In this document: positions 1 to 64,000 of the stretch, one piece after another
How the letters are laid out: each line of letters begins with the position of its first letter
Numbering within the stretch: the first letter of the stretch is position 1
NCBI GenBank assembly: GCA_947244325.1
Contig: CAMXJY010000003.1
Coordinates: 267 to 64,266 of the forward strand
Reading direction: 5' to 3'
Origin: an uncultured Clostridium sp.
GTDB lineage: Bacteria; Bacillota; Clostridia; TANB77; CAG-508
Length of the DNA: 64,000 nucleotides
Notes under the pieces: model-generated
Databases searched by the model: none
Seen by the model: only the letters and a program-made list of their open reading frames with translations
What the model was told of the DNA's origin: nothing
Position numbers and translations under genes: made by a program

Positions 1-9128: not shown

Positions 9129-10313
9129 TTAAGGTAAATATGGCATTGGGTTTACTGGTGAACCTTTTATACGAACTTCAAAATGTAAATGATCTCCTGA
9201 TGAATTTCCTGTACTTCCTACTTTTCCTATAACTTGACCTTGTTTAACTGTATCTCCTGGAGAAACAGTTCTTGAGCCTGATAGCATATGTGCATATAAA
9301 GTCATTGTTCCATCATGATGATTTATTACAATATATTCTCCATAACTTTTATATTGACCTCTTAAATTTCTCATCGCTGTTGACGTTACTACAGTTCCAT
9401 CTTTTACTGCTATTACACTTTTTCCTTTTACATTTATATTTATATCTACACCTGTATGTGTTGCATATGAAGGATAATTAGGATTATTTATATTAGACCT
9501 TGTTAGTCCTAAAACAGGAAATATGTATCCACACGCACTAGGTGCTGTAACTGTTTGATTATTATTTTTCTTTGCTTCTTCTGCTGCTATTTTAGCTAAC
9601 TCTGCCTGAATTACTCTTTTATCTTCTTCAAATTCTTCAAGTTGTGCTTGTAGTTCCTTTTCTTCTTCTGTTAAATTTGAAACTAAAGATTGTTTTTGAC
9701 TAACAGATGAAGCAAGAGAATTTTCCTTTACCTTCAAACTTTGCTTATTTTGTTCTATTTCTGATTTTGCTTCTACTAAATAATTTTTTTCTGCTTTAAT
9801 CTTTTCTTGTGTCTCAGTTATTCTATCAAGTAATTCTTCATCAGCTTCTGCTAATTCTTCAATCAAATAATATTTTGAAATTAAATCTGATAGATTTTCA
9901 CATGATAATAACATATCTAAATAAGATGTACTACCACTTTCATATAATGCAACTAATCTTTTATCTAATAATTCTTTTTGAGTTTTATATTTTTCCTCTT
10001 GAGTTACTAAATCATCCTCTTTTATTTTTATTTGAGCTTCTACATCATTAATTCTTCCTTGTAACTGATTAATTTCTCCTTGATATGTAGTAATTTCTGC
10101 ATTCAATTTATCAATTTGGTTTAATGCAGTAGTCATTTTTTCTTTAGTTCCAGCTATTTCCGATTTTATTCCATCTATTTTGCTATCTAAATCATTTTGT
10201 TGCTGATTAAGCTCTGAACTTGTTACAGCATATAGATATGTATAGTTAGATATTAAACAAAAAAGAATAAAAACAATAATTAGTATTTTTACATATTTCT
10301 TTAGTATCTTCAT
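9129..10313 (-). CDS. Peptidoglycan DD-metalloendopeptidase (M23/LytM) with an N-terminal TM and a long coiled-coil, EnvC-like
   Basis: A heptad-rich coiled coil spans roughly residues 35-240. The C-terminal LytM domain has HxxxD...HxH (HTGVDI...GDHLHFEV). Confidence 0.8.
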   Translation of the reverse strand: MKILKKYVKILIIVFILFCLISNYTYLYAVTSSELNQQQNDLDSKIDGIKSEIAGTKEKMTTALNQIDKLNAEITTYQGEINQLQGRINDVEAQIKIKEDDLVTQEEKYKTQKELLDKRLVALYESGSTSYLDMLLSCENLSDLISKYYLIEELAEADEELLDRITETQEKIKAEKNYLVEAKSEIEQNKQSLKVKENSLASSVSQKQSLVSNLTEEEKELQAQLEEFEEDKRVIQAELAKIAAEEAKKNNNQTVTAPSACGYIFPVLGLTRSNINNPNYPSYATHTGVDININVKGKSVIAVKDGTVVTSTAMRNLRGQYKSYGEYIVINHHDGTMTLYAHMLSGSRTVSPGDTVKQGQVIGKVGSTGNSSGDHLHFEVRIKGSPVNPMPYLP

Positions 10314-10453
10314 ATTTTTCTCCCTTAAAGTTTCTATATATTTTATTATATAAATTAGACATGTACCATATTACTTCTAAATCTTACAATTATATATTAC
10401 CATATATTGTAAAAAAGTTTCAATATTTTTATATAATAATCTAAAATAGGATT

Positions 10454-12007
10454 TTACACAAAAACATTTATTATTTGGCATAATACAGGAAATTGCATTA
10501 ATATAGCTCCTGTAATCAAATATTTTTTATCTGTTTCTAATCTAGTTTTATTAAAAGCAAAAATCATTAATGCTACTACTGGTATAAAATATCTTCCCTG
10601 TATTCCAAGTATAATTTCATTTCCAATTTTTCCAATTCCAGCTAGTGATGTCCATTGAATATATATAGCAGTTATAATTAATAGGCTTGTACCAAACATT
10701 ATTAGCATAGTCCAAACTTTTCTTAAAGTATTTATTTCTAATGCTTTTGAATCTTCATTTACAAATAATGACATTAATAGACAAATACTTACAATATATG
10801 AAACTATTGGATATATAGTAGTTTTCGCATGACACATTAGCTCATCACCTGTACAAAGTTGATATATATACTGCGCTCCTTTTTGAGTTAAAGTTCTCAT
10901 AATTATCATACAATACTCCAAAGGATTACTTAGAATAAATTTCAACTGCTCAGTTGATGAAGCATTTGAATTTACTAAATTCATACTTCCTATAACAAGC
11001 CATGAAAGTCCTACTATAACACTTAAAGCAATTGTTATAATAACAAATTTTTTTAACTCTTTTTTATTTTCAAAATTTTCTTCTTTTAAAAGTAAAATAA
11101 TCATTACAAACGGCAAATATACAATTTTGCATAATGCTATCATACAACATAATATAAGCAATAAAAATTTCTCTTTTTTATTTATCTTTTCTTTTAAATA
11201 TACTTTTCTATATATTAAAGCTATAAACAGCGTACATACTGCGTTTGTAACCGTATCTCCTGATATACATACTGCTGAAAATATATTTACAGGGAGCAAA
11301 CAAAGTATTAAAAAAAATGTTTTTTTATTTGGCACAAGTTTTATAGAAATAGCACATAAGACTACCCAAAATATGTATCCTGTAATTCTCCCAAACATTC
11401 CAATAACTATAATATTATCGCTTAAAACTCTACCTACTGTTACCCCTATTACTTGTGGTATATATTGAATAGGAGAATATAATTTTATATTCCAATACTC
11501 TTTTATTAAATCTCTTCTTTCATCTGAATTCATACTAAATGCATCAAATTCATTTATGTAATTTTCATATTTTATTAATATAGAATTTTTATAATCAACT
11601 AGTTTTGAAAATGCTGGTGGAAATGTAGTATCTTCTTGTATATGAATATTAGTATATTTTCTAGATATTTCAAACACTCTTAAAAAATGTGATACTTCAT
11701 CTGTTCCATTTCCAAAAGGTGTTAAAGTAAAATAAAAAATTCCTAAAACACTTGCTAGTATAATAAATTGCTTATATACTTCTAATTTTGTTTTCTTAAA
11801 TATTACTAAAATTCCATCTATAGAAATAGCAATTATTATCATTGTTATTTGCAATATATTTTTTATGTTTTCTTCTGCTTTAAATACTACATTTCTAAAA
11901 TACATTATTATGATTGTTGCAAATAAAAAATAAAAAATTTGAGAAATAATAAATTTTAATTTTTTATTGTTTTCTATTTCTTGTATTTGTGTATTATTTT
12001 GCTCCAT
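10454..12007 (-). CDS. Large polytopic integral membrane protein (517 aa), possibly a glycosyltransferase-like / DUF-type membrane protein
   Basis: It has more than 10 predicted TM segments and no recognisable catalytic motif. The family is uncertain. Confidence 0.45.
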   Translation of the reverse strand: MEQNNTQIQEIENNKKLKFIISQIFYFLFATIIIMYFRNVVFKAEENIKNILQITMIIIAISIDGILVIFKKTKLEVYKQFIILASVLGIFYFTLTPFGNGTDEVSHFLRVFEISRKYTNIHIQEDTTFPPAFSKLVDYKNSILIKYENYINEFDAFSMNSDERRDLIKEYWNIKLYSPIQYIPQVIGVTVGRVLSDNIIVIGMFGRITGYIFWVVLCAISIKLVPNKKTFFLILCLLPVNIFSAVCISGDTVTNAVCTLFIALIYRKVYLKEKINKKEKFLLLILCCMIALCKIVYLPFVMIILLLKEENFENKKELKKFVIITIALSVIVGLSWLVIGSMNLVNSNASSTEQLKFILSNPLEYCMIIMRTLTQKGAQYIYQLCTGDELMCHAKTTIYPIVSYIVSICLLMSLFVNEDSKALEINTLRKVWTMLIMFGTSLLIITAIYIQWTSLAGIGKIGNEIILGIQGRYFIPVVALMIFAFNKTRLETDKKYLITGAILMQFPVLCQIINVFV

Positions 12008-12186
12008 ATATTTTTCTCCTTTTAGTTTTTATATTTGTACATATATAAGATTCTAAAAACTTCAAAATGGTTTCATTATTTTTAATTTTTTTTGATTTTT
12101 TTAAATTTTTTTCTTTCAATATATAGTTGTTATAAAAACTAAAAAGGTTACAAATTTTATATAATTTTTCTATTTTACTCATTGTT

Positions 12187-12250
12187 CTGTAATTTTTTAT
12201 AAATTACAGAAAAAAGACATTACTATTTATTTTAGTAATGCCTTTTTATT
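12187..12250. terminator. Tandem hairpins with a T-run; terminator for the aminopeptidase gene
   Basis: The first stem is CTGTAATTT / AAATTACAG. The second is CATTACTA / TAGTAATG and is followed by CCTTTTTATTT. A-runs on the other side make it bidirectional. Confidence 0.6.
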
Positions 12251-12259
12251 TACTTTATT

Positions 12260-13669
12260 CTAATCTTGATAAAATGCTGTATATCCTTTGTAAGCTTGGT
12301 AAATATCAAATTTACTTGTAACTTCATAAGGTGAATGCATTCCCATAACTGGTACACCAATATCTAATACATCCATTCCTCTATTTGCAAGTGTTAAGGC
12401 TATTGTACCTCCTCCACCTTTGTCAACTTTTCCAAGTTCACATGATTGATGTCTAGCTCCTACACTATCAAATATTCTTCTAATTTCAGCAACAAATTCA
12501 ACTGGTGCTTCAGATGCTCCTGATTTTCCTCTTGAACCTGTATATTTCACTACTGATACACCTTTTCCAAAAAATCCTGTGTTTTTCTTTTCAAATGTTC
12601 CTGAAAAGTTTGGATTATATGCTGCATCAACATCTGCTGATATAGCTTTTGAATTTGAAAAAGTTTTTTGTAATGAACTTGCTTTTTCATTTCCTGTTTT
12701 TTCTAAAATTTCTAGTATAAATGTATCAAATATTTTTGATTCCATTCCACTAACACCATTAAATCCTACTTCTTCTTTATCAGTTATTATACATACTGCT
12801 GTTTTCTTTGGCATATCTACATTTAATAATGCTCTTAATGATGTATAACAACATACTTTATCATCTTGACCATATCCTGCTACCATACTATAATCAAGTC
12901 CCATGCTTTTTGCTTTAAATGCTGGTACTAATTCTATTTCTGAACTTGTAAAATCTATTTCTGTTATACCATATGTTTCATTTAATAATTTTAATATATT
13001 TAATTTTACTTTTTCTGATACATCATCACAGTTATATGGAATACTTCCAACTAAAACATTTAATTCTTCTCCTTGAACACCATCTTTTAGTTTTCTTTCC
13101 ATTTGTTCCTGTGCTAAATGTGGTAATAAATCACAAATAGTAAATATAGGATCTTCTTCTTTTTCTCCTATACAAATATTTATTTTTTCTCCATCTGGTT
13201 TTACTACAACTCCATGCATGCTAAGAGGAATATTAGTCCATTGATATTTTTTTATTCCACCATAGTAATGTGTTTTTAGCATTCCAAGTTCTGAATCTTC
13301 ATATAATGGATTTTGTTTTAAATCTATTCTTGGAGAATCTCCATGTGCTGCTACTACTTTTAATCCACTCTCAACGCTATCTTTTCCTATTACAGCTGCA
13401 TATAAACATCTTCCTCTATTTACATAGAATACTTTATCTCCTGGTACTAAAACATCCTTTTCTGAGATATCTACATATCCATTTTTAAGTAAAATTTCTT
13501 TTGAATTTTGAACTATTTCTTTTTCTGTTTTTGATGTATTTAAATAATACATATATTCATCAGCAAACTGAAATATGTTTTTTAATTCTTCATCACTTTG
13601 ATTAAACCATCCATTCTTTTTTGAATCAAATAATTTTTCTTTTAAATTTTTTCCTTCTGTATTTTCCAT
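12260..13669 (-). CDS. apeA: M18-family aminopeptidase (aspartyl/glutamyl aminopeptidase-like)
   Basis: AHGDSP matches the AHTDSP metal-binding motif. The C-terminal MGMHSPYE matches the M18 MHSxxE motif. Length is about 470 aa. Confidence 0.65.
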   Translation of the reverse strand: MENTEGKNLKEKLFDSKKNGWFNQSDEELKNIFQFADEYMYYLNTSKTEKEIVQNSKEILLKNGYVDISEKDVLVPGDKVFYVNRGRCLYAAVIGKDSVESGLKVVAAHGDSPRIDLKQNPLYEDSELGMLKTHYYGGIKKYQWTNIPLSMHGVVVKPDGEKINICIGEKEEDPIFTICDLLPHLAQEQMERKLKDGVQGEELNVLVGSIPYNCDDVSEKVKLNILKLLNETYGITEIDFTSSEIELVPAFKAKSMGLDYSMVAGYGQDDKVCCYTSLRALLNVDMPKKTAVCIITDKEEVGFNGVSGMESKIFDTFILEILEKTGNEKASSLQKTFSNSKAISADVDAAYNPNFSGTFEKKNTGFFGKGVSVVKYTGSRGKSGASEAPVEFVAEIRRIFDSVGARHQSCELGKVDKGGGGTIALTLANRGMDVLDIGVPVMGMHSPYEVTSKFDIYQAYKGYTAFYQD

Positions 13670-13715
13670 TTACTTTGTTTACCACCTTTCATTTTCTTAT
13701 GTATATTATTCGCTT

Positions 13716-15014
13716 TTATATAATTTCTATTATATTTTTCTTTTTTATTTTTTTATTTCCAAATTTATATGCTTCTCTTATTTTTTCTACACATTTATCT
13801 ACTTTTTCTGGAGAGTTTCCATGTACATATGCTAAAACATCTCCACTTTTTACTTCATCGCCAATCTTCTTTTCAAAAGTAATTCCAACTCTTGAATCAA
13901 TGCTATCTTCTTTATTAATTCTACCTATTCCAAGTTCTACTCCTGCTTTGCCAACTTTTCCTGCATCTAGCTCTATCACTAATCCATTTTCTTCTGATAA
14001 TACTGGAGCTATGATTGGTGCTCTTTCAAATTTTTCTATATTTTCTATATAACTTACATCTCCATTTTGTTTTTCAACTAATTCTTTAAATTTTTCTAAA
14101 GCTTTTCCATTTTCAATTACTTCCATTATTTTAGCTTTATTTTCATTCATATTTGGATATTTTCCTGAAAGCTTCATCATTTGCATTGCTAAATTCAATA
14201 TAACTTCTTTTACATCATCAGCCATATCTCCTTTTAATGCATTTATTGCTTCAATTACTTCCAAACTATTTCCAACTGCATATCCTAACGGTTCATCCAT
14301 ATTTGTTAGCACACATACAGTTTCTCTACCTGCATTTTTACCTATAAGAGACATTAATTTTGCAAGTTTCTTTGCCTCTTCTTTATCTGGCATAAAAGCA
14401 CCTTTTCCACAAGTTACATCTAAAACTATTGCATTTGCTCCTGCTGCTATTTTTTTACTCATTATACTAGATGCAATAAGTGGCATACTATTTGTACAAC
14501 TAATTGTATCTCTTAAAGCATATATTTTTTTATCTGCTGGAGCTAAATTTAATGTTTGTCCCATTAAACTTATTCCAATATCTTTTACATTTTGTTTAAA
14601 ACTTTTTATATCTATATTAACATTATATCCTGGTATTGATTCTAGTTTATCAATTGTTCCTCCTGTTATTCCTAAACCTCTTCCACTCATTTTAGCAACA
14701 GGAATTCCAAGACTTGCTATTATTGGCATCACAATTAGAGTTACTTTATCTCCAACTCCTCCTGTAGAATGCTTATCAACAATATGTTCTGATATATCAC
14801 TTAAATCTAACATATCGCCTGAGTTTGCCATCGATACTGTTAAATTCAATATTTCATCTTGTGTCATACCATTTATACATATTGCCATTATTAAAGCCGC
14901 TGCTTGATAATCTGTTATTTCGTCTTTAGTATATTTTTCGACAAAATAATCAATTTCTTCTTTCGATAATTCATATCCATTTTTTTTATTTTCAATAATA
15001 TCTAAAATATTCAT
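13716..15014 (-). CDS. pdp: Pyrimidine-nucleoside (thymidine) phosphorylase, paralog 2
   Basis: It carries DKHSTGGVGDK...GRGLGITGGTIDKLESIPGY. Length is 432 aa. Confidence 0.85.
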   Translation of the reverse strand: MNILDIIENKKNGYELSKEEIDYFVEKYTKDEITDYQAAALIMAICINGMTQDEILNLTVSMANSGDMLDLSDISEHIVDKHSTGGVGDKVTLIVMPIIASLGIPVAKMSGRGLGITGGTIDKLESIPGYNVNIDIKSFKQNVKDIGISLMGQTLNLAPADKKIYALRDTISCTNSMPLIASSIMSKKIAAGANAIVLDVTCGKGAFMPDKEEAKKLAKLMSLIGKNAGRETVCVLTNMDEPLGYAVGNSLEVIEAINALKGDMADDVKEVILNLAMQMMKLSGKYPNMNENKAKIMEVIENGKALEKFKELVEKQNGDVSYIENIEKFERAPIIAPVLSEENGLVIELDAGKVGKAGVELGIGRINKEDSIDSRVGITFEKKIGDEVKSGDVLAYVHGNSPEKVDKCVEKIREAYKFGNKKIKKKNIIEII

Positions 15015-15055
15015 ATATATCCTTTATTTAACGGATTCAAGTATTCTTGATTCTC

Positions 15056-16369
15056 TTATTTAACAATTTCAAGTATTCTTGAATTAAAGTTTATTCTTTT
15101 ATTTGTTATTTTAAAAGCTTCTTTTAAGTTTTGTGTTGTTCCATTTATTTTTGTATCTTCATCAGTATGGATATAAGCTAAAGTTTCTCCAACTGTAACT
15201 TGATCACCAATTTTTTTGTTTAAAGTTATTCCTGCTGTTCTATTAATTTTTCCTTCATCTTTCATTCTTCCAGCACCTAAATAAACAGCTATACTTCCAA
15301 CAATATCAGCATCAATTTCTTCTACTGTACCTGTTTCTGTTGATAAAACTGGCATTATATATTTTGATCTTTCAAATAATTCTGGATCTTCAATATATTC
15401 TGTATCTCCACCTTGAGCAGCTATCATTTCTTTAAATTTCTCAAAAGCTGCTCCACTTCTTATTGTTTCTTTAATCATTTTAGCATTTGCATCTAAATCT
15501 TTATTATCTGTTGCTAAAGCTATCATTATACTTCCTAAAGCTTCAACAACATTTCCTAAATCTTCTGATATTATTCCTCTTAATGCCATTATTGTTTCTT
15601 TCATTTCAAGATTATGACCTACAGATGTTCCTAAAGGTTGGTTCATTGTAGTTATTACACATGCTACTTCTTTATCTAAATCTTTTCCAAGTTTAACTAA
15701 TAATTTTGAAAGTCTTTTTGCTTCTTCCTTTGTTTCAATATAAGTTCCTTTTCCAGAAGTTATATCAAAAACAATTTTATTACTTCCTGTTGCAAGTTTT
15801 AAACTCATTAAACTAGCTGCAATAATTGGCAAACTATTCTCACAAGCTACTTCATTTCTTAATTTATACATTTTTCCTTCTGCTGGTGCTAAATTAAGAC
15901 CTTGATTCATAATACAAACATTATTATCTTTTATATTTTGTTTAAATTCTTCTGTTGATAAATCAGCTCTAAATCCTGGTATTGATTCTAATTTGTCAAT
16001 AGTACCTCCTGAGATACCATATCCTCTACTAGATATTTTTGCAACAGGTATACCTAATGAAGCAAGAATTGGCATTAATAGAATTGTTGCTTTATCTCCA
16101 ATTCCTCCTGTACTATGCTTGTCAACTATATTAGATGCAATATCTGACAAGTCAATCATATCACCAGATTCAGCCATAGATACACTTAAATTTAATATTT
16201 CTTCTTCTGTAAGCCCATTAATATAAATGTAACTCATTAGTGCTGCTGCTTGTGCTTCTGATATTTCTCCTTTGTTTAATTTTCCGACGAAATATTTCAT
16301 CTCATCTTTGGTTAATTCCTCTTTTAACCTTTTTTTGCGAATAATACTTTTGATATCCATTATTTTCAT
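15056..16369 (-). CDS. pdp: Pyrimidine-nucleoside (thymidine) phosphorylase, paralog 1
   Basis: It carries DKHSTGGIGDK...SRGYGISGGTIDKLESIPGF. It sits in tandem with the paralog at 13716-15014. Confidence 0.85.
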   Translation of the reverse strand: MKIMDIKSIIRKKRLKEELTKDEMKYFVGKLNKGEISEAQAAALMSYIYINGLTEEEILNLSVSMAESGDMIDLSDIASNIVDKHSTGGIGDKATILLMPILASLGIPVAKISSRGYGISGGTIDKLESIPGFRADLSTEEFKQNIKDNNVCIMNQGLNLAPAEGKMYKLRNEVACENSLPIIAASLMSLKLATGSNKIVFDITSGKGTYIETKEEAKRLSKLLVKLGKDLDKEVACVITTMNQPLGTSVGHNLEMKETIMALRGIISEDLGNVVEALGSIMIALATDNKDLDANAKMIKETIRSGAAFEKFKEMIAAQGGDTEYIEDPELFERSKYIMPVLSTETGTVEEIDADIVGSIAVYLGAGRMKDEGKINRTAGITLNKKIGDQVTVGETLAYIHTDEDTKINGTTQNLKEAFKITNKRINFNSRILEIVK

Positions 16370-16394
16370 CCTTTCTTATGTATATTATTATTTA

Positions 16395-17021
16395 TCAAAC
16401 AAAATTTTTAATAAACGTTTTCCTGTGTAATACGCATGGTCCATTTTCTTTTATTATGCGTATATGTTCTGCTGTCCCATATCCTTTATGTTTAGAAAAT
16501 CCATATATTGGATATACTTCATCCCATTGTCTCATTATTCTATCCCTTGTAACTTTAGCAATTATTGATGCAGCTGCTATACAGTAATTTTTAGCATCTC
16601 CCTTTACTACTGATATATAAGGAATTCCTAAGGTATCCATATTATTTAATGCATCTACCATTATTACATCTGGTTTCTGCTTTAATCCTTCTAGTGCTAA
16701 TTTTACACCTAATTTTGTTGCATTTAAAATATTTATTTCGTCAATAGTCTTTTGATCAACAATTCCAACACTATATGCAATTGCCTCACTAGTTATTATA
16801 TCATATAATTTTTCTCTCTTCTTTTCAGAAACTTTTTTTGAATCATTAACTCCTTCAATAAAAGAATCTTCTGGAAGAATAACAGCTCCAACAACAACTG
16901 GTCCAGCGAGTGGCCCTCTTCCTGCCTCATCAATTCCACATATATATGTTATATTTTTTTCATATAACTTTTTTTCTTCTTCTTTTAAAAGAGTTAATCT
17001 TTCAATTTCTTTTTCTTTCAT
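16395..17021 (-). CDS. rnhB: Ribonuclease HII
   Basis: GIDEAGRGPLAGPVV, DSKK and the C-terminal GYGTAEH motifs are present. Length is 208 aa. Confidence 0.9.
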   Translation of the reverse strand: MKEKEIERLTLLKEEEKKLYEKNITYICGIDEAGRGPLAGPVVVGAVILPEDSFIEGVNDSKKVSEKKREKLYDIITSEAIAYSVGIVDQKTIDEINILNATKLGVKLALEGLKQKPDVIMVDALNNMDTLGIPYISVVKGDAKNYCIAAASIIAKVTRDRIMRQWDEVYPIYGFSKHKGYGTAEHIRIIKENGPCVLHRKTFIKNFV

Positions 17022-17343
17022 TTTTTCTCTTTCTTTTAATTTAATAAATTTGTCAAGTATGCCTATAAAAATTATAATACCTATATAAAACAGTTAATAT
17101 AGGATAAATTACGAATAATTTTTTCTATATTTTGTTAAAATATATTAAATTTTTAAGATTATTTTAATTATATAACGATATTATATCTATATGAAGAAAA
17201 TATTTCAAGAACAAATATCAAAAATATAACATTTTTGAGAAAATTTGTTCAAATGCTAAATTTTCTCATATATTTCTATTGTAACTGAATATTTTTTGAG
17301 TTATTATGTATTCAAGTCACAATTTATGTGGAGGTAATAAAAA

Positions 17344-18648
17344 ATGGATAATGAAAATGATTTTAATATTAGTACTGACAACTCTTTTAAGAAGAGTAAA
17401 GTAAAATATTCTTCTGGAGGAGGATTTGGAAAAAATGTATTTGTACCATTTGTTTCAGGAATTGCTGGTGCAACATTAGTAATAGGTACATGCTTTGGAG
17501 TTCCATCAGTAAAATCTAAACTTTTACAAACTTCAAATTCAGGAATTGCTCCTGTTTCTGCAAGTTCATCTGATTCTAATAAAACTACAAATTTAGTAAA
17601 TATTGCTAATTATTCAGATACATCAACTGCGGTTGCTGAAAAAGTTTTGCCATCTGTTGTTGGTATAACAGTTAACTATCAAATTAGTTCAATTTTTGGT
17701 GGTAGTTCAAAAGGTGAAGCAACAGGGTCAGGAATCATAATTTCAGAAGATGGATATATTTTAACTAATAACCATGTAATATCTAGCGAAAGTTCTAGTT
17801 ATTATGCAATTCAAGAAGCTACAGGCATAAAAATAAATTTATATGGTGATGAAACATCTTATGACGCTACAGTTGTTGGAACCGATAGCTATACTGATTT
17901 AGCAGTACTTAAAATAGAAAAAGATGGATTAACTCCTGCTACTTTAGGAGATTCATCACAAGTAAAGGTTGGAGAATTTGTTATGGCAGTTGGAAATCCA
18001 TTAGGAATGGATTATTCTGTAACTGGTGGAATTGTAAGTGCTGTTAATAGAGAAGTTGAAAGTGATGGTACTGTTTATTATGCAATTCAAACAGATGCTG
18101 CTATAAACTCTGGTAACAGCGGTGGTGCTTTAGTAAATGCAAATGGAGAAGTAATTGGTATTAATACTTTAAAACTTGCTGGAACAGGAATTGAAGGTGT
18201 TGGATTTGCTATTCCTATATCTTCTACTACATCTATTGTTAATCAATTAATTGAATTTAAAACTGTAAAAAGACCTTTTATAGGTATTAGTGGTTCTTCA
18301 GTTGATAAAACTACTTCTGAAAGATATAACATTCCATTAGGAATTTATGTTGAAAGTGTTGAAAAAGATTCTCCAGCAGAAAAAGCAGGATTACAAAAAG
18401 CAGATATTATAACCAAAATTGAAGGTAAAGAAGTAAAATCAGTTAATGAATTAAATAAAATTAAATATACTTATAATATTGGAGATACTGTAAAACTAAC
18501 AGTTGTAAGAAATAATGAAGAAATGGAAGTTTCAATACTTCTAGCTGAAACTCCAGAACAAACTGAAAGCACTCAAAATAATACACCTCAAGCTCCTTCT
18601 CAAACACCTAACAATGGAAGTTCTTCAATATTTGATTTATTTAGATAA
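17344..18648 (+). CDS. htrA: HtrA/DegP-family serine protease with an N-terminal TM and a C-terminal PDZ domain
   Basis: The S1C catalytic triad context is present (TNNHV, DLAVLK, GNSGGALVN). The PDZ region reads GIYVESVEKDSPAEKAGL. Confidence 0.85.
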   Translation: MDNENDFNISTDNSFKKSKVKYSSGGGFGKNVFVPFVSGIAGATLVIGTCFGVPSVKSKLLQTSNSGIAPVSASSSDSNKTTNLVNIANYSDTSTAVAEKVLPSVVGITVNYQISSIFGGSSKGEATGSGIIISEDGYILTNNHVISSESSSYYAIQEATGIKINLYGDETSYDATVVGTDSYTDLAVLKIEKDGLTPATLGDSSQVKVGEFVMAVGNPLGMDYSVTGGIVSAVNREVESDGTVYYAIQTDAAINSGNSGGALVNANGEVIGINTLKLAGTGIEGVGFAIPISSTTSIVNQLIEFKTVKRPFIGISGSSVDKTTSERYNIPLGIYVESVEKDSPAEKAGLQKADIITKIEGKEVKSVNELNKIKYTYNIGDTVKLTVVRNNEEMEVSILLAETPEQTESTQNNTPQAPSQTPNNGSSSIFDLFR

Positions 18649-18665
18649 AATTGTATATAACAATG

Positions 18666-18708
18666 ATGGACGATATTTAATGTATAAAAACTACACTAAA
18701 TCGTCCAT
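18666..18708. repeat. Imperfect palindromic intergenic element, copy A (ATGGACGAT...ATCGTCCAT)
   Basis: A 9-bp perfect inverted repeat has a 25-nt loop. It shares the GGACGATATTTAAT core and the downstream TTGTTCT with the copy at 24089-24137. Confidence 0.5.
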
Positions 18709-18769
18709 TTAATTGTTCTATGAATTACAAAACAAGTTTCTTAAATTATATAATAAAAAGGTGCGAAAT

Positions 18770-19045
18770 ATGATAAAATTATGTTCTAAGAAAAATAAAA
18801 AAATTTTCTTTAAAATTCTCATAATAATATTTATTGTATGGAATTCAATTTTTCTTATAGATTATTTTAGAGTAAAAAATGATAAATTACCAATATTTTG
18901 CTTTAAATTAGCTGGCCTGCAAGACGGAGGTACAATATATTATATAGGAATTGGATATAAAGTTATAGATTTTCATACTATAGAAAGTCTATCATCACCT
19001 ATTATTGAAAAAAAAATATATATGTCGTTGGAGTACAACTTATGA
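18770..19045 (+). CDS. Small membrane protein, hypothetical. The probable start is MIKLCSKK (about 92 aa); the track ORF begins at 18713
   Basis: The RBS AAAGGTG sits 6 nt before the internal ATG. There is a single TM helix and a downstream terminator. Confidence 0.4.
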   Translation: MIKLCSKKNKKIFFKILIIIFIVWNSIFLIDYFRVKNDKLPIFCFKLAGLQDGGTIYYIGIGYKVIDFHTIESLSSPIIEKKIYMSLEYNL

Positions 19046-19069
19046 AAAAGCACTAGAAAAAGTAAAAGA

Positions 19070-19108
19070 AAAAATGTGAGTCTTTAGCATAGTCTCACAT
19101 TTTTTCTT
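19070..19108. terminator. Bidirectional rho-independent terminator between convergent genes
   Basis: The stem TGTGAG..CTCACA is flanked by A6 upstream and T6 downstream. Confidence 0.6.
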
Positions 19109-19135
19109 TTAACAATAATCATCTTAATTTGATAT

Positions 19136-20395
19136 TTATATTTTTAAACTTCTTCTTCCATCTAATTTATTTTCAGAACTTTTTTTATAAACTAATTTAT
19201 CTCTATTTAATATTGCATATATAAATGATGTTATTGGTACTGTATAAACAACTCCCATACTACCTGCAATAGCTGAAACTATTTGTTCTGCTATTGTTTC
19301 TTTGTTTAATATTTCAATTATGTTCATATCACATGCCATAAATAATAATATTAAAGTTAATGATCCACCAACATATGCTAATATTAAAGTATTTGTCATT
19401 GTTCCAATTACATCTCTACCAATATTCATACCGCTTTTTAATAATTCAAGCCAAGTAATATCTGGATTTTTCATTTTAATTTCATCTAAACTTGATGCTA
19501 TTGACATACCAACATCCATGCAAGCACCTAATGCTGAAACTATAATTCCTGCAAATAATAAATCTCTAAAATCAAAATTTATTGTAGACATATTTATACT
19601 TAATTGAATTGCATCTTCGCAAGCACCAGACATTTTTGCAATATTATTAAATATTAAAGCCATAAGTCCTGCTGAAACAACTCCTCCTAAAGTACCTATT
19701 GCTGCTGTCATTATTTTTTTATTAAGTCCACCAATTACTATAAAAGTTCCAACTATAACTAGCATTGATGTTATTATTGAACTTAAAATCGCATTATCAC
19801 CCTTAAATATTCCTTTTATTAAAATAAAGTATATAAGTACAATTGTTAATAATAAACCTATTATTGCTTTTACTCCTCTTTTTCCGCCTATAACAACAAT
19901 ACTTAATAAAAATACTGCAAACATTCCCAATATATAGTCTGCTCTAGCAACATCTTGTACTGTTGCAATGACATGACCATCTGGACTTTCAGCTATTTGA
20001 ACTATTACTTTATCTCCAACATCCAATTCATATGCTAAAATTTTTCCATCAATATCATATGATAAAGTATAATCTGTAGTAAATTCTTCTCCTATATAAG
20101 GTCCTTCTATTATTTCAATAGTTACTTCTTGAACTTTATCAGTTACTGTTCCTGTTACTACTTCCCTTACTTCTTTTACATCAATAACTTTTGCTGTTGT
20201 ATCTGTTATTTTTTCTTGTCTTTCTATTAATTGTGTTTCTTGATTTGCTGCATCTTGTGGAGTTTCTGTTTGTTGCGTATCTGGCTCAGCTGGTACAGTT
20301 TGCTCTACTGGTTGCTCTGGTGTAGTTGCAAAAACATTACAAAAAACACTTGTGATTAAAAGAAAAATAATAAATATTATGCTAACTCTTTTCAA
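19136..20395 (-). CDS. YibE/F-family polytopic membrane protein with a signal peptide and an N-terminal extracellular region
   Basis: An N-terminal signal and Q/T/E-rich region are followed by about 8 TM helices with conserved small-residue motifs typical of YibE/F. The family call has moderate support. Confidence 0.5.
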   Translation of the reverse strand: MKRVSIIFIIFLLITSVFCNVFATTPEQPVEQTVPAEPDTQQTETPQDAANQETQLIERQEKITDTTAKVIDVKEVREVVTGTVTDKVQEVTIEIIEGPYIGEEFTTDYTLSYDIDGKILAYELDVGDKVIVQIAESPDGHVIATVQDVARADYILGMFAVFLLSIVVIGGKRGVKAIIGLLLTIVLIYFILIKGIFKGDNAILSSIITSMLVIVGTFIVIGGLNKKIMTAAIGTLGGVVSAGLMALIFNNIAKMSGACEDAIQLSINMSTINFDFRDLLFAGIIVSALGACMDVGMSIASSLDEIKMKNPDITWLELLKSGMNIGRDVIGTMTNTLILAYVGGSLTLILLFMACDMNIIEILNKETIAEQIVSAIAGSMGVVYTVPITSFIYAILNRDKLVYKKSSENKLDGRRSLKI

Positions 20396-20422
20396 TCTAA
20401 AATCCTCCTATTACTTCCTTTA

Positions 20423-21292
20423 TTAGAAAATTATAATATCCATCTCATTTGTATAATCACTATTTCCATATGCATATACTATATACACATAGCCATCTTG
20501 TGTTAAGAAATATGTTTTAGTATTTTCTACTTTATACATATCACTTGACAAATCTCTTTCATATAAAGTTCCATATTGGTCTGCTATTATTTTTGCATTA
20601 GTATATGCCTTTTTTACATCATTTGTAATTGTTGTTTGAACTGCCTCTTCTGTTGTTTCTTTTTCTCTTATTAAATCTGAAAGTGTTACCATTTCATTAT
20701 CTGCTATACTGTAATTATATGTTTTTACAGTAACCTTTTCAGCTTTTCCTTCTTCTTTTAAAGAAGATTTAACTGCTATTGACAAAACATTTCCATTAAC
20801 AAATGAAGCATATGTTACTGTATATATATTTTTGCCATCTTTTTTTCTCATTACACTATTTGCTTTATCATAAAATTCTGATTTTATATCAGCATTAATA
20901 GCTTTTGCTTTTTCATGATTTATATTTAATATTGGAATTTGAGCATTAACAGTATAATAATTCTCATCTTCATCAGCAAAATTATATCCTGTATACACCA
21001 AATCCTTAGATGGTTCCATTTTATCTGTTCTAACATTTTCACTATTAATAATTATTGAATTTGTAAATAAATTATTAAAATTAGATTTTAAAATATCAAT
21101 TTCTTCTGCTGTTTTCTTACTACCAATATTTATACCCAGCATAAGTACATCTGTATCAGAATATTTATAGAAAAATTGTGCATATATTCCTAAACATAAT
21201 GCAACTATGCAAACTAATATTAAAACTACAAAAAAAAGATATTTTTTAGGACCTGTTAGTGAACCTACTAATCTTCGTATAGCTCTTTTCAT
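20423..21292 (-). CDS. Membrane-anchored hypothetical protein (289 aa), possibly DUF3298/DUF4163 RsiV-like
   Basis: It has one N-terminal TM and an extracytoplasmic beta-rich domain. The family call is weak. Confidence 0.35.
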   Translation of the reverse strand: MKRAIRRLVGSLTGPKKYLFFVVLILVCIVALCLGIYAQFFYKYSDTDVLMLGINIGSKKTAEEIDILKSNFNNLFTNSIIINSENVRTDKMEPSKDLVYTGYNFADEDENYYTVNAQIPILNINHEKAKAINADIKSEFYDKANSVMRKKDGKNIYTVTYASFVNGNVLSIAVKSSLKEEGKAEKVTVKTYNYSIADNEMVTLSDLIREKETTEEAVQTTITNDVKKAYTNAKIIADQYGTLYERDLSSDMYKVENTKTYFLTQDGYVYIVYAYGNSDYTNEMDIIIF

Positions 21293-21556
21293 TTGACTCT
21301 CCTTTTACCATAAATTGAATTTATTATAACACTGATATATAAATTTATCAATATTTTTTAATTTGACCTTAAAAATCAGCATATTACTAACTTTTCATTT
21401 AAAAAATATATTGAAATTTTTATAATATCAAACATAACAATTGCTAAAAACCCACATCTAACTTACTATAAAAAAAGACCTCATTTTAAAATAGCAGTCA
21501 TGATAATAGTTTGCTAATTTTTTTCTTCTATATTTGATTTTTTCTAGTAAAATCCA

Positions 21557-21592
21557 TTGACTATATTTCAAAAATATTGTATTATAATGTCT
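21557..21592 (+). promoter_or_regulatory. Sigma-A-type promoter for clpE (TTGACT, 17 nt, TATTATAAT)
   Basis: A near-consensus -35/-10 pair lies about 45 nt upstream of the clpE RBS. Confidence 0.5.
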
Positions 21593-21632
21593 ATACAAAA
21601 GTAAATTTAAAAACTAAGGAGATTAATATTAG

Positions 21633-23954
21633 ATGATATGTTCAGTATGTAATAAAAACACTGCTGTAGTGTTTTTAAATAAAATTGAAAATGGCAAAAA
21701 AACAGTTGAAGGCCTTTGCTATAATTGTGCCAAAGAAAAAGGAATTAATCCACTTGAAGTTTTAGCAAAAAATGCCAATATATCAAATGAAGAATTAGAA
21801 GATATGTCAAATCAATTTGAAGATATATTAAAAGATTTTTCTGAAAATATGAATTTAGAAGCATTAGGAATTGATGCTGAGAACATGGAAATAGATGATG
21901 ATTCAAATCCAGTAAAAAACATATTTGGTATTTTTAGAGCTACAAATAGTGCGGAAAACAATGAAAAAGCCTCTTCTGCTAACGAATCAAACGAGTCATC
22001 TAGCAATAAAACTGTAAAAGTTCAAAAGAAACAAAAAAATAATAAGAAAAAATTTCTTGATACTTTTGGAACAAACCTTACAGAAAAAGCTAAAAACGGA
22101 TTATTAGATGCTGTAATTGGTAGAGAACAAGAAATTGAAAGAATGACTCAAATATTAAATAGACGTTCTAAAAACAATCCTTGTTTAATTGGTGAGCCAG
22201 GTGTTGGTAAAACAGCTATAGCACAAGGATTAGCTATAAAAATTGCTAACAAAGATGTACCAGCAAAATTATTAAATAAAGAAGTTTATTTATTAGATAT
22301 GACAGCAATAATTGCTGGAACACAATTTAGAGGTCAATTTGAAGCAAGAATGAAGTCTTTAGTAGACGAATGTAAAACATATGGAAATATAATTTTAGTA
22401 ATTGATGAAATCCATAATATCATAGGTGCAGGTGATGCAGAACATTCAATGAATGCTGCAAACATTTTAAAACCTTCCCTATCTAATGGTGAAATTCAAT
22501 TAATTGGTACAACAACATTAAAAGAATATAGAAAATATATTGAAAAAGATTCAGCATTAGAAAGAAGATTCCAACCAGTTCTAGTTGAAGAACCTTCTAT
22601 ATCTGATACAATCGAAATTATAAAAGGTATTAAAAAATATTATGAAGAATATCATAAAGTTACTATAACAAATGATATTATTGAAAAAACAGTTAAAATG
22701 TCTGAAAAATACATACATGATAGATTCTTACCAGATAAAGCTATAGATTTAATAGATGAAGCTTGTTCAAAACTAAACTTAAAAAATAAAGCTTTATTTG
22801 AACTTGAATTAATAAAAAATGAATTAAAAAAAGTAGCTGAAGAAAAAGAAGAAGCAGTTTCTTCTGATTCAATAGAAGAATATCAAAAAGCAGCTGATTT
22901 GAAAACTAAAGAATGCAATCTTACAGATAGAATGAATAATATAGAAAAAGATTTAAAACCTTGTGTTCTTACAGTTCAAGATGTTGCAGAAGTTATTGAA
23001 CGTTGGACAAAAATTCCTGTAACAAAAATTACAGAAGCAGAAACACAAAAATTATTAAATCTTGAATCAAACCTACACAAACATGTAATATCACAAGATG
23101 CTGCTGTAACTGCAGTTTCAAAAGCAATTAGAAGAAATAGAGCTGGACTTCAAAGTACAAAAAGACCACCATCATTTATATTTGTTGGTCCTACAGGAGT
23201 TGGTAAAACAGAACTTGCGAAATCTTTAGCATATGAAATGTTTGGAAGTGAAGACAGTATTATTAGAATAGATATGTCTGAATATATGGAAAGTCATTCA
23301 ACTTCAAAATTAATTGGTTCACCTCCAGGATATGTTGGATATGATGATGCTGGTCAATTAACAGAAAAAGTTAAAAGAAGACCATATTCAATTATATTAT
23401 TAGACGAAATTGAAAAAGCACATCAAGATGTATTTAATATATTATTACAAGTATTAGATGACGGAAAACTTACAGATGCTCAAGGTAATACAGTAAGTTT
23501 TGAAAATACAATTATAATAATGACATCCAATGCTGGTTCAAACTTAAATAATAATTCTATCGGATTTGGAAATCAAGCTACAATCAATAGTGATAAAATG
23601 CTTGGAGCATTAAAAGAATTGTTTAGACCAGAATTTTTAAACAGAGTTGATGAAACAATCGTATTTAATCCTCTAACAGAAGATGAATTATTACAAATAG
23701 TTGATTTACTTCTTGAGAAAACTTGTGAAGCTTTAGGAAATAAAGAAATAAAATTAGAATTAGATATAGATGCTAAAAAATTTATTGCTTCTAAAGGTAC
23801 AGATTTAAAATATGGAGCAAGACCTTTAAGAAGATCAATTCAAAAATTAGTTGAAGACGAAATTGCTGAAATGATTTTAAGAGAAGATGTAAAATCAGGT
23901 CAAACAATTCATGGATATATGGATGGTGAAAATTTAAAATTCAAAGTAGACTAA
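21633..23954 (+). CDS. clpE: ATP-dependent Clp protease ATP-binding subunit ClpE (N-terminal zinc finger plus two AAA+ modules)
   Basis: The N-terminal zinc finger is CSVCNK...CYNCAK. Two Walker A motifs are present ([30 protein letters not shown]). A ClpB/C-type middle linker and the sensor-2 GARPLRR are present. Length is 773 aa. Confidence 0.85.
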
Positions 23955-23961
23955 AATTCAA

Positions 23962-23992
23962 AGGAGAGCTAAAAGCTCTCCTATTTTTTATT
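23962..23992 (+). terminator. Rho-independent terminator of clpE
   Basis: AGGAGAGCT-AAA-AGCTCTCCT is followed by TATTTTTTATTTT. Confidence 0.8.
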
Positions 23993-24027
23993 TTATAGGA
24001 AAGTGCTCCGCATTTCCTATAAAATAA
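23986..24027. repeat. Long AT-rich hairpin with a GC-rich loop (TTTATTTTATAGGAAA-gtgctccgca-TTTCCTATAAAATAAA)
   Basis: A 16-bp perfect inverted repeat starts immediately after the clpE terminator. Confidence 0.5.
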
Positions 24028-24088
24028 AGGCTTACGCCAATTTTTGCACACAAAATTATTTCATAATTTTGGCGCATCGAACAATTAC

Positions 24089-24137
24089 GTGGACGATTCA
24101 GTAAAGTTTTGTCTTTTTCATATTAAATATCGTCCAC
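24089..24137. repeat. Imperfect palindromic intergenic element, copy B (GTGGACGAT...ATTAAATATCGTCCAC)
   Basis: A 9-bp perfect inverted repeat has a 31-nt loop. It shares its core and 3' flank with the copy at 18666-18708. Confidence 0.5.
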
Positions 24138-24217
24138 TATTGTTCTTATTTACTTAAAAATTATTATATGATATACTTTTAAAAAATTTTAATATACTAA
24201 AAAAATAATCGGAGGAA

Positions 24218-25396
24218 TTGATGAACAATTATAAAATTTTATTTGGTTTAAGAATATTAAAAGCAATTCTAACAAGTTTTGTAGATAGCTTTTTTGTTTT
24301 ATATTTTATGGAAGTATCAAATAATAATATACTTCCTTTAGGAATATATAAATTAATTGCTATCTCAGCTATTTATGCAGTTATATTTTTATGTAGAAAT
24401 ATAAATAAATCTAAAAACAGAGTTATGCTTTTAAGAATTGGTATAATATTAGATTTTATATATTTCCTAGTAATTATTTTATTAAAAGAACAAATTGTTA
24501 AATATATGTATTTAATAGGTATTTTATATGGATTAGAAGAAGGCTTTTATTTTTCTGTATATCATATTCTTGAATCTGATGGTATAAATAATGAAGAAAG
24601 AGCAAAATTCTCTGGTTCATATACAGCTGTACAATCAATTTTATCTATAATATTTCCATTAATTTTCGGAAGTATCATCTATTCTATAGGGTTTATTAAA
24701 TGCTTACTTATCGTTCTATTAATTGTAATTTTAAGAATAATATTATCTGTATTATTTAAAGATACTAATATACCAAAAAACAATAAAACTAATATGAAAG
24801 AATTCAAAAAAATAGCTAAAAATAATAAAAAAATAACTCAAATGGCAAAAGTAGAATTCTTTAGTGGATTAACATATTCTGAAGGTGCTTTTTCATACAT
24901 AGTAACTATTTATATAATAAAAATATTTTCTAGTAGTTTTAGTTTAGGAATTTTCACATCAATTTTTAATATAATAACTTGTTTACTTGGAATTTTATTT
25001 GCAAAATGCATAAAACCTAATCACTATAAAAATGTTATAAAAATATCAATGATATTTACAGTTTGTTCTTTATCTCTTATGATATATAACTGTACTATGA
25101 TAACAGTAGTTTTATTTAATCTATTCCAAACATTTTCTAAAAATCTAATGACTTTAATTAATGGTAATAGTCAAGCAAATATTTCTAATATTGATATTTT
25201 AAAAAATGAATTCAAAGTTGAATATTGGTTGTTTAATGAAACAGCATTATTTATAGGAAGATGCATTAGTAATACTTTATTTATTTTAATGGCATTTACA
25301 AATTCAAATATTATTACATATAGTTTTGTAATATTTTTAATTTTATTTGCTAAAAATTCTATAAAATTACAAACTATTATAAAAGAAAATAACTAG
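24218..25396 (+). CDS. Polytopic membrane protein (392 aa, about 10-12 TM), transporter-like, very AT-rich
   Basis: A long hydrophobic ORF has the RBS GGAGG before its ATG. Its composition (about 20% GC by eye) is lower than the flanks, which suggests it was acquired. Confidence 0.5.
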   Translation: MMNNYKILFGLRILKAILTSFVDSFFVLYFMEVSNNNILPLGIYKLIAISAIYAVIFLCRNINKSKNRVMLLRIGIILDFIYFLVIILLKEQIVKYMYLIGILYGLEEGFYFSVYHILESDGINNEERAKFSGSYTAVQSILSIIFPLIFGSIIYSIGFIKCLLIVLLIVILRIILSVLFKDTNIPKNNKTNMKEFKKIAKNNKKITQMAKVEFFSGLTYSEGAFSYIVTIYIIKIFSSSFSLGIFTSIFNIITCLLGILFAKCIKPNHYKNVIKISMIFTVCSLSLMIYNCTMITVVLFNLFQTFSKNLMTLINGNSQANISNIDILKNEFKVEYWLFNETALFIGRCISNTLFILMAFTNSNIITYSFVIFLILFAKNSIKLQTIIKENN

Positions 25397-25493
25397 TCTT
25401 AAAAACTAAAAAATCATTGAATTTACATATGTATTTTCAATGATTTTTATTTATATAATTACAATAATAGAACTTTTTACAACCTATTATTTT

Positions 25494-26054
25494 TTATTCA
25501 AAATCTTCAATAGCCGAATTAAGATTTCCCATACCATACACATATATTCCGCTTTCCAAATTACTTACATCAGTACTTGTAAGGTAATCTCCGCTTATAT
25601 CAGTAGATTTATAAAGTTCTAATTCTCCTGATGCCCCAACATGATATATATCAATGCTATCATCAACTAATTTTAATACATAATGCTCATCACATACATT
25701 ATTAATTTTTTGAGATAAAACAACATTATTACTGCTAAATTCTTCTACATCCCAATCTGGATATGCCTCTTCTACCTCTTCTCTACTTAAATTAACCAAT
25801 TCTATTGGTAATTCACTATATTGAAATTTAAAATGCCCACATTCATTATAATATTTTTTTAGTGCAAAACTAGCATTATAACTAACTTTTTCTTCTTCCC
25901 AACCAGTTTCTTCTACATCAGTTTCGTTTTTTTGTTCTTCATATGCTATTCCTGAGCCACCATTTTTCCATAAAACAGAAAAATAATATCCTACTAAAAT
26001 TGAGAAAATAAAAATTAATATTCCATAAAAAATAACTCTTTTCATATTTATCAC
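25494..26054 (-). CDS. Membrane-anchored hypothetical protein (186 aa)
   Basis: It has an N-terminal TM followed by an acidic extracytoplasmic domain. I recognise no family. Confidence 0.4.
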   Translation of the reverse strand: MINMKRVIFYGILIFIFSILVGYYFSVLWKNGGSGIAYEEQKNETDVEETGWEEEKVSYNASFALKKYYNECGHFKFQYSELPIELVNLSREEVEEAYPDWDVEEFSSNNVVLSQKINNVCDEHYVLKLVDDSIDIYHVGASGELELYKSTDISGDYLTSTDVSNLESGIYVYGMGNLNSAIEDFE

Positions 26055-26098
26055 CTATGCTTATTATGCATAATTTGGTAATAAATATTCAAAATTTA

Positions 26099-26440
26099 CT
26101 AATTAGTTTTTAAATACATTGCTACTGCTTCTTTTATTAGTTCATTTATAGAAATATGTTTTTCTATTGATTTTATTTTTGCTTTATTATGAAGTTCGAC
26201 ACCTAATCTTACATTTAATGAACCTTTACATTGTTCTTCTGGACCTTGATTATGTTCTTTACAATATTGTAAATGATAGTCTATTGCATCTTTAAAATCT
26301 TTTTTTAATTCTTTTACTGTACTACCTTCAAATGATATTGATGTATGTTTTAATCCTTCAACAACTCCATAAAAACATTCATCTTCATCGCTATATCTTA
26401 TTTGAGCCCAATATCCTTTATATTTCATAATATTATCCAT
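26099..26440 (-). CDS. hicB: HicB-family antitoxin
   Basis: The N-terminal YKGYWAQIRYSDEDECFYGVVEGLKHTSISFEGSTVKELKKDFKDAIDYHL matches the HicB fold consensus (YkGY..Y..ED..F.G.V.G...sF.G.t..E....F.dA.d.yL). A C-terminal RHH-like tail is present. It directly abuts hicA. Confidence 0.75.
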   Translation of the reverse strand: MDNIMKYKGYWAQIRYSDEDECFYGVVEGLKHTSISFEGSTVKELKKDFKDAIDYHLQYCKEHNQGPEEQCKGSLNVRLGVELHNKAKIKSIEKHISINELIKEAVAMYLKTN

Positions 26441-26698
26441 CTAAATAATCCTCCATTCTTCTAATAATCCAATTATTATATTGATTTGATACATTTTAAG
26501 TACATTACTTGGATGTGGTTTATGTAATTCAATTTTTTTATTTATATCTTTATTTTCAAATACAATTCTTGATCCAGATGTTTTTCCTTTATTATTTTCA
26601 AAAAAACCAAAGTTATTTAAAATTTGCTTTAGTTCTTGATATGTAAAATCTTTTGGTCTTAATTTTAATCTTTCTATTTCTTTTTCTATCTTACTCAT
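26441..26698 (-). CDS. hicA: HicA-family toxin (mRNA interferase)
   Basis: GSRIVFENKD...HKPHPSNVLKMYQINIIIGLL matches the HicA GSHxxF...PxHxxxxLkxGTLxxIlkQ pattern. At 85 aa it sits immediately upstream of hicB with no gap. Confidence 0.7.
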   Translation of the reverse strand: MSKIEKEIERLKLRPKDFTYQELKQILNNFGFFENNKGKTSGSRIVFENKDINKKIELHKPHPSNVLKMYQINIIIGLLEEWRII

Positions 26699-26733
26699 AT
26701 TATACTCCTTTAATTATAATTTTGCAACTATTT

Positions 26734-29332
26734 TTAGTTGCATCTTATTTTTGTTGTTATTCGCATTTTACTTTTTTTATCAACTTTTATTATAATTTCT
26801 CCACATAAATCTGTTCTATATATTTTAGTGCCTATACTTTTTAGTCGATTTAAAACCTCTTCTGATGGATGTCCAAAATTATTATTCTTTCCTACTCCAA
26901 TAACTGCTATTTTAGGATTTACATCATCTATAAAATTCTCTGTTGATGAAGTTTTGGAACCATGATGTCCAACTTTCAATACTGTAGATTCTAAATTATT
27001 ATTACTTTTTAAAATTTCATTTTCTGCTAGTTTTTCTATATCTCCTGTAAATAACATGGAAAAATTATTATATTTTAATTTAAAAGCTAATGAATTATTA
27101 TTTAATTTATTTTCATTAATCATATTTCTATCGTTTGGAAATACTACTTCCAATTCTAATCCTTTTTCGATTTTCAATTTCATTTTCACTGATAAAACTA
27201 TTATTTCTATTTTCTTTTCATTTGCAATTTGTATTAAGTCTTTTATTTGTTCACTTTCTTCAGGTTGAATTCCTAATAATATTTTTTTAACTGTAATATT
27301 TTCAAGTACTGCAAATAAACCACCAATATGGTCACTATCCCCGATGTGACACTATTAAATAATCTATCTTTTTAATTCTCCTATCTAATAAATATGGAAA
27401 TACAATATTTTTTCCTACATCATATTTATTTGAATTTCCTTCTCCACCATCTATAATTATATTTTTTCCTTTTGGAGTAGTAATTACAGTACAATCTCCT
27501 TGTCCTACATCTACAAAATATATTTTTAATCTAGTATCAAAATTTATAAAATTAATTACTAATAATAAAATTAAACTTATAACTATAAGTTTTTTAAATA
27601 AATTCCCTAATTTATTACTTTCTTTTTTATATTTTTCTTCTAAATTAATTAATTTCTTTTCATTATTAAACTTGTATCTTAAATTTTTTAATTTTTTTAT
27701 ATTAATATATTTTTTTAATTTCATTTTCTTTATAAAATATAATCTTTTTCTTGTATCCACTATTATTCTATATATCTGATTTTTCAAAAATTTATATGAT
27801 AAAAAAAGCCTAAGTGTATACATTTTTCTCATTTTTACTAAATATATAATATAAAACACACACAAATAATATATTAGTATTTCTATAAAATTTGGTGTTA
27901 TTACATATATTTTTGATAATGGAAAATTAGAACATAGTTCAGCTATTTTGAAAACAATATATATTAATTTACTTTGTATTATAGAAAGAAATTTTGATAA
28001 TGGTAAAAATATGTAGAACATAAAAACTGTTATATATCCTAAAATTAAAATTGGACCTATAAAAATTGAAATTAAAATATTAGGAATAAAAAAGGTTAAT
28101 GAAAAGGTATTAAAACTATATACCATTATTGGAAATATTAATATTTGTGCTGAAATACTAACTGAAAAACTACTTATTAAAAGATTATATATTTTTTCTT
28201 TTACATAAATCAAAAAATATTTAAAGTACAATTTTAGAAATTCTTTTATATTTTTATTTGATATTTCTATAATTTTATTATTAATAATTTGTTTTTTATA
28301 TAAAATATTCTTTTCTTCTATTAAATTTAATTTTATTTCTAAAATTCTATTAAAAAATCTACTAAATAAAACTATTCCTAAAGTACCAGAAAAAGAAAGC
28401 CACATACCAATATTGAAAATATTAAAAGGATTAATTGCAATTATAATAAAAAATGACACGCCTAAAGATATATAAAAATTATTCTTTCTTTTAATATTAA
28501 AACCTGTTAAACACATCGAACTCATTATACATGTACGTATGCATGATGCAGAAAATCCTGTTAATATTAGAAAAAATAGCAATATAAATATTAATATATA
28601 ATTCCTAATATTTTTATTTTGTATAATTTTCTCTAATAAAAAATTCATTCCAAAAATTACATATGTAACATGTAATCCAGAAATAGCAAGTATATGAGAA
28701 ATACTACTATCTCTAAAAGTTTCTTTTACATCTTTACCTAAAGTACTTGTATCTCCTAATAAAATTCCTTTTAAAAAATTAGCATCTTCATTATTATATA
28801 AATATTCTATTTTACTTTTTAAATTATTTTGAATATTTCCTAAAACAGTATAAAAATCAATTTTATGTTCCATTTTTACTATATTTTCTGCATTTACAAT
28901 TCCATATATTTTTTGCTGTTTTAAATAATTTCTATAACTAAATCCTTTATAATTTCTTGATACCTCTCCTTTTTGAAAAATTCCTTCTATAGAAACTATA
29001 TCTCCTGAAAAAAATTCTACACCTTTTGAAACATATAAAATTACTTTAGTATTTTTCATATTTTTAAAATCTACTTTAGTGCTTTTATCTTGAATTTTTT
29101 CTCGTATTTTTTTAAAGAAATCTAATTTATTAAATACTTTCATTTCATCAGTTTTATTTTCATTGTCATCTTCTTTAAAAAACTCTGCTTTACTAATCTT
29201 TACTATATATTTATCATAGTATTCTTTTTCCTCTTTACTACTTATAATTTCACATATAGCAGAAATACTAGCTTCTTCTGGATACATATATTCAAAAGAA
29301 AAAATAAAGGCTATGTTATAACATAGCCCCAT
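26734..29332 (-). pseudogene. comEC: DNA internalization competence protein ComEC/Rec2, interrupted by a 1-nt frameshift inside the metallo-beta-lactamase HxDxDH motif
   Basis: ORF 27335-29332 carries the competence domain (SHILAISGLHV) and the start of the MBL domain (YFVDVGQGDCTVI...IDGG), then ends in ...LIVSHRG followed by TAG TGA. The next frame continues DSDHIGGLFAVLEN... into ORF 26734-27189 (VGHHGSKTSS...FGHP). The junction at about 27335-27346 is tcacatcggggatagtgac, containing a G4 run. Confidence 0.8.
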
Positions 29333-29397
29333 TATTATAATTATTAATATTAAAATTTTATTTTTTATAGCTAATCTCCTTTCGAGACTTAGCCCCT

Positions 29398-30960
29398 CTA
29401 GTCTACTATTCTTTTTGCTACTATAAAACGTTCATTATAGTATGTGCTTGTATTTAAGTTGTCTGTTACTACTCCTCTTTGTGGATTTGCTGCATGTACA
29501 AATTCTCCATTAGAAATATAAATTCCTGTATGTCCTATTTTATTTTTTCCCTCGTCATAAAATAAAATTAAATCACCTGCTTTTAAATCCTCTTTTGATA
29601 CATCTGTACCTATATTATTTTGATTTGCAGCTGTAGTTCCTAAATTATATCCAAAATTTGCGAATACATATCTTGTAAATCCTGAACAATCAAATCCTGA
29701 TTCTGGTGTTTTACCACCAACTACATATGATGTTCCTAAATAGTTTTTAGCATAATTTGCAACATCTTCTCCTTTAGTAACTTTCGCTGTTTCAGATGAT
29801 AACATACTACTTACAGCATTATTTACTTCTTGGTCCACTTTCATTTCTTCTTTATTATCTATTGGTGTTCTTTCTTCTGAGGAACTTCTTGAAGATACAT
29901 TTGAAACTGTTACTAATGTCTTTTTTATATATCCAGAAGTACTTCCAGCTGTAATTTTATACCAATCTCCCTCTTCTCCGGTAATTGTTACTGTATCTCC
30001 ATAATCTAAAAGACTTATGAATTTTGAACTTTGATTTGCTTTTTCTCTTACTTTTGCTGTTTCTACATTAACTTTTCCTGTCTTATTAGAATTTGTTTGA
30101 GATTGATTATTACTTGCTGTAGTATTATTAACTACGTTATTTGTACTATTATTATCTACTTCGTTAGCAATATTCGTACTTACCAAATTAGCAGTATTTG
30201 TACTTGCTGTATTAGTAGTATTATTTACTGCACTTGTATTACTAGTATTGGTTTCTGCTGGAGTTTCTGGTGTACTTTCATTAGATTCTTGAGTTACAGC
30301 TGATGTAGAAATTTTAGCTTTTGGTAACCATCCTGTTATATTTCCATCTGTAACTTGCACCCAATTTTTAACTTCTAAAACTTTTGTTAATTGCTTTCCA
30401 GCTTCTATTTCTGTAATTTTATTAGACATTAAATTTGGAACTATTCTCAAATTTACTGATGTACTTACAGAAATTATATCACCATTTTCATTTGATTGAT
30501 TATTTGAAACTTGTGCATTATTCTCATCTGCAACATTTTGTGTATTTGTATTTTGTACAGATGTATTTTGAACATTTGCTACATTTTGATTATTAGTATT
30601 TGTAGCTGTATTTTTAGTAGATGTATTCTGAGCAGTATTATTTTGCTCTGATACTGTATTTGATGAAGCAGTATTAGTATTATTTTGATTATTAGTATTT
30701 GTAATTTTTTCAGTTACAAATTCCTTTTTTACATATCCTGTATTATTTTGATATTTAACTTTATACCAATCTCCGCTTTCTTCTAGTATTTCAACTTCTT
30801 CACCTTTATAAATATTAGTTATTATATTAGAAGAAGTATTGGCTTCTTTTCTAAGTCTTGCAGCTTGTGCATTTACATTACCTGTTTGAGCAAAAGAAGT
30901 ACCAATTAAAAAATAAGTTACTATAATAATAACAAAAGTTATTTTTTTTAAATTTCTCAT
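29398..30960 (-). CDS. NlpC/P60 cell-wall hydrolase with two SH3b domains and long N/T/S-rich low-complexity linkers
   Basis: The C-terminal NlpC/P60 motifs are FDCSGFTRYVF...GHTGIY...H. Two SH3_3-like modules are present (GDWYKV...GYVKK). A signal peptide is present. Confidence 0.8.
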   Translation of the reverse strand: MRNLKKITFVIIIVTYFLIGTSFAQTGNVNAQAARLRKEANTSSNIITNIYKGEEVEILEESGDWYKVKYQNNTGYVKKEFVTEKITNTNNQNNTNTASSNTVSEQNNTAQNTSTKNTATNTNNQNVANVQNTSVQNTNTQNVADENNAQVSNNQSNENGDIISVSTSVNLRIVPNLMSNKITEIEAGKQLTKVLEVKNWVQVTDGNITGWLPKAKISTSAVTQESNESTPETPAETNTSNTSAVNNTTNTASTNTANLVSTNIANEVDNNSTNNVVNNTTASNNQSQTNSNKTGKVNVETAKVREKANQSSKFISLLDYGDTVTITGEEGDWYKITAGSTSGYIKKTLVTVSNVSSRSSSEERTPIDNKEEMKVDQEVNNAVSSMLSSETAKVTKGEDVANYAKNYLGTSYVVGGKTPESGFDCSGFTRYVFANFGYNLGTTAANQNNIGTDVSKEDLKAGDLILFYDEGKNKIGHTGIYISNGEFVHAANPQRGVVTDNLNTSTYYNERFIVAKRIVD

Positions 30961-30975
30961 AAATAATTACCTCTA

Positions 30976-32805
30976 TTAATTATTATCTTCTAAATTTAAT
31001 TTTATATGTACTTCTTCTAATTGTTTATCAAAAACTTTAGATGGTGCATTCATTAATAAGTCTCTTGCTTTTTTATTTTTAGGGAATGCTATAACTTCTC
31101 TTATGCTATCCTCTTTTGCAAGAAGCATAATAACTCTATCAATTCCCGCTGCTGCACCAGCATGTGGTGGTGTTCCATAACTAAATGCATTAAATAACGC
31201 ACCAAATTTTCCTTTTACATCTTCTTCTGTATATCCTGCTGTTTCAAAAGCTTTAACCATTATATCTTGGTCATGATTTCTTACAGCACCTGATAAAATT
31301 TCATATCCATTACATACTGCATCATATTGATATGCATATATATCTAGTGGATCTTTTGTATTTAATGCCTCTAATCCACCTTGTGGCATTGAGAATGGAT
31401 TATGATTGAAATCTATTGTTCCTTCATCTGATAACTCATACATTGGAAAATCTACTATAAAGCAGAATCTATAAGTATCTTTTTCTAATAAATCTAATTC
31501 TTCTCCAAGTTTAATTCTAACATTTCCTGCTATTTTAACTGCTTTATCATAACTATCTGCAACAAAGAATATCGCTGAATTTGGTTTTACATTCATTTTT
31601 TCAAATATTTTAGCTTTTCTTTCATCATCTATAAATTTACTTATTCCACCACTTAAGTTTCCATCACCATCTACTTTAACCCATGCTAATCCTTTTGCTT
31701 CTAATTCTTGTACTGCATAATCAGACATACTATCAAAGAATTTTCTAGGCTTTTCTTCCATATTTTCAGTAACTATTGCTTTAACTGTTTTATCTTTAAA
31801 TGCGTTGAATTCTGTTCCTTCAAAAATATCAGTTAAATCTGAAATAACTAGTGGATTTCTTAAATCTGGTTTATCTGTACCATATTTCTCCATTGCTTCA
31901 CTAAATGGTATTCTTATAAATGGTCCTTCATCTACATGCCAATTTGTATTTTCTTTGAAAACTTTTGGCAAAACAGTTTCTATTACTCCAAATACATCTT
32001 CTTGTGTAGCAAAACTCATTTCAAAATCTAATTGATAGAATTCTCCTGGAGAACGATCTGCTCTAGGGTCCTCATCTCTAAAACATGGAGCTATTTGATA
32101 ATATTTTTCAAATCCTGATACCATTAGTAATTGTTTAAATTGTTGTGGTGCTTGAGGAAGTGCATAAAATTCTCCTGGGTGTAATCTACTTGGTACTAGG
32201 AAATCTCTTGCTCCTTCTGGTGAAGAATTTGCAAGTATTGGTGTTTGTATTTCTGTAAATCCTAATTCATCCATAGCTGTTCTAAAGTCTTTCAAAATTT
32301 TAGAACGTAATATAATATTTTTATGAATTTTATCGTTTCTTAAATCTAAAAATCTATATTCCAATCTTAAATCTTCTCTAACATTTTGACCTTCTACATT
32401 TATTTCAAATGGTAATGCATTTCTACATTTTCCTAAAACTGTTACAGATTTAGCAATAACTTCTATTTCTCCTGTAGGAATTTTATCATTTTTACTGCTT
32501 CTTTCTACAACTTCTCCAGTAACTGTAATAGTACATTCCTTAGTTACATCTTTATTATTAATCTCTTCTGATAACACAATTTGTGTAATTCCATTTTGAT
32601 CTCTTAAATCTATAAAAGCCATTTTTCCAAGATTTCTTATTGTTTGTACAAATCCTGCTAATCTAACTTCTTTATTTACATCTGATATTCTAAGTTCTCC
32701 ACAATTGTGTGTTTTATATTCATTTACCATAGCTTTTTCTCCTCTTTTAGCACATTTTGATTTATTATACAATATTTGTATTTTTTTTTCAATATGATAT
32801 ATCAA
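30976..32805 (-). CDS. aspS: Aspartate--tRNA ligase. The likely true start is the internal ATG near 32730 (MVNEYKTHNCGELR), with the RBS AGGAGAAAAAGCT
   Basis: An N-terminal anticodon-binding OB fold is followed by class-II motifs FRDEDPRADR, QLDFEMSF and GAAAGIDRVIMLL. Confidence 0.85.
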   Translation of the reverse strand: MIYHIEKKIQILYNKSKCAKRGEKAMVNEYKTHNCGELRISDVNKEVRLAGFVQTIRNLGKMAFIDLRDQNGITQIVLSEEINNKDVTKECTITVTGEVVERSSKNDKIPTGEIEVIAKSVTVLGKCRNALPFEINVEGQNVREDLRLEYRFLDLRNDKIHKNIILRSKILKDFRTAMDELGFTEIQTPILANSSPEGARDFLVPSRLHPGEFYALPQAPQQFKQLLMVSGFEKYYQIAPCFRDEDPRADRSPGEFYQLDFEMSFATQEDVFGVIETVLPKVFKENTNWHVDEGPFIRIPFSEAMEKYGTDKPDLRNPLVISDLTDIFEGTEFNAFKDKTVKAIVTENMEEKPRKFFDSMSDYAVQELEAKGLAWVKVDGDGNLSGGISKFIDDERKAKIFEKMNVKPNSAIFFVADSYDKAVKIAGNVRIKLGEELDLLEKDTYRFCFIVDFPMYELSDEGTIDFNHNPFSMPQGGLEALNTKDPLDIYAYQYDAVCNGYEILSGAVRNHDQDIMVKAFETAGYTEEDVKGKFGALFNAFSYGTPPHAGAAAGIDRVIMLLAKEDSIREVIAFPKNKKARDLLMNAPSKVFDKQLEEVHIKLNLEDNN

Positions 32806-32844
32806 TAAAAAAAGGATATTAGAAAAATCTAATACCCCATTTTT

Positions 32845-33993
32845 TTATTTATATAATATCATTCTAAATCCCCAATAATTATCTGATGTATTTTCTGAAT
32901 AATATTGATGGCTACTTGGTGGTCTGCATAAGCTTGCTGCTCCACCACGAACTACTCTATAAATTAAGTTTTCATCTTCATCATTGTTTCTACTTGAAGA
33001 TGATGTATCTTCTGATGGCTTATAAATTTCTGTAGTCCATTCTCTTACATTTCCAGCTATATCAAAAATATGATTCATTTCATCTTTCTCTGTTACTCCT
33101 GTTGGAAATATTGTTCCATCATAATTTCCATAAGTTGTACTAGAAGAATAAGTTTCTGTTGTTGTATCTATCCATGCTAAAGTAGTATCCCATGCATAAC
33201 TATTTATTAAAGCTGTATGACAATCTTCATATTCAAATATTTCTCCTGATTTATTTGCTGCTTCCATAGCATCTTGGAAAGTTATGTTTGTCCATGGAAC
33301 TTTTCCTTGCATAGATGCTGCTACTATTTCTCCATCTTTTTCAAATTGTGATGCTTCAAATCTTGCCATATAAAATCCATAGTATTTTGCAACACTATTT
33401 ACTAATGCTGATGCTGTACTATTTGATTCTTCATAATTTATACTTAACATTGTATTACGTGTTAGTTTTCCTGTTTCTACTGGAATCCAAACATATTGAT
33501 TTCCTTCTTCATCTTCTATTACAAATCCTTCATCTACACTTGCATCTTCGTCTACAGGAGTAAAACCTTCTGGTATATATGGATTATTTGAAGAAATTTC
33601 TGGTATTTCTGTAACTTCTATTGATAAGTTATCAGATTCTCCATTTACACAATTTGCTGTAAATTTATATTTTCCATTCTCTTCTACTTCATATGTTGCT
33701 GTATCTCCTTCTACAACAGTTCCATCTGGAAGTATTATTTCTTTAATTCCAGCTTTATCTGTTGTAGTGGCATATGCAGTAATAGTTACTTTTTTAGGCT
33801 TGTCCCCTTCTGAATCTTTACTTAAATTAATTACTGGTTTAGTTGAAACATCACTAGGATTTTCCTTATTATTTGTAGTTCCTGGAATATTTCCTGTTAC
33901 AATGAAATTAATTATAAGAGCACCAACTGCAATAAAAACAACTATTAATGCTATAATTACTACTGGTGATAATTTACTTCCTCCCATTTTCAT
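32845..33993 (-). CDS. Membrane-anchored protein with an Ig-like domain and a C-terminal FGE-sulfatase (SUMF1-like) domain
   Basis: It has an N-terminal TM. The C-terminal region carries NVREWT, RVVRGG and GFRM motifs typical of the formylglycine-generating-enzyme fold. Confidence 0.5.
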   Translation of the reverse strand: MKMGGSKLSPVVIIALIVVFIAVGALIINFIVTGNIPGTTNNKENPSDVSTKPVINLSKDSEGDKPKKVTITAYATTTDKAGIKEIILPDGTVVEGDTATYEVEENGKYKFTANCVNGESDNLSIEVTEIPEISSNNPYIPEGFTPVDEDASVDEGFVIEDEEGNQYVWIPVETGKLTRNTMLSINYEESNSTASALVNSVAKYYGFYMARFEASQFEKDGEIVAASMQGKVPWTNITFQDAMEAANKSGEIFEYEDCHTALINSYAWDTTLAWIDTTTETYSSSTTYGNYDGTIFPTGVTEKDEMNHIFDIAGNVREWTTEIYKPSEDTSSSSRNNDEDENLIYRVVRGGAASLCRPPSSHQYYSENTSDNYWGFRMILYK

Positions 33994-34077
33994 TCTCTCC
34001 TTTTGTATATTATATAAAATATTAAATCATATAATACAATTTTTTTCAAACCTTTTTTATAAAAATATTATTTTTTT

Positions 34078-34118
34078 TAAACAAAAAACGAGACAATTTA
34101 GATTGCCTCGTATTTTAT
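34078..34118 (-). terminator. Rho-independent terminator of the rplU-rpmA operon
   Basis: The stem CGAGACAAT / ATTGCCTCG is flanked by an A-run on plus, which is a T-run on minus. Confidence 0.6.
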
Positions 34119-34122
34119 TTAT

Positions 34123-34380
34123 TTACTCTGCTGGATAAACACTTACTTGTTTTTTATCTTTACCTTTTCTTTCAAATTTAACTGTTCCATCTACTAAAGC
34201 AAATAAAGTGTCATCACTACCGATTCCAACATTAGTTCCTGGATGTACGTTTGTTCCTCTTTGTCTTATTATTATATTTCCAGCTTTAACTATTTGTCCA
34301 TCAGATTTTTTAACACCAAGTCTTTTTGACTCACTATCTCTTCCGTTCTTAACACTACCTTGACCTTTTTTGTGTGCCAT
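34123..34380 (-). CDS. rpmA: 50S ribosomal protein L27
   Basis: [25 protein letters not shown]... is a highly conserved L27 N-terminus. Confidence 0.95.
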
Positions 34381-34452
34381 GAAAGATTCACTCCTTTCGC
34401 TTTATATTTTATTTATAACATTTATTAATTTCGATATAAGTTATAAAAATTA

Positions 34453-34836
34453 CTATTTAGCTGCTTTTTCTGTTTTTTCAGCTTTTTCTGCTTTCTCAGC
34501 AGCTGGTTTTTCAGCCTTTTCAGCTTTAACTTTTATTGAAGTAATTTCTACTTTAGAGTAGTCTTGTCTATGTCCTCTAGTTTTTCTTTCATTCTTTTTA
34601 GGTTTATACTTGAAAACTAAAATTTTCTTTGATCTACCATTAGACACTACCTTTCCTTCAACTTTAGCATTAGACACATAAGGATTTCCAACTTGTATTT
34701 TTCCGTCATTAGATACTAAAACAACTTTATCAAAAGAAACTTTTTTTCCTTCTTCTGTATCTAATTTTTCAAAATATACAGTTTCACCTTCTTGTACTTT
34801 ATATTGTCTACCACATGCTTCAATTATTGCGTACAT
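34453..34836 (-). CDS. rplU: 50S ribosomal protein L21, with a lysine/alanine-rich C-terminal KAEK repeat tail
   Basis: It starts MYAIIEACGRQYKVQEGETV, then ends with ...KAEKAEKPAAEKAEKAEKTEKAAK. Confidence 0.95.
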   Translation of the reverse strand: MYAIIEACGRQYKVQEGETVYFEKLDTEEGKKVSFDKVVLVSNDGKIQVGNPYVSNAKVEGKVVSNGRSKKILVFKYKPKKNERKTRGHRQDYSKVEITSIKVKAEKAEKPAAEKAEKAEKTEKAAK

Positions 34837-34958
34837 TTAAAATGCACCTCCCTTTTCGTATACTCGCTAACTTCCAACTTGGGTAACTATTTAATAATAG
34901 TATTTATAAACCCTAGTTAAGCAGTTTACAGTAATAGATTTTAACACGATTTACAGAT
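34837..34958 (-). ncRNA. Candidate L21-leader autoregulatory RNA, with a sigma-A promoter (TTGACA-17-TAAAAT at about 34929-34958)
   Basis: The roughly 85-nt 5'UTR is noticeably GC-richer than its surroundings. A near-consensus promoter lies upstream. Firmicutes rplU operons are known to carry an L21 leader structure. Confidence 0.35.
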
Positions 34959-35046
34959 TTTGTCAAGCTTTTTATATTTAACTTAAAATATAAAAAGTAA
35001 ATTTGTATGTAGTATTTATTAGAAAAGTTCTCTATACTTTCTATAA

Positions 35047-35078
35047 AATAAAAACGATAAGCTAAAATGCTTATCGCT
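35047..35078 (-). terminator. Rho-independent terminator downstream of ORF 35091-35456
   Basis: The stem CGATAAGC-TAAAAT-GCTTATCG is followed by a T-run on minus. Confidence 0.6.
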
Positions 35079-35090
35079 ACTATATTCTAT

Positions 35091-35456
35091 TTATTTTTCT
35101 TCTCTATCTCTTCCGCCTGGTTGTCTTACATTATTTTTTAATTCTCCTGCTGGTTTTATATCTACATTTGTTGCTTCAACTTTTTCCATTGTTGAATCCG
35201 TTCTATGGCTAGAGTTATCACTAGGTAAAATTTGAATTTCTGAATCTACTTTTGCTTGTGATTTTTTTCCATTTTCAATAGAACCTCTTTGAGCCTTTAT
35301 TAATTCTATAGCATCTTCTTTAGAAATTATACCATTTTTAATAGCAACAGCTGTTGCTGTTGTTAAAAATGTTTCTTCATCTTCTTCAACACATTGTTCT
35401 GGATGATATCTGAAAATTACACTAAATCCATTTGCAAGATCCTTTATTAAACTCAT
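35091..35456 (-). CDS. Hypothetical protein (121 aa)
   Basis: The ORF has an RBS and its own terminator. I recognise no family. Confidence 0.4.
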   Translation of the reverse strand: MSLIKDLANGFSVIFRYHPEQCVEEDEETFLTTATAVAIKNGIISKEDAIELIKAQRGSIENGKKSQAKVDSEIQILPSDNSSHRTDSTMEKVEATNVDIKPAGELKNNVRQPGGRDREEK

Positions 35457-35526
35457 AATACTATTTACTAGGAATTACCTAGTTCCTCCTTATTAATTAA
35501 TTCACAAAATATAAATTTATTATAAC

Positions 35527-35557
35527 AGAAAAAGTCCTTAAAATCAAGGACTTTTTA
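35527..35557. terminator. Bidirectional terminator downstream of rpoD (AGTCCTT-AAAATC-AAGGACT)
   Basis: A perfect 7-bp stem has A-runs and T-runs on either side. Confidence 0.7.
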
Positions 35558-35706
35558 AAAATAATTTACATAATTCTGTTCTTTTTTATAAAATTTATAA
35601 TTTTTTATTGTATTTTTAAATTAAAAATAATGTAAGTATCAGTTTTTTATGTTACCTCTAAATTTTAATTTTATAAAAATTTCATTTTAATATTTTTACT
35701 TTTAAT

Positions 35707-37011
35707 CTAATTCATATAGTCTTTTAATCTCTTACTTCTACTTGGATGTCTTAATTTTCTTAAAGCTTTTGCTTCAATTTGTCTTATTCTTTCACGAGTT
35801 ACTTGGAATTCTTTACCTACTTCTTCTAATGTTCTTGCTTTTCCATCTTCTAATCCAAATCTTAATTTTAAAACTTTTGCTTCTCTTGGTGTTAATGTAC
35901 TCATAACTTCTTCAAGTTGCTCTTTTAATAATGTATATGCTGCTGAGTCATGTGGAGCTGGTGATTCATCATCAGGAATAAAATCTCCTAAATGACTATC
36001 ATCTTCTTCTCCTATTGGTGTTTCTAATGAAACTGGATCTTGGGCTATTTTTTGAATTTCCATAACCTTTTCTACTGGTATTTCCATTTCTTCAGCAATT
36101 TCTTCTGGTGTAGGTTCTCTTCCTAAAATTTGAAGTAAGTGTCTTGATGTACGAATTAATTTATTTATTGTTTCTACCATATGAACTGGTATTCTTATTG
36201 TTCTTGCTTGGTCTGCTATAGCTCTTGTTATAGCTTGTCTAATCCACCATGTTGCATATGTGCTGAATTTATATCCTTTTTTATAATCAAACTTTTCTAC
36301 AGCTTTTATTAATCCCATATTTCCTTCTTGGATTAAATCTAAGAATAACATTCCTCTTCCAACATATTTTTTAGCTATACTTACAACTAATCTTAAATTT
36401 GATTCTGCAAGTTTTTGTTTTGCTTCTTCGTCACCTTCTAAGACTTTTTCAGCAAGTTCTAATTCTTCTTCAAAATTAAGTAGTGGTATTCTACCAATTT
36501 CTCTTAAGTACATTCTTACAGGATCATCAACACTAACGCCTTCTATGTTAACTAAATCAATTTCTTCAAGTTTAATATCTTCTACTTCATCTAAGTCCTC
36601 TATATCTGGTTCTAAGAAATCTTCATCATCTTTTAATACATTTACCCCTATTTCTTCAAAAGCTTCAAATACTTTATCTATTTGTTCAGGATTTGCCTCT
36701 CCAAGTTCTGCTGCTAATTCTCCATATGTTATTTTTCCTTTTTCTTTAGCTGCATTTACTATTTTTAAAAGTTTTTCTTTTTCTGTATCTTCTTCTCCAG
36801 ATTTTTTATCACTTTCTTTGTTAGCTTTCTTTGTATCTTCTTTTTTAGAACTTTCTGTATCTTTCTTTTTATCAGTTTCTTTTGACTTTTCTTCTTTTTT
36901 CTTAGTAGCTTTTGTCTCTTCTACTACTTCTTCTTTCTTAGCTTTTTTCTTTCTTGTAGGTTTTTCTTCATCTATAACTTCTTCTACTACATCTTTTTCT
37001 GTTTTTTTCAT
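35707..37011 (-). CDS. rpoD: RNA polymerase primary sigma factor sigma-70 (SigA/RpoD)
   Basis: A K/E-rich N-terminal region is followed by regions 2-4: [54 protein letters not shown] and the C-terminal [15 protein letters not shown]. Confidence 0.95.
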
Positions 37012-37027
37012 TTTTTTTATATACCTC

Positions 37028-38809
37028 CTACTTATTTTTAGCTAATTCTATTATAATATCACTCAATTCCTGTTCAAGCTTAGCTATTTCATCTTTTGTT
37101 AGAGAAGAACTATTTTCTAATGCCATTATAATTTCATTTTTCTTATTTGATAGTCTGTCTTTATTATAAATATTTATTACGTCTTCTATACATTTTTCTA
37201 CAGAATTTATTTCATAATCAGTTACTAAAATTTCACTTACATGTGATTGTATTTCTGTATCTTCAATATTTGCTATTGTTTGCACTATTTTTTCACTTTC
37301 TTCTGCTGTTGATTCTAAAATTTTTTCAAAAATCTTTTTATTCGTATCTAGCTTAAAATCGTCTAATGTTATATTAGTTACTATTGGTTCATAAGATTCT
37401 CTAAAATAATTTATAAGCAAATATATAAGCATGTTCTCTCTTTTTATTATGGCTGGACTAACTTCTTCTGCCTTTGGCTGTTTTATAATCGGTTTTACTA
37501 AAACTTTTTCATTTATATCTTTGTATGAAACTTTGTTTACTTCTGCATAAATTGCTTCTCGTGAAATATTATATTGATTAGCCACTTTATCAATATATAT
37601 TTCTCTTTCAATTTTGTTATCAACACTTGAAAGTACCTTTGTTATTTCCTTTAAAAATCTAATTTTATCATTAGCATTTTCAAGATTGTATTTATTTTTT
37701 AGCATTTTTATTCTAAATTCAACTAATGAAATAGCTTTTTCAATTAATAAATTAAATCTACCACTTCCATATTTTATAACATATTCATCTGGATCTTTTG
37801 CACCTTCCATTTGCAATACTCTTGCATCACAACCTTGTCCTTCAAGAATTCCTAAAGCCCTCATTATTGCTTCTTGACCTGCACTATCAGAATCATAACT
37901 TAATATTATTTGCTCACTATATTTTCTTAATAACCTTCCCTGCTCTTCTGTTAAGGCTGTTCCTAGTGATGCAACAACATTATCAAACCCTCTTTGATAC
38001 AGTGATATAGCATCCATATATCCTTCGACTAATATAATTCTTTTAGAATCTGATTGTTTTGCTAAGTTTAATGCAAATAAATGCTTCTTTTTTGAATATA
38101 CTAAGTTTTCATTAGAATTTATGTATTTTGCCATTTTATCATTATTTTCTAATTTTCTACCACCAAAAGCTATAACTCTACCATTTACTTCCATTATTGG
38201 AAACATCAGCCTTTTTCTAAATCTATCAAGAAAATCCCCTTTTTCCGTTTTATTTACAAGTCCAGTTGCTAATATTTCTTCATCTTTAAATCCTTGTGCT
38301 TTTAAATGTTTATATAATTCGTTATATTCTCCTGAATATCCTATTTTAAAAGCTTTTAAAGTTTTATTATCTAGCTTTCTTTCCTTAACATAGTCTTGTG
38401 CTATTTTTGCTAATGGTTTATATAACCTCTCGTGGTAAAAGATTGTTGCCTCTGCATTAATTTTATACATTCTATCTTTTAGATATTGTGTTTTATTAAA
38501 TTCTGTATTTTGTGATACTGGCAATTCTATTCTTGCACGTTCTGCTAAAATTTCTAAAGCTTCTTTAAATGAAACTCTTTCAATTTCACTAACAAATGTA
38601 AATACGTCTCCACCTTTATGGCATCCAAAGCAATGAAAATATTGCCTATCAGCCGAAACAGAAAAAGAAGGTGATTTTTCTTTATGAAATGGACATAATC
38701 CAAAAAAATTTCTACCACTTCTTTTTAAAGTTACATATTGAGAAACTACATCAACTATATCATTTGCTGATCTTACTTCCTCTTTTAATTCATCAGTGTA
38801 TTGAACCAT
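37028..38809 (-). CDS. dnaG: DNA primase
   Basis: The zinc ribbon is [13 protein letters not shown]...[11 protein letters not shown]. The TOPRIM domain carries EGYMDAISL and DSDSAGQ. Length is 593 aa, immediately upstream of rpoD. Confidence 0.9.
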
Positions 38810-38830
38810 TTTTTAACCTTTCTTTTATAA

Positions 38831-38917
38831 TATTCGACACATATTATTCAAATCCTTCATTTTTTATGTAAATCATTTTATTTATGCATATTTTTTTCAA
38901 ACAATATTCGACATATA
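38831..38917 (-). promoter_or_regulatory. Two 16-bp direct repeats AATATTCGACA(C)ATAT, each containing a perfect Spo0A-box heptamer TGTCGAA on the minus strand, upstream of dnaG
   Basis: The repeats are at 38831-38846 and 38902-38917. The TTCGACA core is the reverse complement of the 0A box consensus TGTCGAA. Confidence 0.35.
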
Positions 38918-39016
38918 TATTCTTATCAATTCTTTATTTAATATAAATTATAATATCATAAACTTTTTTTGCCTTTTAAGTATTACTATTCTAAACTTGA
39001 ATATTTCATATCATAC

Positions 39017-39052
39017 AAAAAAAGATTATATATTTTTATATAATCTTTTTTC
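39017..39052. terminator. Bidirectional terminator downstream of carD (AAGATTATATA-TTT-TATATAATCTT)
   Basis: A perfect 11-bp palindrome has an A7 run before it and a T6 run after it. Confidence 0.7.
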
Positions 39053-39116
39053 TTAATAGACAATTTTATTTTATCTTAAAATTTACATCTAATATAAATT
39101 TTAAGTTCTAATTTTA

Positions 39117-39701
39117 TTAGTTTGCTGAAACAAATTTTTTAACTATATTATTTGCTGTAGAATCTTCTTGCATTCCAACTGCTTTTTGTAGTTCTTCCTG
39201 TGGAACTATTCCATGTAATTCGTATGATGTATTAATCTTGTTGTCTACTAATTCTTCGACTTCTTCTTTTTCCTTGCTTTCTGCTAATACTAATTCACTA
39301 ACTAAAATTTGTTTTGCGTTTAATAACATTTTTTTCTCTGTTGTAGATAATCCTTTATCTTTTTGTTTGAAACTTAAATTTCTTACTATATCTGCAACTT
39401 CAAATATATCTCCTGACTTCATTTTTTCAACATTGTCTCTGTATCTTTTGTTCCACTTCATAGACATTTCTGTGCTGTCTTGTTCTAAAACATTTATTAC
39501 TTTTCCGGCTGTCTCTTTATCTATAATATTTCGTACTCCAATTTCCTCCGCTTTTGCTGTAGGTACCATTACTTTCACTTCACCTGGCATTTTTATGATA
39601 TAATATGATTGTTTTTCATCTAAGATTGCTCTTTCTTCAATCGTTTCAATCACACCAGCTCCGTGCATTGGGTATACTATTTTATCTCCTACTTTAAACA
39701 T
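39117..39701 (-). CDS. carD: CarD-family transcriptional regulator (CdnL/TRCF-RID domain)
   Basis: The N-terminal MFKVGDKIVYPMHGAGVIETIEERAILDEKQSYYII is typical of CarD_CdnL_TRCF. Length is 194 aa. Confidence 0.8.
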   Translation of the reverse strand: MFKVGDKIVYPMHGAGVIETIEERAILDEKQSYYIIKMPGEVKVMVPTAKAEEIGVRNIIDKETAGKVINVLEQDSTEMSMKWNKRYRDNVEKMKSGDIFEVADIVRNLSFKQKDKGLSTTEKKMLLNAKQILVSELVLAESKEKEEVEELVDNKINTSYELHGIVPQEELQKAVGMQEDSTANNIVKKFVSAN

Positions 39702-39870
39702 TTTTAATTCGTCACTCCTTCCAAGTAATACTAAAATTACTACAATAAAATTATACTACAAAAATTACCAAAAGTCAAAGAATTCTAACGAATTAATTAA
39801 TTTTTTTTCACATTTATATTACATTTTCTCAAAAGTACTTGCCAAATCTGTTTTTTAGAGTTTTAATATA

Positions 39871-40329
39871 TTATTTACTTGTTGAACCAAATCCACCGAC
39901 TCTTTCACCTTCAGCTGAATCATTATCTGCTACTAAATATTTTTTGAATATTGCTTGTCCTATAGCATCTCCTTTTTTTATTTCTATATCTTCATCTTTT
40001 AAATTAAAAAATGAAAACATAAAATGTCCATCATTATCTGGATTTCCATAATAGTCTTTATCTATTACCCCTACACCATTTGCCATTACTAATCCTCTTT
40101 TTCCTGGATTAGAGCTTCTATTGCAAAGTATTAAAACTTCATCATCTTCCATATATGCTTTTAATCCTGTTTTTACTAAAGTTGGTTTTTGTCCTTTTTT
40201 AAAAGATGGTATAGTGCAATCCTCTGCTGCTTCTATATCATATCCTGCTGAATATTTTGTTTTTCTTACTGGTAAATTAATTCCTGCATTTTCAAATCCT
40301 TTTGCTACTTCAAATCCACGTTTTTTCAT
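39871..40329 (-). CDS. dut: dUTP diphosphatase
   Basis: It carries the SAGYDI motif, a G-rich motif and the C-terminal RVGGFGSTSK motif. Length is 152 aa. Confidence 0.85.
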   Translation of the reverse strand: MKKRGFEVAKGFENAGINLPVRKTKYSAGYDIEAAEDCTIPSFKKGQKPTLVKTGLKAYMEDDEVLILCNRSSNPGKRGLVMANGVGVIDKDYYGNPDNDGHFMFSFFNLKDEDIEIKKGDAIGQAIFKKYLVADNDSAEGERVGGFGSTSK

Positions 40330-40394
40330 CTTTATTTTCTCCTTTATTTATTTTTTCACATTATATAATTTTATTTATCAAATTTCAATGTTTT

Positions 40395-40442
40395 ATTTAC
40401 AATTTAAAAGAGAAGCTACAAAATCAAACGTAGCTTCTCTCC
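40395..40442 (-). terminator. Rho-independent terminator of the rpsF-ssb-rpsR operon
   Basis: The 11-bp stem AGAGAAGCTAC / GTAGCTTCTCT is followed by a T-rich tract on minus. Confidence 0.7.
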
Positions 40443-40463
40443 ATTTTATATAAACCATATAAA

Positions 40464-40745
40464 TTAGTCTTGTGTATATGGTATGATTGCAATATGTCTT
40501 GCTCTTTTAACTGTTGTTGTAATTTCTCTTTGATGTTTAGCGCAAGCGCCTGTTGCTCTTCTTGGTAATATTTTACCTTTTTCGTTGATAAATTTCTTTA
40601 ATTGATCAGCGTTTTTATAATCTAATACAAAGTTTTTATCATTACATAATGCACAAACTTTTTTTCTTATTTTTCTAAACTTTGGATTAAAATCATCATC
40701 TTGATTATTTCTATTGTTTCTTTTATTTTGTTTTTTATCAGCCAT
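40464..40745 (-). CDS. rpsR: 30S ribosomal protein S18
   Basis: The C-terminal [34 protein letters not shown] is the S18 signature. Confidence 0.9.
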
Positions 40746-40785
40746 TTCAAATCCTCCAATCTTCTAACTTTATATATTAATTAAA

Positions 40786-41208
40786 TTAGAATGGTAAATC
40801 GTCATCAGATGAAGTAACTTGGAATTCAGCACTTTGTGTAACTGCCTCTCCAAATGTATCTTCAAAACTTCCTGAGCTTTCCCCATCTCTTTTACTATCT
40901 GCAAAATATGCTTCTTCAGCAACTACTTCTGTAACATAATGTTTTTGTCCTTGGTCATCATCCCAAGTTCTTGTTTGAATTCTTCCAACTATACCAACTT
41001 GTTGACCTTTTTTAAAGTATTTGCTACAAAATTCTCCAGTTTTACTCCAAGCTACAATATTTATAAAATCTGCTTGTCTTTCTTCACCTTGTCTTGCAAA
41101 TCTTCTATTAACTGCTAAACTAAATGAAGCTACTAGAGTATTGTTTGTTTGAGTATATCTTACTTCTGGGTCTTTTGTTAATCTACCCATTAAAATTACT
41201 TTGTTCAT
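40786..41208 (-). CDS. ssb: Single-stranded DNA-binding protein
   Basis: It has the OB-fold start MNKVILMGRLTKDPEVRYT and an acidic C-terminal tail ending DDDLPF. Confidence 0.95.
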   Translation of the reverse strand: MNKVILMGRLTKDPEVRYTQTNNTLVASFSLAVNRRFARQGEERQADFINIVAWSKTGEFCSKYFKKGQQVGIVGRIQTRTWDDDQGQKHYVTEVVAEEAYFADSKRDGESSGSFEDTFGEAVTQSAEFQVTSSDDDLPF

Positions 41209-41228
41209 TTGGTTTCCACCTTTCTTTT

Positions 41229-41516
41229 CTATTCTTCGTCTTTTCTTACAACGATGAATTTCATTACTTCGTCTGTAATTCTGTATACTCTTTCAAGTTC
41301 AGCTATTAAACCTGGTGCAGCTTCAAAGTTAATTAATACATATATACCTTCTGAATTTTTTTTGATTTCATAGGCTAATCTTTTCTTTCCTAACTCTTCT
41401 ACTGACTCAACTTTTCCGTCATTATTAATAATGTCTGAAAATTTTTGAGTTAATTCTTTAACTCCTGCGTCTTCAACATTTGGATTAATAATGAATACTG
41501 TTTCGTATTTATTCAT
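41229..41516 (-). CDS. rpsF: 30S ribosomal protein S6
   Basis: MNKYETVFIINPNV... at 95 aa. Confidence 0.9.
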   Translation of the reverse strand: MNKYETVFIINPNVEDAGVKELTQKFSDIINNDGKVESVEELGKKRLAYEIKKNSEGIYVLINFEAAPGLIAELERVYRITDEVMKFIVVRKDEE

Positions 41517-41640
41517 TATCTTTCACCTCCTTCTGGATATTAAACCCATATTTTAAATATGAGTAAGGATATAAATAGTTCATTTTTTACAAACCATTTA
41601 TTGTATAAAAATAACTTTGCTATTTTTACACTCGAATATT

Positions 41641-41679
41641 TTAACACACTTTTTCTTTTTTGACAAGTGTTTTATATTA
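41641..41679 (-). promoter_or_regulatory. Sigma-A promoter of the rpsF operon (TTGTCA-17-TAAAAT on the minus strand)
   Basis: I read the minus strand by reverse complement. A near-consensus promoter lies about 120 nt upstream of the rpsF start. Confidence 0.45.
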
Positions 41680-41763
41680 TTAAAAATTTTATTTTTGATT
41701 CATTTGTGATAATGTCTTAATTTAATAAAAATTCTATTTCTAATTCTATATACACTCCATAAT

Positions 41764-42192
41764 TTATTTATACTCTTCTAAATCAATTTTTTCATAGTTC
41801 AATTTTCTAGTATAAATCTTTTCATTATTATTTTTTACACCTTCATAATAGTATATTGTATGGCTTTGCTCATTTATAATATAGAAATCTTTTTCTCCTA
41901 AATTTCTTCGTCCATAATATATATTCAAATTCTCTAATTTCTCTAAATCTATTTCATAATAATTATCATTATCATTTGGATTTATAGAATTTTCTTTAAA
42001 ATTAATCTTATCATTTTTTATTGGTATAAAACCATTATCTAAATAATACATTGATATTCTATCTTCTAAGATTTCAATATCTTTATACATATTACTTAAT
42101 CTATTAAGCTTTGAAGTAGAAATAGCTTGACTTATAATTATAAATAAAATTAGAAAAAGAATAGCTAATACAATTATACTTTTCTTGCTCAT
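41764..42192 (-). CDS. Hypothetical secreted or membrane-anchored protein (142 aa)
   Basis: It has an N-terminal signal or TM segment. I recognise no family. Confidence 0.4.
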   Translation of the reverse strand: MSKKSIIVLAILFLILFIIISQAISTSKLNRLSNMYKDIEILEDRISMYYLDNGFIPIKNDKINFKENSINPNDNDNYYEIDLEKLENLNIYYGRRNLGEKDFYIINEQSHTIYYYEGVKNNNEKIYTRKLNYEKIDLEEYK

Positions 42193-42302
42193 ATATTTCC
42201 TTTCAACATTAATTTATTTATATTTATAGCTTACTATTAAATTAATTTTATTGCAAGACTAAAAAAGTAAATGCAAAAAACATTTACCTTTAAATTTTTA
42301 CA

Positions 42303-42923
42303 TTAAATTACTCTTTTTATACTCTCTGATGCTTTCTTAAAAATATTATATTTATTTTCCTCAATATGATATAAATACCACAAATACACTATCAGTGCTA
42401 GAAGATATACATTTTTAACTTTAACTATTATAATACTATAAATAAAAGTAATTGCAAATAAAAAGCACTTACTAAAAACTATCATAAATTTATTTGAAGG
42501 TCCTATTCCTAAAATTACTCTCAAAATTTCTTTTAATATTTTTCCACCATCTAATGGCAAAATTGGTATAAGATTAAATATACAAATTGCTAAATTCGTA
42601 TATACTATTTTTTCATATTCATCTTTTAATCCACCTAAATACATAAAAATAAGTGCAATAAAAAAATTGATAAGTGGTCCTGCTAGATAAAATAATAGCT
42701 TATATATTAATTTATTTTTTCCATATGAATAAAATTCTAATGATACCCCTAATGGATTCAAATTTAATTTTCTTGGTTTTCCACCAATCATGATTCCTAC
42801 AAACAAATGAGCTAATTCATGAATTAATATGAATATAAAAAAAATTATGTATGTATCAATATTGTTTAACCATAAAAACAATATTAATACTGGAATTATT
42901 TTTAAGTTTATTTCTATTTTCAT
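42303..42923 (-). CDS. M50-family intramembrane metalloprotease (site-2 protease / SpoIVFB-like; short, no CBS domain)
   Basis: An HExxH motif (IHELAHLF) lies in the first TM. There are about 6 TM segments. It is immediately downstream of an M23 gene, as in spoIVFA-spoIVFB. Confidence 0.6.
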   Translation of the reverse strand: MKIEINLKIIPVLILFLWLNNIDTYIIFFIFILIHELAHLFVGIMIGGKPRKLNLNPLGVSLEFYSYGKNKLIYKLLFYLAGPLINFFIALIFMYLGGLKDEYEKIVYTNLAICIFNLIPILPLDGGKILKEILRVILGIGPSNKFMIVFSKCFLFAITFIYSIIIVKVKNVYLLALIVYLWYLYHIEENKYNIFKKASESIKRVI

Positions 42924-42934
42924 GTTTTGCCTTT

Positions 42935-43777
42935 CTAAAAACTTAATATTTGTAAGGGGTCTACAAATCTGTCATCTACTCTTATTTCAAAATGTAAATG
43001 TGGTCCTGTGCTATTTCCTGTATTCCCTACAGCTCCTATTTCTTGTCCTTGTGCTACAATTTGTCCCTCTTTTACAAATATTTCTGAGCAATGCGCATAT
43101 AGAGTAGTAACATTATTACATCTTATTTTTATATGTTTTCCATAATCTCCTTCATTTGATACAAGTGTTACTATTCCTTCCATAGAAGCTTTTATTCCTG
43201 TTCCTTTTGGAGCTGCTAAATCTACTCCTGTATGATATCCTGTTACATTTTGATATTCAGATTCTCTTGCTCCAAATCCAGAACTTACAACTGCTTCTAA
43301 TGGTTTAACGAAACTATATGCTGCTTTTAAATTATTTATATCTAATTGCATTTCATTCATAGAACTACTAATTTCTTGCACTGGTTGTTCTTGCGGTAAT
43401 TCTTCTTGTTGTTCTGTAATTTTTGTCTCTTGATTTTCAAGTGAACTATCTAATGCTGCCTCATTATTTTTCTCTTCTACACCATCTCCTTTTTCAGAAT
43501 CTTTCAAAAATTCAGTTATTTTTGCACTAATATCTACGTTATATTGTTTTATTTGTGATAAAAATTCCTCAGTAAATATATACTCTTTATTTTGAATAGC
43601 AAATACAAGAACTGCTAAATTAAACATTATTAATAAATGTAGTAAAAATCTATTTTTTAGACCACCTTTTTCTTTTGGTTCCTGTTTTTTCACTAAACCT
43701 AAATTTTGCCCATTTCTTCTATAATAGATTTCTTCTGCTCTTCTTATTTTTTCATCATCATTTAAAATTCTTTCCAA
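42935..43777 (-). CDS. Membrane-anchored M23/LytM peptidase (SpoIVFA-like position). The catalytic HxH is retained
   Basis: It has an N-terminal TM and an acidic linker. The LytM domain carries HTGVDL...GPHLHFEI. Confidence 0.7.
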   Translation of the reverse strand: MERILNDDEKIRRAEEIYYRRNGQNLGLVKKQEPKEKGGLKNRFLLHLLIMFNLAVLVFAIQNKEYIFTEEFLSQIKQYNVDISAKITEFLKDSEKGDGVEEKNNEAALDSSLENQETKITEQQEELPQEQPVQEISSSMNEMQLDINNLKAAYSFVKPLEAVVSSGFGARESEYQNVTGYHTGVDLAAPKGTGIKASMEGIVTLVSNEGDYGKHIKIRCNNVTTLYAHCSEIFVKEGQIVAQGQEIGAVGNTGNSTGPHLHFEIRVDDRFVDPLQILSF

Positions 43778-43905
43778 AAAAATACACCTCTCTTACATGT
43801 TTTAAATATATTCATGCAAGAAAGGTTTATACCTATTTATTAAATATTTTATTATTTATTTTTGATTTTTGTTTTTAATAACGAAAGTGTGAAATATAAA
43901 TTATC

Positions 43906-44217
43906 CTATAGCAAACATTTTCCTACAATATAAATAATCACTCCAACTACTAACATTATATTAATTGTTTTTGAGACTTTAATCTTTTTTTCTAACTCTT
44001 TTATTTTAAATTTTTCGTATTCTATATTTGATTTATTAAGTTTTTCATTTACTATTAATTCTGCTTCTTTAAAAATATTAATATTTTTATTTTCGCTTTT
44101 TTCGTTTTTAAGTTGATGCATTTTTACACCTTCTTTAAGTACTATAAACGCCTCTTCAATGACATTTGACTCAACATCTTTCAAAAAAATTATATTATTT
44201 AATTTATTAAGTTGCAT
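43906..44217 (-). CDS. Hypothetical protein with a C-terminal TM (103 aa)
   Basis: ORF only. Confidence 0.3.
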   Translation of the reverse strand: MQLNKLNNIIFLKDVESNVIEEAFIVLKEGVKMHQLKNEKSENKNINIFKEAELIVNEKLNKSNIEYEKFKIKELEKKIKVSKTINIMLVVGVIIYIVGKCLL

Positions 44218-44507
44218 ACTCTCTCCTAAAACTTTTCATTAAATTTATTTAATAAAATCTGACAATACTTTTTATTAAATATAAAATAAAAAAATAATAA
44301 TAAATTTGCATACATGTATAATTACTAAAAATCTAAGCATTTTTTACTAATTATATAATTTCCAAAAATATGTAAAATATGCAAGTTATAATAATTTTTA
44401 TTTTGAATACATTTTAATATATATTGATACTCACTTATATATTTTTATAAATATATTAAGTGCAAAACAAAAGTGAGCAATATTAAATTTGAAAGGATTT
44501 TATAACT

Positions 44508-44744
44508 ATGAATTACAAAAAAGGATTAGATTTTAAACATAAAGAAGTTATTAATATAAAAGACGGCAGACGTCTTGGATATGTTCAAGATGTAACTGCC
44601 GACTTTAAAACAGGAAATATAAAAGAGATTATAGTTCCTGGTAATACAAACTTTTTTAATATTTTCGCATCAGGTAGTGAACTTACAATTCCTTGGGATT
44701 CTATAAAAGTAATTGGTGAAGATATAATTTTAGTGGATTTTTAA
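44508..44744 (+). CDS. ymxH: YlmC/YmxH-family sporulation protein (PRC-barrel)
   Basis: It is 78 aa. KDGRRLGYVQDVTADFKTGNIKEIIVPG matches the YlmC/YmxH PRC-barrel signature. Confidence 0.7.
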   Translation: MNYKKGLDFKHKEVINIKDGRRLGYVQDVTADFKTGNIKEIIVPGNTNFFNIFASGSELTIPWDSIKVIGEDIILVDF

Positions 44745-44746
44745 GT

Positions 44747-45520
44747 TTACTTATACAATCTTTTCATATGTTCTAATGCTGTTTTCTCAAGCCTTGACAC
44801 TTGGGCTTGAGAAATTCCTATTTCATCAGCTACTTCCATTTGTGTTCTTCCTAAGAAAAATCTTTTATCTATTATCATTCTTTCCTTATCATTTAATTTT
44901 TTTAAAGCTTCATTCATAGTTATATTTTCCGCCCATAATTCATCTGTATTTTTCTTATCTTTTACTTGGTCCATAATATAAAGACTATCCGCTCCATCAT
45001 TATATACTGGTTCTTGAAGTGATACTGGATCTTGTATTGCATCTAAACTTAGTACAATGTCTTCTTTTTCTACATCTAATTCTTTTGCAATTTCTTCTAC
45101 TGTTGGCTCTTTTCCATTTTCTCTTGATAACTTTTCTTTTGCTTGCAAAACTTTATAAGCCAAATCCCTAACTGACCTACTTACTCTTACCATATTATTA
45201 TCTCTTAAATATCTTCTTATTTCTCCAATTATCATAGGCACACCATAAGTAGATAATTGTATATCTAAACTAGTATCAAAATTATCTATTGCTTTTATTA
45301 ATCCTACACAACCAACTTGGAAAAGGTCATCTGCATTTTCTCCTCTTCCGCAAAATCTCTGAATTACACTCAATACTAATCTTAAATTTCCATTTATTAA
45401 TTTTTCTCTGGCTTCTCTATCTCCTTCGTTCATCTTTTTAAATAGTTCTTTTGTTTCTTCTTGTGTTAATACTTGTAATTTAGAGGTGTTTACATTTGCT
45501 ATCTCAACTCTATTAATCAA
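44747..45520 (-). CDS. sigG: Sporulation sigma factor SigG
   Basis: NVNTSKLQVL...AREKLINGNLRLVLSVIQRF..RGENADDLFQVGCVGLIKAIDNFD...STYGVPMIIGEIRRYLRDN matches SigG nearly residue for residue. Length is 257 aa. Confidence 0.9.
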   Translation of the reverse strand: MINRVEIANVNTSKLQVLTQEETKELFKKMNEGDREAREKLINGNLRLVLSVIQRFCGRGENADDLFQVGCVGLIKAIDNFDTSLDIQLSTYGVPMIIGEIRRYLRDNNMVRVSRSVRDLAYKVLQAKEKLSRENGKEPTVEEIAKELDVEKEDIVLSLDAIQDPVSLQEPVYNDGADSLYIMDQVKDKKNTDELWAENITMNEALKKLNDKERMIIDKRFFLGRTQMEVADEIGISQAQVSRLEKTALEHMKRLYK

Positions 45521-45594
45521 AATAAAACCTCCTCTTGAAAATAATGTTATTTACATTATTTCCAAAAGAAGGCTATTTTATACTAAATTATAAG

Positions 45595-47598
45595 TTAATC
45601 TTCTTGAATTTCTGTTTGTTTTAATCTTAAATGTCCAAGTTCTTCCCATCTGTTATATGCCAAGTTTAATCTAAATAAAACTGTTGGTTTTGCACCAGCC
45701 CTATTTTTATCTACAACACATGCATAAAATCTAACATCTGTATCCTTTGGAACGTCTATCTCTGAGCATTTTTCAAATTGGTCAGTATCTGAATATTCAT
45801 ATTTATGAAGGCTTTGTCTGCTGATTTGTTTTATTAAACATAATGTATCTAAAACTTCTTTTGCAGTTTTACTTGCAGACATATCATTAATAGTTAAATT
45901 TACTGGTAATGTACTACTTTCCAATAACTGCATTGATGATGCTATAAATATTTTAAATTTTTGTGCTAAATTTGAAAGAATAGTTGCTGTTTTTTTAACT
46001 TCATCACTGTTACCAATATTAGCTGTATCAGCTTTTAAAGTATCATAGAACATATAATGTATTCCTTCTTTGTAATAGTAATTCATTATAATTTTTCTTA
46101 AATCATCATTAGTATGTTCTGTTATATGAATAAAGAAAATCGAATTATTTACTTGTGTATTTACCCATTCTGTTACTTTTAAAGTTTGTCTAAAATCACT
46201 AGAATTTTTTTCAAGTCTTGCTACATATTCCTCTTGTGATTCTCCATCTTTTCTAAGTATATATCCATTTTCATCACATTTAACTTTTTTATTTTTATCT
46301 GGTCTAAATTTAAGCTCTAAAAGTTCTCCTTCTGATATTTTTATTTTTTGACCATGAAGTTCTTGTATTTCAGGATTATTTAAAATTGTAGTTATCATAC
46401 ATAATTTCATTTTTTCTTCTGACATTTCATTTGAAATAATTAAAACTTTTTCTTTATGAATAAATGAAATATATGCTGCTAAGTTAATTGTAAACCTACT
46501 TTTACCAGAGTTTGAAGGCATTGCATAACACATTGTTTCTCCTCTTCTTAGTCCTTTAAACACCGTAGATAAAATATTAAATGGGATTGAAATACCATTA
46601 CTTAGCTCATTATCTCCTGCAAGTAAAAAGCTTGTTACATCTTTATTTAATCTTCCTTGACTAAGTCCAGTAGTAACTGTTATTTGTTCTAGTGCACTTT
46701 CAACTTCTTCTACTGTCATATCATCATATAATTCATAATTTTGTATCTCTAATATTTTTTGTCTTATTGCTGAAGTAGGTGCAATCATATAATTTTTCTT
46801 TAAAATAAATAGCTTTTTTAATTCAATATAAACATTTTCTAAATTATAATTTTTAGCCACTGCTATTTTTCTAACTTTTAATTTTAAATCATAAGTATTT
46901 GGTGTTTCTCTTGGTAATTGATATTTATCTTTTGCTGCTGCAGGAGCATAAGCCTCTCCATCTCTAAAAATTACAATTTTATATAAATTCATTAATTCAT
47001 TATCTGAAAAATGACAATCATCATATAAGAAATAAAATCTTGATATAGCTTTTGGATTATTAAATAATAACCCCAAATATATACATTCAAGTTCAATATC
47101 AATTAATTCATCTGGATATCCGTTTCCATCATCTTCTGAATCGTCATCATCTTCGTACTCTTCGTCTTCTTCTGTATCTTCATATTCCTCATCATCGCCA
47201 TCTTCGTACTCTTCGTCTTCTTCTATATCTTCATATTCCTCATCATCGCCATCTTCGTACTCTTCGTCTTCTTCTGTATCTTCATATTCCTCATCATCAT
47301 CATCTTCGTACTCTTCGTCTTCTTCTATATCTTCATATTCTGCATCATCGTCTTCGTACTCTTCGTCTTCTTCTATATCTTCATATTCTGCATCATCATC
47401 TTCGTATTCTTCGTCTTCTTCTGTATCTTCATATTCCTCATCGTCCTCGTACTCTTCATCTTCTTCTACATCTTCATATTCTGCATCATCATCTATTTCT
47501 TCTAATTCGCTCATATCTAGTTCTTCAATATCATCTTCTTCTACTTTTTTACGTTTCTTATTCATTTCTTCTTTTGAATCCAAAGTTATTCCCTCCAT
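45595..47598 (-). CDS. Divergent DnaB-family (RecA-like P-loop) helicase homolog with an N-terminal polyacidic EYED tandem-repeat domain
   Basis: Residues of about 36-160 form about 7 tandem 16-17-aa repeats (EYEDxEEDEEYEDDDA). The C-terminal part has a DnaB N-domain-like IELECIYLGLLFNNPKAI and a Walker-A-like AMPSNSGKSRFTINLA. It has ISNEMSEEKM (compare FSLEMS), ISRQSL (compare ISRSLK) and the C-terminal VVDKNRAGAKPTVLFRL (compare the VAKQRNGPTGTV motif). The usual Walker B aspartate is not obvious. Confidence 0.6.
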   Translation of the reverse strand: MEGITLDSKEEMNKKRKKVEEDDIEELDMSELEEIDDDAEYEDVEEDEEYEDDEEYEDTEEDEEYEDDDAEYEDIEEDEEYEDDDAEYEDIEEDEEYEDDDDEEYEDTEEDEEYEDGDDEEYEDIEEDEEYEDGDDEEYEDTEEDEEYEDDDDSEDDGNGYPDELIDIELECIYLGLLFNNPKAISRFYFLYDDCHFSDNELMNLYKIVIFRDGEAYAPAAAKDKYQLPRETPNTYDLKLKVRKIAVAKNYNLENVYIELKKLFILKKNYMIAPTSAIRQKILEIQNYELYDDMTVEEVESALEQITVTTGLSQGRLNKDVTSFLLAGDNELSNGISIPFNILSTVFKGLRRGETMCYAMPSNSGKSRFTINLAAYISFIHKEKVLIISNEMSEEKMKLCMITTILNNPEIQELHGQKIKISEGELLELKFRPDKNKKVKCDENGYILRKDGESQEEYVARLEKNSSDFRQTLKVTEWVNTQVNNSIFFIHITEHTNDDLRKIIMNYYYKEGIHYMFYDTLKADTANIGNSDEVKKTATILSNLAQKFKIFIASSMQLLESSTLPVNLTINDMSASKTAKEVLDTLCLIKQISRQSLHKYEYSDTDQFEKCSEIDVPKDTDVRFYACVVDKNRAGAKPTVLFRLNLAYNRWEELGHLRLKQTEIQED
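47118..47493 (-). repeat. In-frame tandem DNA repeat (period about 48-51 nt, about 7 copies) encoding the polyacidic EYED array
   Basis: TCTTCGTACTCTTCGTCTTCTTCT(A/G)TATCTTCATATTCCTCATCATC... recurs on the plus strand. Confidence 0.8.
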
Positions 47599-47687
47599 TT
47601 TTCAAATTTACTTATATTATCTCATTATTATGTAATTTTATTTTATCCTTAATTAATTTTATTTACAATATATTTAATATAAATGTA

Positions 47688-47747
47688 ATAAAAAGAAGTT
47701 CTCTATCAAATGTCTATATAACATTGATTTTGAACTTCTTTTTTATA
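47688..47747. terminator. Hairpin with flanking A-runs and T-runs downstream of sigE (AAGAAGTTC ... GAACTTCTT, 30-nt loop)
   Basis: A 9-bp perfect inverted repeat separates sigE from the DnaB-like gene. Confidence 0.45.
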
Positions 47748-47820
47748 AATTAAAAAACATTATGCCTAACTTATTTCATACTCTAGCTGTAACATATAAA
47801 GCTTTTATTTTCATACCACT

Positions 47821-48555
47821 TTAGCCTGTTTTACTCATAATTTCTTTTTTCATTTTATTCATAATTTTTTTCTCTAATCTTGAAATATAACTCTGAGATA
47901 TTCCAAGCATATCCGCTACTTCTTTTTGCGTCTTTTCTTTTTCATTAGTTTCTATTCCAAATCGTAATTGCATAATATATTTTTCTCTTTTATCTAGTTT
48001 ACTTATTGCTATTTTAAGTAATGACATATCTACTTCATCTTCAATAGCTTTTGAAGTTATATCATTATCTGTTCCTAATATATCTGATAACAATAATTCA
48101 TTTCCATCGCCATCTTTATTTAATGGCTCATCTATTGAAACTTCATTCTTGATTTTTGTATTGCGTCTAAGCTGCATTAGAATTTCATTTTCTATACATC
48201 TTGACGCATATGTTGCAAGTTTAATATTTTTGTCTACGTTAAAGGTATTTATTGCTTTCATTAAACCTATTGTTCCAATTGAGATTAAATCTTCAAAATC
48301 TATTCCTGTATTTTCAAACTTTTTAGCTATATATACAACAAGTCTCAAATTTCTTTCTACTAATATTTGTTTTGCATCTTCATCATTTAACATTAATTTT
48401 TGAAGCAATTTTTCCTCTTCAATTATGTCAAGAGGTGGTGGCAATGTTTGACTTCCTTTTATATAAAAAACAGGAAATTTATCCGTAACATCTCTTCTAA
48501 AATACTTTCCTATAATTTTCTTAAATCTACTTTTAAGCATTTCTAGCAAATTCAT
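47821..48555 (-). CDS. sigE: Sporulation sigma factor SigE (pro-sigma-E)
   Basis: The pro-sequence is followed by [12 protein letters not shown]...[61 protein letters not shown], nearly identical to B. subtilis SigE. Confidence 0.9.
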
Positions 48556-49444
48556 TTTTCTTTCCCTCCTTATTTAAAATATCCAAACCAATTAGACTTG
48601 TATATAAATTATTTTTAGATAACTTACCATCATAAATTCCTATTAAAACATCGTCTCTAATACATTCCTCTTCACCATATACTTTTATGTAATCTGGTTT
48701 AAAACCTATTAACAAGCCATTATCATTTCCTAAAGATGAAAACGGTATTAACTTAAATTTATATGAATGTACACTTTCTGCTTCTATCCATTTTCCATTT
48801 AAAATAGCTTTTATATCTTTCAAAATTTCTTTTTGCACTATTCCTTCTAAGCTCTCTTTTTCAACTATAATTACATCTGTTTTACTTATTGGCTCTTTTA
48901 ACAAATTTCCAGTATCAATCATTGTTTTTATTTTTCTATTTTTTCCATTATAGAAAATTTCTAAGTCATATATCATAGATTTTTTACTTAACCTACTTTT
49001 TATAGTTTTTTCTACTATAAATATTACTAAAAATCCCACTCCTCCTGCCAAAACTGCAATTTTTAATGGATAAGTTCCTACAAAATGATTACTTTCTATT
49101 ATTATATTTTGTGGTTTAATAAAAAATAACAACATAAATGCAATTCCACCAAAAGTAAATGACACTAAATAGAAAAATACTAATTGCCTTAATAATTTCT
49201 TTATTTTATAATCTTTAAATGCTATCAACATCATCAATATAGATATTAGTACTTTTAATATTATGCTTGAGATTAAATTAAATTCTATAATATAATTTAA
49301 AATTGCAAATATTCCACCTATAATACTAGATATCATGATTTTTATTGTACTAATTCTTGATTTACTTATTATTGCTGTTGATAAAATTATTATGTAATTT
49401 AAAATAATGTTTTCAAAAAGCACTATATCCAAATATATAGTCAT
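48533..49444 (-). CDS. spoIIGA: Sigma-E processing peptidase SpoIIGA (membrane aspartic protease)
   Basis: It has five N-terminal TM helices. The C-terminal domain has an IDTGN-type aspartic motif ([11 protein letters not shown]). It overlaps the sigE start, as in spoIIG operons. Confidence 0.8.
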
Positions 49445-49699
49445 TTTTCATTTTATTTTGCCTTAAAATATTCTATTAATAAAATTCGGAAATCTTTTAT
49501 TAGAATATATAAAGAACTTTACTAATAATTAACTTGTATTTTATTATTTTAAAATTGGCAAATCCTTTCTTTAAATGTCTATATTTATTTTAGTACTATC
49601 TATATAAAAATACTGTCATTTTCTAGGGGAGAAAAAAAGAAATAATCTACATTTTCTTTTTAGTGTTGACAAAATTATTATATTTTTATTTATAAAATG

Positions 49700-49735
49700 C
49701 AAAAAAAGAGTGCTAACAAACTTGTTAACACTCAA
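49700..49735 (-). terminator. Rho-independent terminator of ftsZ (GAGTGCTAACAA / TTGTTAACACTC)
   Basis: A 12-bp stem with one mismatch is followed by a T7 run on the minus strand. Confidence 0.7.
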
Positions 49736-49754
49736 CTTTTAAATTCTTAATATA

Positions 49755-50912
49755 TTATTTATTTCCTAAACCTTTATTTTTTCTTAAAAATGTAGGAATA
49801 TCTAAATCTCCATTAGAGTCATTTGATGATGAGCTTGATGAGCTAACTGAAGATATACTGCTTGTATTTCTCTTTCTCCAAGCATCTGCTACTATATTCT
49901 CATATTGTGAAGATGATGTTGTTGTAGTTGTTTGTCTTTTTTCTTCTTCTTTTTCAAATCCAGTAGCTATAACTGTAATTTGAATTTCATCTCCCATTGA
50001 ATCATCTATTACTGTACCAAAGATTATATTTGCTTCTGGGTCTGCACTTCTTTGTACTAATTCTGCTGCTGTATTTGCTTCATGTAATCCCATATCGCTT
50101 CCACCAGTGATATTGATGATTATTCCTCTTGCTCCTTCTATTGATGTTTCTAATAATGGACTTTGAATTGCTTGTTTTGCAGCATCTTCTGCTCTATTTT
50201 CTCCACTAGCACAACCAATTCCCATATGTGCCATACCTTGATTTAACATTATTGTTCTAACATCTGCAAAGTCTAGGTTAATTACACCTGGTACAGATAT
50301 TAAATCAGAAATACCTTGAACACCTTGTCTTAAAACATCATCTGCCATTCTGAAAGCTTCTATCATTGATGTTTTTCTATCTATTACTTGTAGTAATTTA
50401 TCATTTGGGATAACTACTAAAGTATCTACTTTACCTTTAAGGCTTGCTACTCCACGTTCAGCTTGAGCTAATCTTTTTTTACCTTCAAAAGTAAATGGTT
50501 TTGTTACAACACCTATTGTTAAAATTCCCATTTCTTTTGCTGTAGAAGCTACTATTGGTGCTGCACCTGTACCTGTTCCTCCACCCATTCCGGCTGTAAC
50601 AAATACCATATCTGCTCCTTTTAATACTTCTGCAATTTCTGCTCTACTTTCTTCAGCAGCTTGAGATCCGATATCTGGATTAGCTCCAGCTCCTAAACCT
50701 CTTGTTAATTTTTCACCTATTTGAATTTTAGAATTAGCTTTTGACTCATTAAGAGTTTGTCTATCTGTATTAACTGCTATAAATTCAACATTTCTTATTC
50801 CTGCCTCTATCATTCTGTTTACTGCGTTGTTTCCAGCGCCTCCAACTCCTATAACTTTAATTGTTGCTGTTCCATCCATCATGTAGTTTAACTCATTCTC
50901 ATCCATTATCAT
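49755..50912 (-). CDS. ftsZ: Cell division GTPase FtsZ
   Basis: [17 protein letters not shown] and the tubulin signature [10 protein letters not shown] are present, with a Ser-rich C-terminal linker. Confidence 0.95.
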
Positions 50913-50963
50913 CAGGTATTTCCTCCTTTTATACTATATATATTAAAAATTAAAAACTAAATT

Positions 50964-52226
50964 TTAGGTGTAAAAGAAATCTCTTACTTTTTCTACAACT
51001 GTTTTTAGTAAGTTCTTTTCTGTCTTTACAGAGATACTACTAGAAACTGTTTTTGCATATGGTCTTGCAGCTATGTATCTTACTAATGCATAACTAACTC
51101 TATAAGTAGATTTTACAGTACTTACTAATCTTCCAGTTGATATTTTTACAGGAATATTTAAAATTATTTTTCCTGCCATATCACTTTTATTTATGTTAAT
51201 GATTCCTTCCCCTGTTAATATTACATTATTTATATTATTTTTTATTCCATGCGAAATTATATCTTTATTTACTAATGTAAACATTTCTTCTATTCTGGCT
51301 TCAATGATTTCAATTAAGTCTGAACTTTTTATTGTTGTATTTTTTGAATCTGAATCTTTACAAGTATTAAGCACAATATTATTATCATTATCTATAAAAG
51401 ATCTTAGTGCTAACCCATATTGCCTTTTTAATTTATCTGCTTCTTCTTTAGAAACATTTAAAACATATGCTATGTCACTTGTAATATTATCTCCACCTAC
51501 TGAAATTGTATTAGTGTAAGAAAATGTTGATCCACTAAATACTCCTATTTCTATATTTCCTGCCCCAATGTCCAATATCATTACATTATCTGATAATTCA
51601 TTAGTATCTAATACTAGATTTCTTTCTGCTAATGATGTAGGTACAACTCCATCTATCTCAATTCCAGCCTTTTTAAAAACAGAGGTTAACTGTCTTACAT
51701 ATTCTTTTTCAGCTAATATTATTTGTGCTGTTAAAGTAAAATTGCTGCTAAATTTTCCAACAGGATCGTCTACAGCTTTACCGTCTTCTAGGATAAATTT
51801 ATCAGGCACTATATCTATTAATACTTTATCTTCTGGAATTTCTATGTCTCTAACTTGAATTATTGCTGATGCAACATCTTTAATTGTTATTCCAGCTAGT
51901 TTATCTTTTGCTTCTTTTACGATACTGTTTTGTACTATTGTTATATATTTACCGGGTATAGTAGTATAAGCAGAATTTATTTGTAAATTTGATATATCTT
52001 CAACTTCACTTATTGTTCTTGCTATTGCTGAACTTAATTCTTCTTCGTTTGCAATTCTTCCCTTTTGAATTGCATCACATTTACTACTTGTACTACAAAT
52101 AATTTCAATCTGATTGAAATTATTAACTTCGCCAACAAATGTACTAACTTTAGAGGTTCCAATATCGATACCAACAATTATATCCCCTATTGCCAAAGTT
52201 AACTCCTCCATTTTAATTATTTTCAA
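50964..52226 (-). CDS. ftsA: Cell division protein FtsA
   Basis: The actin-fold start IVGIDIGTSKV and DIGAGNIEIGVF are present. Length is 420 aa, directly upstream of ftsZ. Confidence 0.9.
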   Translation of the reverse strand: MKIIKMEELTLAIGDIIVGIDIGTSKVSTFVGEVNNFNQIEIICSTSSKCDAIQKGRIANEEELSSAIARTISEVEDISNLQINSAYTTIPGKYITIVQNSIVKEAKDKLAGITIKDVASAIIQVRDIEIPEDKVLIDIVPDKFILEDGKAVDDPVGKFSSNFTLTAQIILAEKEYVRQLTSVFKKAGIEIDGVVPTSLAERNLVLDTNELSDNVMILDIGAGNIEIGVFSGSTFSYTNTISVGGDNITSDIAYVLNVSKEEADKLKRQYGLALRSFIDNDNNIVLNTCKDSDSKNTTIKSSDLIEIIEARIEEMFTLVNKDIISHGIKNNINNVILTGEGIININKSDMAGKIILNIPVKISTGRLVSTVKSTYRVSYALVRYIAARPYAKTVSSSISVKTEKNLLKTVVEKVRDFFYT

Positions 52227-52484
52227 AAACCTATGCGATAAGAATATTACATTTTGAGCAAAAAGTCAAGTAAAAATGACATATTTTTGTAATTAAAATG
52301 TAATATTTTTGTTATCCCTGAAAAAAAAGAATGAAAAATCTACTTCATTCTTTTATTTTTCCCATATTCTATAAAATATTATATTTTTTTATTTAAAATT
52401 ATTATTTTTTATTTATCAGAAAATTAAATTTTCTACTAAATAAAAGTGAGTATTAAACTACTTTATTAAATTACCACGTATTTA

Positions 52485-52916
52485 TTAATTTTCTTCTATA
52501 ATTGATACTCCATCATTATCTTTTATATCTTCATCTTGGCTTTTTGAAACTTTACCTTTTACTTTTTTTGACATCATATCACTCCATTTATCAATATAAT
52601 ATCTTCTTATTATTGCTAAATTAGTAAACATTCTACCAACAAAAACTACTATTGCAGCTAAATAAATATCTACATTTAATTTGTTTCCTAAATATGTTAA
52701 AGCTATTGATAATATTGAATTTCCAAAGAATCCTGATAAGAAAATTTTTAAATCAAAATTTCCTTTTATTACAGAAGAAATTCCACCAAAAACTGTATCA
52801 AGTGCAGCTATAATAGCTATAGATAAATAACTTGAATATGTATAAGAAATTACTGGTGAATTTAATCCTAATATAGCTCCTATTAAACAACCTAAAATTA
52901 TTGCAATATATATCAT
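52485..52916 (-). CDS. sbp: Small basic protein Sbp (DUF1290)
   Basis: SYLSIAIIAALDTVFGGISSVIKGNFD...SGFFGN closely matches B. subtilis Sbp. It is in the position between ylxX and ftsA. Confidence 0.75.
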   Translation of the reverse strand: MIYIAIILGCLIGAILGLNSPVISYTYSSYLSIAIIAALDTVFGGISSVIKGNFDLKIFLSGFFGNSILSIALTYLGNKLNVDIYLAAIVVFVGRMFTNLAIIRRYYIDKWSDMMSKKVKGKVSKSQDEDIKDNDGVSIIEEN

Positions 52917-53632
52917 TATTTTTTTACCTCCTCTTTATTATCCTTTGCATATTCAAATTTTAATTCTTTATTATATGCTGGAATTACTATATTATCATCT
53001 ACTACAAGTTCTGCATTTCTATCATCATTCTTAATTTCATCTATAAATCCACCTTTTATTGTAAGTGCACTTTCAAGATATTTTTTATCTCCTATTGCTC
53101 TTACTACATATGGCGCTGAAACAGGTCTTTCGTTTATTCTTATTCTTACATAATTTATAAGAGCAAATTCTGATGCTGATACTATTCTTTCATCATTTAC
53201 AGAAATAGCTTCTGCTCCTGCACTATTAAGTTCATTTATTAATCTAAGTAGATGTTCTGGTTCTATATTATGTGTTTCAGAATCTGATAAAGTAACTATT
53301 ACACCTTCTCCTTTAATTTCTGTATATCCTAAATAAGTTTCTGCTTCTTTTACTTCTTGCTCTAAAATTTTAGATGTATTTTCGTCATTATTTACTTCTT
53401 GTTTATATTCATTAATTCTTGCTTCTTGTTCTTCCATTTTTGTTTCTACTTCTTCATACTTGGTTTTCCAATTTGCAAGCTCTGATCTAAGTTCTGTTTC
53501 TCTCATAGTTTCAATAGCTGTTATATCTGTTTTATCAACTGTTTTAAATTGTGTAAACATTATCATTGTTAAGATTAAAGCTGCACAACCTATAGATATT
53601 GTCATTGTTATTTTCTCTTTCAAATTTTTCAC
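52916..53632 (-). CDS. DUF881-family division-associated protein (YlxX-like)
   Basis: An N-terminal TM and a coiled coil are followed by the conserved GYTEIKGEGVIVTL...AGAEAISVNDERI... region. Confidence 0.7.
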   Translation of the reverse strand: MKNLKEKITMTISIGCAALILTMIMFTQFKTVDKTDITAIETMRETELRSELANWKTKYEEVETKMEEQEARINEYKQEVNNDENTSKILEQEVKEAETYLGYTEIKGEGVIVTLSDSETHNIEPEHLLRLINELNSAGAEAISVNDERIVSASEFALINYVRIRINERPVSAPYVVRAIGDKKYLESALTIKGGFIDEIKNDDRNAELVVDDNIVIPAYNKELKFEYAKDNKEEVKK

Positions 53633-53634
53633 CT

Positions 53635-54372
53635 CTATTCAACATTTGATGCATGTTCTAGCTTATATACACCTTCATATTTTGGAATTACTATTGTTTC
53701 TTTTTCAACTTGTTTTACATCTACACTTACTCCATAGGACTCAAGATTTTCTAAATATCCACCTGGCATTTTTAAAGAATAATAAAGTAATCCTGAAGGA
53801 CCTATTGCTTTTATAACAAATGGAGCACCTACTTTTTTATCATTTATTGTTACTACATTTCCTGAACATATTATACTTGTCTTATTTACTATTCTTTCAT
53901 CATTTATAGAAATGGCTTCTGCTCCTGCATTTTTTAATGCATTTACTACTTGTTGTAAATCTCCATCATGTACTATAAAATCAGTTGTAATTAAACCTGA
54001 ATTTTTTAAAACTGAACTATCTCCATCTTTTAGAGTAATTATTACTCCTTCTCCTTTAACTTCTGTATATCCTAATAATCTATTATAATTCTCTAATTTA
54101 TTACTCAATTCATTAGAACTTTCATCTGAATTTGACGCTTTTTCTCTTAATGACTCTAATTCTTCTTCCTTTTTTTCTAATTTACCATATGCATTTTCAT
54201 ATTTTTCTTTCCATCTAAGTACACTATCTCTAAGTTCGTTTTCTGCCTGAGTTCTTCCAACAGTTGTTGTACTACTTTGTACTGTTTTTATTTGAATAAA
54301 TATTCCAGCTGTAAGGAAAGTACACATTATTCCTAAAAGTATTGCAATCTTTATTTTATTTTGATTTTCCAT
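53635..54372 (-). CDS. DUF881-family division-associated protein (YlxW-like)
   Basis: It is paralogous to the preceding gene (GYTEVKGEGVIITL...AGAEAISINDERIV). Confidence 0.7.
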   Translation of the reverse strand: MENQNKIKIAILLGIMCTFLTAGIFIQIKTVQSSTTTVGRTQAENELRDSVLRWKEKYENAYGKLEKKEEELESLREKASNSDESSNELSNKLENYNRLLGYTEVKGEGVIITLKDGDSSVLKNSGLITTDFIVHDGDLQQVVNALKNAGAEAISINDERIVNKTSIICSGNVVTINDKKVGAPFVIKAIGPSGLLYYSLKMPGGYLENLESYGVSVDVKQVEKETIVIPKYEGVYKLEHASNVE

Positions 54373-54387
54373 TATTCTCTCCCTTCA

Positions 54388-55326
54388 TTATTCTGTACTT
54401 CTTCTAAAATAAACTCTTTCTTGATTCAAATCTACATTTAAAAATATCTCTCCTGCTCTTCCTTGATTTGCTTCTAATATTGATTTTAAACATAGCATTC
54501 TAGTATTTAAGTCAGAACCTTCACCTAAATATACTGTTTTTCCTTCACCTTCCATAATTAAAGTAAAGTTCTTAGTATCCGAAACATCTATTTTAGTTAT
54601 TAATTGATTTAATTCATTCAATTTTGCTTCTTCATATATTTTTATTATCATTTCCATCTTTTTTAAGTCTTCAACATCTATTCTATTTCCTGCTTTAATA
54701 TTACTTAAATCTGTAGTAAAACCTACCAAGATTGGAACTTCTAGCTTTTCATTTGAAATATCTAACATATATCCTTGATTATTGATATAAACATAACTAT
54801 CAGCAAATTGAAGCATATATGTAGCTTCTCTTTCTTTAATACTAATTTGTACTGTACCTGGTAATTTCCTTGAAATTTTTGCCTCTTCAATATATGCATT
54901 TTCTTTTATCTTCTTTATAACTTGCGATTTGTTAAATCTAAATATATTATTATCTATTTCAATTCCTGATAAACTTATAATCTTATTTTCTGATAATTTT
55001 TCGTTACCAACAACATTTATATTTTTTATACTAAACAAGCTAGAACTACATAAAAAAATTATTACTCCAAGTATTAGTGCTAAAATTATAATTACTTTTG
55101 CTATTGTTCCTTTATTACTTTGTTTAGTATTTATCATAGTTCTAGCTTCTGTTTTTTTAGAAGAATTTGATTTTTTCTTGTTTGATACTTTTTTATTACT
55201 TTGATTTTTATCTTTGCTATTTTTAACAGACTTTTTTTTATCTAAACTCTGATTTTTTTTGCGTTTATTTTTTGAAGTATTATTCGGTTTACTTTTTACA
55301 TTTACAATTATTTCATCTTCTTCCAA
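54388..55326 (-). CDS. divIB: Cell division protein DivIB/FtsQ (POTRA domain)
   Basis: A K-rich cytoplasmic N-terminus and a single TM are followed by POTRA-like IKNINVVGNEKLSENKI.... It sits between murA and the DUF881 genes. Confidence 0.6.
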   Translation of the reverse strand: MEEDEIIVNVKSKPNNTSKNKRKKNQSLDKKKSVKNSKDKNQSNKKVSNKKKSNSSKKTEARTMINTKQSNKGTIAKVIIILALILGVIIFLCSSSLFSIKNINVVGNEKLSENKIISLSGIEIDNNIFRFNKSQVIKKIKENAYIEEAKISRKLPGTVQISIKEREATYMLQFADSYVYINNQGYMLDISNEKLEVPILVGFTTDLSNIKAGNRIDVEDLKKMEMIIKIYEEAKLNELNQLITKIDVSDTKNFTLIMEGEGKTVYLGEGSDLNTRMLCLKSILEANQGRAGEIFLNVDLNQERVYFRRSTE

Positions 55327-55328
55327 AA

Positions 55329-56603
55329 TTACTCACCTTCTTCTCGGGTAATGTCTGCTCCAATACTATTTAGTTTTTTATCAAAATTTTCGTATCCTCT
55401 TAGTAAATATTCTAATTTACTAACTTTAGTTACTCCTTTACAAGCCAAACCTGCTAAAACAAGTGATGCTCCACCTCGTAAATCTGTACTTTCAACATTT
55501 GCTGGATGCAATCTTTTTACTCCTTTAATTATCATTGTCTTGCCTTCTATTGTGGCTTTTGCTCCCATTCTTTTTATTTCTTGCATAAACTTAAATCTGT
55601 TTTCAAATATATTTTCTGTAATAATAGAAGTTCCTTTGCATACAGTAAGTAATGTCGAAAATATTGGCTGTAAATCTGTTGGAAAACCTGGATATGGCAT
55701 TGTTTTTATATCAACTGCTTTAAGCTTTTTATTAGCATTTAGATAAATAGAATTATTACTTGTAATTATCTCACATCCACACTCAGTTAATTTACTTAAT
55801 ATTGGGCTTATATGTTCTGCACATACATTATTTAATTTTACACTTCCACCTGTTATTGCTGCTGCAACTAAAAAAGTTCCTGCTTCAATTCTGTCTGGCA
55901 TTATTTTATATGATACCTGTTTAAGAGATTCAACTCCCTTTATTTTTATAACATTTGTACCTGCTCCATAAACTTTTGCTCCCATTCTATTTAAGAAATT
56001 TGCTAAGTCTACTATTTCAGGTTCCATTGCACTATTGTTAATTGTTACTTCATGATCTCCCAAAACACTTGCTAGTATTAGATTTTCTGTAGCTCCTACA
56101 CTTGGAAAATCAAGTTCAATATTAGTCGATATTATTTTATCACATTTACACTCTATATATCTACAATTTTCATCTATTTTTATTCCAATTTTTTTAAAAT
56201 TTTCTAAATGTAAATCAATCGGCCTTGCTCCTATATCACATCCACCTGGATATGAGAATTTCACATTACCAAATCTACTAATGATTGCTCCTGCTATTAT
56301 TACTGATGACCTAAGTTTCCTCATTAAATTATCTGATATTGTAGTTTGACATACATCCTTTGAATTAATTATAATTTTATTTTTGTCTTTTTTTATTTTG
56401 CAACCAAGCTCTTCTAATATTTTAAGAGTTGTTCTAACATCTTCTATATCAGGTACATTATATAATTTTGTAGTTTTTCCACTAATAATGGTAGCTGCTA
56501 AAATAGGCAAACTTGCATTTTTTGAACCTGAAATGTCAACTTCGCCATGTAGCTTTTTTCCACCTTTAATTATGTAATTATACATTTTAGTTAACCTCCT
56601 CAT
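55329..56603 (-). CDS. murA: UDP-N-acetylglucosamine 1-carboxyvinyltransferase
   Basis: KLHGEVDISGSKNASLPILAATIISG is present and the active-site Cys context CDIGARPID is conserved. Length is 424 aa. Confidence 0.9.
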   Translation of the reverse strand: MRRLTKMYNYIIKGGKKLHGEVDISGSKNASLPILAATIISGKTTKLYNVPDIEDVRTTLKILEELGCKIKKDKNKIIINSKDVCQTTISDNLMRKLRSSVIIAGAIISRFGNVKFSYPGGCDIGARPIDLHLENFKKIGIKIDENCRYIECKCDKIISTNIELDFPSVGATENLILASVLGDHEVTINNSAMEPEIVDLANFLNRMGAKVYGAGTNVIKIKGVESLKQVSYKIMPDRIEAGTFLVAAAITGGSVKLNNVCAEHISPILSKLTECGCEIITSNNSIYLNANKKLKAVDIKTMPYPGFPTDLQPIFSTLLTVCKGTSIITENIFENRFKFMQEIKRMGAKATIEGKTMIIKGVKRLHPANVESTDLRGGASLVLAGLACKGVTKVSKLEYLLRGYENFDKKLNSIGADITREEGE

Positions 56604-56650
56604 AATATTTTATGTTACATATTATGAGAGTTTTACATAAATAGTTCTAA

Positions 56651-58561
56651 TTACTTTATTACTAATTTATCTATTTTTGAATTTATGTATTTTTTTAATT
56701 TATCCATAAATATTTCTGGTTTTATTTCCTTTTTTGCTACCATGTCTAATCCTTTTTCCCAACTAGCAGTTAATTCTGGATTAAGCATATCTGGAATAGA
56801 TTTGCTTACTATATCATATATAGCTTCTCCTTTTATTGTAGGAGTAATTATTTGAGTTTTTGAATTTATTTCTATATATTTTATACGTTCTAATTTTTTT
56901 ATTATTTCTCCTCTAGTTGCTGATGTCCCAATTCCAGCTCCTTTTATCTGTTCTCTTAATTCTTCATCTTCTATAAGTTTTCCTGCATTTTCCATTGCTA
57001 AAACCATACCACCAGAATTGTATCTTGATGGTGGTGAAGTTTCAGAATCTTTTGTTTCATAATTTAAAACACTTATTTCTTGACCTTTTTTTAGAGCTGA
57101 TAAAATACTTAAATTATCATCTTCTTCATCATTTTTTATTCTATTTTTTAATACTTCTAAAAATCCTTGTTTTGTACAAACCTTGCCACTACTATTAAAA
57201 ATTTCTCCTTCAACATCTATGCTTAAATTAACTTTATTATATTCTGCTGGTGGATAAAAAATCGCTATAAATCTTTTTACTATAAGTTTATATACTTCTT
57301 TTTTTAAATCTGGAAGTTTATCATAATTTTCTAAACCTTGACCAGTAGGAATAATTGCATAGTGGTCTGTTATTTTACTATCATTTACATATTTAGTTTT
57401 TACTAAATTGGTACTATATTTCTCATTAATCATTTTTGAAATATATCCATTTATTTCTTCATCTTTAAAGTTTTTATACAAGCCATTTAAGTTCTTTCCA
57501 ATTTCCTTTGCTATAGCTGTTGATAAAACCCTTGCATCAGTTCTTGGATACGTAACTAATTTTTTCTCATATAATTCTTGTATAATCTCTAAAGTCTCGT
57601 CTGGTTTTATTTTGAATACTTTTGTACATTCATTTTGAATCTCTGCTAAATTAAAAAGCAATGGTGCATTTTCTTTTTGTTTTGATTTCTTCAGTTCTGA
57701 TACAACTGCTTTTTTATCTTTTAAACTTAATATAAATTTTTTCGCATTTTCTTCTGATTTAAAACCACTATCATTATATAAAAGATTACTATTAAACAAT
57801 TTTGAAGTTTCTGATACTTTCCATTCAGCTTTAAAAGAAGAACTCTCATCTCCAAAATTTCCAATCACTTTATAATATTTTGTTTTAACAAAATTTCTTA
57901 TTTCTCTTTCTCTTGAAACTACCATTCCTAAAACGCAAGTCATAACTCTTCCTACTGAAATAGAGACTTTTTCTTCATTAATATCTTTTGCAATTCTTCT
58001 TCCAAAAATAATAGAAAGTAATCTTGAAAAATTTATTCCTATTAAATAATCTTCTTTAGCTCTAAGATATGCAGAATCTGATAAACTATCATATTTTGAC
58101 ATATCTTCTGCTTCTCTTATACCTCTTTGAATTTCTTCTTCTGTTTGTGAATCTATCCAAACTCTTTTCATTTTTGCATTTGGATTTGGTTTTGCCATCA
58201 TAAATACAAGTCTTTGTATATATTCTCCCTCACGCCCAGAGTCACCTGCATTATATATTTCTTCTATATCTTCTCTTTGCATTAATTTTTGTATAATATT
58301 AAACTGATTTGCAACTGCTGGTATTATTTCATATTTCCATTCTTCTGGAATAAATGGAAGTGTATCTAGTCTCCAAAATTTTAAGTCTTCATCATATGCT
58401 TCTGGATAACTCATTGTTACTAAATGACCTACACACCAAGTTATAATCCAATCTTTGTCTTCTATATACCCGTTTTTTCTATTCATATTTAATTTCAATG
58501 CTTTAGCAAATTCCATTGCTACTGATGGTTTTTCTGCAATTAGTAATTTCATTAATAACAT
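56651..58561 (-). CDS. topB: DNA topoisomerase III (type IA)
   Basis: The Toprim start LLIAEKPSVA and WCVGHL are present. Active-site Tyr region motifs are present. Length is 636 aa. Confidence 0.75.
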   Translation of the reverse strand: MLLMKLLIAEKPSVAMEFAKALKLNMNRKNGYIEDKDWIITWCVGHLVTMSYPEAYDEDLKFWRLDTLPFIPEEWKYEIIPAVANQFNIIQKLMQREDIEEIYNAGDSGREGEYIQRLVFMMAKPNPNAKMKRVWIDSQTEEEIQRGIREAEDMSKYDSLSDSAYLRAKEDYLIGINFSRLLSIIFGRRIAKDINEEKVSISVGRVMTCVLGMVVSREREIRNFVKTKYYKVIGNFGDESSSFKAEWKVSETSKLFNSNLLYNDSGFKSEENAKKFILSLKDKKAVVSELKKSKQKENAPLLFNLAEIQNECTKVFKIKPDETLEIIQELYEKKLVTYPRTDARVLSTAIAKEIGKNLNGLYKNFKDEEINGYISKMINEKYSTNLVKTKYVNDSKITDHYAIIPTGQGLENYDKLPDLKKEVYKLIVKRFIAIFYPPAEYNKVNLSIDVEGEIFNSSGKVCTKQGFLEVLKNRIKNDEEDDNLSILSALKKGQEISVLNYETKDSETSPPSRYNSGGMVLAMENAGKLIEDEELREQIKGAGIGTSATRGEIIKKLERIKYIEINSKTQIITPTIKGEAIYDIVSKSIPDMLNPELTASWEKGLDMVAKKEIKPEIFMDKLKKYINSKIDKLVIK

Positions 58562-58611
58562 CCTTTATACTATAATATTTGTATTATATATTAAGTTATA
58601 TTTTTTTTCAA

Positions 58612-58648
58612 CAAAAAAAGAGTAGCTTTTGGCTACTCTGATTTTTTT
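58612..58648 (-). terminator. Rho-independent terminator downstream of the cohesin gene
   Basis: The stem AGAGTAGC / GCTACTCT has A-runs and T-runs on both sides. Confidence 0.6.
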
Positions 58649-58654
58649 GTAAAA

Positions 58655-59416
58655 TTATTTTATTTCTTTATTTACTATTTCAAACTTTATATAAAATACT
58701 ATTGCTAAAACTAATATAGCTCCTCCTAAATACATTATTGTATCTTCAACTCCTGTATAAGGAATATCGTCTCCAGCTGTATTTGTATTATTTGTGTAAG
58801 GTGAAACTATGTTGCTATTTGTATTAGTATTAGTGTTTGTATTTGAAGTATTGTTTGCTGTGTTATTAGCTACTGGTAAAGCAATTATACTTCCATTTGA
58901 TGGTGTGTTTGTTACATTAGCTGTATTTCCTTCTCCTGCGTTACCTACTGTTATTGATGTAGATATATCAGCTGCAGCTATTGTTGTTTCACTGTTTGAT
59001 GCTACTATATTTGTAAATTTAATTTCTCCACTTTTACCTGTTACACCGCTTTTTGTTTTAAAAGCTATTTGGAAAACTTTTTCTTCTGTTTTTACGAAAG
59101 TTTGCTTTGTTAATGTAATTTTTCCTGTATCAGTTCCATAATCTGGTTTCCAACTATTTAAACCATCAATGCTTGAATCATTTATCGGTTCAAATACTTC
59201 CTCATCGTATTTTAAATATCCACTTAATGAGTTTACACCATTTGTTCCTACATCAAGATTAGATATTTTAACTTCTATTGTAAATTCTGTTGATTCTGGT
59301 ACTGCTGTACTACTTGGTGTCATAGTAGCTGTAAAACTTAATGCACTTACTACAGTGGCATATACAAAAATTAACATCATTGCTATTAAAATAATTTTAA
59401 AAACTCTCTTTTTCAT
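58655..59416 (-). CDS. Surface-anchored single-cohesin-domain protein (mini-scaffoldin / anchoring protein)
   Basis: A signal peptide is followed by a cohesin-like beta-sandwich of about 140 aa (EFTIEVKISNLDVGTNGVNSLSGYLKYDEEVFEP...FQIAFKTKSGVTGKSGEIKFTN). Then come an N/T-rich linker and the C-terminal IPYTG plus hydrophobic segment plus KEIK tail, which is a sorting-signal-like anchor. Confidence 0.6.
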   Translation of the reverse strand: MKKRVFKIILIAMMLIFVYATVVSALSFTATMTPSSTAVPESTEFTIEVKISNLDVGTNGVNSLSGYLKYDEEVFEPINDSSIDGLNSWKPDYGTDTGKITLTKQTFVKTEEKVFQIAFKTKSGVTGKSGEIKFTNIVASNSETTIAAADISTSITVGNAGEGNTANVTNTPSNGSIIALPVANNTANNTSNTNTNTNTNSNIVSPYTNNTNTAGDDIPYTGVEDTIMYLGGAILVLAIVFYIKFEIVNKEIK

Positions 59417-59532
59417 TTGAACTCTCCTTTTACTTTAGTATAACTTTTCACAATATAAAAATCAAGTGAAAATGCGTTTTTTTATATTACATTTTGATAA
59501 CATAAATAACATAATTATTTCAATTTTTCAAG

Positions 59533-61719
59533 TTACTTTGAATTATATAAAACTATCATTTGTGATACATCAGTTAAATCAATAATACCATCTAAATTCA
59601 TATCTGCTGCTTTTAATGCATTACCTGTTAATTGAAATTGTTTATACTCATTATAGTGAAGTATAAGTTTTGATATATCTGTTAATTCAACTATTCCATC
59701 TGGTTTTATATCTCCTCTTACTATTAAGATATATTCTTTTCCATCTGATAATTTTAATTTCATTCCTGTTGTTACTATAAAACTATTATTTAAAACTTCT
59801 TCTCCATCTTCAGTCATAACTTTTTTGTCTAAATCTGTTTTTACATTTTCTAAAAATGTACTTATTTTTGTTTCTTCAGGTATATTCATTATGTATTCAT
59901 TTTCTATTTTATATACTTCTGTAGTTAATTCATTTTTCTTATTATCTTCATCTGGTTTATTATTGTTATCATCATTATCGTTTTTATTGTCATTATCATC
60001 TTTATTGTCATCTTTATTATCATCATCTTCACTAGGATTATTTCCAATATCAGGTCCTGGTACATTCTCTTTAATCTTAGTAAAAGCCTTTATACAAACA
60101 TCAGCTCTATTCATATCCATATTTCCTACATTGAAATTAGCTAAGTTTGTCCATGTTTTTCCACCATCCATTGATATATAACTTCTATTATCTGAATCAA
60201 CATCAGCATATGCTGTTCCTGCTGCATTTGCTTCAACTTGGAAATAGAATTTTCCATTTTCTGAAGTTTGTTTTACATAGATTGCAAATTCACTTCCACT
60301 TAACTCTTTTGAATCTACTTTTATTCTATGATATCCTGGTGATAATACTCCATCAGACTCTCCTATTTTTACTACATCATCTGAAACTAATGTGCTTCCT
60401 GCAAAAATTTCTACTTTTGCATAATCTGCTAATGTTATACCAACACTTTCTAGAACTTCATTTTCATTTATAGTTTCTCTTTCAAAAGTTGCTCCATAAT
60501 ATCCTGTGTCCATTGCTGTAGTACCTATTTGGAATACTCCTCCATAATAATCATGTTGATAAATTTTATCATAATCAACATCTGATGTTGATTCAATTCC
60601 ATACATTTCATTTTCTATAAAAGTATCTTCATAAGATATATAAATATATCCATTATCAAAAGATTCTGTTCCATAAGTATTTAAAACTATATATGCACCA
60701 TCTGATGTTGGTTTTGCTCCTTCTGCGAAATTATCTCTTGAATAATTATCATCCCATCCTACTATTGTAATAGCATGATCTCTTACTATTGTATTATCAT
60801 TACAGTGATATGCAACTGATTTAAAAGGTGATGATGGGTTACTATAATATTTTGCATAATTACCACCTGTCATTGATACTAGTGCACCTTTTTCTACTAA
60901 ATGCTCTTTTACTATATTTCTAATACTTTCTACTTCATCTTTTGTATATTCTTCCCCATTTGCATTATAATATGAAACTGAAATTGTATTACCATTTGCA
61001 TCTTTTTCATATCTTTTAGAAATTGTTGGTAAAATTGTATAATCAGTTACTATTGTATCAACTCTTTTATCTATTTCACTTAAATTTACTTTTTGTTCAT
61101 TATTTTCAAAAGGCATATCGCTTTCTAGTACTGCACCTTGTCCATTACTTAAATATCCAAGTCCTGAAATAGGAAGTCCACCTCTTCCAACTTCTCTACT
61201 AAAACCTTTTTCATTTATTCCATCTAAAAAAGTTCTAGATGTAGCATAATCCATATGTCTTTCTGAGAAATTTTCAAGTTCTGAATTACCACTTAAAAGT
61301 GCAATATTTGTTTCCATAGCTTTTATTGTAGAAAATGCCCAACATTCTGTAGTATTTCCTTGATGCTCAACTCTCATATTCATTTTATCTGCTAAATTAT
61401 ATCTTGAATTATTAACAACTGCAGAAACATTCTCTAATCTATTATTCTCACTTCCTAATAATGTATTCAATAAACTTGGAACTGCATTTAATTCATATTT
61501 ACTTAAAATACTATCTGGTGCTTCTGAATAATTAGTTTGTGGCATTAATGTATTTTCTTTTTCTTCTATACTAAGTTCATTCCACTTTTTATATTCTTCT
61601 GATAGATTTACATTAAAATCACTTGCAAAAACTTTTCCAGAAAATATAAAAGAAAAAAGAAATGTACTTGCTACAGCTAATGTTTTTATTTTTTCCTTTT
61701 GAAATTTGAATTTTTTCAT
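59533..61719 (-). CDS. Secreted papain-like (C1 family) cysteine peptidase with a C-terminal type-I dockerin
   Basis: A signal peptide is present. The catalytic Cys context is QGNTTECWAFSTIKAME, the His is RDHAITIVGWDD and the Asn is NGYIYISYE. A D/N/K-rich linker follows. Two dockerin calcium-binding repeats are present (DIKPDGIVELTDISKLILHYN and ADMNLDGIIDLTDVSQMIVLYN). Confidence 0.8.
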   Translation of the reverse strand: MKKFKFQKEKIKTLAVASTFLFSFIFSGKVFASDFNVNLSEEYKKWNELSIEEKENTLMPQTNYSEAPDSILSKYELNAVPSLLNTLLGSENNRLENVSAVVNNSRYNLADKMNMRVEHQGNTTECWAFSTIKAMETNIALLSGNSELENFSERHMDYATSRTFLDGINEKGFSREVGRGGLPISGLGYLSNGQGAVLESDMPFENNEQKVNLSEIDKRVDTIVTDYTILPTISKRYEKDANGNTISVSYYNANGEEYTKDEVESIRNIVKEHLVEKGALVSMTGGNYAKYYSNPSSPFKSVAYHCNDNTIVRDHAITIVGWDDNYSRDNFAEGAKPTSDGAYIVLNTYGTESFDNGYIYISYEDTFIENEMYGIESTSDVDYDKIYQHDYYGGVFQIGTTAMDTGYYGATFERETINENEVLESVGITLADYAKVEIFAGSTLVSDDVVKIGESDGVLSPGYHRIKVDSKELSGSEFAIYVKQTSENGKFYFQVEANAAGTAYADVDSDNRSYISMDGGKTWTNLANFNVGNMDMNRADVCIKAFTKIKENVPGPDIGNNPSEDDDNKDDNKDDNDNKNDNDDNNNKPDEDNKKNELTTEVYKIENEYIMNIPEETKISTFLENVKTDLDKKVMTEDGEEVLNNSFIVTTGMKLKLSDGKEYILIVRGDIKPDGIVELTDISKLILHYNEYKQFQLTGNALKAADMNLDGIIDLTDVSQMIVLYNSK

Positions 61720-61995
61720 TTATATACTCTCTTTCTAAATTAAAATCTATTATTAGTATAATCTTATATTTTTGCAAAATCAACCTATAATTCAGTATTT
61801 TCAAGCATTTGATAACATTTTTCTTATAGTTATAACTACGGAAAATACAGCTTTACGAGATTTATTTTTCTTATATTAAATTTTAATAACACTCTTTTTG
61901 TAACTAAATTGTAATAGTTTCTTAATCGTCTTGATATGTATATTTGCATTTTTTGTTGTATAATATACTTATACTAAAGATTCAAGGAGTTTTAG

Positions 61996-63132
61996 ATGAG
62001 CATAAATTCTGCCTTAAAAAAAGAAGGTATTAAAGTAATAGGTCAATTAAATACATTAGAAATAAATAAAATAGCTTCAAACATTTCTGAATCTATATCT
62101 AAAGCTTTTCCAGAGCATAACATAAACCAAAGCGATTTATTTATTTCGATTGCTAGACTTAATATGTATATAGCAGAAATGCCAAATGATGCAATGGCTA
62201 AATATTTTTATAAAAATAATTCAATCTATTTTAGTAAAAATATGAATTTAGATGATATAAATTCTTTAGCTGTTCATGAATGTATACATTTTATTCAAGC
62301 TTTAACAAATAAAAATGGAAAATTATTACGTCTTGGACTTTATAATTTGCAAGGTACTAATAATAATGGAATGGCTTTAAATGAAGCAGCTGTTCAACAT
62401 ATGGCTGCTATAGCAACTAATTCAAACTTAGATACAGTAAAATATTATAATATGGAATTATCTACAGAAAGCCCAGACTTTTATCCATTACAAACAGCAT
62501 TATTAAATCAAATGATGTATTTTACAGGTACATATTCTTTATATCACAGTACTTTATATAGTAATGATGTATTTAAAAATACTTTTATTGCTAAATCTAG
62601 TAGCAAAACTTATGCCAAAATAGAAAAAAACTTTGATTTAATTTTTGAATACGAAGCAAAACTTGCAGAAGAAACTTATAGATTATCAATTTCATCTGAA
62701 GAAATAAAAAATTTACCTAAAATAAAGAAAATAAATTCAAGAATAGATGATTTAAAAGCTATAATTTTTGAAAAAACATTAGAAACACAAAATTTAATAG
62801 TTATAAATTGTTTTAATCATGAATTAAGCTCAATTAAAACATTAGAAGATGTTAAAAATTTTCAATACAGTTTGTATAATTTTAAACATGTTTTAATATC
62901 AACAAACAATTATAATTTCTTTAATGATTTTTATATAGATATGATGAATAAATTAGAAGAAAGAAAAGAATTCATATTAAAATATGGAAACATATTAACA
63001 CTCGATTCACTAACAAACGAACTTTCAACCATAGAATCAAACACATACGGATTCCAATTCTTCAAAAATTTATTTAGTAAACTAAAATTATTATTTGAAG
63101 AAGCAGTAAGAGAAAAAGAAGTAGATAAATAA
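61996..63132 (+). CDS. Hypothetical HExxH protein, a possible zinc metallopeptidase-like protein
   Basis: It is 378 aa with the motif LAVHECIHFIQ. I recognise no other family features. Confidence 0.35.
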   Translation: MSINSALKKEGIKVIGQLNTLEINKIASNISESISKAFPEHNINQSDLFISIARLNMYIAEMPNDAMAKYFYKNNSIYFSKNMNLDDINSLAVHECIHFIQALTNKNGKLLRLGLYNLQGTNNNGMALNEAAVQHMAAIATNSNLDTVKYYNMELSTESPDFYPLQTALLNQMMYFTGTYSLYHSTLYSNDVFKNTFIAKSSSKTYAKIEKNFDLIFEYEAKLAEETYRLSISSEEIKNLPKIKKINSRIDDLKAIIFEKTLETQNLIVINCFNHELSSIKTLEDVKNFQYSLYNFKHVLISTNNYNFFNDFYIDMMNKLEERKEFILKYGNILTLDSLTNELSTIESNTYGFQFFKNLFSKLKLLFEEAVREKEVDK

Positions 63133-63290
63133 ATTTATAAAATACTTTTATGCAAATAAAAAAGCAATTAATATATATTAGAATGAAGTTCTGCGCAGCC
63201 TTGGGAGACTTGCAAAGCAATGTCGACCAGCAAAGAACAAATGATAATATATATAATTGCTTTTATTTGTATATTATTTTTTATAAAATT

Positions 63291-63857
63291 TTAAAACTCT
63301 AAATTTTCTCTTATTGCTTCTTCTTTAACTAATTCCAAATCTTTCCAAAAATCAATTTTTTTACTCTCATCTCTAAGAAGTGCTGCAGGGTGAAAAGTTG
63401 GCATATACTTTATTCCCTTTTTCTCAATCCATTTTCCTCGTGATGCTGTAATTCCATACTCATCGCCAAGAATATTTTTTAAAGCGGTATTTCCAAGTAA
63501 TACGACTATTTTAGGTTGCAAGACTAAAACTTGATTTCTTAAATAATCTAAACAAGCCATAGCCTCTTCTTTTAGAGGTGTTCTATTATTTGGTGGTCTA
63601 CATTTTACTATATTTGCAATATATATATTTTCTCTTGAAATCCCAAGTCCAATAAAAGCTTGGTTCATTAATTTTCCAGCTTTTCCTACAAATGGCACAC
63701 CTTCTCTATCCTCGTCTGCACCTGGCCCTTCTCCTATAAACATAATTTTTGCATTTTCACTTCCATCTGCAAACACTGTATTAGTTCTTCCTTTGCATAA
63801 ATTACACTTATTACATTTTTTTACTATTTCTTTTAGTTCATTCAAATCTTCGTACAT
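63291..63857 (-). CDS. udg: Uracil-DNA glycosylase, family 4 (4Fe-4S type)
   Basis: CNKCNLC... GEGPGADEDREGVPFVGKAG... HPA(A)LLR motifs are present. Length is 188 aa. Confidence 0.85.
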   Translation of the reverse strand: MYEDLNELKEIVKKCNKCNLCKGRTNTVFADGSENAKIMFIGEGPGADEDREGVPFVGKAGKLMNQAFIGLGISRENIYIANIVKCRPPNNRTPLKEEAMACLDYLRNQVLVLQPKIVVLLGNTALKNILGDEYGITASRGKWIEKKGIKYMPTFHPAALLRDESKKIDFWKDLELVKEEAIRENLEF

Positions 63858-63869
63858 AATTACCCCTTA

Positions 63870-63980
63870 AATAAGTTTAGACATGGGGACGGAGGTTTTG
63901 TCTAAACTAAAAATAATCTATTTATATCTTATTATATAATAGGTTTAGACAAAACCTCCGTCCCCATGTCTAAACTTATT
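63870..63980. repeat. A perfect 38-bp inverted repeat pair separated by a 35-nt AT-rich spacer. Each arm is itself a hairpin (GTTTAGACA-N15-TGTCTAAAC)
   Basis: The left arm is AATAAGTTTAGACATGGGGACGGAGGTTTTGTCTAAAC at 63870-63907. The exact reverse complement lies at 63943-63980. The GC-rich core GGGGACGGAGG stands out in AT-rich DNA. Confidence 0.8.
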
Positions 63981-64000
63981 ATTGCTGTTGCTAGCTTAAA

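Follow-up and report, generated by a model that had tools for sequence, protein, structure and literature searches.

The question raised by this locus is why a gene for a DnaB-like protein, here called X, should stand between sigE and sigG, and whether its place there says anything about what it does. From the letters of the window alone (the window being the whole stretch of 64,000 nucleotides that was analysed, from an uncultured Clostridium sp.), it had been postulated that X is a non-replicative, possibly regulatory or DNA-mimic P-loop protein placed inside the sporulation sigma cluster. The gene order itself is as described: a 2-kb open reading frame for 667 aa on the minus strand, of the same GC content as its neighbours, parts sigE (47821..48555; NF006158, 362 bits) from sigG (44747..45520; NF006071, 428 bits), and spoIIGA (48533..49444) and ftsZ/ftsA lie upstream of sigE. 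The listed ATG is not conserved as a start codon, because a relative (L013) shows GTGGAGG with a GTG start; the true start is likely to be a TTG eight nucleotides past the conserved GGAGG that overlaps this ATG. Searches of the literature for DnaB together with sigE/sigG, for domesticated DnaB-like helicases and for Scatovivens returned nothing on the X protein. The features of the gene and its product are as follows.

45595..47598, minus strand: coding sequence of X, 667 aa from the ATG at 47598, probably 662 aa from the TTG at 47583; stop codon at 45595-45597.
47592..47596, minus strand: Shine-Dalgarno sequence GGAGG, overlapping the annotated ATG; ATGGAGGT(A/G)nTTATTTTG is conserved.
47119..47520, minus strand: polyacidic Glu/Asp/Tyr array, residues 27-160, predicted to be disordered, with a 51-nt tandem repeat at 47144..47494.
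46609..47121, minus strand: DnaB N-terminal-like helical domain and linker, residues about 160-330, from the TIGR00665 alignment, AF2 and Foldseek.
45598..46596, minus strand: RecA-like DnaB C-terminal domain, residues 335-667, from DnaB_C, structure and motif alignment.

The proposed similarity to DnaB has held up in both profile search and structure prediction. The profile phrog_19, 'DnaB-like replicative helicase', matches X over residues 83-655 (E 2e-24), and Pfam DnaB_C (PF03796) passes its gathering score of 27, with 31.9 bits, over residues 335-404 only. The AF2 model has a mean pLDDT of 75 and aligns with DnaB structures in Foldseek over about 510 columns (E 6e-15, probability 1.00); it was built from a shallow alignment of 22 sequences at 69% identity or more, and its pTM is 0.56 and its TM-scores 0.4-0.5. 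Of the 50 best structural matches in the PDB and the 50 best among viral structures, all or nearly all are DnaB or DnaB-like helicases, with both domains aligned. Thus, within the terms of the model, X is shown to be a divergent DnaB-family protein with the predicted full-length, two-domain DnaB fold. For the DnaB-like N-domain in particular, the indications point both ways: the domain is helical in AF2 (pLDDT 80-93) and the Foldseek span takes it in, yet PF00772 finds no match in X, and a relative (P0256) reaches 21.6 bits, under the gathering score of 23. TIGR00665 aligns residues 167-404 of X to profile positions 5-246. Compared with the helicase of Geobacillus virus E3, the RecA-like domain of X is enlarged by an insertion of some 32 aa, at roughly residues 430-460.

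The sequence-only reading had also described a deviant Walker A and the lack of a clear Walker B aspartate, and here the evidence departs from it. With hhalign and hmmsearch --max, only about 76-85 residues of X align with cellular DnaB, spanning Walker A and H1a; the motifs beyond H1a, where this alignment ends, were placed through the E3 helicase and predicted secondary structure. The motifs so placed are Walker A (GKS, 365-367), H1a (E391), Walker B (D519), H3 (Q557) and the Arg finger (K631/R633), and they match E3 GP100 one-to-one in the alignment. Among 73 sequences at 58-95% identity, G365, K366, S367, N390, E391, M392, Y518, D519, T520, Q557, K631, N632, R633 and G635 are invariant. 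The Walker A is indeed deviant at its first position (M-PSNS-GKS against A/GxxxxGK[ST]), but the rest is intact. The Walker B aspartate is not missing, lying in FYD519TLK. In addition, the dN/dS of X (0.075-0.164, in the same range as the 0.04-0.09 of the flanking sigE) indicates purifying selection. Given that the catalytic positions are invariant in the homologs and that X is under purifying selection, X is most likely an active helicase and not a degenerate, inactive regulatory P-loop.

If X is a helicase, it is very probably a paralog, to judge from profile scores and gene neighbourhoods, rather than the housekeeping replicative enzyme. X scores 29.5 bits against TIGR00665 and 26.1 against NF004384, for which the cutoffs are 385.25 and 525, while the canonical DnaB of a relative (L034) scores 595 and 638 bits. 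In L034, a version of X at 67% identity, with the acidic array, is followed 1.3 kb downstream by the canonical rplI-dnaB pair. The possibility that X is the housekeeping DnaB has been rejected on this ground, and the suggestion that X is non-replicative is, to that extent, upheld. L034 is the only locus in which X adjoins rplI, and dnaB comes after. Canonical DnaBs about 80% identical to that of L034 are abundant in the protein database, all in an rplI-dnaB-tilS context; they come from gut metagenomes and MAGs of the same kind. The contigs of five canonical DnaB proteins and one X protein share no MAG accession prefix with the sigE-X-sigG MAGs among the places listed. Compared with bacterial DnaB (B. 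subtilis DnaC; TIGR00665, PF00772 and PF03796), X has the same two-domain fold and order of catalytic motifs, and its Walker A and H1a region also aligns at the sequence level. X differs, however, in falling far under the equivalog cutoff, in lying away from rplI, in coexisting with a true DnaB in L034 and in its polyacidic N-terminus.

The nearest outgroups of X are shown by sequence comparison to be replicative helicases of large Firmicutes phages. The best phage match is GP100 of Geobacillus virus E3 (E 1e-28), which in tblastn covers 97% of the 508-aa C-terminal part of X at 25% identity and in BLASTP 361 columns at 29% (E 2e-35). DnaB_C matches both proteins weakly, at about 31 bits, and in GP100 the match covers Walker A through H3. 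Between the two stand intermediates such as P0257 (36% identical to X and 39% to GP100) and P0266 (29% and 32%). A search with X at E <= 1e-3 matches only 388 of 1.84 billion cluster representatives, and it is for this reason that canonical DnaBs were not reached. X and GP100, a phrog_19 member, share the Walker A, H1a, Walker B, H3 and KNR(G/A)G motifs. In contrast to X, GP100 is 457 aa long, has no acidic extension and lies in a helicase-primase-exonuclease-PolIII replication module; likewise, the helicase of a viral contig (L093) is directly upstream of primase. X is solitary and chromosomal and carries both the RecA-domain insertion and an N-terminal extension of 10-518 aa. A structural match is also found to G40P of Bacillus phage SPP1 (PDB 3bgw; E 2e-12), which is likewise a phage DnaB-like hexameric helicase, but which is phage-encoded, much closer to cellular DnaB and devoid of an acidic array.

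How X is placed in other genomes bears directly on the sporulation question. The family is present in 477 species-level genomes, all labelled uncultured Clostridia/Bacillota, and the sole named genus among the carriers is Candidatus Scatovivens, which belongs to TANB77/CAG-508 (PMC13106387). In a comparison of 80 related loci, the order sigE-X-sigG is found in 26, comprising one genus-level clade (L001-L025) and an outlier (L069); in the remaining 54, X occupies other, varied chromosomal contexts. Some of these again adjoin sporulation genes, namely spoIIID (L061, L068, L075 and L080) and spoVG (L034), while other neighbours include ligA, folD and dprA. By eye, udg, dinB and topA were also read from the sequences as neighbours. 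Clustering of the open reading frames of the 80 loci revealed no neighbour common to X loci outside sub-clades. The phylogeny of X groups by lineage, and in the L002 species X is intact though spoIIGA is split. Thus, comparison of sigE-sigG synteny finds the insertion kept within a clade and in one outlier, but the linkage is absent from the other loci compared, and the position of X looks like a local accident of gene order rather than a functional link.

The sequences on either side of X are consistent with this. They comprise the following elements, in the order in which they are met from sigE to sigG.

47690..47743, minus strand: terminator-like hairpin after sigE, with a 12-bp outer stem, an inner stem and a U-run.
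47663..47688, minus strand: conserved, imperfect inverted repeat TTACA-N16-TGTAA, overlapping the -35 hexamer.
47640..47668, minus strand: sigma-A-like promoter of X, TTGTAA, 17 nt, TAAAAT, with 9/12 consensus matches.
45527..45583, minus strand: downstream boundary of X, made up of the hairpin listed next and the sigma-F-like promoter of sigG, GTATA at 45579-45583, 15 nt, GGAAATAAT at 45555-45563.
45527-45573, minus strand: hairpin of 20-22 bp predicted to pair with the sigG RBS, with a T-run after it; 22 predicted pairs, 6 of them compensatory across 9 species.

The hairpin that had been noticed after sigE is real by the measure of shuffling: it folds at -18.6 kcal/mol (z = -4.2), and 0 of 200 shuffled sequences fold as well. 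In relatives, inspection by eye of the raw upstream sequences likewise shows, at the same place past sigE, a stem that is GC-rich or long and leads into a T-run. The -35 TTGTA and -10 ATA(A/C)AAT of the putative X promoter are conserved across the sigE-X-sigG clade, where the assignment to sigma-A consists of hexamer matches, 9 of 12, in a genome of 25% GC. X homologs elsewhere have near-consensus TTGACA-17-TATAAT, and in 23% of homologs the upstream sequence agrees with the sigma-70 consensus at 11 or more of 12 positions, a level reached by 0.9% of shuffled sequences and 2.5% of random windows. Reading by eye of the upstream region of X and of its alignment revealed no sigma-E, -F, -G or -K motif. 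The inverted repeat recurs in the window and in L001, L002, L011, L015, L016 and L025, its flanking columns being invariant in a 9-sequence alignment, and it is possible that it serves as an operator. On the other side, the sigma-F-like promoter of sigG is present in all clade members examined. An Rfam search of positions 44000-50000 gave no family at its gathering score. These findings support the view that X, lying between sigE and sigG, is transcribed as a separate unit and that, as first proposed, it would have an upstream region of its own, apart from sigE. A functional tie to the sigma cluster is not borne out, given the 54 loci elsewhere, the sigma-A-like promoter and the boundaries proper to X. 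What sporulation biology can take from this is chiefly a caution: an insertion into the spoIIGA-sigE-sigG block can be tolerated, provided that sigE is terminated and that the sigma-F promoter and RBS-sequestering hairpin of sigG are retained.

Taken together, these results have led to the explanation that we favour, with somewhat better than even confidence: X descends from a phage helicase and is now a fixed chromosomal paralog within the DnaB family, most likely an ATP-driven hexameric ring helicase, with an accessory, non-sporulation role. In this model, a helical N-terminal domain, a linker and a RecA-like C-terminal domain would make up each subunit of the predicted ring. The gene would form an insulated unit, independent of sigE and sigG and read from a housekeeping (sigma-A-type) promoter, and such transcription would point to an accessory helicase rather than a sporulation regulator. 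The enzyme may act in ordinary chromosome transactions, e.g., replication restart, repair or recombination, and the sigE-X-sigG position would be a lineage-specific state of gene order in one genus-level clade. That a second, phage-derived DnaB-type helicase is held under purifying selection across small genomes by the hundred implies that its part in DNA metabolism is not trivial, although current annotation hides it: one member is a 'hypothetical protein' at NCBI and another a 'replicative DNA helicase' at JGI. Furthermore, since the 477 carriers are without exception uncultured gut MAGs, every conserved oddity of this kind is a lead to the biology of the carriers.

Other explanations need to be set against this one. 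If X were a catalytically degenerate, non-replicative P-loop regulator or DNA mimic embedded in the sporulation cluster, with expression in mother cell or forespore and an effect on sigE/sigG or on forespore DNA, this could explain why its position is kept in 26 species-level loci and why other members lie beside spoIIID or spoVG, and the polyacidic array could mimic DNA. Such a regulator is nevertheless unlikely: all of the ATPase residues are invariant, the Walker B aspartate included, 54 of the 80 loci are in unrelated contexts, and the conserved promoter is sigma-A-like, with no sporulation sigma motif visible by eye. In addition, a terminator-like hairpin precedes X in the window and sigG keeps a sigma-F-like promoter of its own, the L002 species holds an intact X despite its split spoIIGA, and several relatives are without the acidic extension. 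A related idea keeps the helicase active, as the intact catalytic site would suggest, and assigns it to a sporulation-specific DNA transaction, perhaps one that handles the chromosome of the forespore or mother cell, with expression driven by a sporulation sigma factor whose promoter escapes recognition by consensus. Such an idea would fit the recurrence of X beside sporulation genes in three arrangements, and also the inverted repeat over the -35 hexamer, which suggests extra regulation. Yet near-consensus sigma-A promoters precede X in many lineages, most contexts hold non-sporulation housekeeping genes (ligA, folD and dprA, with udg, dinB and topA by eye), and adjacency to sporulation genes is likely to arise by chance because small-genome spore-formers have many of them; we consider this idea improbable as well.

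Two further proposals concern the phage ancestry of X. It might be postulated that X is the replicative helicase of the lineage, a phage-type DnaB having displaced the cellular one, in that X is apparently core and single-copy in 477 small genomes, its catalytic motifs are intact, no canonical dnaB was found in the 64-kb window, and one family member (P0045) bears the automatic JGI name 'replicative DNA helicase'. However, L034 has both X and the canonical rplI-dnaB pair, similar canonical DnaBs are abundant in like gut data, and to our knowledge canonical DnaB is retained in all bacteria that have been studied; this proposal is very improbable indeed. Alternatively, X could be left over from a mobile element or carried along by one, or could be an anti-phage component such as a decoy helicase, without a role in host DNA metabolism. 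This too is improbable, even though the nearest relatives are phage helicases, the genomic position varies, the N-terminal array evolves fast like those of arms-race proteins, and three matches lie on viral-flagged contigs. Those three are the only viral-contig matches to X and lie at contig ends, and in the one that is annotated (L092), X is on the host side of the prophage integrase. No phage, integrase or defence gene accompanies X from locus to locus, no att-like repeats were found flanking it, and a PADLOC-DB 2.0 search gave no match at E <= 1; both a mobile element and a known defence system were rejected as candidates on these grounds. The dN/dS of X, a GC content like that of its neighbours and a phylogeny that follows lineage also stand against it.

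There remains the N-terminal array, which had been described as made almost only of Glu, Asp and Tyr. The array is real: of its 134 residues (27-160), 57 are E, 42 are D and 14 are Y (84%), 'EY' motifs number 14, and the underlying DNA has a period of 51 nt in 7.2 copies (88% matches, TRF score 502). From species to species, both the repeat unit and the length of the N-terminal extension differ, the shortest being about 10 aa and the longest 518 aa, and in several relatives any acidic extension is absent. Even among proteins whose C-terminal parts are 95% identical to that of the window, probably from one species, total length varies from 631 to 686 aa. Metagenome assemblies tend to break at the array, with 15 of the 25 loci of the window's clade cut inside or beside it. 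The array thus appears to be a rapidly expanding and contracting, intrinsically disordered appendage, and such arrays are among the longest tandem acidic tracts on a bacterial replication-type enzyme.

Acidic C-terminal tails are known from the T7 gp4 helicase-primase, T7 gp2.5 and the 'DDDIPF' tips of bacterial SSB. By analogy, the array of X resembles these in placing acidic runs with aromatic or hydrophobic residues on a replication protein. Those tails, however, are short and C-terminal and use the free terminal carboxylate, whereas the array of X is N-terminal, internal and tandemly repeated over 130-500 aa. In L030 and L031 the arrays repeat 'DFELPMDE', in which 'ELPM' resembles the SSB tip; because this motif is limited to that one sub-lineage, SSB-tail mimicry was rejected as a general property of the array. 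The favoured accessory helicase would carry the array on the N-terminal collar face of the ring, where it would most plausibly work electrostatically, either as an autoinhibitory mimic of DNA or of an acidic tail, or by offering basic, DNA-binding partners a surface to dock on. A bolder version, which we regard as improbable, holds that X, captured from a large Firmicutes phage, is a core, lineage-defining second ring helicase beside DnaB in the CAG-508/TANB77 gut Clostridia, that the hypervariable arrays act as a tethered mimic of DNA or of an SSB tail that gates loading or recruits basic partners, and that the Scatovivens clade may use X in handling the chromosome during sporulation. On that version, arrays of up to about 500 residues per subunit would amount to about 3000 per hexamer. 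The SSB encoded in the window itself has the C-terminal end DDDLPF.

The 667-aa ORF between sigE and sigG, here called X, represents an uncharacterised subfamily of DnaB-type helicases. It lies on the minus strand of the window in one run of ftsA, ftsZ, spoIIGA, sigE, X and sigG, in which SigE, SigG and SpoIIGA have strong NCBIfam equivalog matches; the interval delimited by a sequence-only reading is X together with its 222-nt upstream spacer. The features are as follows.

48533..49444, minus strand: spoIIGA (NCBIfam equivalog, 201 bits, slightly below the 209.55 cutoff)
47821..48555, minus strand: sigE (NCBIfam equivalog above the NF cutoff)
47690..47743: hairpin downstream of sigE, followed by a U-run (-18.6 kcal/mol, z = -4.2)
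47663..47688, minus strand: conserved imperfect inverted repeat TTACA-N16-TGTAA, overlapping the -35 of the X promoter
47640..47668: conserved promoter-like site of X, TTGTAA-17-TAAAAT
45595..47598, minus strand: X, between sigE and sigG
47144..47494: 51-nt tandem repeat encoding the polyacidic array of X (7.2 copies, 88% matches, TRF score 502)
45527..45583, minus strand: sigG leader, in the 74-nt X-sigG spacer, with a sigma-F-like promoter GTATA-N15-GGAAATAAT
within 45527..45583, minus strand: 20-22-bp hairpin, then a T-run, pairing the sigG GGAGG (6 pairs with compensatory changes across 9 species)
44747..45520, minus strand: sigG (NCBIfam equivalog above the NF cutoff; intact in the window)

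GC content over X (0.24-0.34) is similar to that of the neighbouring genes. After sigG come ylmC/ymxH (plus strand), an M23/M50 peptidase pair, rpsF and ssb. The M23-peptidase/M50-protease pair (42303..43777, minus strand), just downstream of sigG/ylmC, is spoIVFA-spoIVFB-like; dnaG-rpoD (35707..38809, minus strand) lies 6 kb beyond it, and the window SSB (40786..41208) ends in a canonical DDDLPF tip.

Pfam DnaB_C narrowly passes its gathering score of 27 on X (31.9 bits, alignment limited to residues 335-404), and a PDB sequence search reached Geobacillus DnaB solely in its Walker A and H1a region (E 0.01). The PHROG family phrog_19, 'DnaB-like replicative helicase', matches residues 83-655 at E 2e-24. 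Residues 150-667, modelled with AF2 (mean pLDDT 75.3, pTM 0.56), align with DnaB structures such as 4nmn, 4esv, 2r6a, 8a3v and 6qel; these alignments cover some 510 columns, with E ~1e-14 and a probability of 1.00, and phage DnaB-like helicases in BFVD match the model as well as these structures do. The TM-scores of 0.4-0.5 would most likely reflect a relative domain orientation that differs between the model and DnaB. Profile search and structure prediction thus bear out the DnaB-like assignment made by the sequence-only reading.

That reading had also described a deviant Walker A and no clear Walker B aspartate, but X is not degenerate. Across 73 aligned homologs (58-95% identity), G365-K366-S367, N390-E391-M392, Y518-D519-T520, Q557, K631, N632, R633 and G635 are invariant. 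BLASTP pairs X with the helicase GP100 of Geobacillus virus E3 at Walker A (SNSGKSR with SNEGKSR) and at NEMSEE with NEMDEE, YMFYDTLK with YVFYDTLK, SSMQL with ASFQL, and DKNRAGAK with EKNRGGEK; the DnaB_C match in the E3 protein itself spans Walker A to H3. On the predicted strands of the AF2 model, the motif residues of X are predicted to occupy the Walker A, H1a, Walker B, H3 and Arg finger places in the standard DnaB order. The C-terminal 508 codons of X show dN/dS of 0.075-0.164 against five relatives; values for the flanking genes are 0.04-0.09 (sigE) and 0.005-0.07 (sigG). Taken together, the invariant motifs, their pairing with E3 and the low dN/dS suggest that X is most likely a working NTPase and helicase, which differs from the E3 helicase by an extra insertion of about 32 aa.

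X could be either a paralog or the housekeeping DnaB itself. Probing the window with a fragment of Geobacillus DnaB revealed no second DnaB; the same probe found one in the related locus L034, where rplI and a DnaB of 446 aa lie 1.3 kb downstream of an X that is 67% identical to that of the window. This DnaB reaches 595 bits with TIGR00665 and 638 with NF004384, the equivalog profiles of canonical replicative DnaB, whereas X reaches 29.5 bits on TIGR00665 against a cutoff of 385. A search with the L034 DnaB retrieved thousands of canonical DnaBs, the 120 listed being 80-100% identical to the query, and every one looked up lay in an rplI-dnaB-tilS context (L081 also shows gdpP and ftsH). These results support the earlier view that X is not the housekeeping DnaB. 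None of the canonical DnaBs looked up could be linked to the MAG of a member of the window's clade, and the joint presence of X and a canonical dnaB in the window's own genome is a strong inference.

The nearest affinities of X lie with phage helicases. Of 1.84 billion 50%-cluster representatives, a search with X finds just 388 at E <= 1e-3 and 67 at E <= 1e-30; canonical DnaBs are thus beyond the reach of the search, and the family forms a small group set sharply apart. Its core consists of four full-length clusters (57-92% identity). The next full-length relatives, of about 515 aa and 27-44% identity, are nearer than X to E3 GP100 (39% identity for P0257, 32% for P0266); their next matches are helicases from large phages of Bacillus, Lactococcus, Enterococcus and Brevibacillus. 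The E3 helicase sits within a helicase-primase-exonuclease-PolIII alpha module, and the viral contig L093 has a relative, with 44% identity to P0257, immediately upstream of a primase. A PurZ-like gene (phrog_1211, 2-aminoadenine pathway) is also found in L093, a few genes upstream of this E3-type helicase-primase pair (1410..2540 and 5992..8557). X itself is not phage-borne at present: it appears in only three IMG/VR contigs, each time at the contig end, and in the annotated example, L092, it is on the host side of the prophage integrase. No att-like repeats flank X, and it has no PADLOC match.

In GTDB contigs, one genome per species, 477 stretches carry X relatives. The best 80 are labelled uncultured Clostridia, Clostridium, Lachnospiraceae or Bacillota, including Candidatus Scatovivens, which GTDB-based work places in family CAG-508, order TANB77 (PMC13106387). 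Among these 80, the order sigE-X-sigG is confined to L001-L025 and L069, sigE preceding X wherever the contig extends that far; L001-L025 are monophyletic in an NJ tree of X, and L069 is placed elsewhere. The remaining 54 have X in many different housekeeping contexts, such as ligA-folD-dprA-X-spoIIID, X-udg, dinB-X, X-topA and spoVG-X-rplI-dnaB (udg, dinB and topA being named by reading sequences), and no neighbour is common to the 80 beyond sub-clades. X is not demonstrably tied to sporulation. In several clade members (L002, L006, L007, L024, L025), inserts of 0.6-3.9 kb separate X from sigG, so that the sigE-sigG interval behaves as a permissive site or insertion hotspot. The L002 insert includes a 74-aa ORF that recurs in the same-species contigs L082-L084. 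One MAG (L053, 3603..3806) has, 1.8 kb downstream of full-length X, a further partial copy resembling X, in which some 68 aa of a 97-aa ORF align at 41-50% identity.

The hairpin reported after sigE is present, and raw sequences of relatives, read by eye, show analogous stems and T-runs at the same place. The inverted repeat over the -35, TTACA(A/T)TT(A/G)TATTAAA...TTGTAA, may be the operator of some regulator. After the promoter-like site come a conserved GGAGG and, eight nt further, a TTG (47583); the ATG given as the start overlaps the Shine-Dalgarno motif, and L013 does not preserve it as a start codon. Upstream regions of X elsewhere often contain a near-consensus TTGACA-17-TATAAT, and sigma-70 matches of at least 11/12 occur in 23% of them, versus 0.9% for shuffled sequences and 2.5% for random windows. 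Reading the upstream region of X and its alignment by eye showed no motif resembling those of sigma-E, -F, -G or -K. The sigG leader promoter agrees with the sigma-F consensus of B. subtilis; it is retained in the clade members that were examined (GAATA in L013), and the leader hairpin is conserved too. In B. subtilis, sigG is not translatable from read-through transcripts; a translational block of the same type lies here downstream of the inserted gene, and the leader hairpin would stop or silence read-through from X as well.

The polyacidic N-terminal array is confirmed: of the 134 positions in residues 27-160, 57 are Glu, 42 are Asp and 14 are Tyr (84%), with 14 'EY' motifs, a tandem arrangement far beyond chance. 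Proteins 95% identical to the window X in the C-terminal part, which probably belong to one species, vary in length between 631 and 686 aa. Across species the extension varies from about 10 to 518 aa and its units from EEYED-type (window) to EEYEEIEDD (L034), DDFEEV (L018) and DFELPMDE (L031); in several lineages it is essentially absent or non-acidic. In 15 of the 25 loci of the window's clade, the ORF is cut at the locus edge within or just before the array, which points to contig breaks there, and MAG annotations probably often truncate or mis-start X. Such cuts fall at the locus start in L003-L005, L007-L010, L012, L014, L017, L019 and L021-L023.

The DnaB fold, the intact motifs, the selection on X, its paralogy in a relative, its phage affinity and the synteny pattern are established; the mechanism is inferred from them. 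In this model X would be a phage-type DnaB ring helicase that has been domesticated and acts alongside canonical DnaB, is probably expressed vegetatively and plays an accessory part in DNA metabolism. The array would form a large disordered negative brush on the N-terminal collar of the ring, for which electrostatic autoinhibition, DNA mimicry or docking of basic partners are the least speculative roles; the acidic-aromatic tails of T7 gp4, T7 gp2.5 and SSB resemble it by analogy alone.

Among relatives, an identical 1-nt insertion in sigG, ...ACA TAT C GGA GTn CCn ATG, is common to five species-level MAGs (L006 ~8887, L009 ~2348, L014 ~1982, L021 ~2363, L024 ~11695). The 0 frame reads TAT CGG and then stops, and the +1 frame gives back GVPMIIGE of sigma region 2; CGG should be a rare codon at 25-30% GC. 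Synonymous differences around the insertion argue against a shared assembly error, and the site is a candidate programmed +1 frameshift. In L002 (3667..4540), from a species 94% identical in X, a frameshift splits spoIIGA into ORFs of 150 and 130 aa. No fewer than four separate contig records (L002, L082, L083, L084) show the split, with sigE, X and sigG intact; it marks either a pseudogene or a further site of frameshifting.

What the first reader, a model, noticed from the sequence alone, without database searches (positions are those of the whole stretch)
58655..61719. Cohesin-dockerin pair built around a papain-like cysteine protease
A secreted C1 peptidase ends in a canonical two-repeat type-I dockerin. 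The adjacent gene encodes a signal peptide, one cohesin-like module and a C-terminal cell-surface anchor. This looks like a minimal two-gene system for displaying a protease on the cell surface through cohesin-dockerin binding. That use is outside the usual cellulosomal glycoside-hydrolase context.
Basis: partly seen in the sequence, partly recalled or inferred. Interest (0 to 1): 0.65.

Follow-up and report, generated by a model that had tools for sequence, protein, structure and literature searches.

The report
Surface-docked Cwp84-like cysteine protease pair
Two neighbouring genes of an uncultured gut Clostridium encode a secreted papain-type protease with a dockerin tail and a cell-wall-anchored cohesin that probably holds it on the cell surface; this is a real, conserved example of a docking system already known from other gut and rumen bacteria, not a new mechanism.

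Summary
Gene B (59533-61719, minus) encodes a signal peptide, propeptide, C1A cysteine protease, Cwp84-type lectin-like domain, acidic linker, a small beta "X" module and a two-repeat dockerin. The dockerin reaches Pfam's threshold only when the tail is scanned alone. Gene A (58655-59416, minus) encodes a signal peptide, one cohesin, an N/T-rich stalk and an IPYTG sortase-type anchor. Its cohesin fold is shown by AlphaFold2 plus Foldseek, with top hits all cohesins; Pfam finds cohesin in only 10 of 67 orthologues.

The two genes look like one operon and are adjacent in 33 of 38 species-level genomes of Candidatus Scatovivens-like gut Clostridia. Binding itself is inferred, not shown.

The "minimal two-gene system" reading is doubtful for three reasons:
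- The same X-dockerin unit ends many other surface proteins in similar low-GC organisms.
- Five genomes keep the cohesin gene with no protease gene within 10 kb.
- Four genomes carry a second cohesin gene in tandem.

Close precedents exist: ScaE with X-dockerin partners in R. flavefaciens, Sca2 in R. bromii, and cSca5 with dockerin-peptidases in Limousia. I rate it a new member of a known kind, of modest interest.

The parts
59533..61719 (-). Gene B: 728-aa secreted Cwp84-like C1A cysteine protease with a C-terminal X-dockerin (stop codon included)
   Evidence: ORF. 1409 homologues. Best solved relative is C. difficile Cwp84, 4ci7/4d59, E 4.7e-24.
61624..61719 (-). Signal peptide of B (residues 1-32, predicted cleavage VFA|SD)
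   Evidence: Read from the sequence: basic N-terminus, hydrophobic core, A-x-A-like site. No signal-peptide predictor was available.
61414..61623 (-). Probable propeptide of B (about residues 33-102)
   Evidence: Inferred from the alignment to Cwp84. The Cwp84 propeptide cleavage site Lys91-Ser92 (PMC4089489) aligns near residue 102 of B.
60589..61374 (-). Peptidase_C1 catalytic domain (residues 116-377; Gln120, Cys126, His315, Asn347)
   Evidence: PF00112, E 3.3e-13. [quoted passage not shown] All are at least 90% conserved in 62 homologues. Residue numbers.
60079..60564 (-). Cwp84-type lectin-like domain (residues 386-547)
   Evidence: PF18560, E 6.8e-15, full model length. Present in 62 of 63 family members.
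59935..60060 (-). Asp/Asn/Lys-rich low-complexity linker (residues 554-595)
   Evidence: Sequence.
59728..59934 (-). X module: small beta domain packed against the dockerin (about residues 596-664)
   Evidence: AlphaFold2 pLDDT 94, with pTM 0.87 for X plus dockerin together. No confident match to known X modules. It travels with the dockerin as one unit in many other proteins.
59536..59727 (-). Dockerin (residues 665-728): two EF-hand-like repeats, loops D670..D681 and D706..D717
   Evidence: PF00404 at 28.1 bits, above the 22.9 gathering score. Three-helix model superposes on 1ohz_B (1.1 A), 8x39 (1.0 A) and 2ccl_B (2.0 A). Loop conservation.
59417..59532 (-). 116-nt B-A intergenic spacer with the Shine-Dalgarno AAAGGAGAG (59422-59430), 5 nt before the ATG of A; no terminator-like site
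   Evidence: Sequence and scan.
58655..59416 (-). Gene A: 253-aa single-cohesin anchoring protein (stop codon included)
   Evidence: ORF. 398 homologues, mostly without any Pfam annotation.
59342..59416 (-). Signal peptide of A (residues 1-25, predicted cleavage VSA|LS)
   Evidence: Sequence. Modelled as helix 2-22.
58937..59341 (-). Cohesin module (residues 26-160)
   Evidence: pLDDT above 90, all-beta. Foldseek top ~40 hits are all cohesins, best 2vo8 and 2jh2 from C. perfringens. PF00963 hits 10 of 67 orthologues.
58769..58936 (-). Asn/Thr-rich disordered stalk (residues 161-216)
   Evidence: pLDDT below 50 for residues 162-217. Length varies among orthologues.
58658..58768 (-). C-terminal sorting signal: IPYTG, hydrophobic helix, charged tail KFEIVNKEIK (residues 217-253)
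   Evidence: Across 38 species the motif is [IMV]-P-[YKEA]-T-G; P, T and G are kept and X varies. Helix 223-252. 2 of 67 orthologues hit Pfam Gram_pos_anchor.
58619..58639 (-). Terminator-like hairpin with T-run, 16 nt after the stop of A; the likely end of the B-A transcript
   Evidence: Scan found 2 sites in the region against 0.7 expected; both are this hairpin read on either strand.
61996..63132 (+). U378: a conserved, divergently transcribed neighbour, apparently cytoplasmic, with HExxH. Whether it belongs to the system is uncertain.
   Evidence: Adjacent to B, or to A where B is absent, in every locus with enough upstream DNA and in L041. No Pfam, NCBIfam or PDB match. 1268 homologues, no functional annotation among the 120 listed.

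Best explanation
B and A form a two-gene transcription unit that places a cysteine protease on the outside of the cell wall.

Proposed steps:
1. B is exported by its signal peptide as a zymogen. Its N-terminal propeptide is removed, as in Cwp84, leaving a C1A protease. The active-site cleft is bordered by the fused lectin-like domain.
2. A flexible acidic linker connects the protease to a rigid X-dockerin dyad.
3. A is exported. It is processed at its [I/M/V]PxTG signal by a sortase encoded elsewhere and linked to peptidoglycan, or failing that it is held by its C-terminal membrane helix.
4. A presents one cohesin at the end of a disordered Asn/Thr-rich stalk.
5. The dockerin of B, folded around two calcium ions, binds this cohesin non-covalently and tethers the protease to the cell surface.

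The cohesin is probably not reserved for B. It is more likely the general cell-surface anchor of these bacteria for proteins that end in the same X-dockerin unit, with B as its genetically linked and most conserved client.

Shown here: all domain identities, the intact catalytic residues, operon-like organisation and conserved synteny.
Inferred: the cohesin-dockerin binding, sortase processing, zymogen activation and the substrates. The substrates could be surface or S-layer protein maturation as for Cwp84, or digestion of host or dietary protein; the evidence does not decide between them.
For: Domains: Peptidase_C1 and Lectin_like; closest solved relative Cwp84; Gln120, Cys126 and His315 aligned to the Cwp84 active site and conserved (PMC4089489).

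Dockerin: Pfam above threshold on the isolated tail and in 62 of 63 relatives; confident model superposing on solved dockerins; calcium ligands D1, D5 and D12 invariant in both repeats and N3 invariant in repeat 2.

Cohesin: confident model whose best ~40 PDB matches are all cohesins; Pfam Cohesin in 10 of 67 orthologues.

Anchor: [IMV]P[YKEA]TG, a helix and a charged tail in 38 species.

Linkage: B directly precedes A on the same strand in 33 of 38 genomes and next to a 42%-identical B orthologue. There is a strong Shine-Dalgarno before A, no terminator between the genes and one after A.

Precedent: sortase-anchored single-cohesin proteins bind dockerins of peptidases and LRR proteins in R. 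bromii (PMC4611034). A cysteine-peptidase-like protein with an X-dockerin dyad exists in R. flavefaciens (PMC3573020).

Shared-anchor reading: the X-dockerin unit occurs on many other architectures, including giant C1-LRR-MucBP proteins on contigs of 25.9% G+C. A occurs without B in 5 genomes and is duplicated in tandem in 4.
Against: - No binding test of any kind was possible. No complex model could be made or inspected with these tools.
- The distance-correlation test gave similar partial correlations for cohesin-dockerin (0.36), cohesin-catalytic domain (0.35) and cohesin-U378 (0.42), so it shows no specific co-evolution.
- The window protein A does not reach Pfam Cohesin by sequence.
- Repeat 1 of the window dockerin has Lys at calcium-ligand position 3, so that site may be weakened.
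- No sortase gene lies in the 64-kb window or in the 38 related loci.
- The X-dockerin proteins with other architectures were not shown to come from the same genomes as A and B. Their contigs only have a similar G+C.
Confidence: 0.7

Rival explanations
1. A dedicated, self-contained pair. A exists only to hold B, and no other dockerin protein uses this cohesin.
For: No other cohesin-, dockerin- or X-like module occurs in the 64-kb window or within 10 kb of the pair in related genomes, apart from tandem copies of A. Adjacency is tight and the layout is operon-like.
Against: Five genomes retain A with no B or dockerin within 10 kb. Four genomes have a second, diverged cohesin-anchor gene. The same X-dockerin unit, 50-65% identical to those of B orthologues, ends unrelated large surface proteins on contigs of the same G+C. 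The analogous R. bromii Sca2 binds several clients (PMC4611034).
Confidence: 0.15
2. The adjacency is only synteny. The dockerin of B binds a different cohesin encoded elsewhere, and A binds other dockerins.
For: The co-evolution test was not specific. A persists without B in 5 genomes. Cohesin-dockerin specificities cannot be read from sequence.
Against: The pair stays together on one strand across sequences as diverged as 37-42% identity in B, while the downstream neighbourhood changes. There is no terminator between the genes. No second type of cohesin was seen in any of the loci.
Confidence: 0.08
3. The cohesin-fold domain of A is not a dockerin receptor. It could be an adhesin or pilin-like surface module, or a substrate processed by B, as SlpA is by Cwp84.
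For: Lower-ranked fold matches include a C. perfringens pilin domain (8gsy) and a fibrillar-adhesin CLIPPER domain (9ifr). Sequence similarity to Pfam Cohesin is marginal. Cwp84 acts on a surface protein (PMC4089489).
Against: The best ~40 structural matches are bona fide cohesins, several of them solved in complex with dockerins. The neighbouring gene ends in a dockerin whose only known partner class is cohesins.
Confidence: 0.05
4. The dockerin-like tail of B is only a calcium-binding stabilising module, or binds the cell wall or a carbohydrate directly, and needs no protein partner.
For: Dockerins are EF-hand relatives; 2 of 63 family members also hit EF-hand_5 and 1 hits EF-hand_8. Lys at position 3 of repeat 1 departs from the consensus.
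Against: Helix residues after each loop are invariant across the family (S14, K15, H19, Y20, N21 in repeat 1; S14, Q15, Y20 in repeat 2). This fits a conserved protein-binding face rather than calcium binding alone. A cohesin gene is conserved next door.
Confidence: 0.02

Closest known systems
ScaE with X-dockerin partners in Ruminococcus flavefaciens, including the cysteine-peptidase-like RflaF_05439
   Same: A sortase-anchored protein with a single cohesin holds proteins that end in an X-dockerin dyad. One such partner carries papain-like (NlpC/P60) cysteine peptidase modules (PMC3573020; ScaE anchoring as summarised in PMC4611034).
   Different: Here the cargo is a C1A protease with a lectin-like domain, not NlpC/P60. 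The X module does not match the R. flavefaciens X-dockerin structures (4iu2_B probability 0.25). The cohesin is compact and closest to type I and C. perfringens cohesins, not type III. No multi-cohesin scaffoldin is seen nearby.
Sca2 of Ruminococcus bromii (amylosome anchor)
   Same: It has a single cohesin and a C-terminal sortase motif. It was shown experimentally to bind dockerins of peptidase and LRR proteins as well as amylases, so the authors call it a general surface-anchoring mechanism (PMC4611034).
   Different: Sca2 is 534 aa and A is 253 aa. R. bromii dockerins are not described there as X-dockerin dyads. No conserved operon of one cargo gene plus the anchor gene is reported.
cSca5 and dockerin-bearing peptidases of Limousia pullorum (the 'mucinolysome')
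   Same: A gut Clostridia system with an N-terminal cohesin and C-terminal LPxTG anchor protein, and six dockerin-carrying peptidases (PMC12997984).
   Different: The Limousia system includes multi-cohesin scaffoldins and many dockerin glycoside hydrolases. None of these was seen here, although only part of the genome is available.
Cwp84 of Clostridioides difficile
   Same: The same protease core: signal peptide, propeptide, C1A domain with Gln/Cys/His, and a fused lectin-like domain (PMC4089489). It is also a cell-surface enzyme.
   Different: Cwp84 is held by cell-wall-binding domains that follow the lectin-like domain (PMC4089489; the CWB2, PF04122, naming is from my own knowledge). B has no such repeats and carries a linker and X-dockerin instead. 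The retention module has been swapped.
Non-cellulosomal cohesin-dockerin pairs of Clostridium perfringens glycoside hydrolases and toxins
   Same: These are the closest cohesin structures (2vo8 TM 0.82, 2jh2). They occur in a low-GC, host-associated Clostridium and are used outside plant-fibre degradation (summarised in PMC12997984).
   Different: In C. perfringens the cohesins and dockerins sit on the enzymes themselves and link them to each other. They are not on a dedicated wall-anchored protein, and the cargo is glycosidases, not a C1 protease.

Membership tests
Cohesin (PF00963 / cohesin fold) | Beta-sandwich (jelly-roll) module of about 140 residues superposable on solved cohesins | tested here: met
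   Residues 26-160 have pLDDT above 90 and are all-beta. The top ~40 Foldseek PDB hits are all cohesins, E down to 6e-8, TM up to 0.82, rmsd 2.2 A.
Cohesin (PF00963 / cohesin fold) | Sequence-profile match to the family | tested here: inconclusive
   The window protein has no hit at E<=1. 10 of 67 orthologues hit, best E 1.7e-6. A PDB profile search found no cohesin.
Cohesin (PF00963 / cohesin fold) | Binds a dockerin | not testable with these tools
   Needs recombinant proteins or a complex prediction with coordinates.
Dockerin type I (PF00404) | Profile match above the gathering score | tested here: met
   28.1 bits against 22.9 on the isolated tail, and 62 of 63 relatives match. Not reported when the whole protein is scanned.
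Dockerin type I (PF00404) | Two duplicated segments, each a 12-residue EF-hand-like calcium loop (D1, N/D3, D5, D12) followed by a helix | tested here: met
   Repeat 2 is fully canonical and invariant. Repeat 1 has D1, D5 and D12 invariant, but position 3 is Lys in the window protein (N 42, K 14, S 5 of 63). The helices are present in the model.
Dockerin type I (PF00404) | Fold superposable on solved dockerins | tested here: met
   1ohz_B rmsd 1.1 A and TM 0.87; 8x39 rmsd 1.0 A; 2ccl_B rmsd 2.0 A. E-values are weak (>=0.014) because the domain is short.
Type II/III X-dockerin dyads (C. thermocellum CipA, R. flavefaciens CttA/ScaB) | X module homologous to those of known X-dockerin structures | tested here: not met
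   5k39_B probability 0.21 and 4iu2_B probability 0.25, with rmsd above 11 A. A module is present and predicted to be rigidly packed (pTM 0.87), but it is a different one.
Peptidase C1A, Cwp84-like | C1 domain with catalytic Gln/Cys/His, plus the fused lectin-like domain | tested here: met
   PF00112 and PF18560. Gln120, Cys126 and His315 align to Cwp84 Gln110, Cys116 and His262 (PMC4089489) and are conserved.
C. difficile Cwp (cell wall protein) family | Three CWB2 cell-wall-binding repeats | tested here: not met
   No CWB2 hit in B at E<=1. The C-terminus is a linker plus X-dockerin.
Sortase-anchored (LPXTG) surface proteins | LPXTG-like pentapeptide, then a hydrophobic segment, then a charged tail at the C-terminus | tested here: met
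   IPYTG in the window protein. The motif is [IMV]P[YKEA]TG in 38 species, with P, T and G kept and X variable. Helix 223-252. Some metagenome orthologues have I[DTS]YAG instead.
Sortase-anchored (LPXTG) surface proteins | Match to curated anchor models, and a sortase in the genome | tested here: inconclusive
   Only a weak NCBIfam EF0750_LPXTG hit (E 0.009, below the cut-off). 2 of 67 orthologues hit Gram_pos_anchor. No TLxTC-bearing ORF occurs in the window or the loci. The rest of the genome is not available.
Cellulosome in the strict sense | A scaffoldin with several cohesins, plus dockerin-bearing plant-cell-wall glycoside hydrolases | tested here: not met
   A has one cohesin. No further cohesin or dockerin occurs in the window or in the +/-10 kb of 38 related loci, apart from tandem single-cohesin copies. 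Whole genomes were not searched.

The most novel reading that the evidence does not exclude
In this clade of uncultured gut Clostridia the cohesin-dockerin pair is a housekeeping device. It would replace the CWB2 wall-binding repeats of a Cwp84-type protease whose job is to mature the cell's own surface or S-layer proteins. Cohesin-dockerin docking would then serve cell-envelope biogenesis rather than nutrient acquisition. The always-adjacent cytoplasmic HExxH protein U378 might form a third, regulatory component.
Probability: 0.12. Interest if true: 0.55.

Novelty: new member of a known kind. Interest (0 to 1): 0.33.

Why it matters
It gives a function to a gene family that public databases leave almost entirely unannotated. 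Most of the 398 cohesin-protein homologues carry no Pfam domain.

It is a clean natural example of anchor-module swapping on a Cwp84-type protease, with CWB2 repeats replaced by an X-dockerin. It also adds another lineage of abundant, uncultured animal- and human-gut Clostridia to those that use cohesin-dockerin docking for purposes other than fibre degradation.

A practical point for annotators: the dockerin is missed when the whole protein is scanned, and the cohesin is visible only by structure prediction. Sequence-only censuses of cohesin-dockerin systems therefore undercount them.

It does not reveal a new mechanism.

Tried and rejected
- Pfam and NCBIfam on the full-length proteins gave no cohesin or dockerin. 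For the dockerin this was resolved by scanning the tail alone. For the cohesin it was resolved by structure.
- PDB sequence searches with A alone and with a 67-sequence profile found no cohesin.
- A mirror-tree / partial Mantel test on 24 loci found that all components correlate about equally once the topoisomerase is controlled for. It is not evidence for or against specific co-evolution.
- A search for a sortase (TLxTC) in the window and all loci found only spurious short ORFs.
- Profiles of the cohesin, X and dockerin modules against the six-frame window found no second copy.
- Rfam found nothing on the locus.
- U378 had no match in Pfam, NCBIfam or the PDB, and the 120 listed of its 1268 homologues carry no Pfam domain or informative name.
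- The organism of the other X-dockerin proteins could not be found from cluster membership, because no names were held.
- Peer et al. 2009, on non-cellulosomal cohesins and dockerins, is not held in the library.
- I considered a fused cohesin-linker-dockerin AlphaFold job.
Full report
**What is there**

The window is low in G+C (about 26%). Its other genes are ordinary chromosomal ones: an [FeFe]-hydrogenase, ClpB/C-like, HtrA, ComEC, CarD, two DUF881 genes, FtsQ, MurA and a topoisomerase.

At the stated coordinates two minus-strand ORFs lie head to tail: B (59533-61719, 728 aa) and A (58655-59416, 253 aa). The 116-nt spacer between them contains a strong Shine-Dalgarno (AAAGGAGAG) 5 nt before the ATG of A and no terminator-like site. 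A G+C-rich hairpin with a T-run follows the stop of A at 58619-58639. This is the layout of a two-gene operon. Rfam finds nothing in the region.

**The protease, B**

- Pfam gives Peptidase_C1 (residues 116-377, E 3.3e-13) and Lectin_like PF18560 (386-547, E 6.8e-15).
- The best solved relative is Cwp84 of C. difficile (4ci7/4d59, E 4.7e-24).
- The Cwp84 active site is Gln110, Cys116 and His262 (PMC4089489). In the alignment these fall on Gln120, Cys126 and His315 of B (numbers), and all are at least 90% conserved in 62 homologues.
- The Cwp84 propeptide cleavage site aligns near residue 102 of B, so a zymogen with a ~70-residue propeptide is likely. This is an inference.
- After the lectin-like domain comes a 42-residue Asp/Asn/Lys-rich linker (554-595), then the C-terminal 133 residues.
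- B has no CWB2 repeats. It is therefore a Cwp84-like protease core, not a member of the Cwp cell-wall-protein family.

**The dockerin**

The full-length scan did not report PF00404. The 136-residue tail scanned alone scores 28.1 bits, above the gathering score of 22.9 (E 2.3e-6), and 62 of 63 family members match. PDB sequence hits to the tail are weak, but all are dockerins in the same register.

The AlphaFold2 model of the tail is very confident (pLDDT 94.2, pTM 0.87). It shows a small beta module (about 596-664) packed on a three-helix dockerin. Foldseek superposes the helical part on type I dockerins: 1ohz_B at 1.1 A, 8x39 at 1.0 A and 2ccl_B at 2.0 A.

The beta module matches none of the known X modules; the type II and type III X-dockerin chains score probabilities of only 0.21-0.25.

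In the family alignment, calcium ligands D1, D5 and D12 are invariant in both repeats and N3 is invariant in repeat 2. Position 3 of repeat 1 is variable (N 42, K 14, S 5 of 63) and is Lys672 in the window protein. "Canonical" is therefore true for repeat 2 and nearly true for repeat 1.

**The cohesin protein, A**

Sequence methods fail on the window protein, but 10 of 67 orthologues reach Pfam Cohesin, best E 1.7e-6.

The AlphaFold2 model has pLDDT above 90 for residues 26-160 (all beta). It also shows a disordered Asn/Thr-rich segment at 162-217 and a terminal helix at 223-252.

Foldseek against the PDB returns cohesins as the top ~40 hits (E 6e-8 to 2e-5). The closest are the non-cellulosomal C. 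perfringens cohesins 2vo8 (TM 0.82, rmsd 2.2 A) and 2jh2. The second refutation criterion, no cohesin fold, is therefore also not met.

The C-terminus reads IPYTG, followed by a hydrophobic helix and KFEIVNKEIK. Across 38 species-level genomes the motif is [IMV]-P-[YKEA]-T-G, with P, T and G kept and the X position free. That is the signature of a sortase signal. Against this:
- Curated anchor models barely register.
- Some metagenome orthologues read I[DTS]YAG.
- No sortase gene lies in the window or the related loci.

**Conservation and host**

A scan of one genome per species found 38 loci. All come from uncultured gut Clostridia of humans, chickens, sheep, rabbits and mice, and many are labelled Candidatus Scatovivens (taxonomy).

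In 33 of the 38, a B orthologue ending in the X-dockerin directly precedes A on the same strand. These loci are flanked by a divergent gene (U378) upstream and by the topoisomerase and murA downstream. The pairing also extends further out:
- A B orthologue of 42% identity (L040) is followed by a cohesin gene.
- One of 37% identity (L041) is preceded by U378.

The surface modules evolve two to three and a half times faster than the neighbouring topoisomerase. Mean p-distances are cohesin 0.40, dockerin 0.42, X 0.57 and catalytic region 0.46, against 0.16 for the topoisomerase.

**Is it a minimal, dedicated pair?**

Within the window there is no other cohesin, dockerin or X module. Three observations argue against exclusivity:

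1. An exhaustive search with the X-dockerin fragment found 1361 proteins (152 at E<=1e-10). In many of these the whole X-plus-dockerin unit sits at the end of proteins of 118 to 3911 residues. A Pfam survey of 43 of them shows Peptidase_C1/Lectin_like in only 10. The rest carry BspA-type LRR, F5/8-type-C, Listeria-Bacteroides repeats, MucBP, Big_2, NPCBM, a GH5 and others. Two giant Peptidase_C1-LRR-MucBP proteins (2050 and 3911 aa) have X-dockerins 51-52% identical to the window's. That is as close as B orthologues of other species. One of them (the 3911-aa protein, L039) lies on a contig of 25.9% G+C.
2. Five genomes keep A next to U378 with no B and no dockerin within 10 kb.
3. Four genomes have a second cohesin-anchor gene in tandem, 56-61% identical and with its own IPETG or IPATG signal.

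I could not show that the other X-dockerin proteins come from the same genomes as A and B, so the "shared anchor" reading is likely but not proven.

**Does the dockerin bind this cohesin?**

This was not testable here. A partial Mantel test on 24 complete loci gave cohesin-dockerin r = 0.36 after controlling for the topoisomerase. Cohesin-catalytic domain (0.35) and cohesin-U378 (0.42) gave similar values, so there is no specific signal. The claim rests on family membership, conserved adjacency and operon structure, and precedent.

**Comparison with what is known**

- Sortase-anchored single-cohesin proteins that hold dockerin proteins on the cell are established. Examples are ScaE in R. flavefaciens and Sca2 in R. 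bromii. Sca2 was shown to bind dockerins of a peptidase and an LRR protein, and the authors interpret it as a general anchoring mechanism (PMC4611034).
- R. flavefaciens has numerous dockerin-bearing peptidases (PMC2930009), and one papain-like (NlpC/P60) protein with an X-dockerin dyad (PMC3573020).
- Rumen metagenomes contain a C10 peptidase-dockerin (PMC6487960).
- Limousia pullorum has six dockerin-peptidases and an LPxTG single-cohesin protein, cSca5 (PMC12997984).
- No paper in the library connects a Cwp84-type protease with a dockerin; the only paper holding both terms is a general review. Nothing on Scatovivens concerns this locus.

From my own knowledge, Peer et al. 2009 (FEMS Microbiol Lett 291:1) catalogued scattered non-cellulosomal cohesins and dockerins, including ones on peptidases. 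That paper could not be read here.

**Verdict**

The system is a new member of a known kind. It has a different cargo (a Cwp84-type C1A protease whose wall-binding repeats are replaced by an X-dockerin), an unassigned X module, a cohesin family that sequence profiles mostly miss, and a conserved cargo-anchor operon. Interest is modest.

Noticed in passing
window 61996-63132 (+): U378 is a 378-aa protein with no signal peptide. It has an HECIH motif followed about 35 residues later by NEAAVQ, a spacing like that of gluzincin metalloproteases. It has no Pfam, NCBIfam or PDB match, and the 120 listed of its 1268 homologues carry no Pfam domain or informative name. It is the divergent neighbour of B, or of A where B is absent, in every related locus with enough upstream DNA.
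   Followed up: partly
L021, L023, L026, L031, L034 (cohesin gene at about 10001-10800 or the equivalent): Five genomes, with a higher G+C of 34% in L021, keep the cohesin-anchor gene (MPKTG/MPYTG signal) next to U378. They have no protease-dockerin gene and no dockerin within 10 kb. In L021 the downstream genes are carA and carB rather than the topoisomerase and murA.
   Followed up: partly
L006 10927-11715; L018 10863-11639; L020 1471-2304; L030 10804-11637: A second single-cohesin anchor gene lies in tandem after the first. It is 56-61% identical in the cohesin domain and has its own IPETG or IPATG sorting signal.
   Followed up: partly
L039 10001-21736 and L042 1602-7754: Giant proteins of 3911 and 2050 aa with Peptidase_C1, BspA-type LRR, Listeria-Bacteroides repeats and MucBP end in the same X-dockerin unit. 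Both lie in a conserved position after a ComEA-like gene, and L039 has 25.9% G+C.
   Followed up: partly
proteins P0241, P0242, P0254, P0269, P0271 (from the X-dockerin search; not in the window): These proteins of 859-2369 aa each carry 9-11 Dockerin_1 domains in tandem ('poly-dockerins'). Four of the five show little else; P0269 also has three Listeria-Bacteroides repeats. Their organisms are unknown.
   Followed up: no
window 59533-61719 (-): HMMER does not report PF00404 when the whole 728-aa protein is scanned at E<=1, but gives 28.1 bits (above threshold) on the isolated tail. The low-complexity Asp/Asn linker may be the cause. Dockerin censuses based on full-length scans would miss this protein.
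   Followed up: partly
alignment A1 (metagenome orthologues of A), residues 217-226: About 9 of 67 orthologues have I[DTS]YAG-AED[ST] in place of IPYTG-VEDT, losing both the Pro and the Thr of the sortase motif. The G-x-E-D that follows and the tail YIKFE.INKE.K are unusually well conserved for a sorting signal.
   Followed up: no
L018 7433-9920 and L033 4331-6380: The protease gene is broken into two ORFs, with the catalytic part and the X-dockerin part separate. This could be a frameshift, a pseudogene or an assembly error.
   Followed up: no
window 52916-56603 (-): A cell-division and cell-wall cluster lies two genes downstream of the pair, just beyond the topoisomerase gene: two DUF881 paralogues, an FtsQ/DivIB-like gene and murA.
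   Followed up: no
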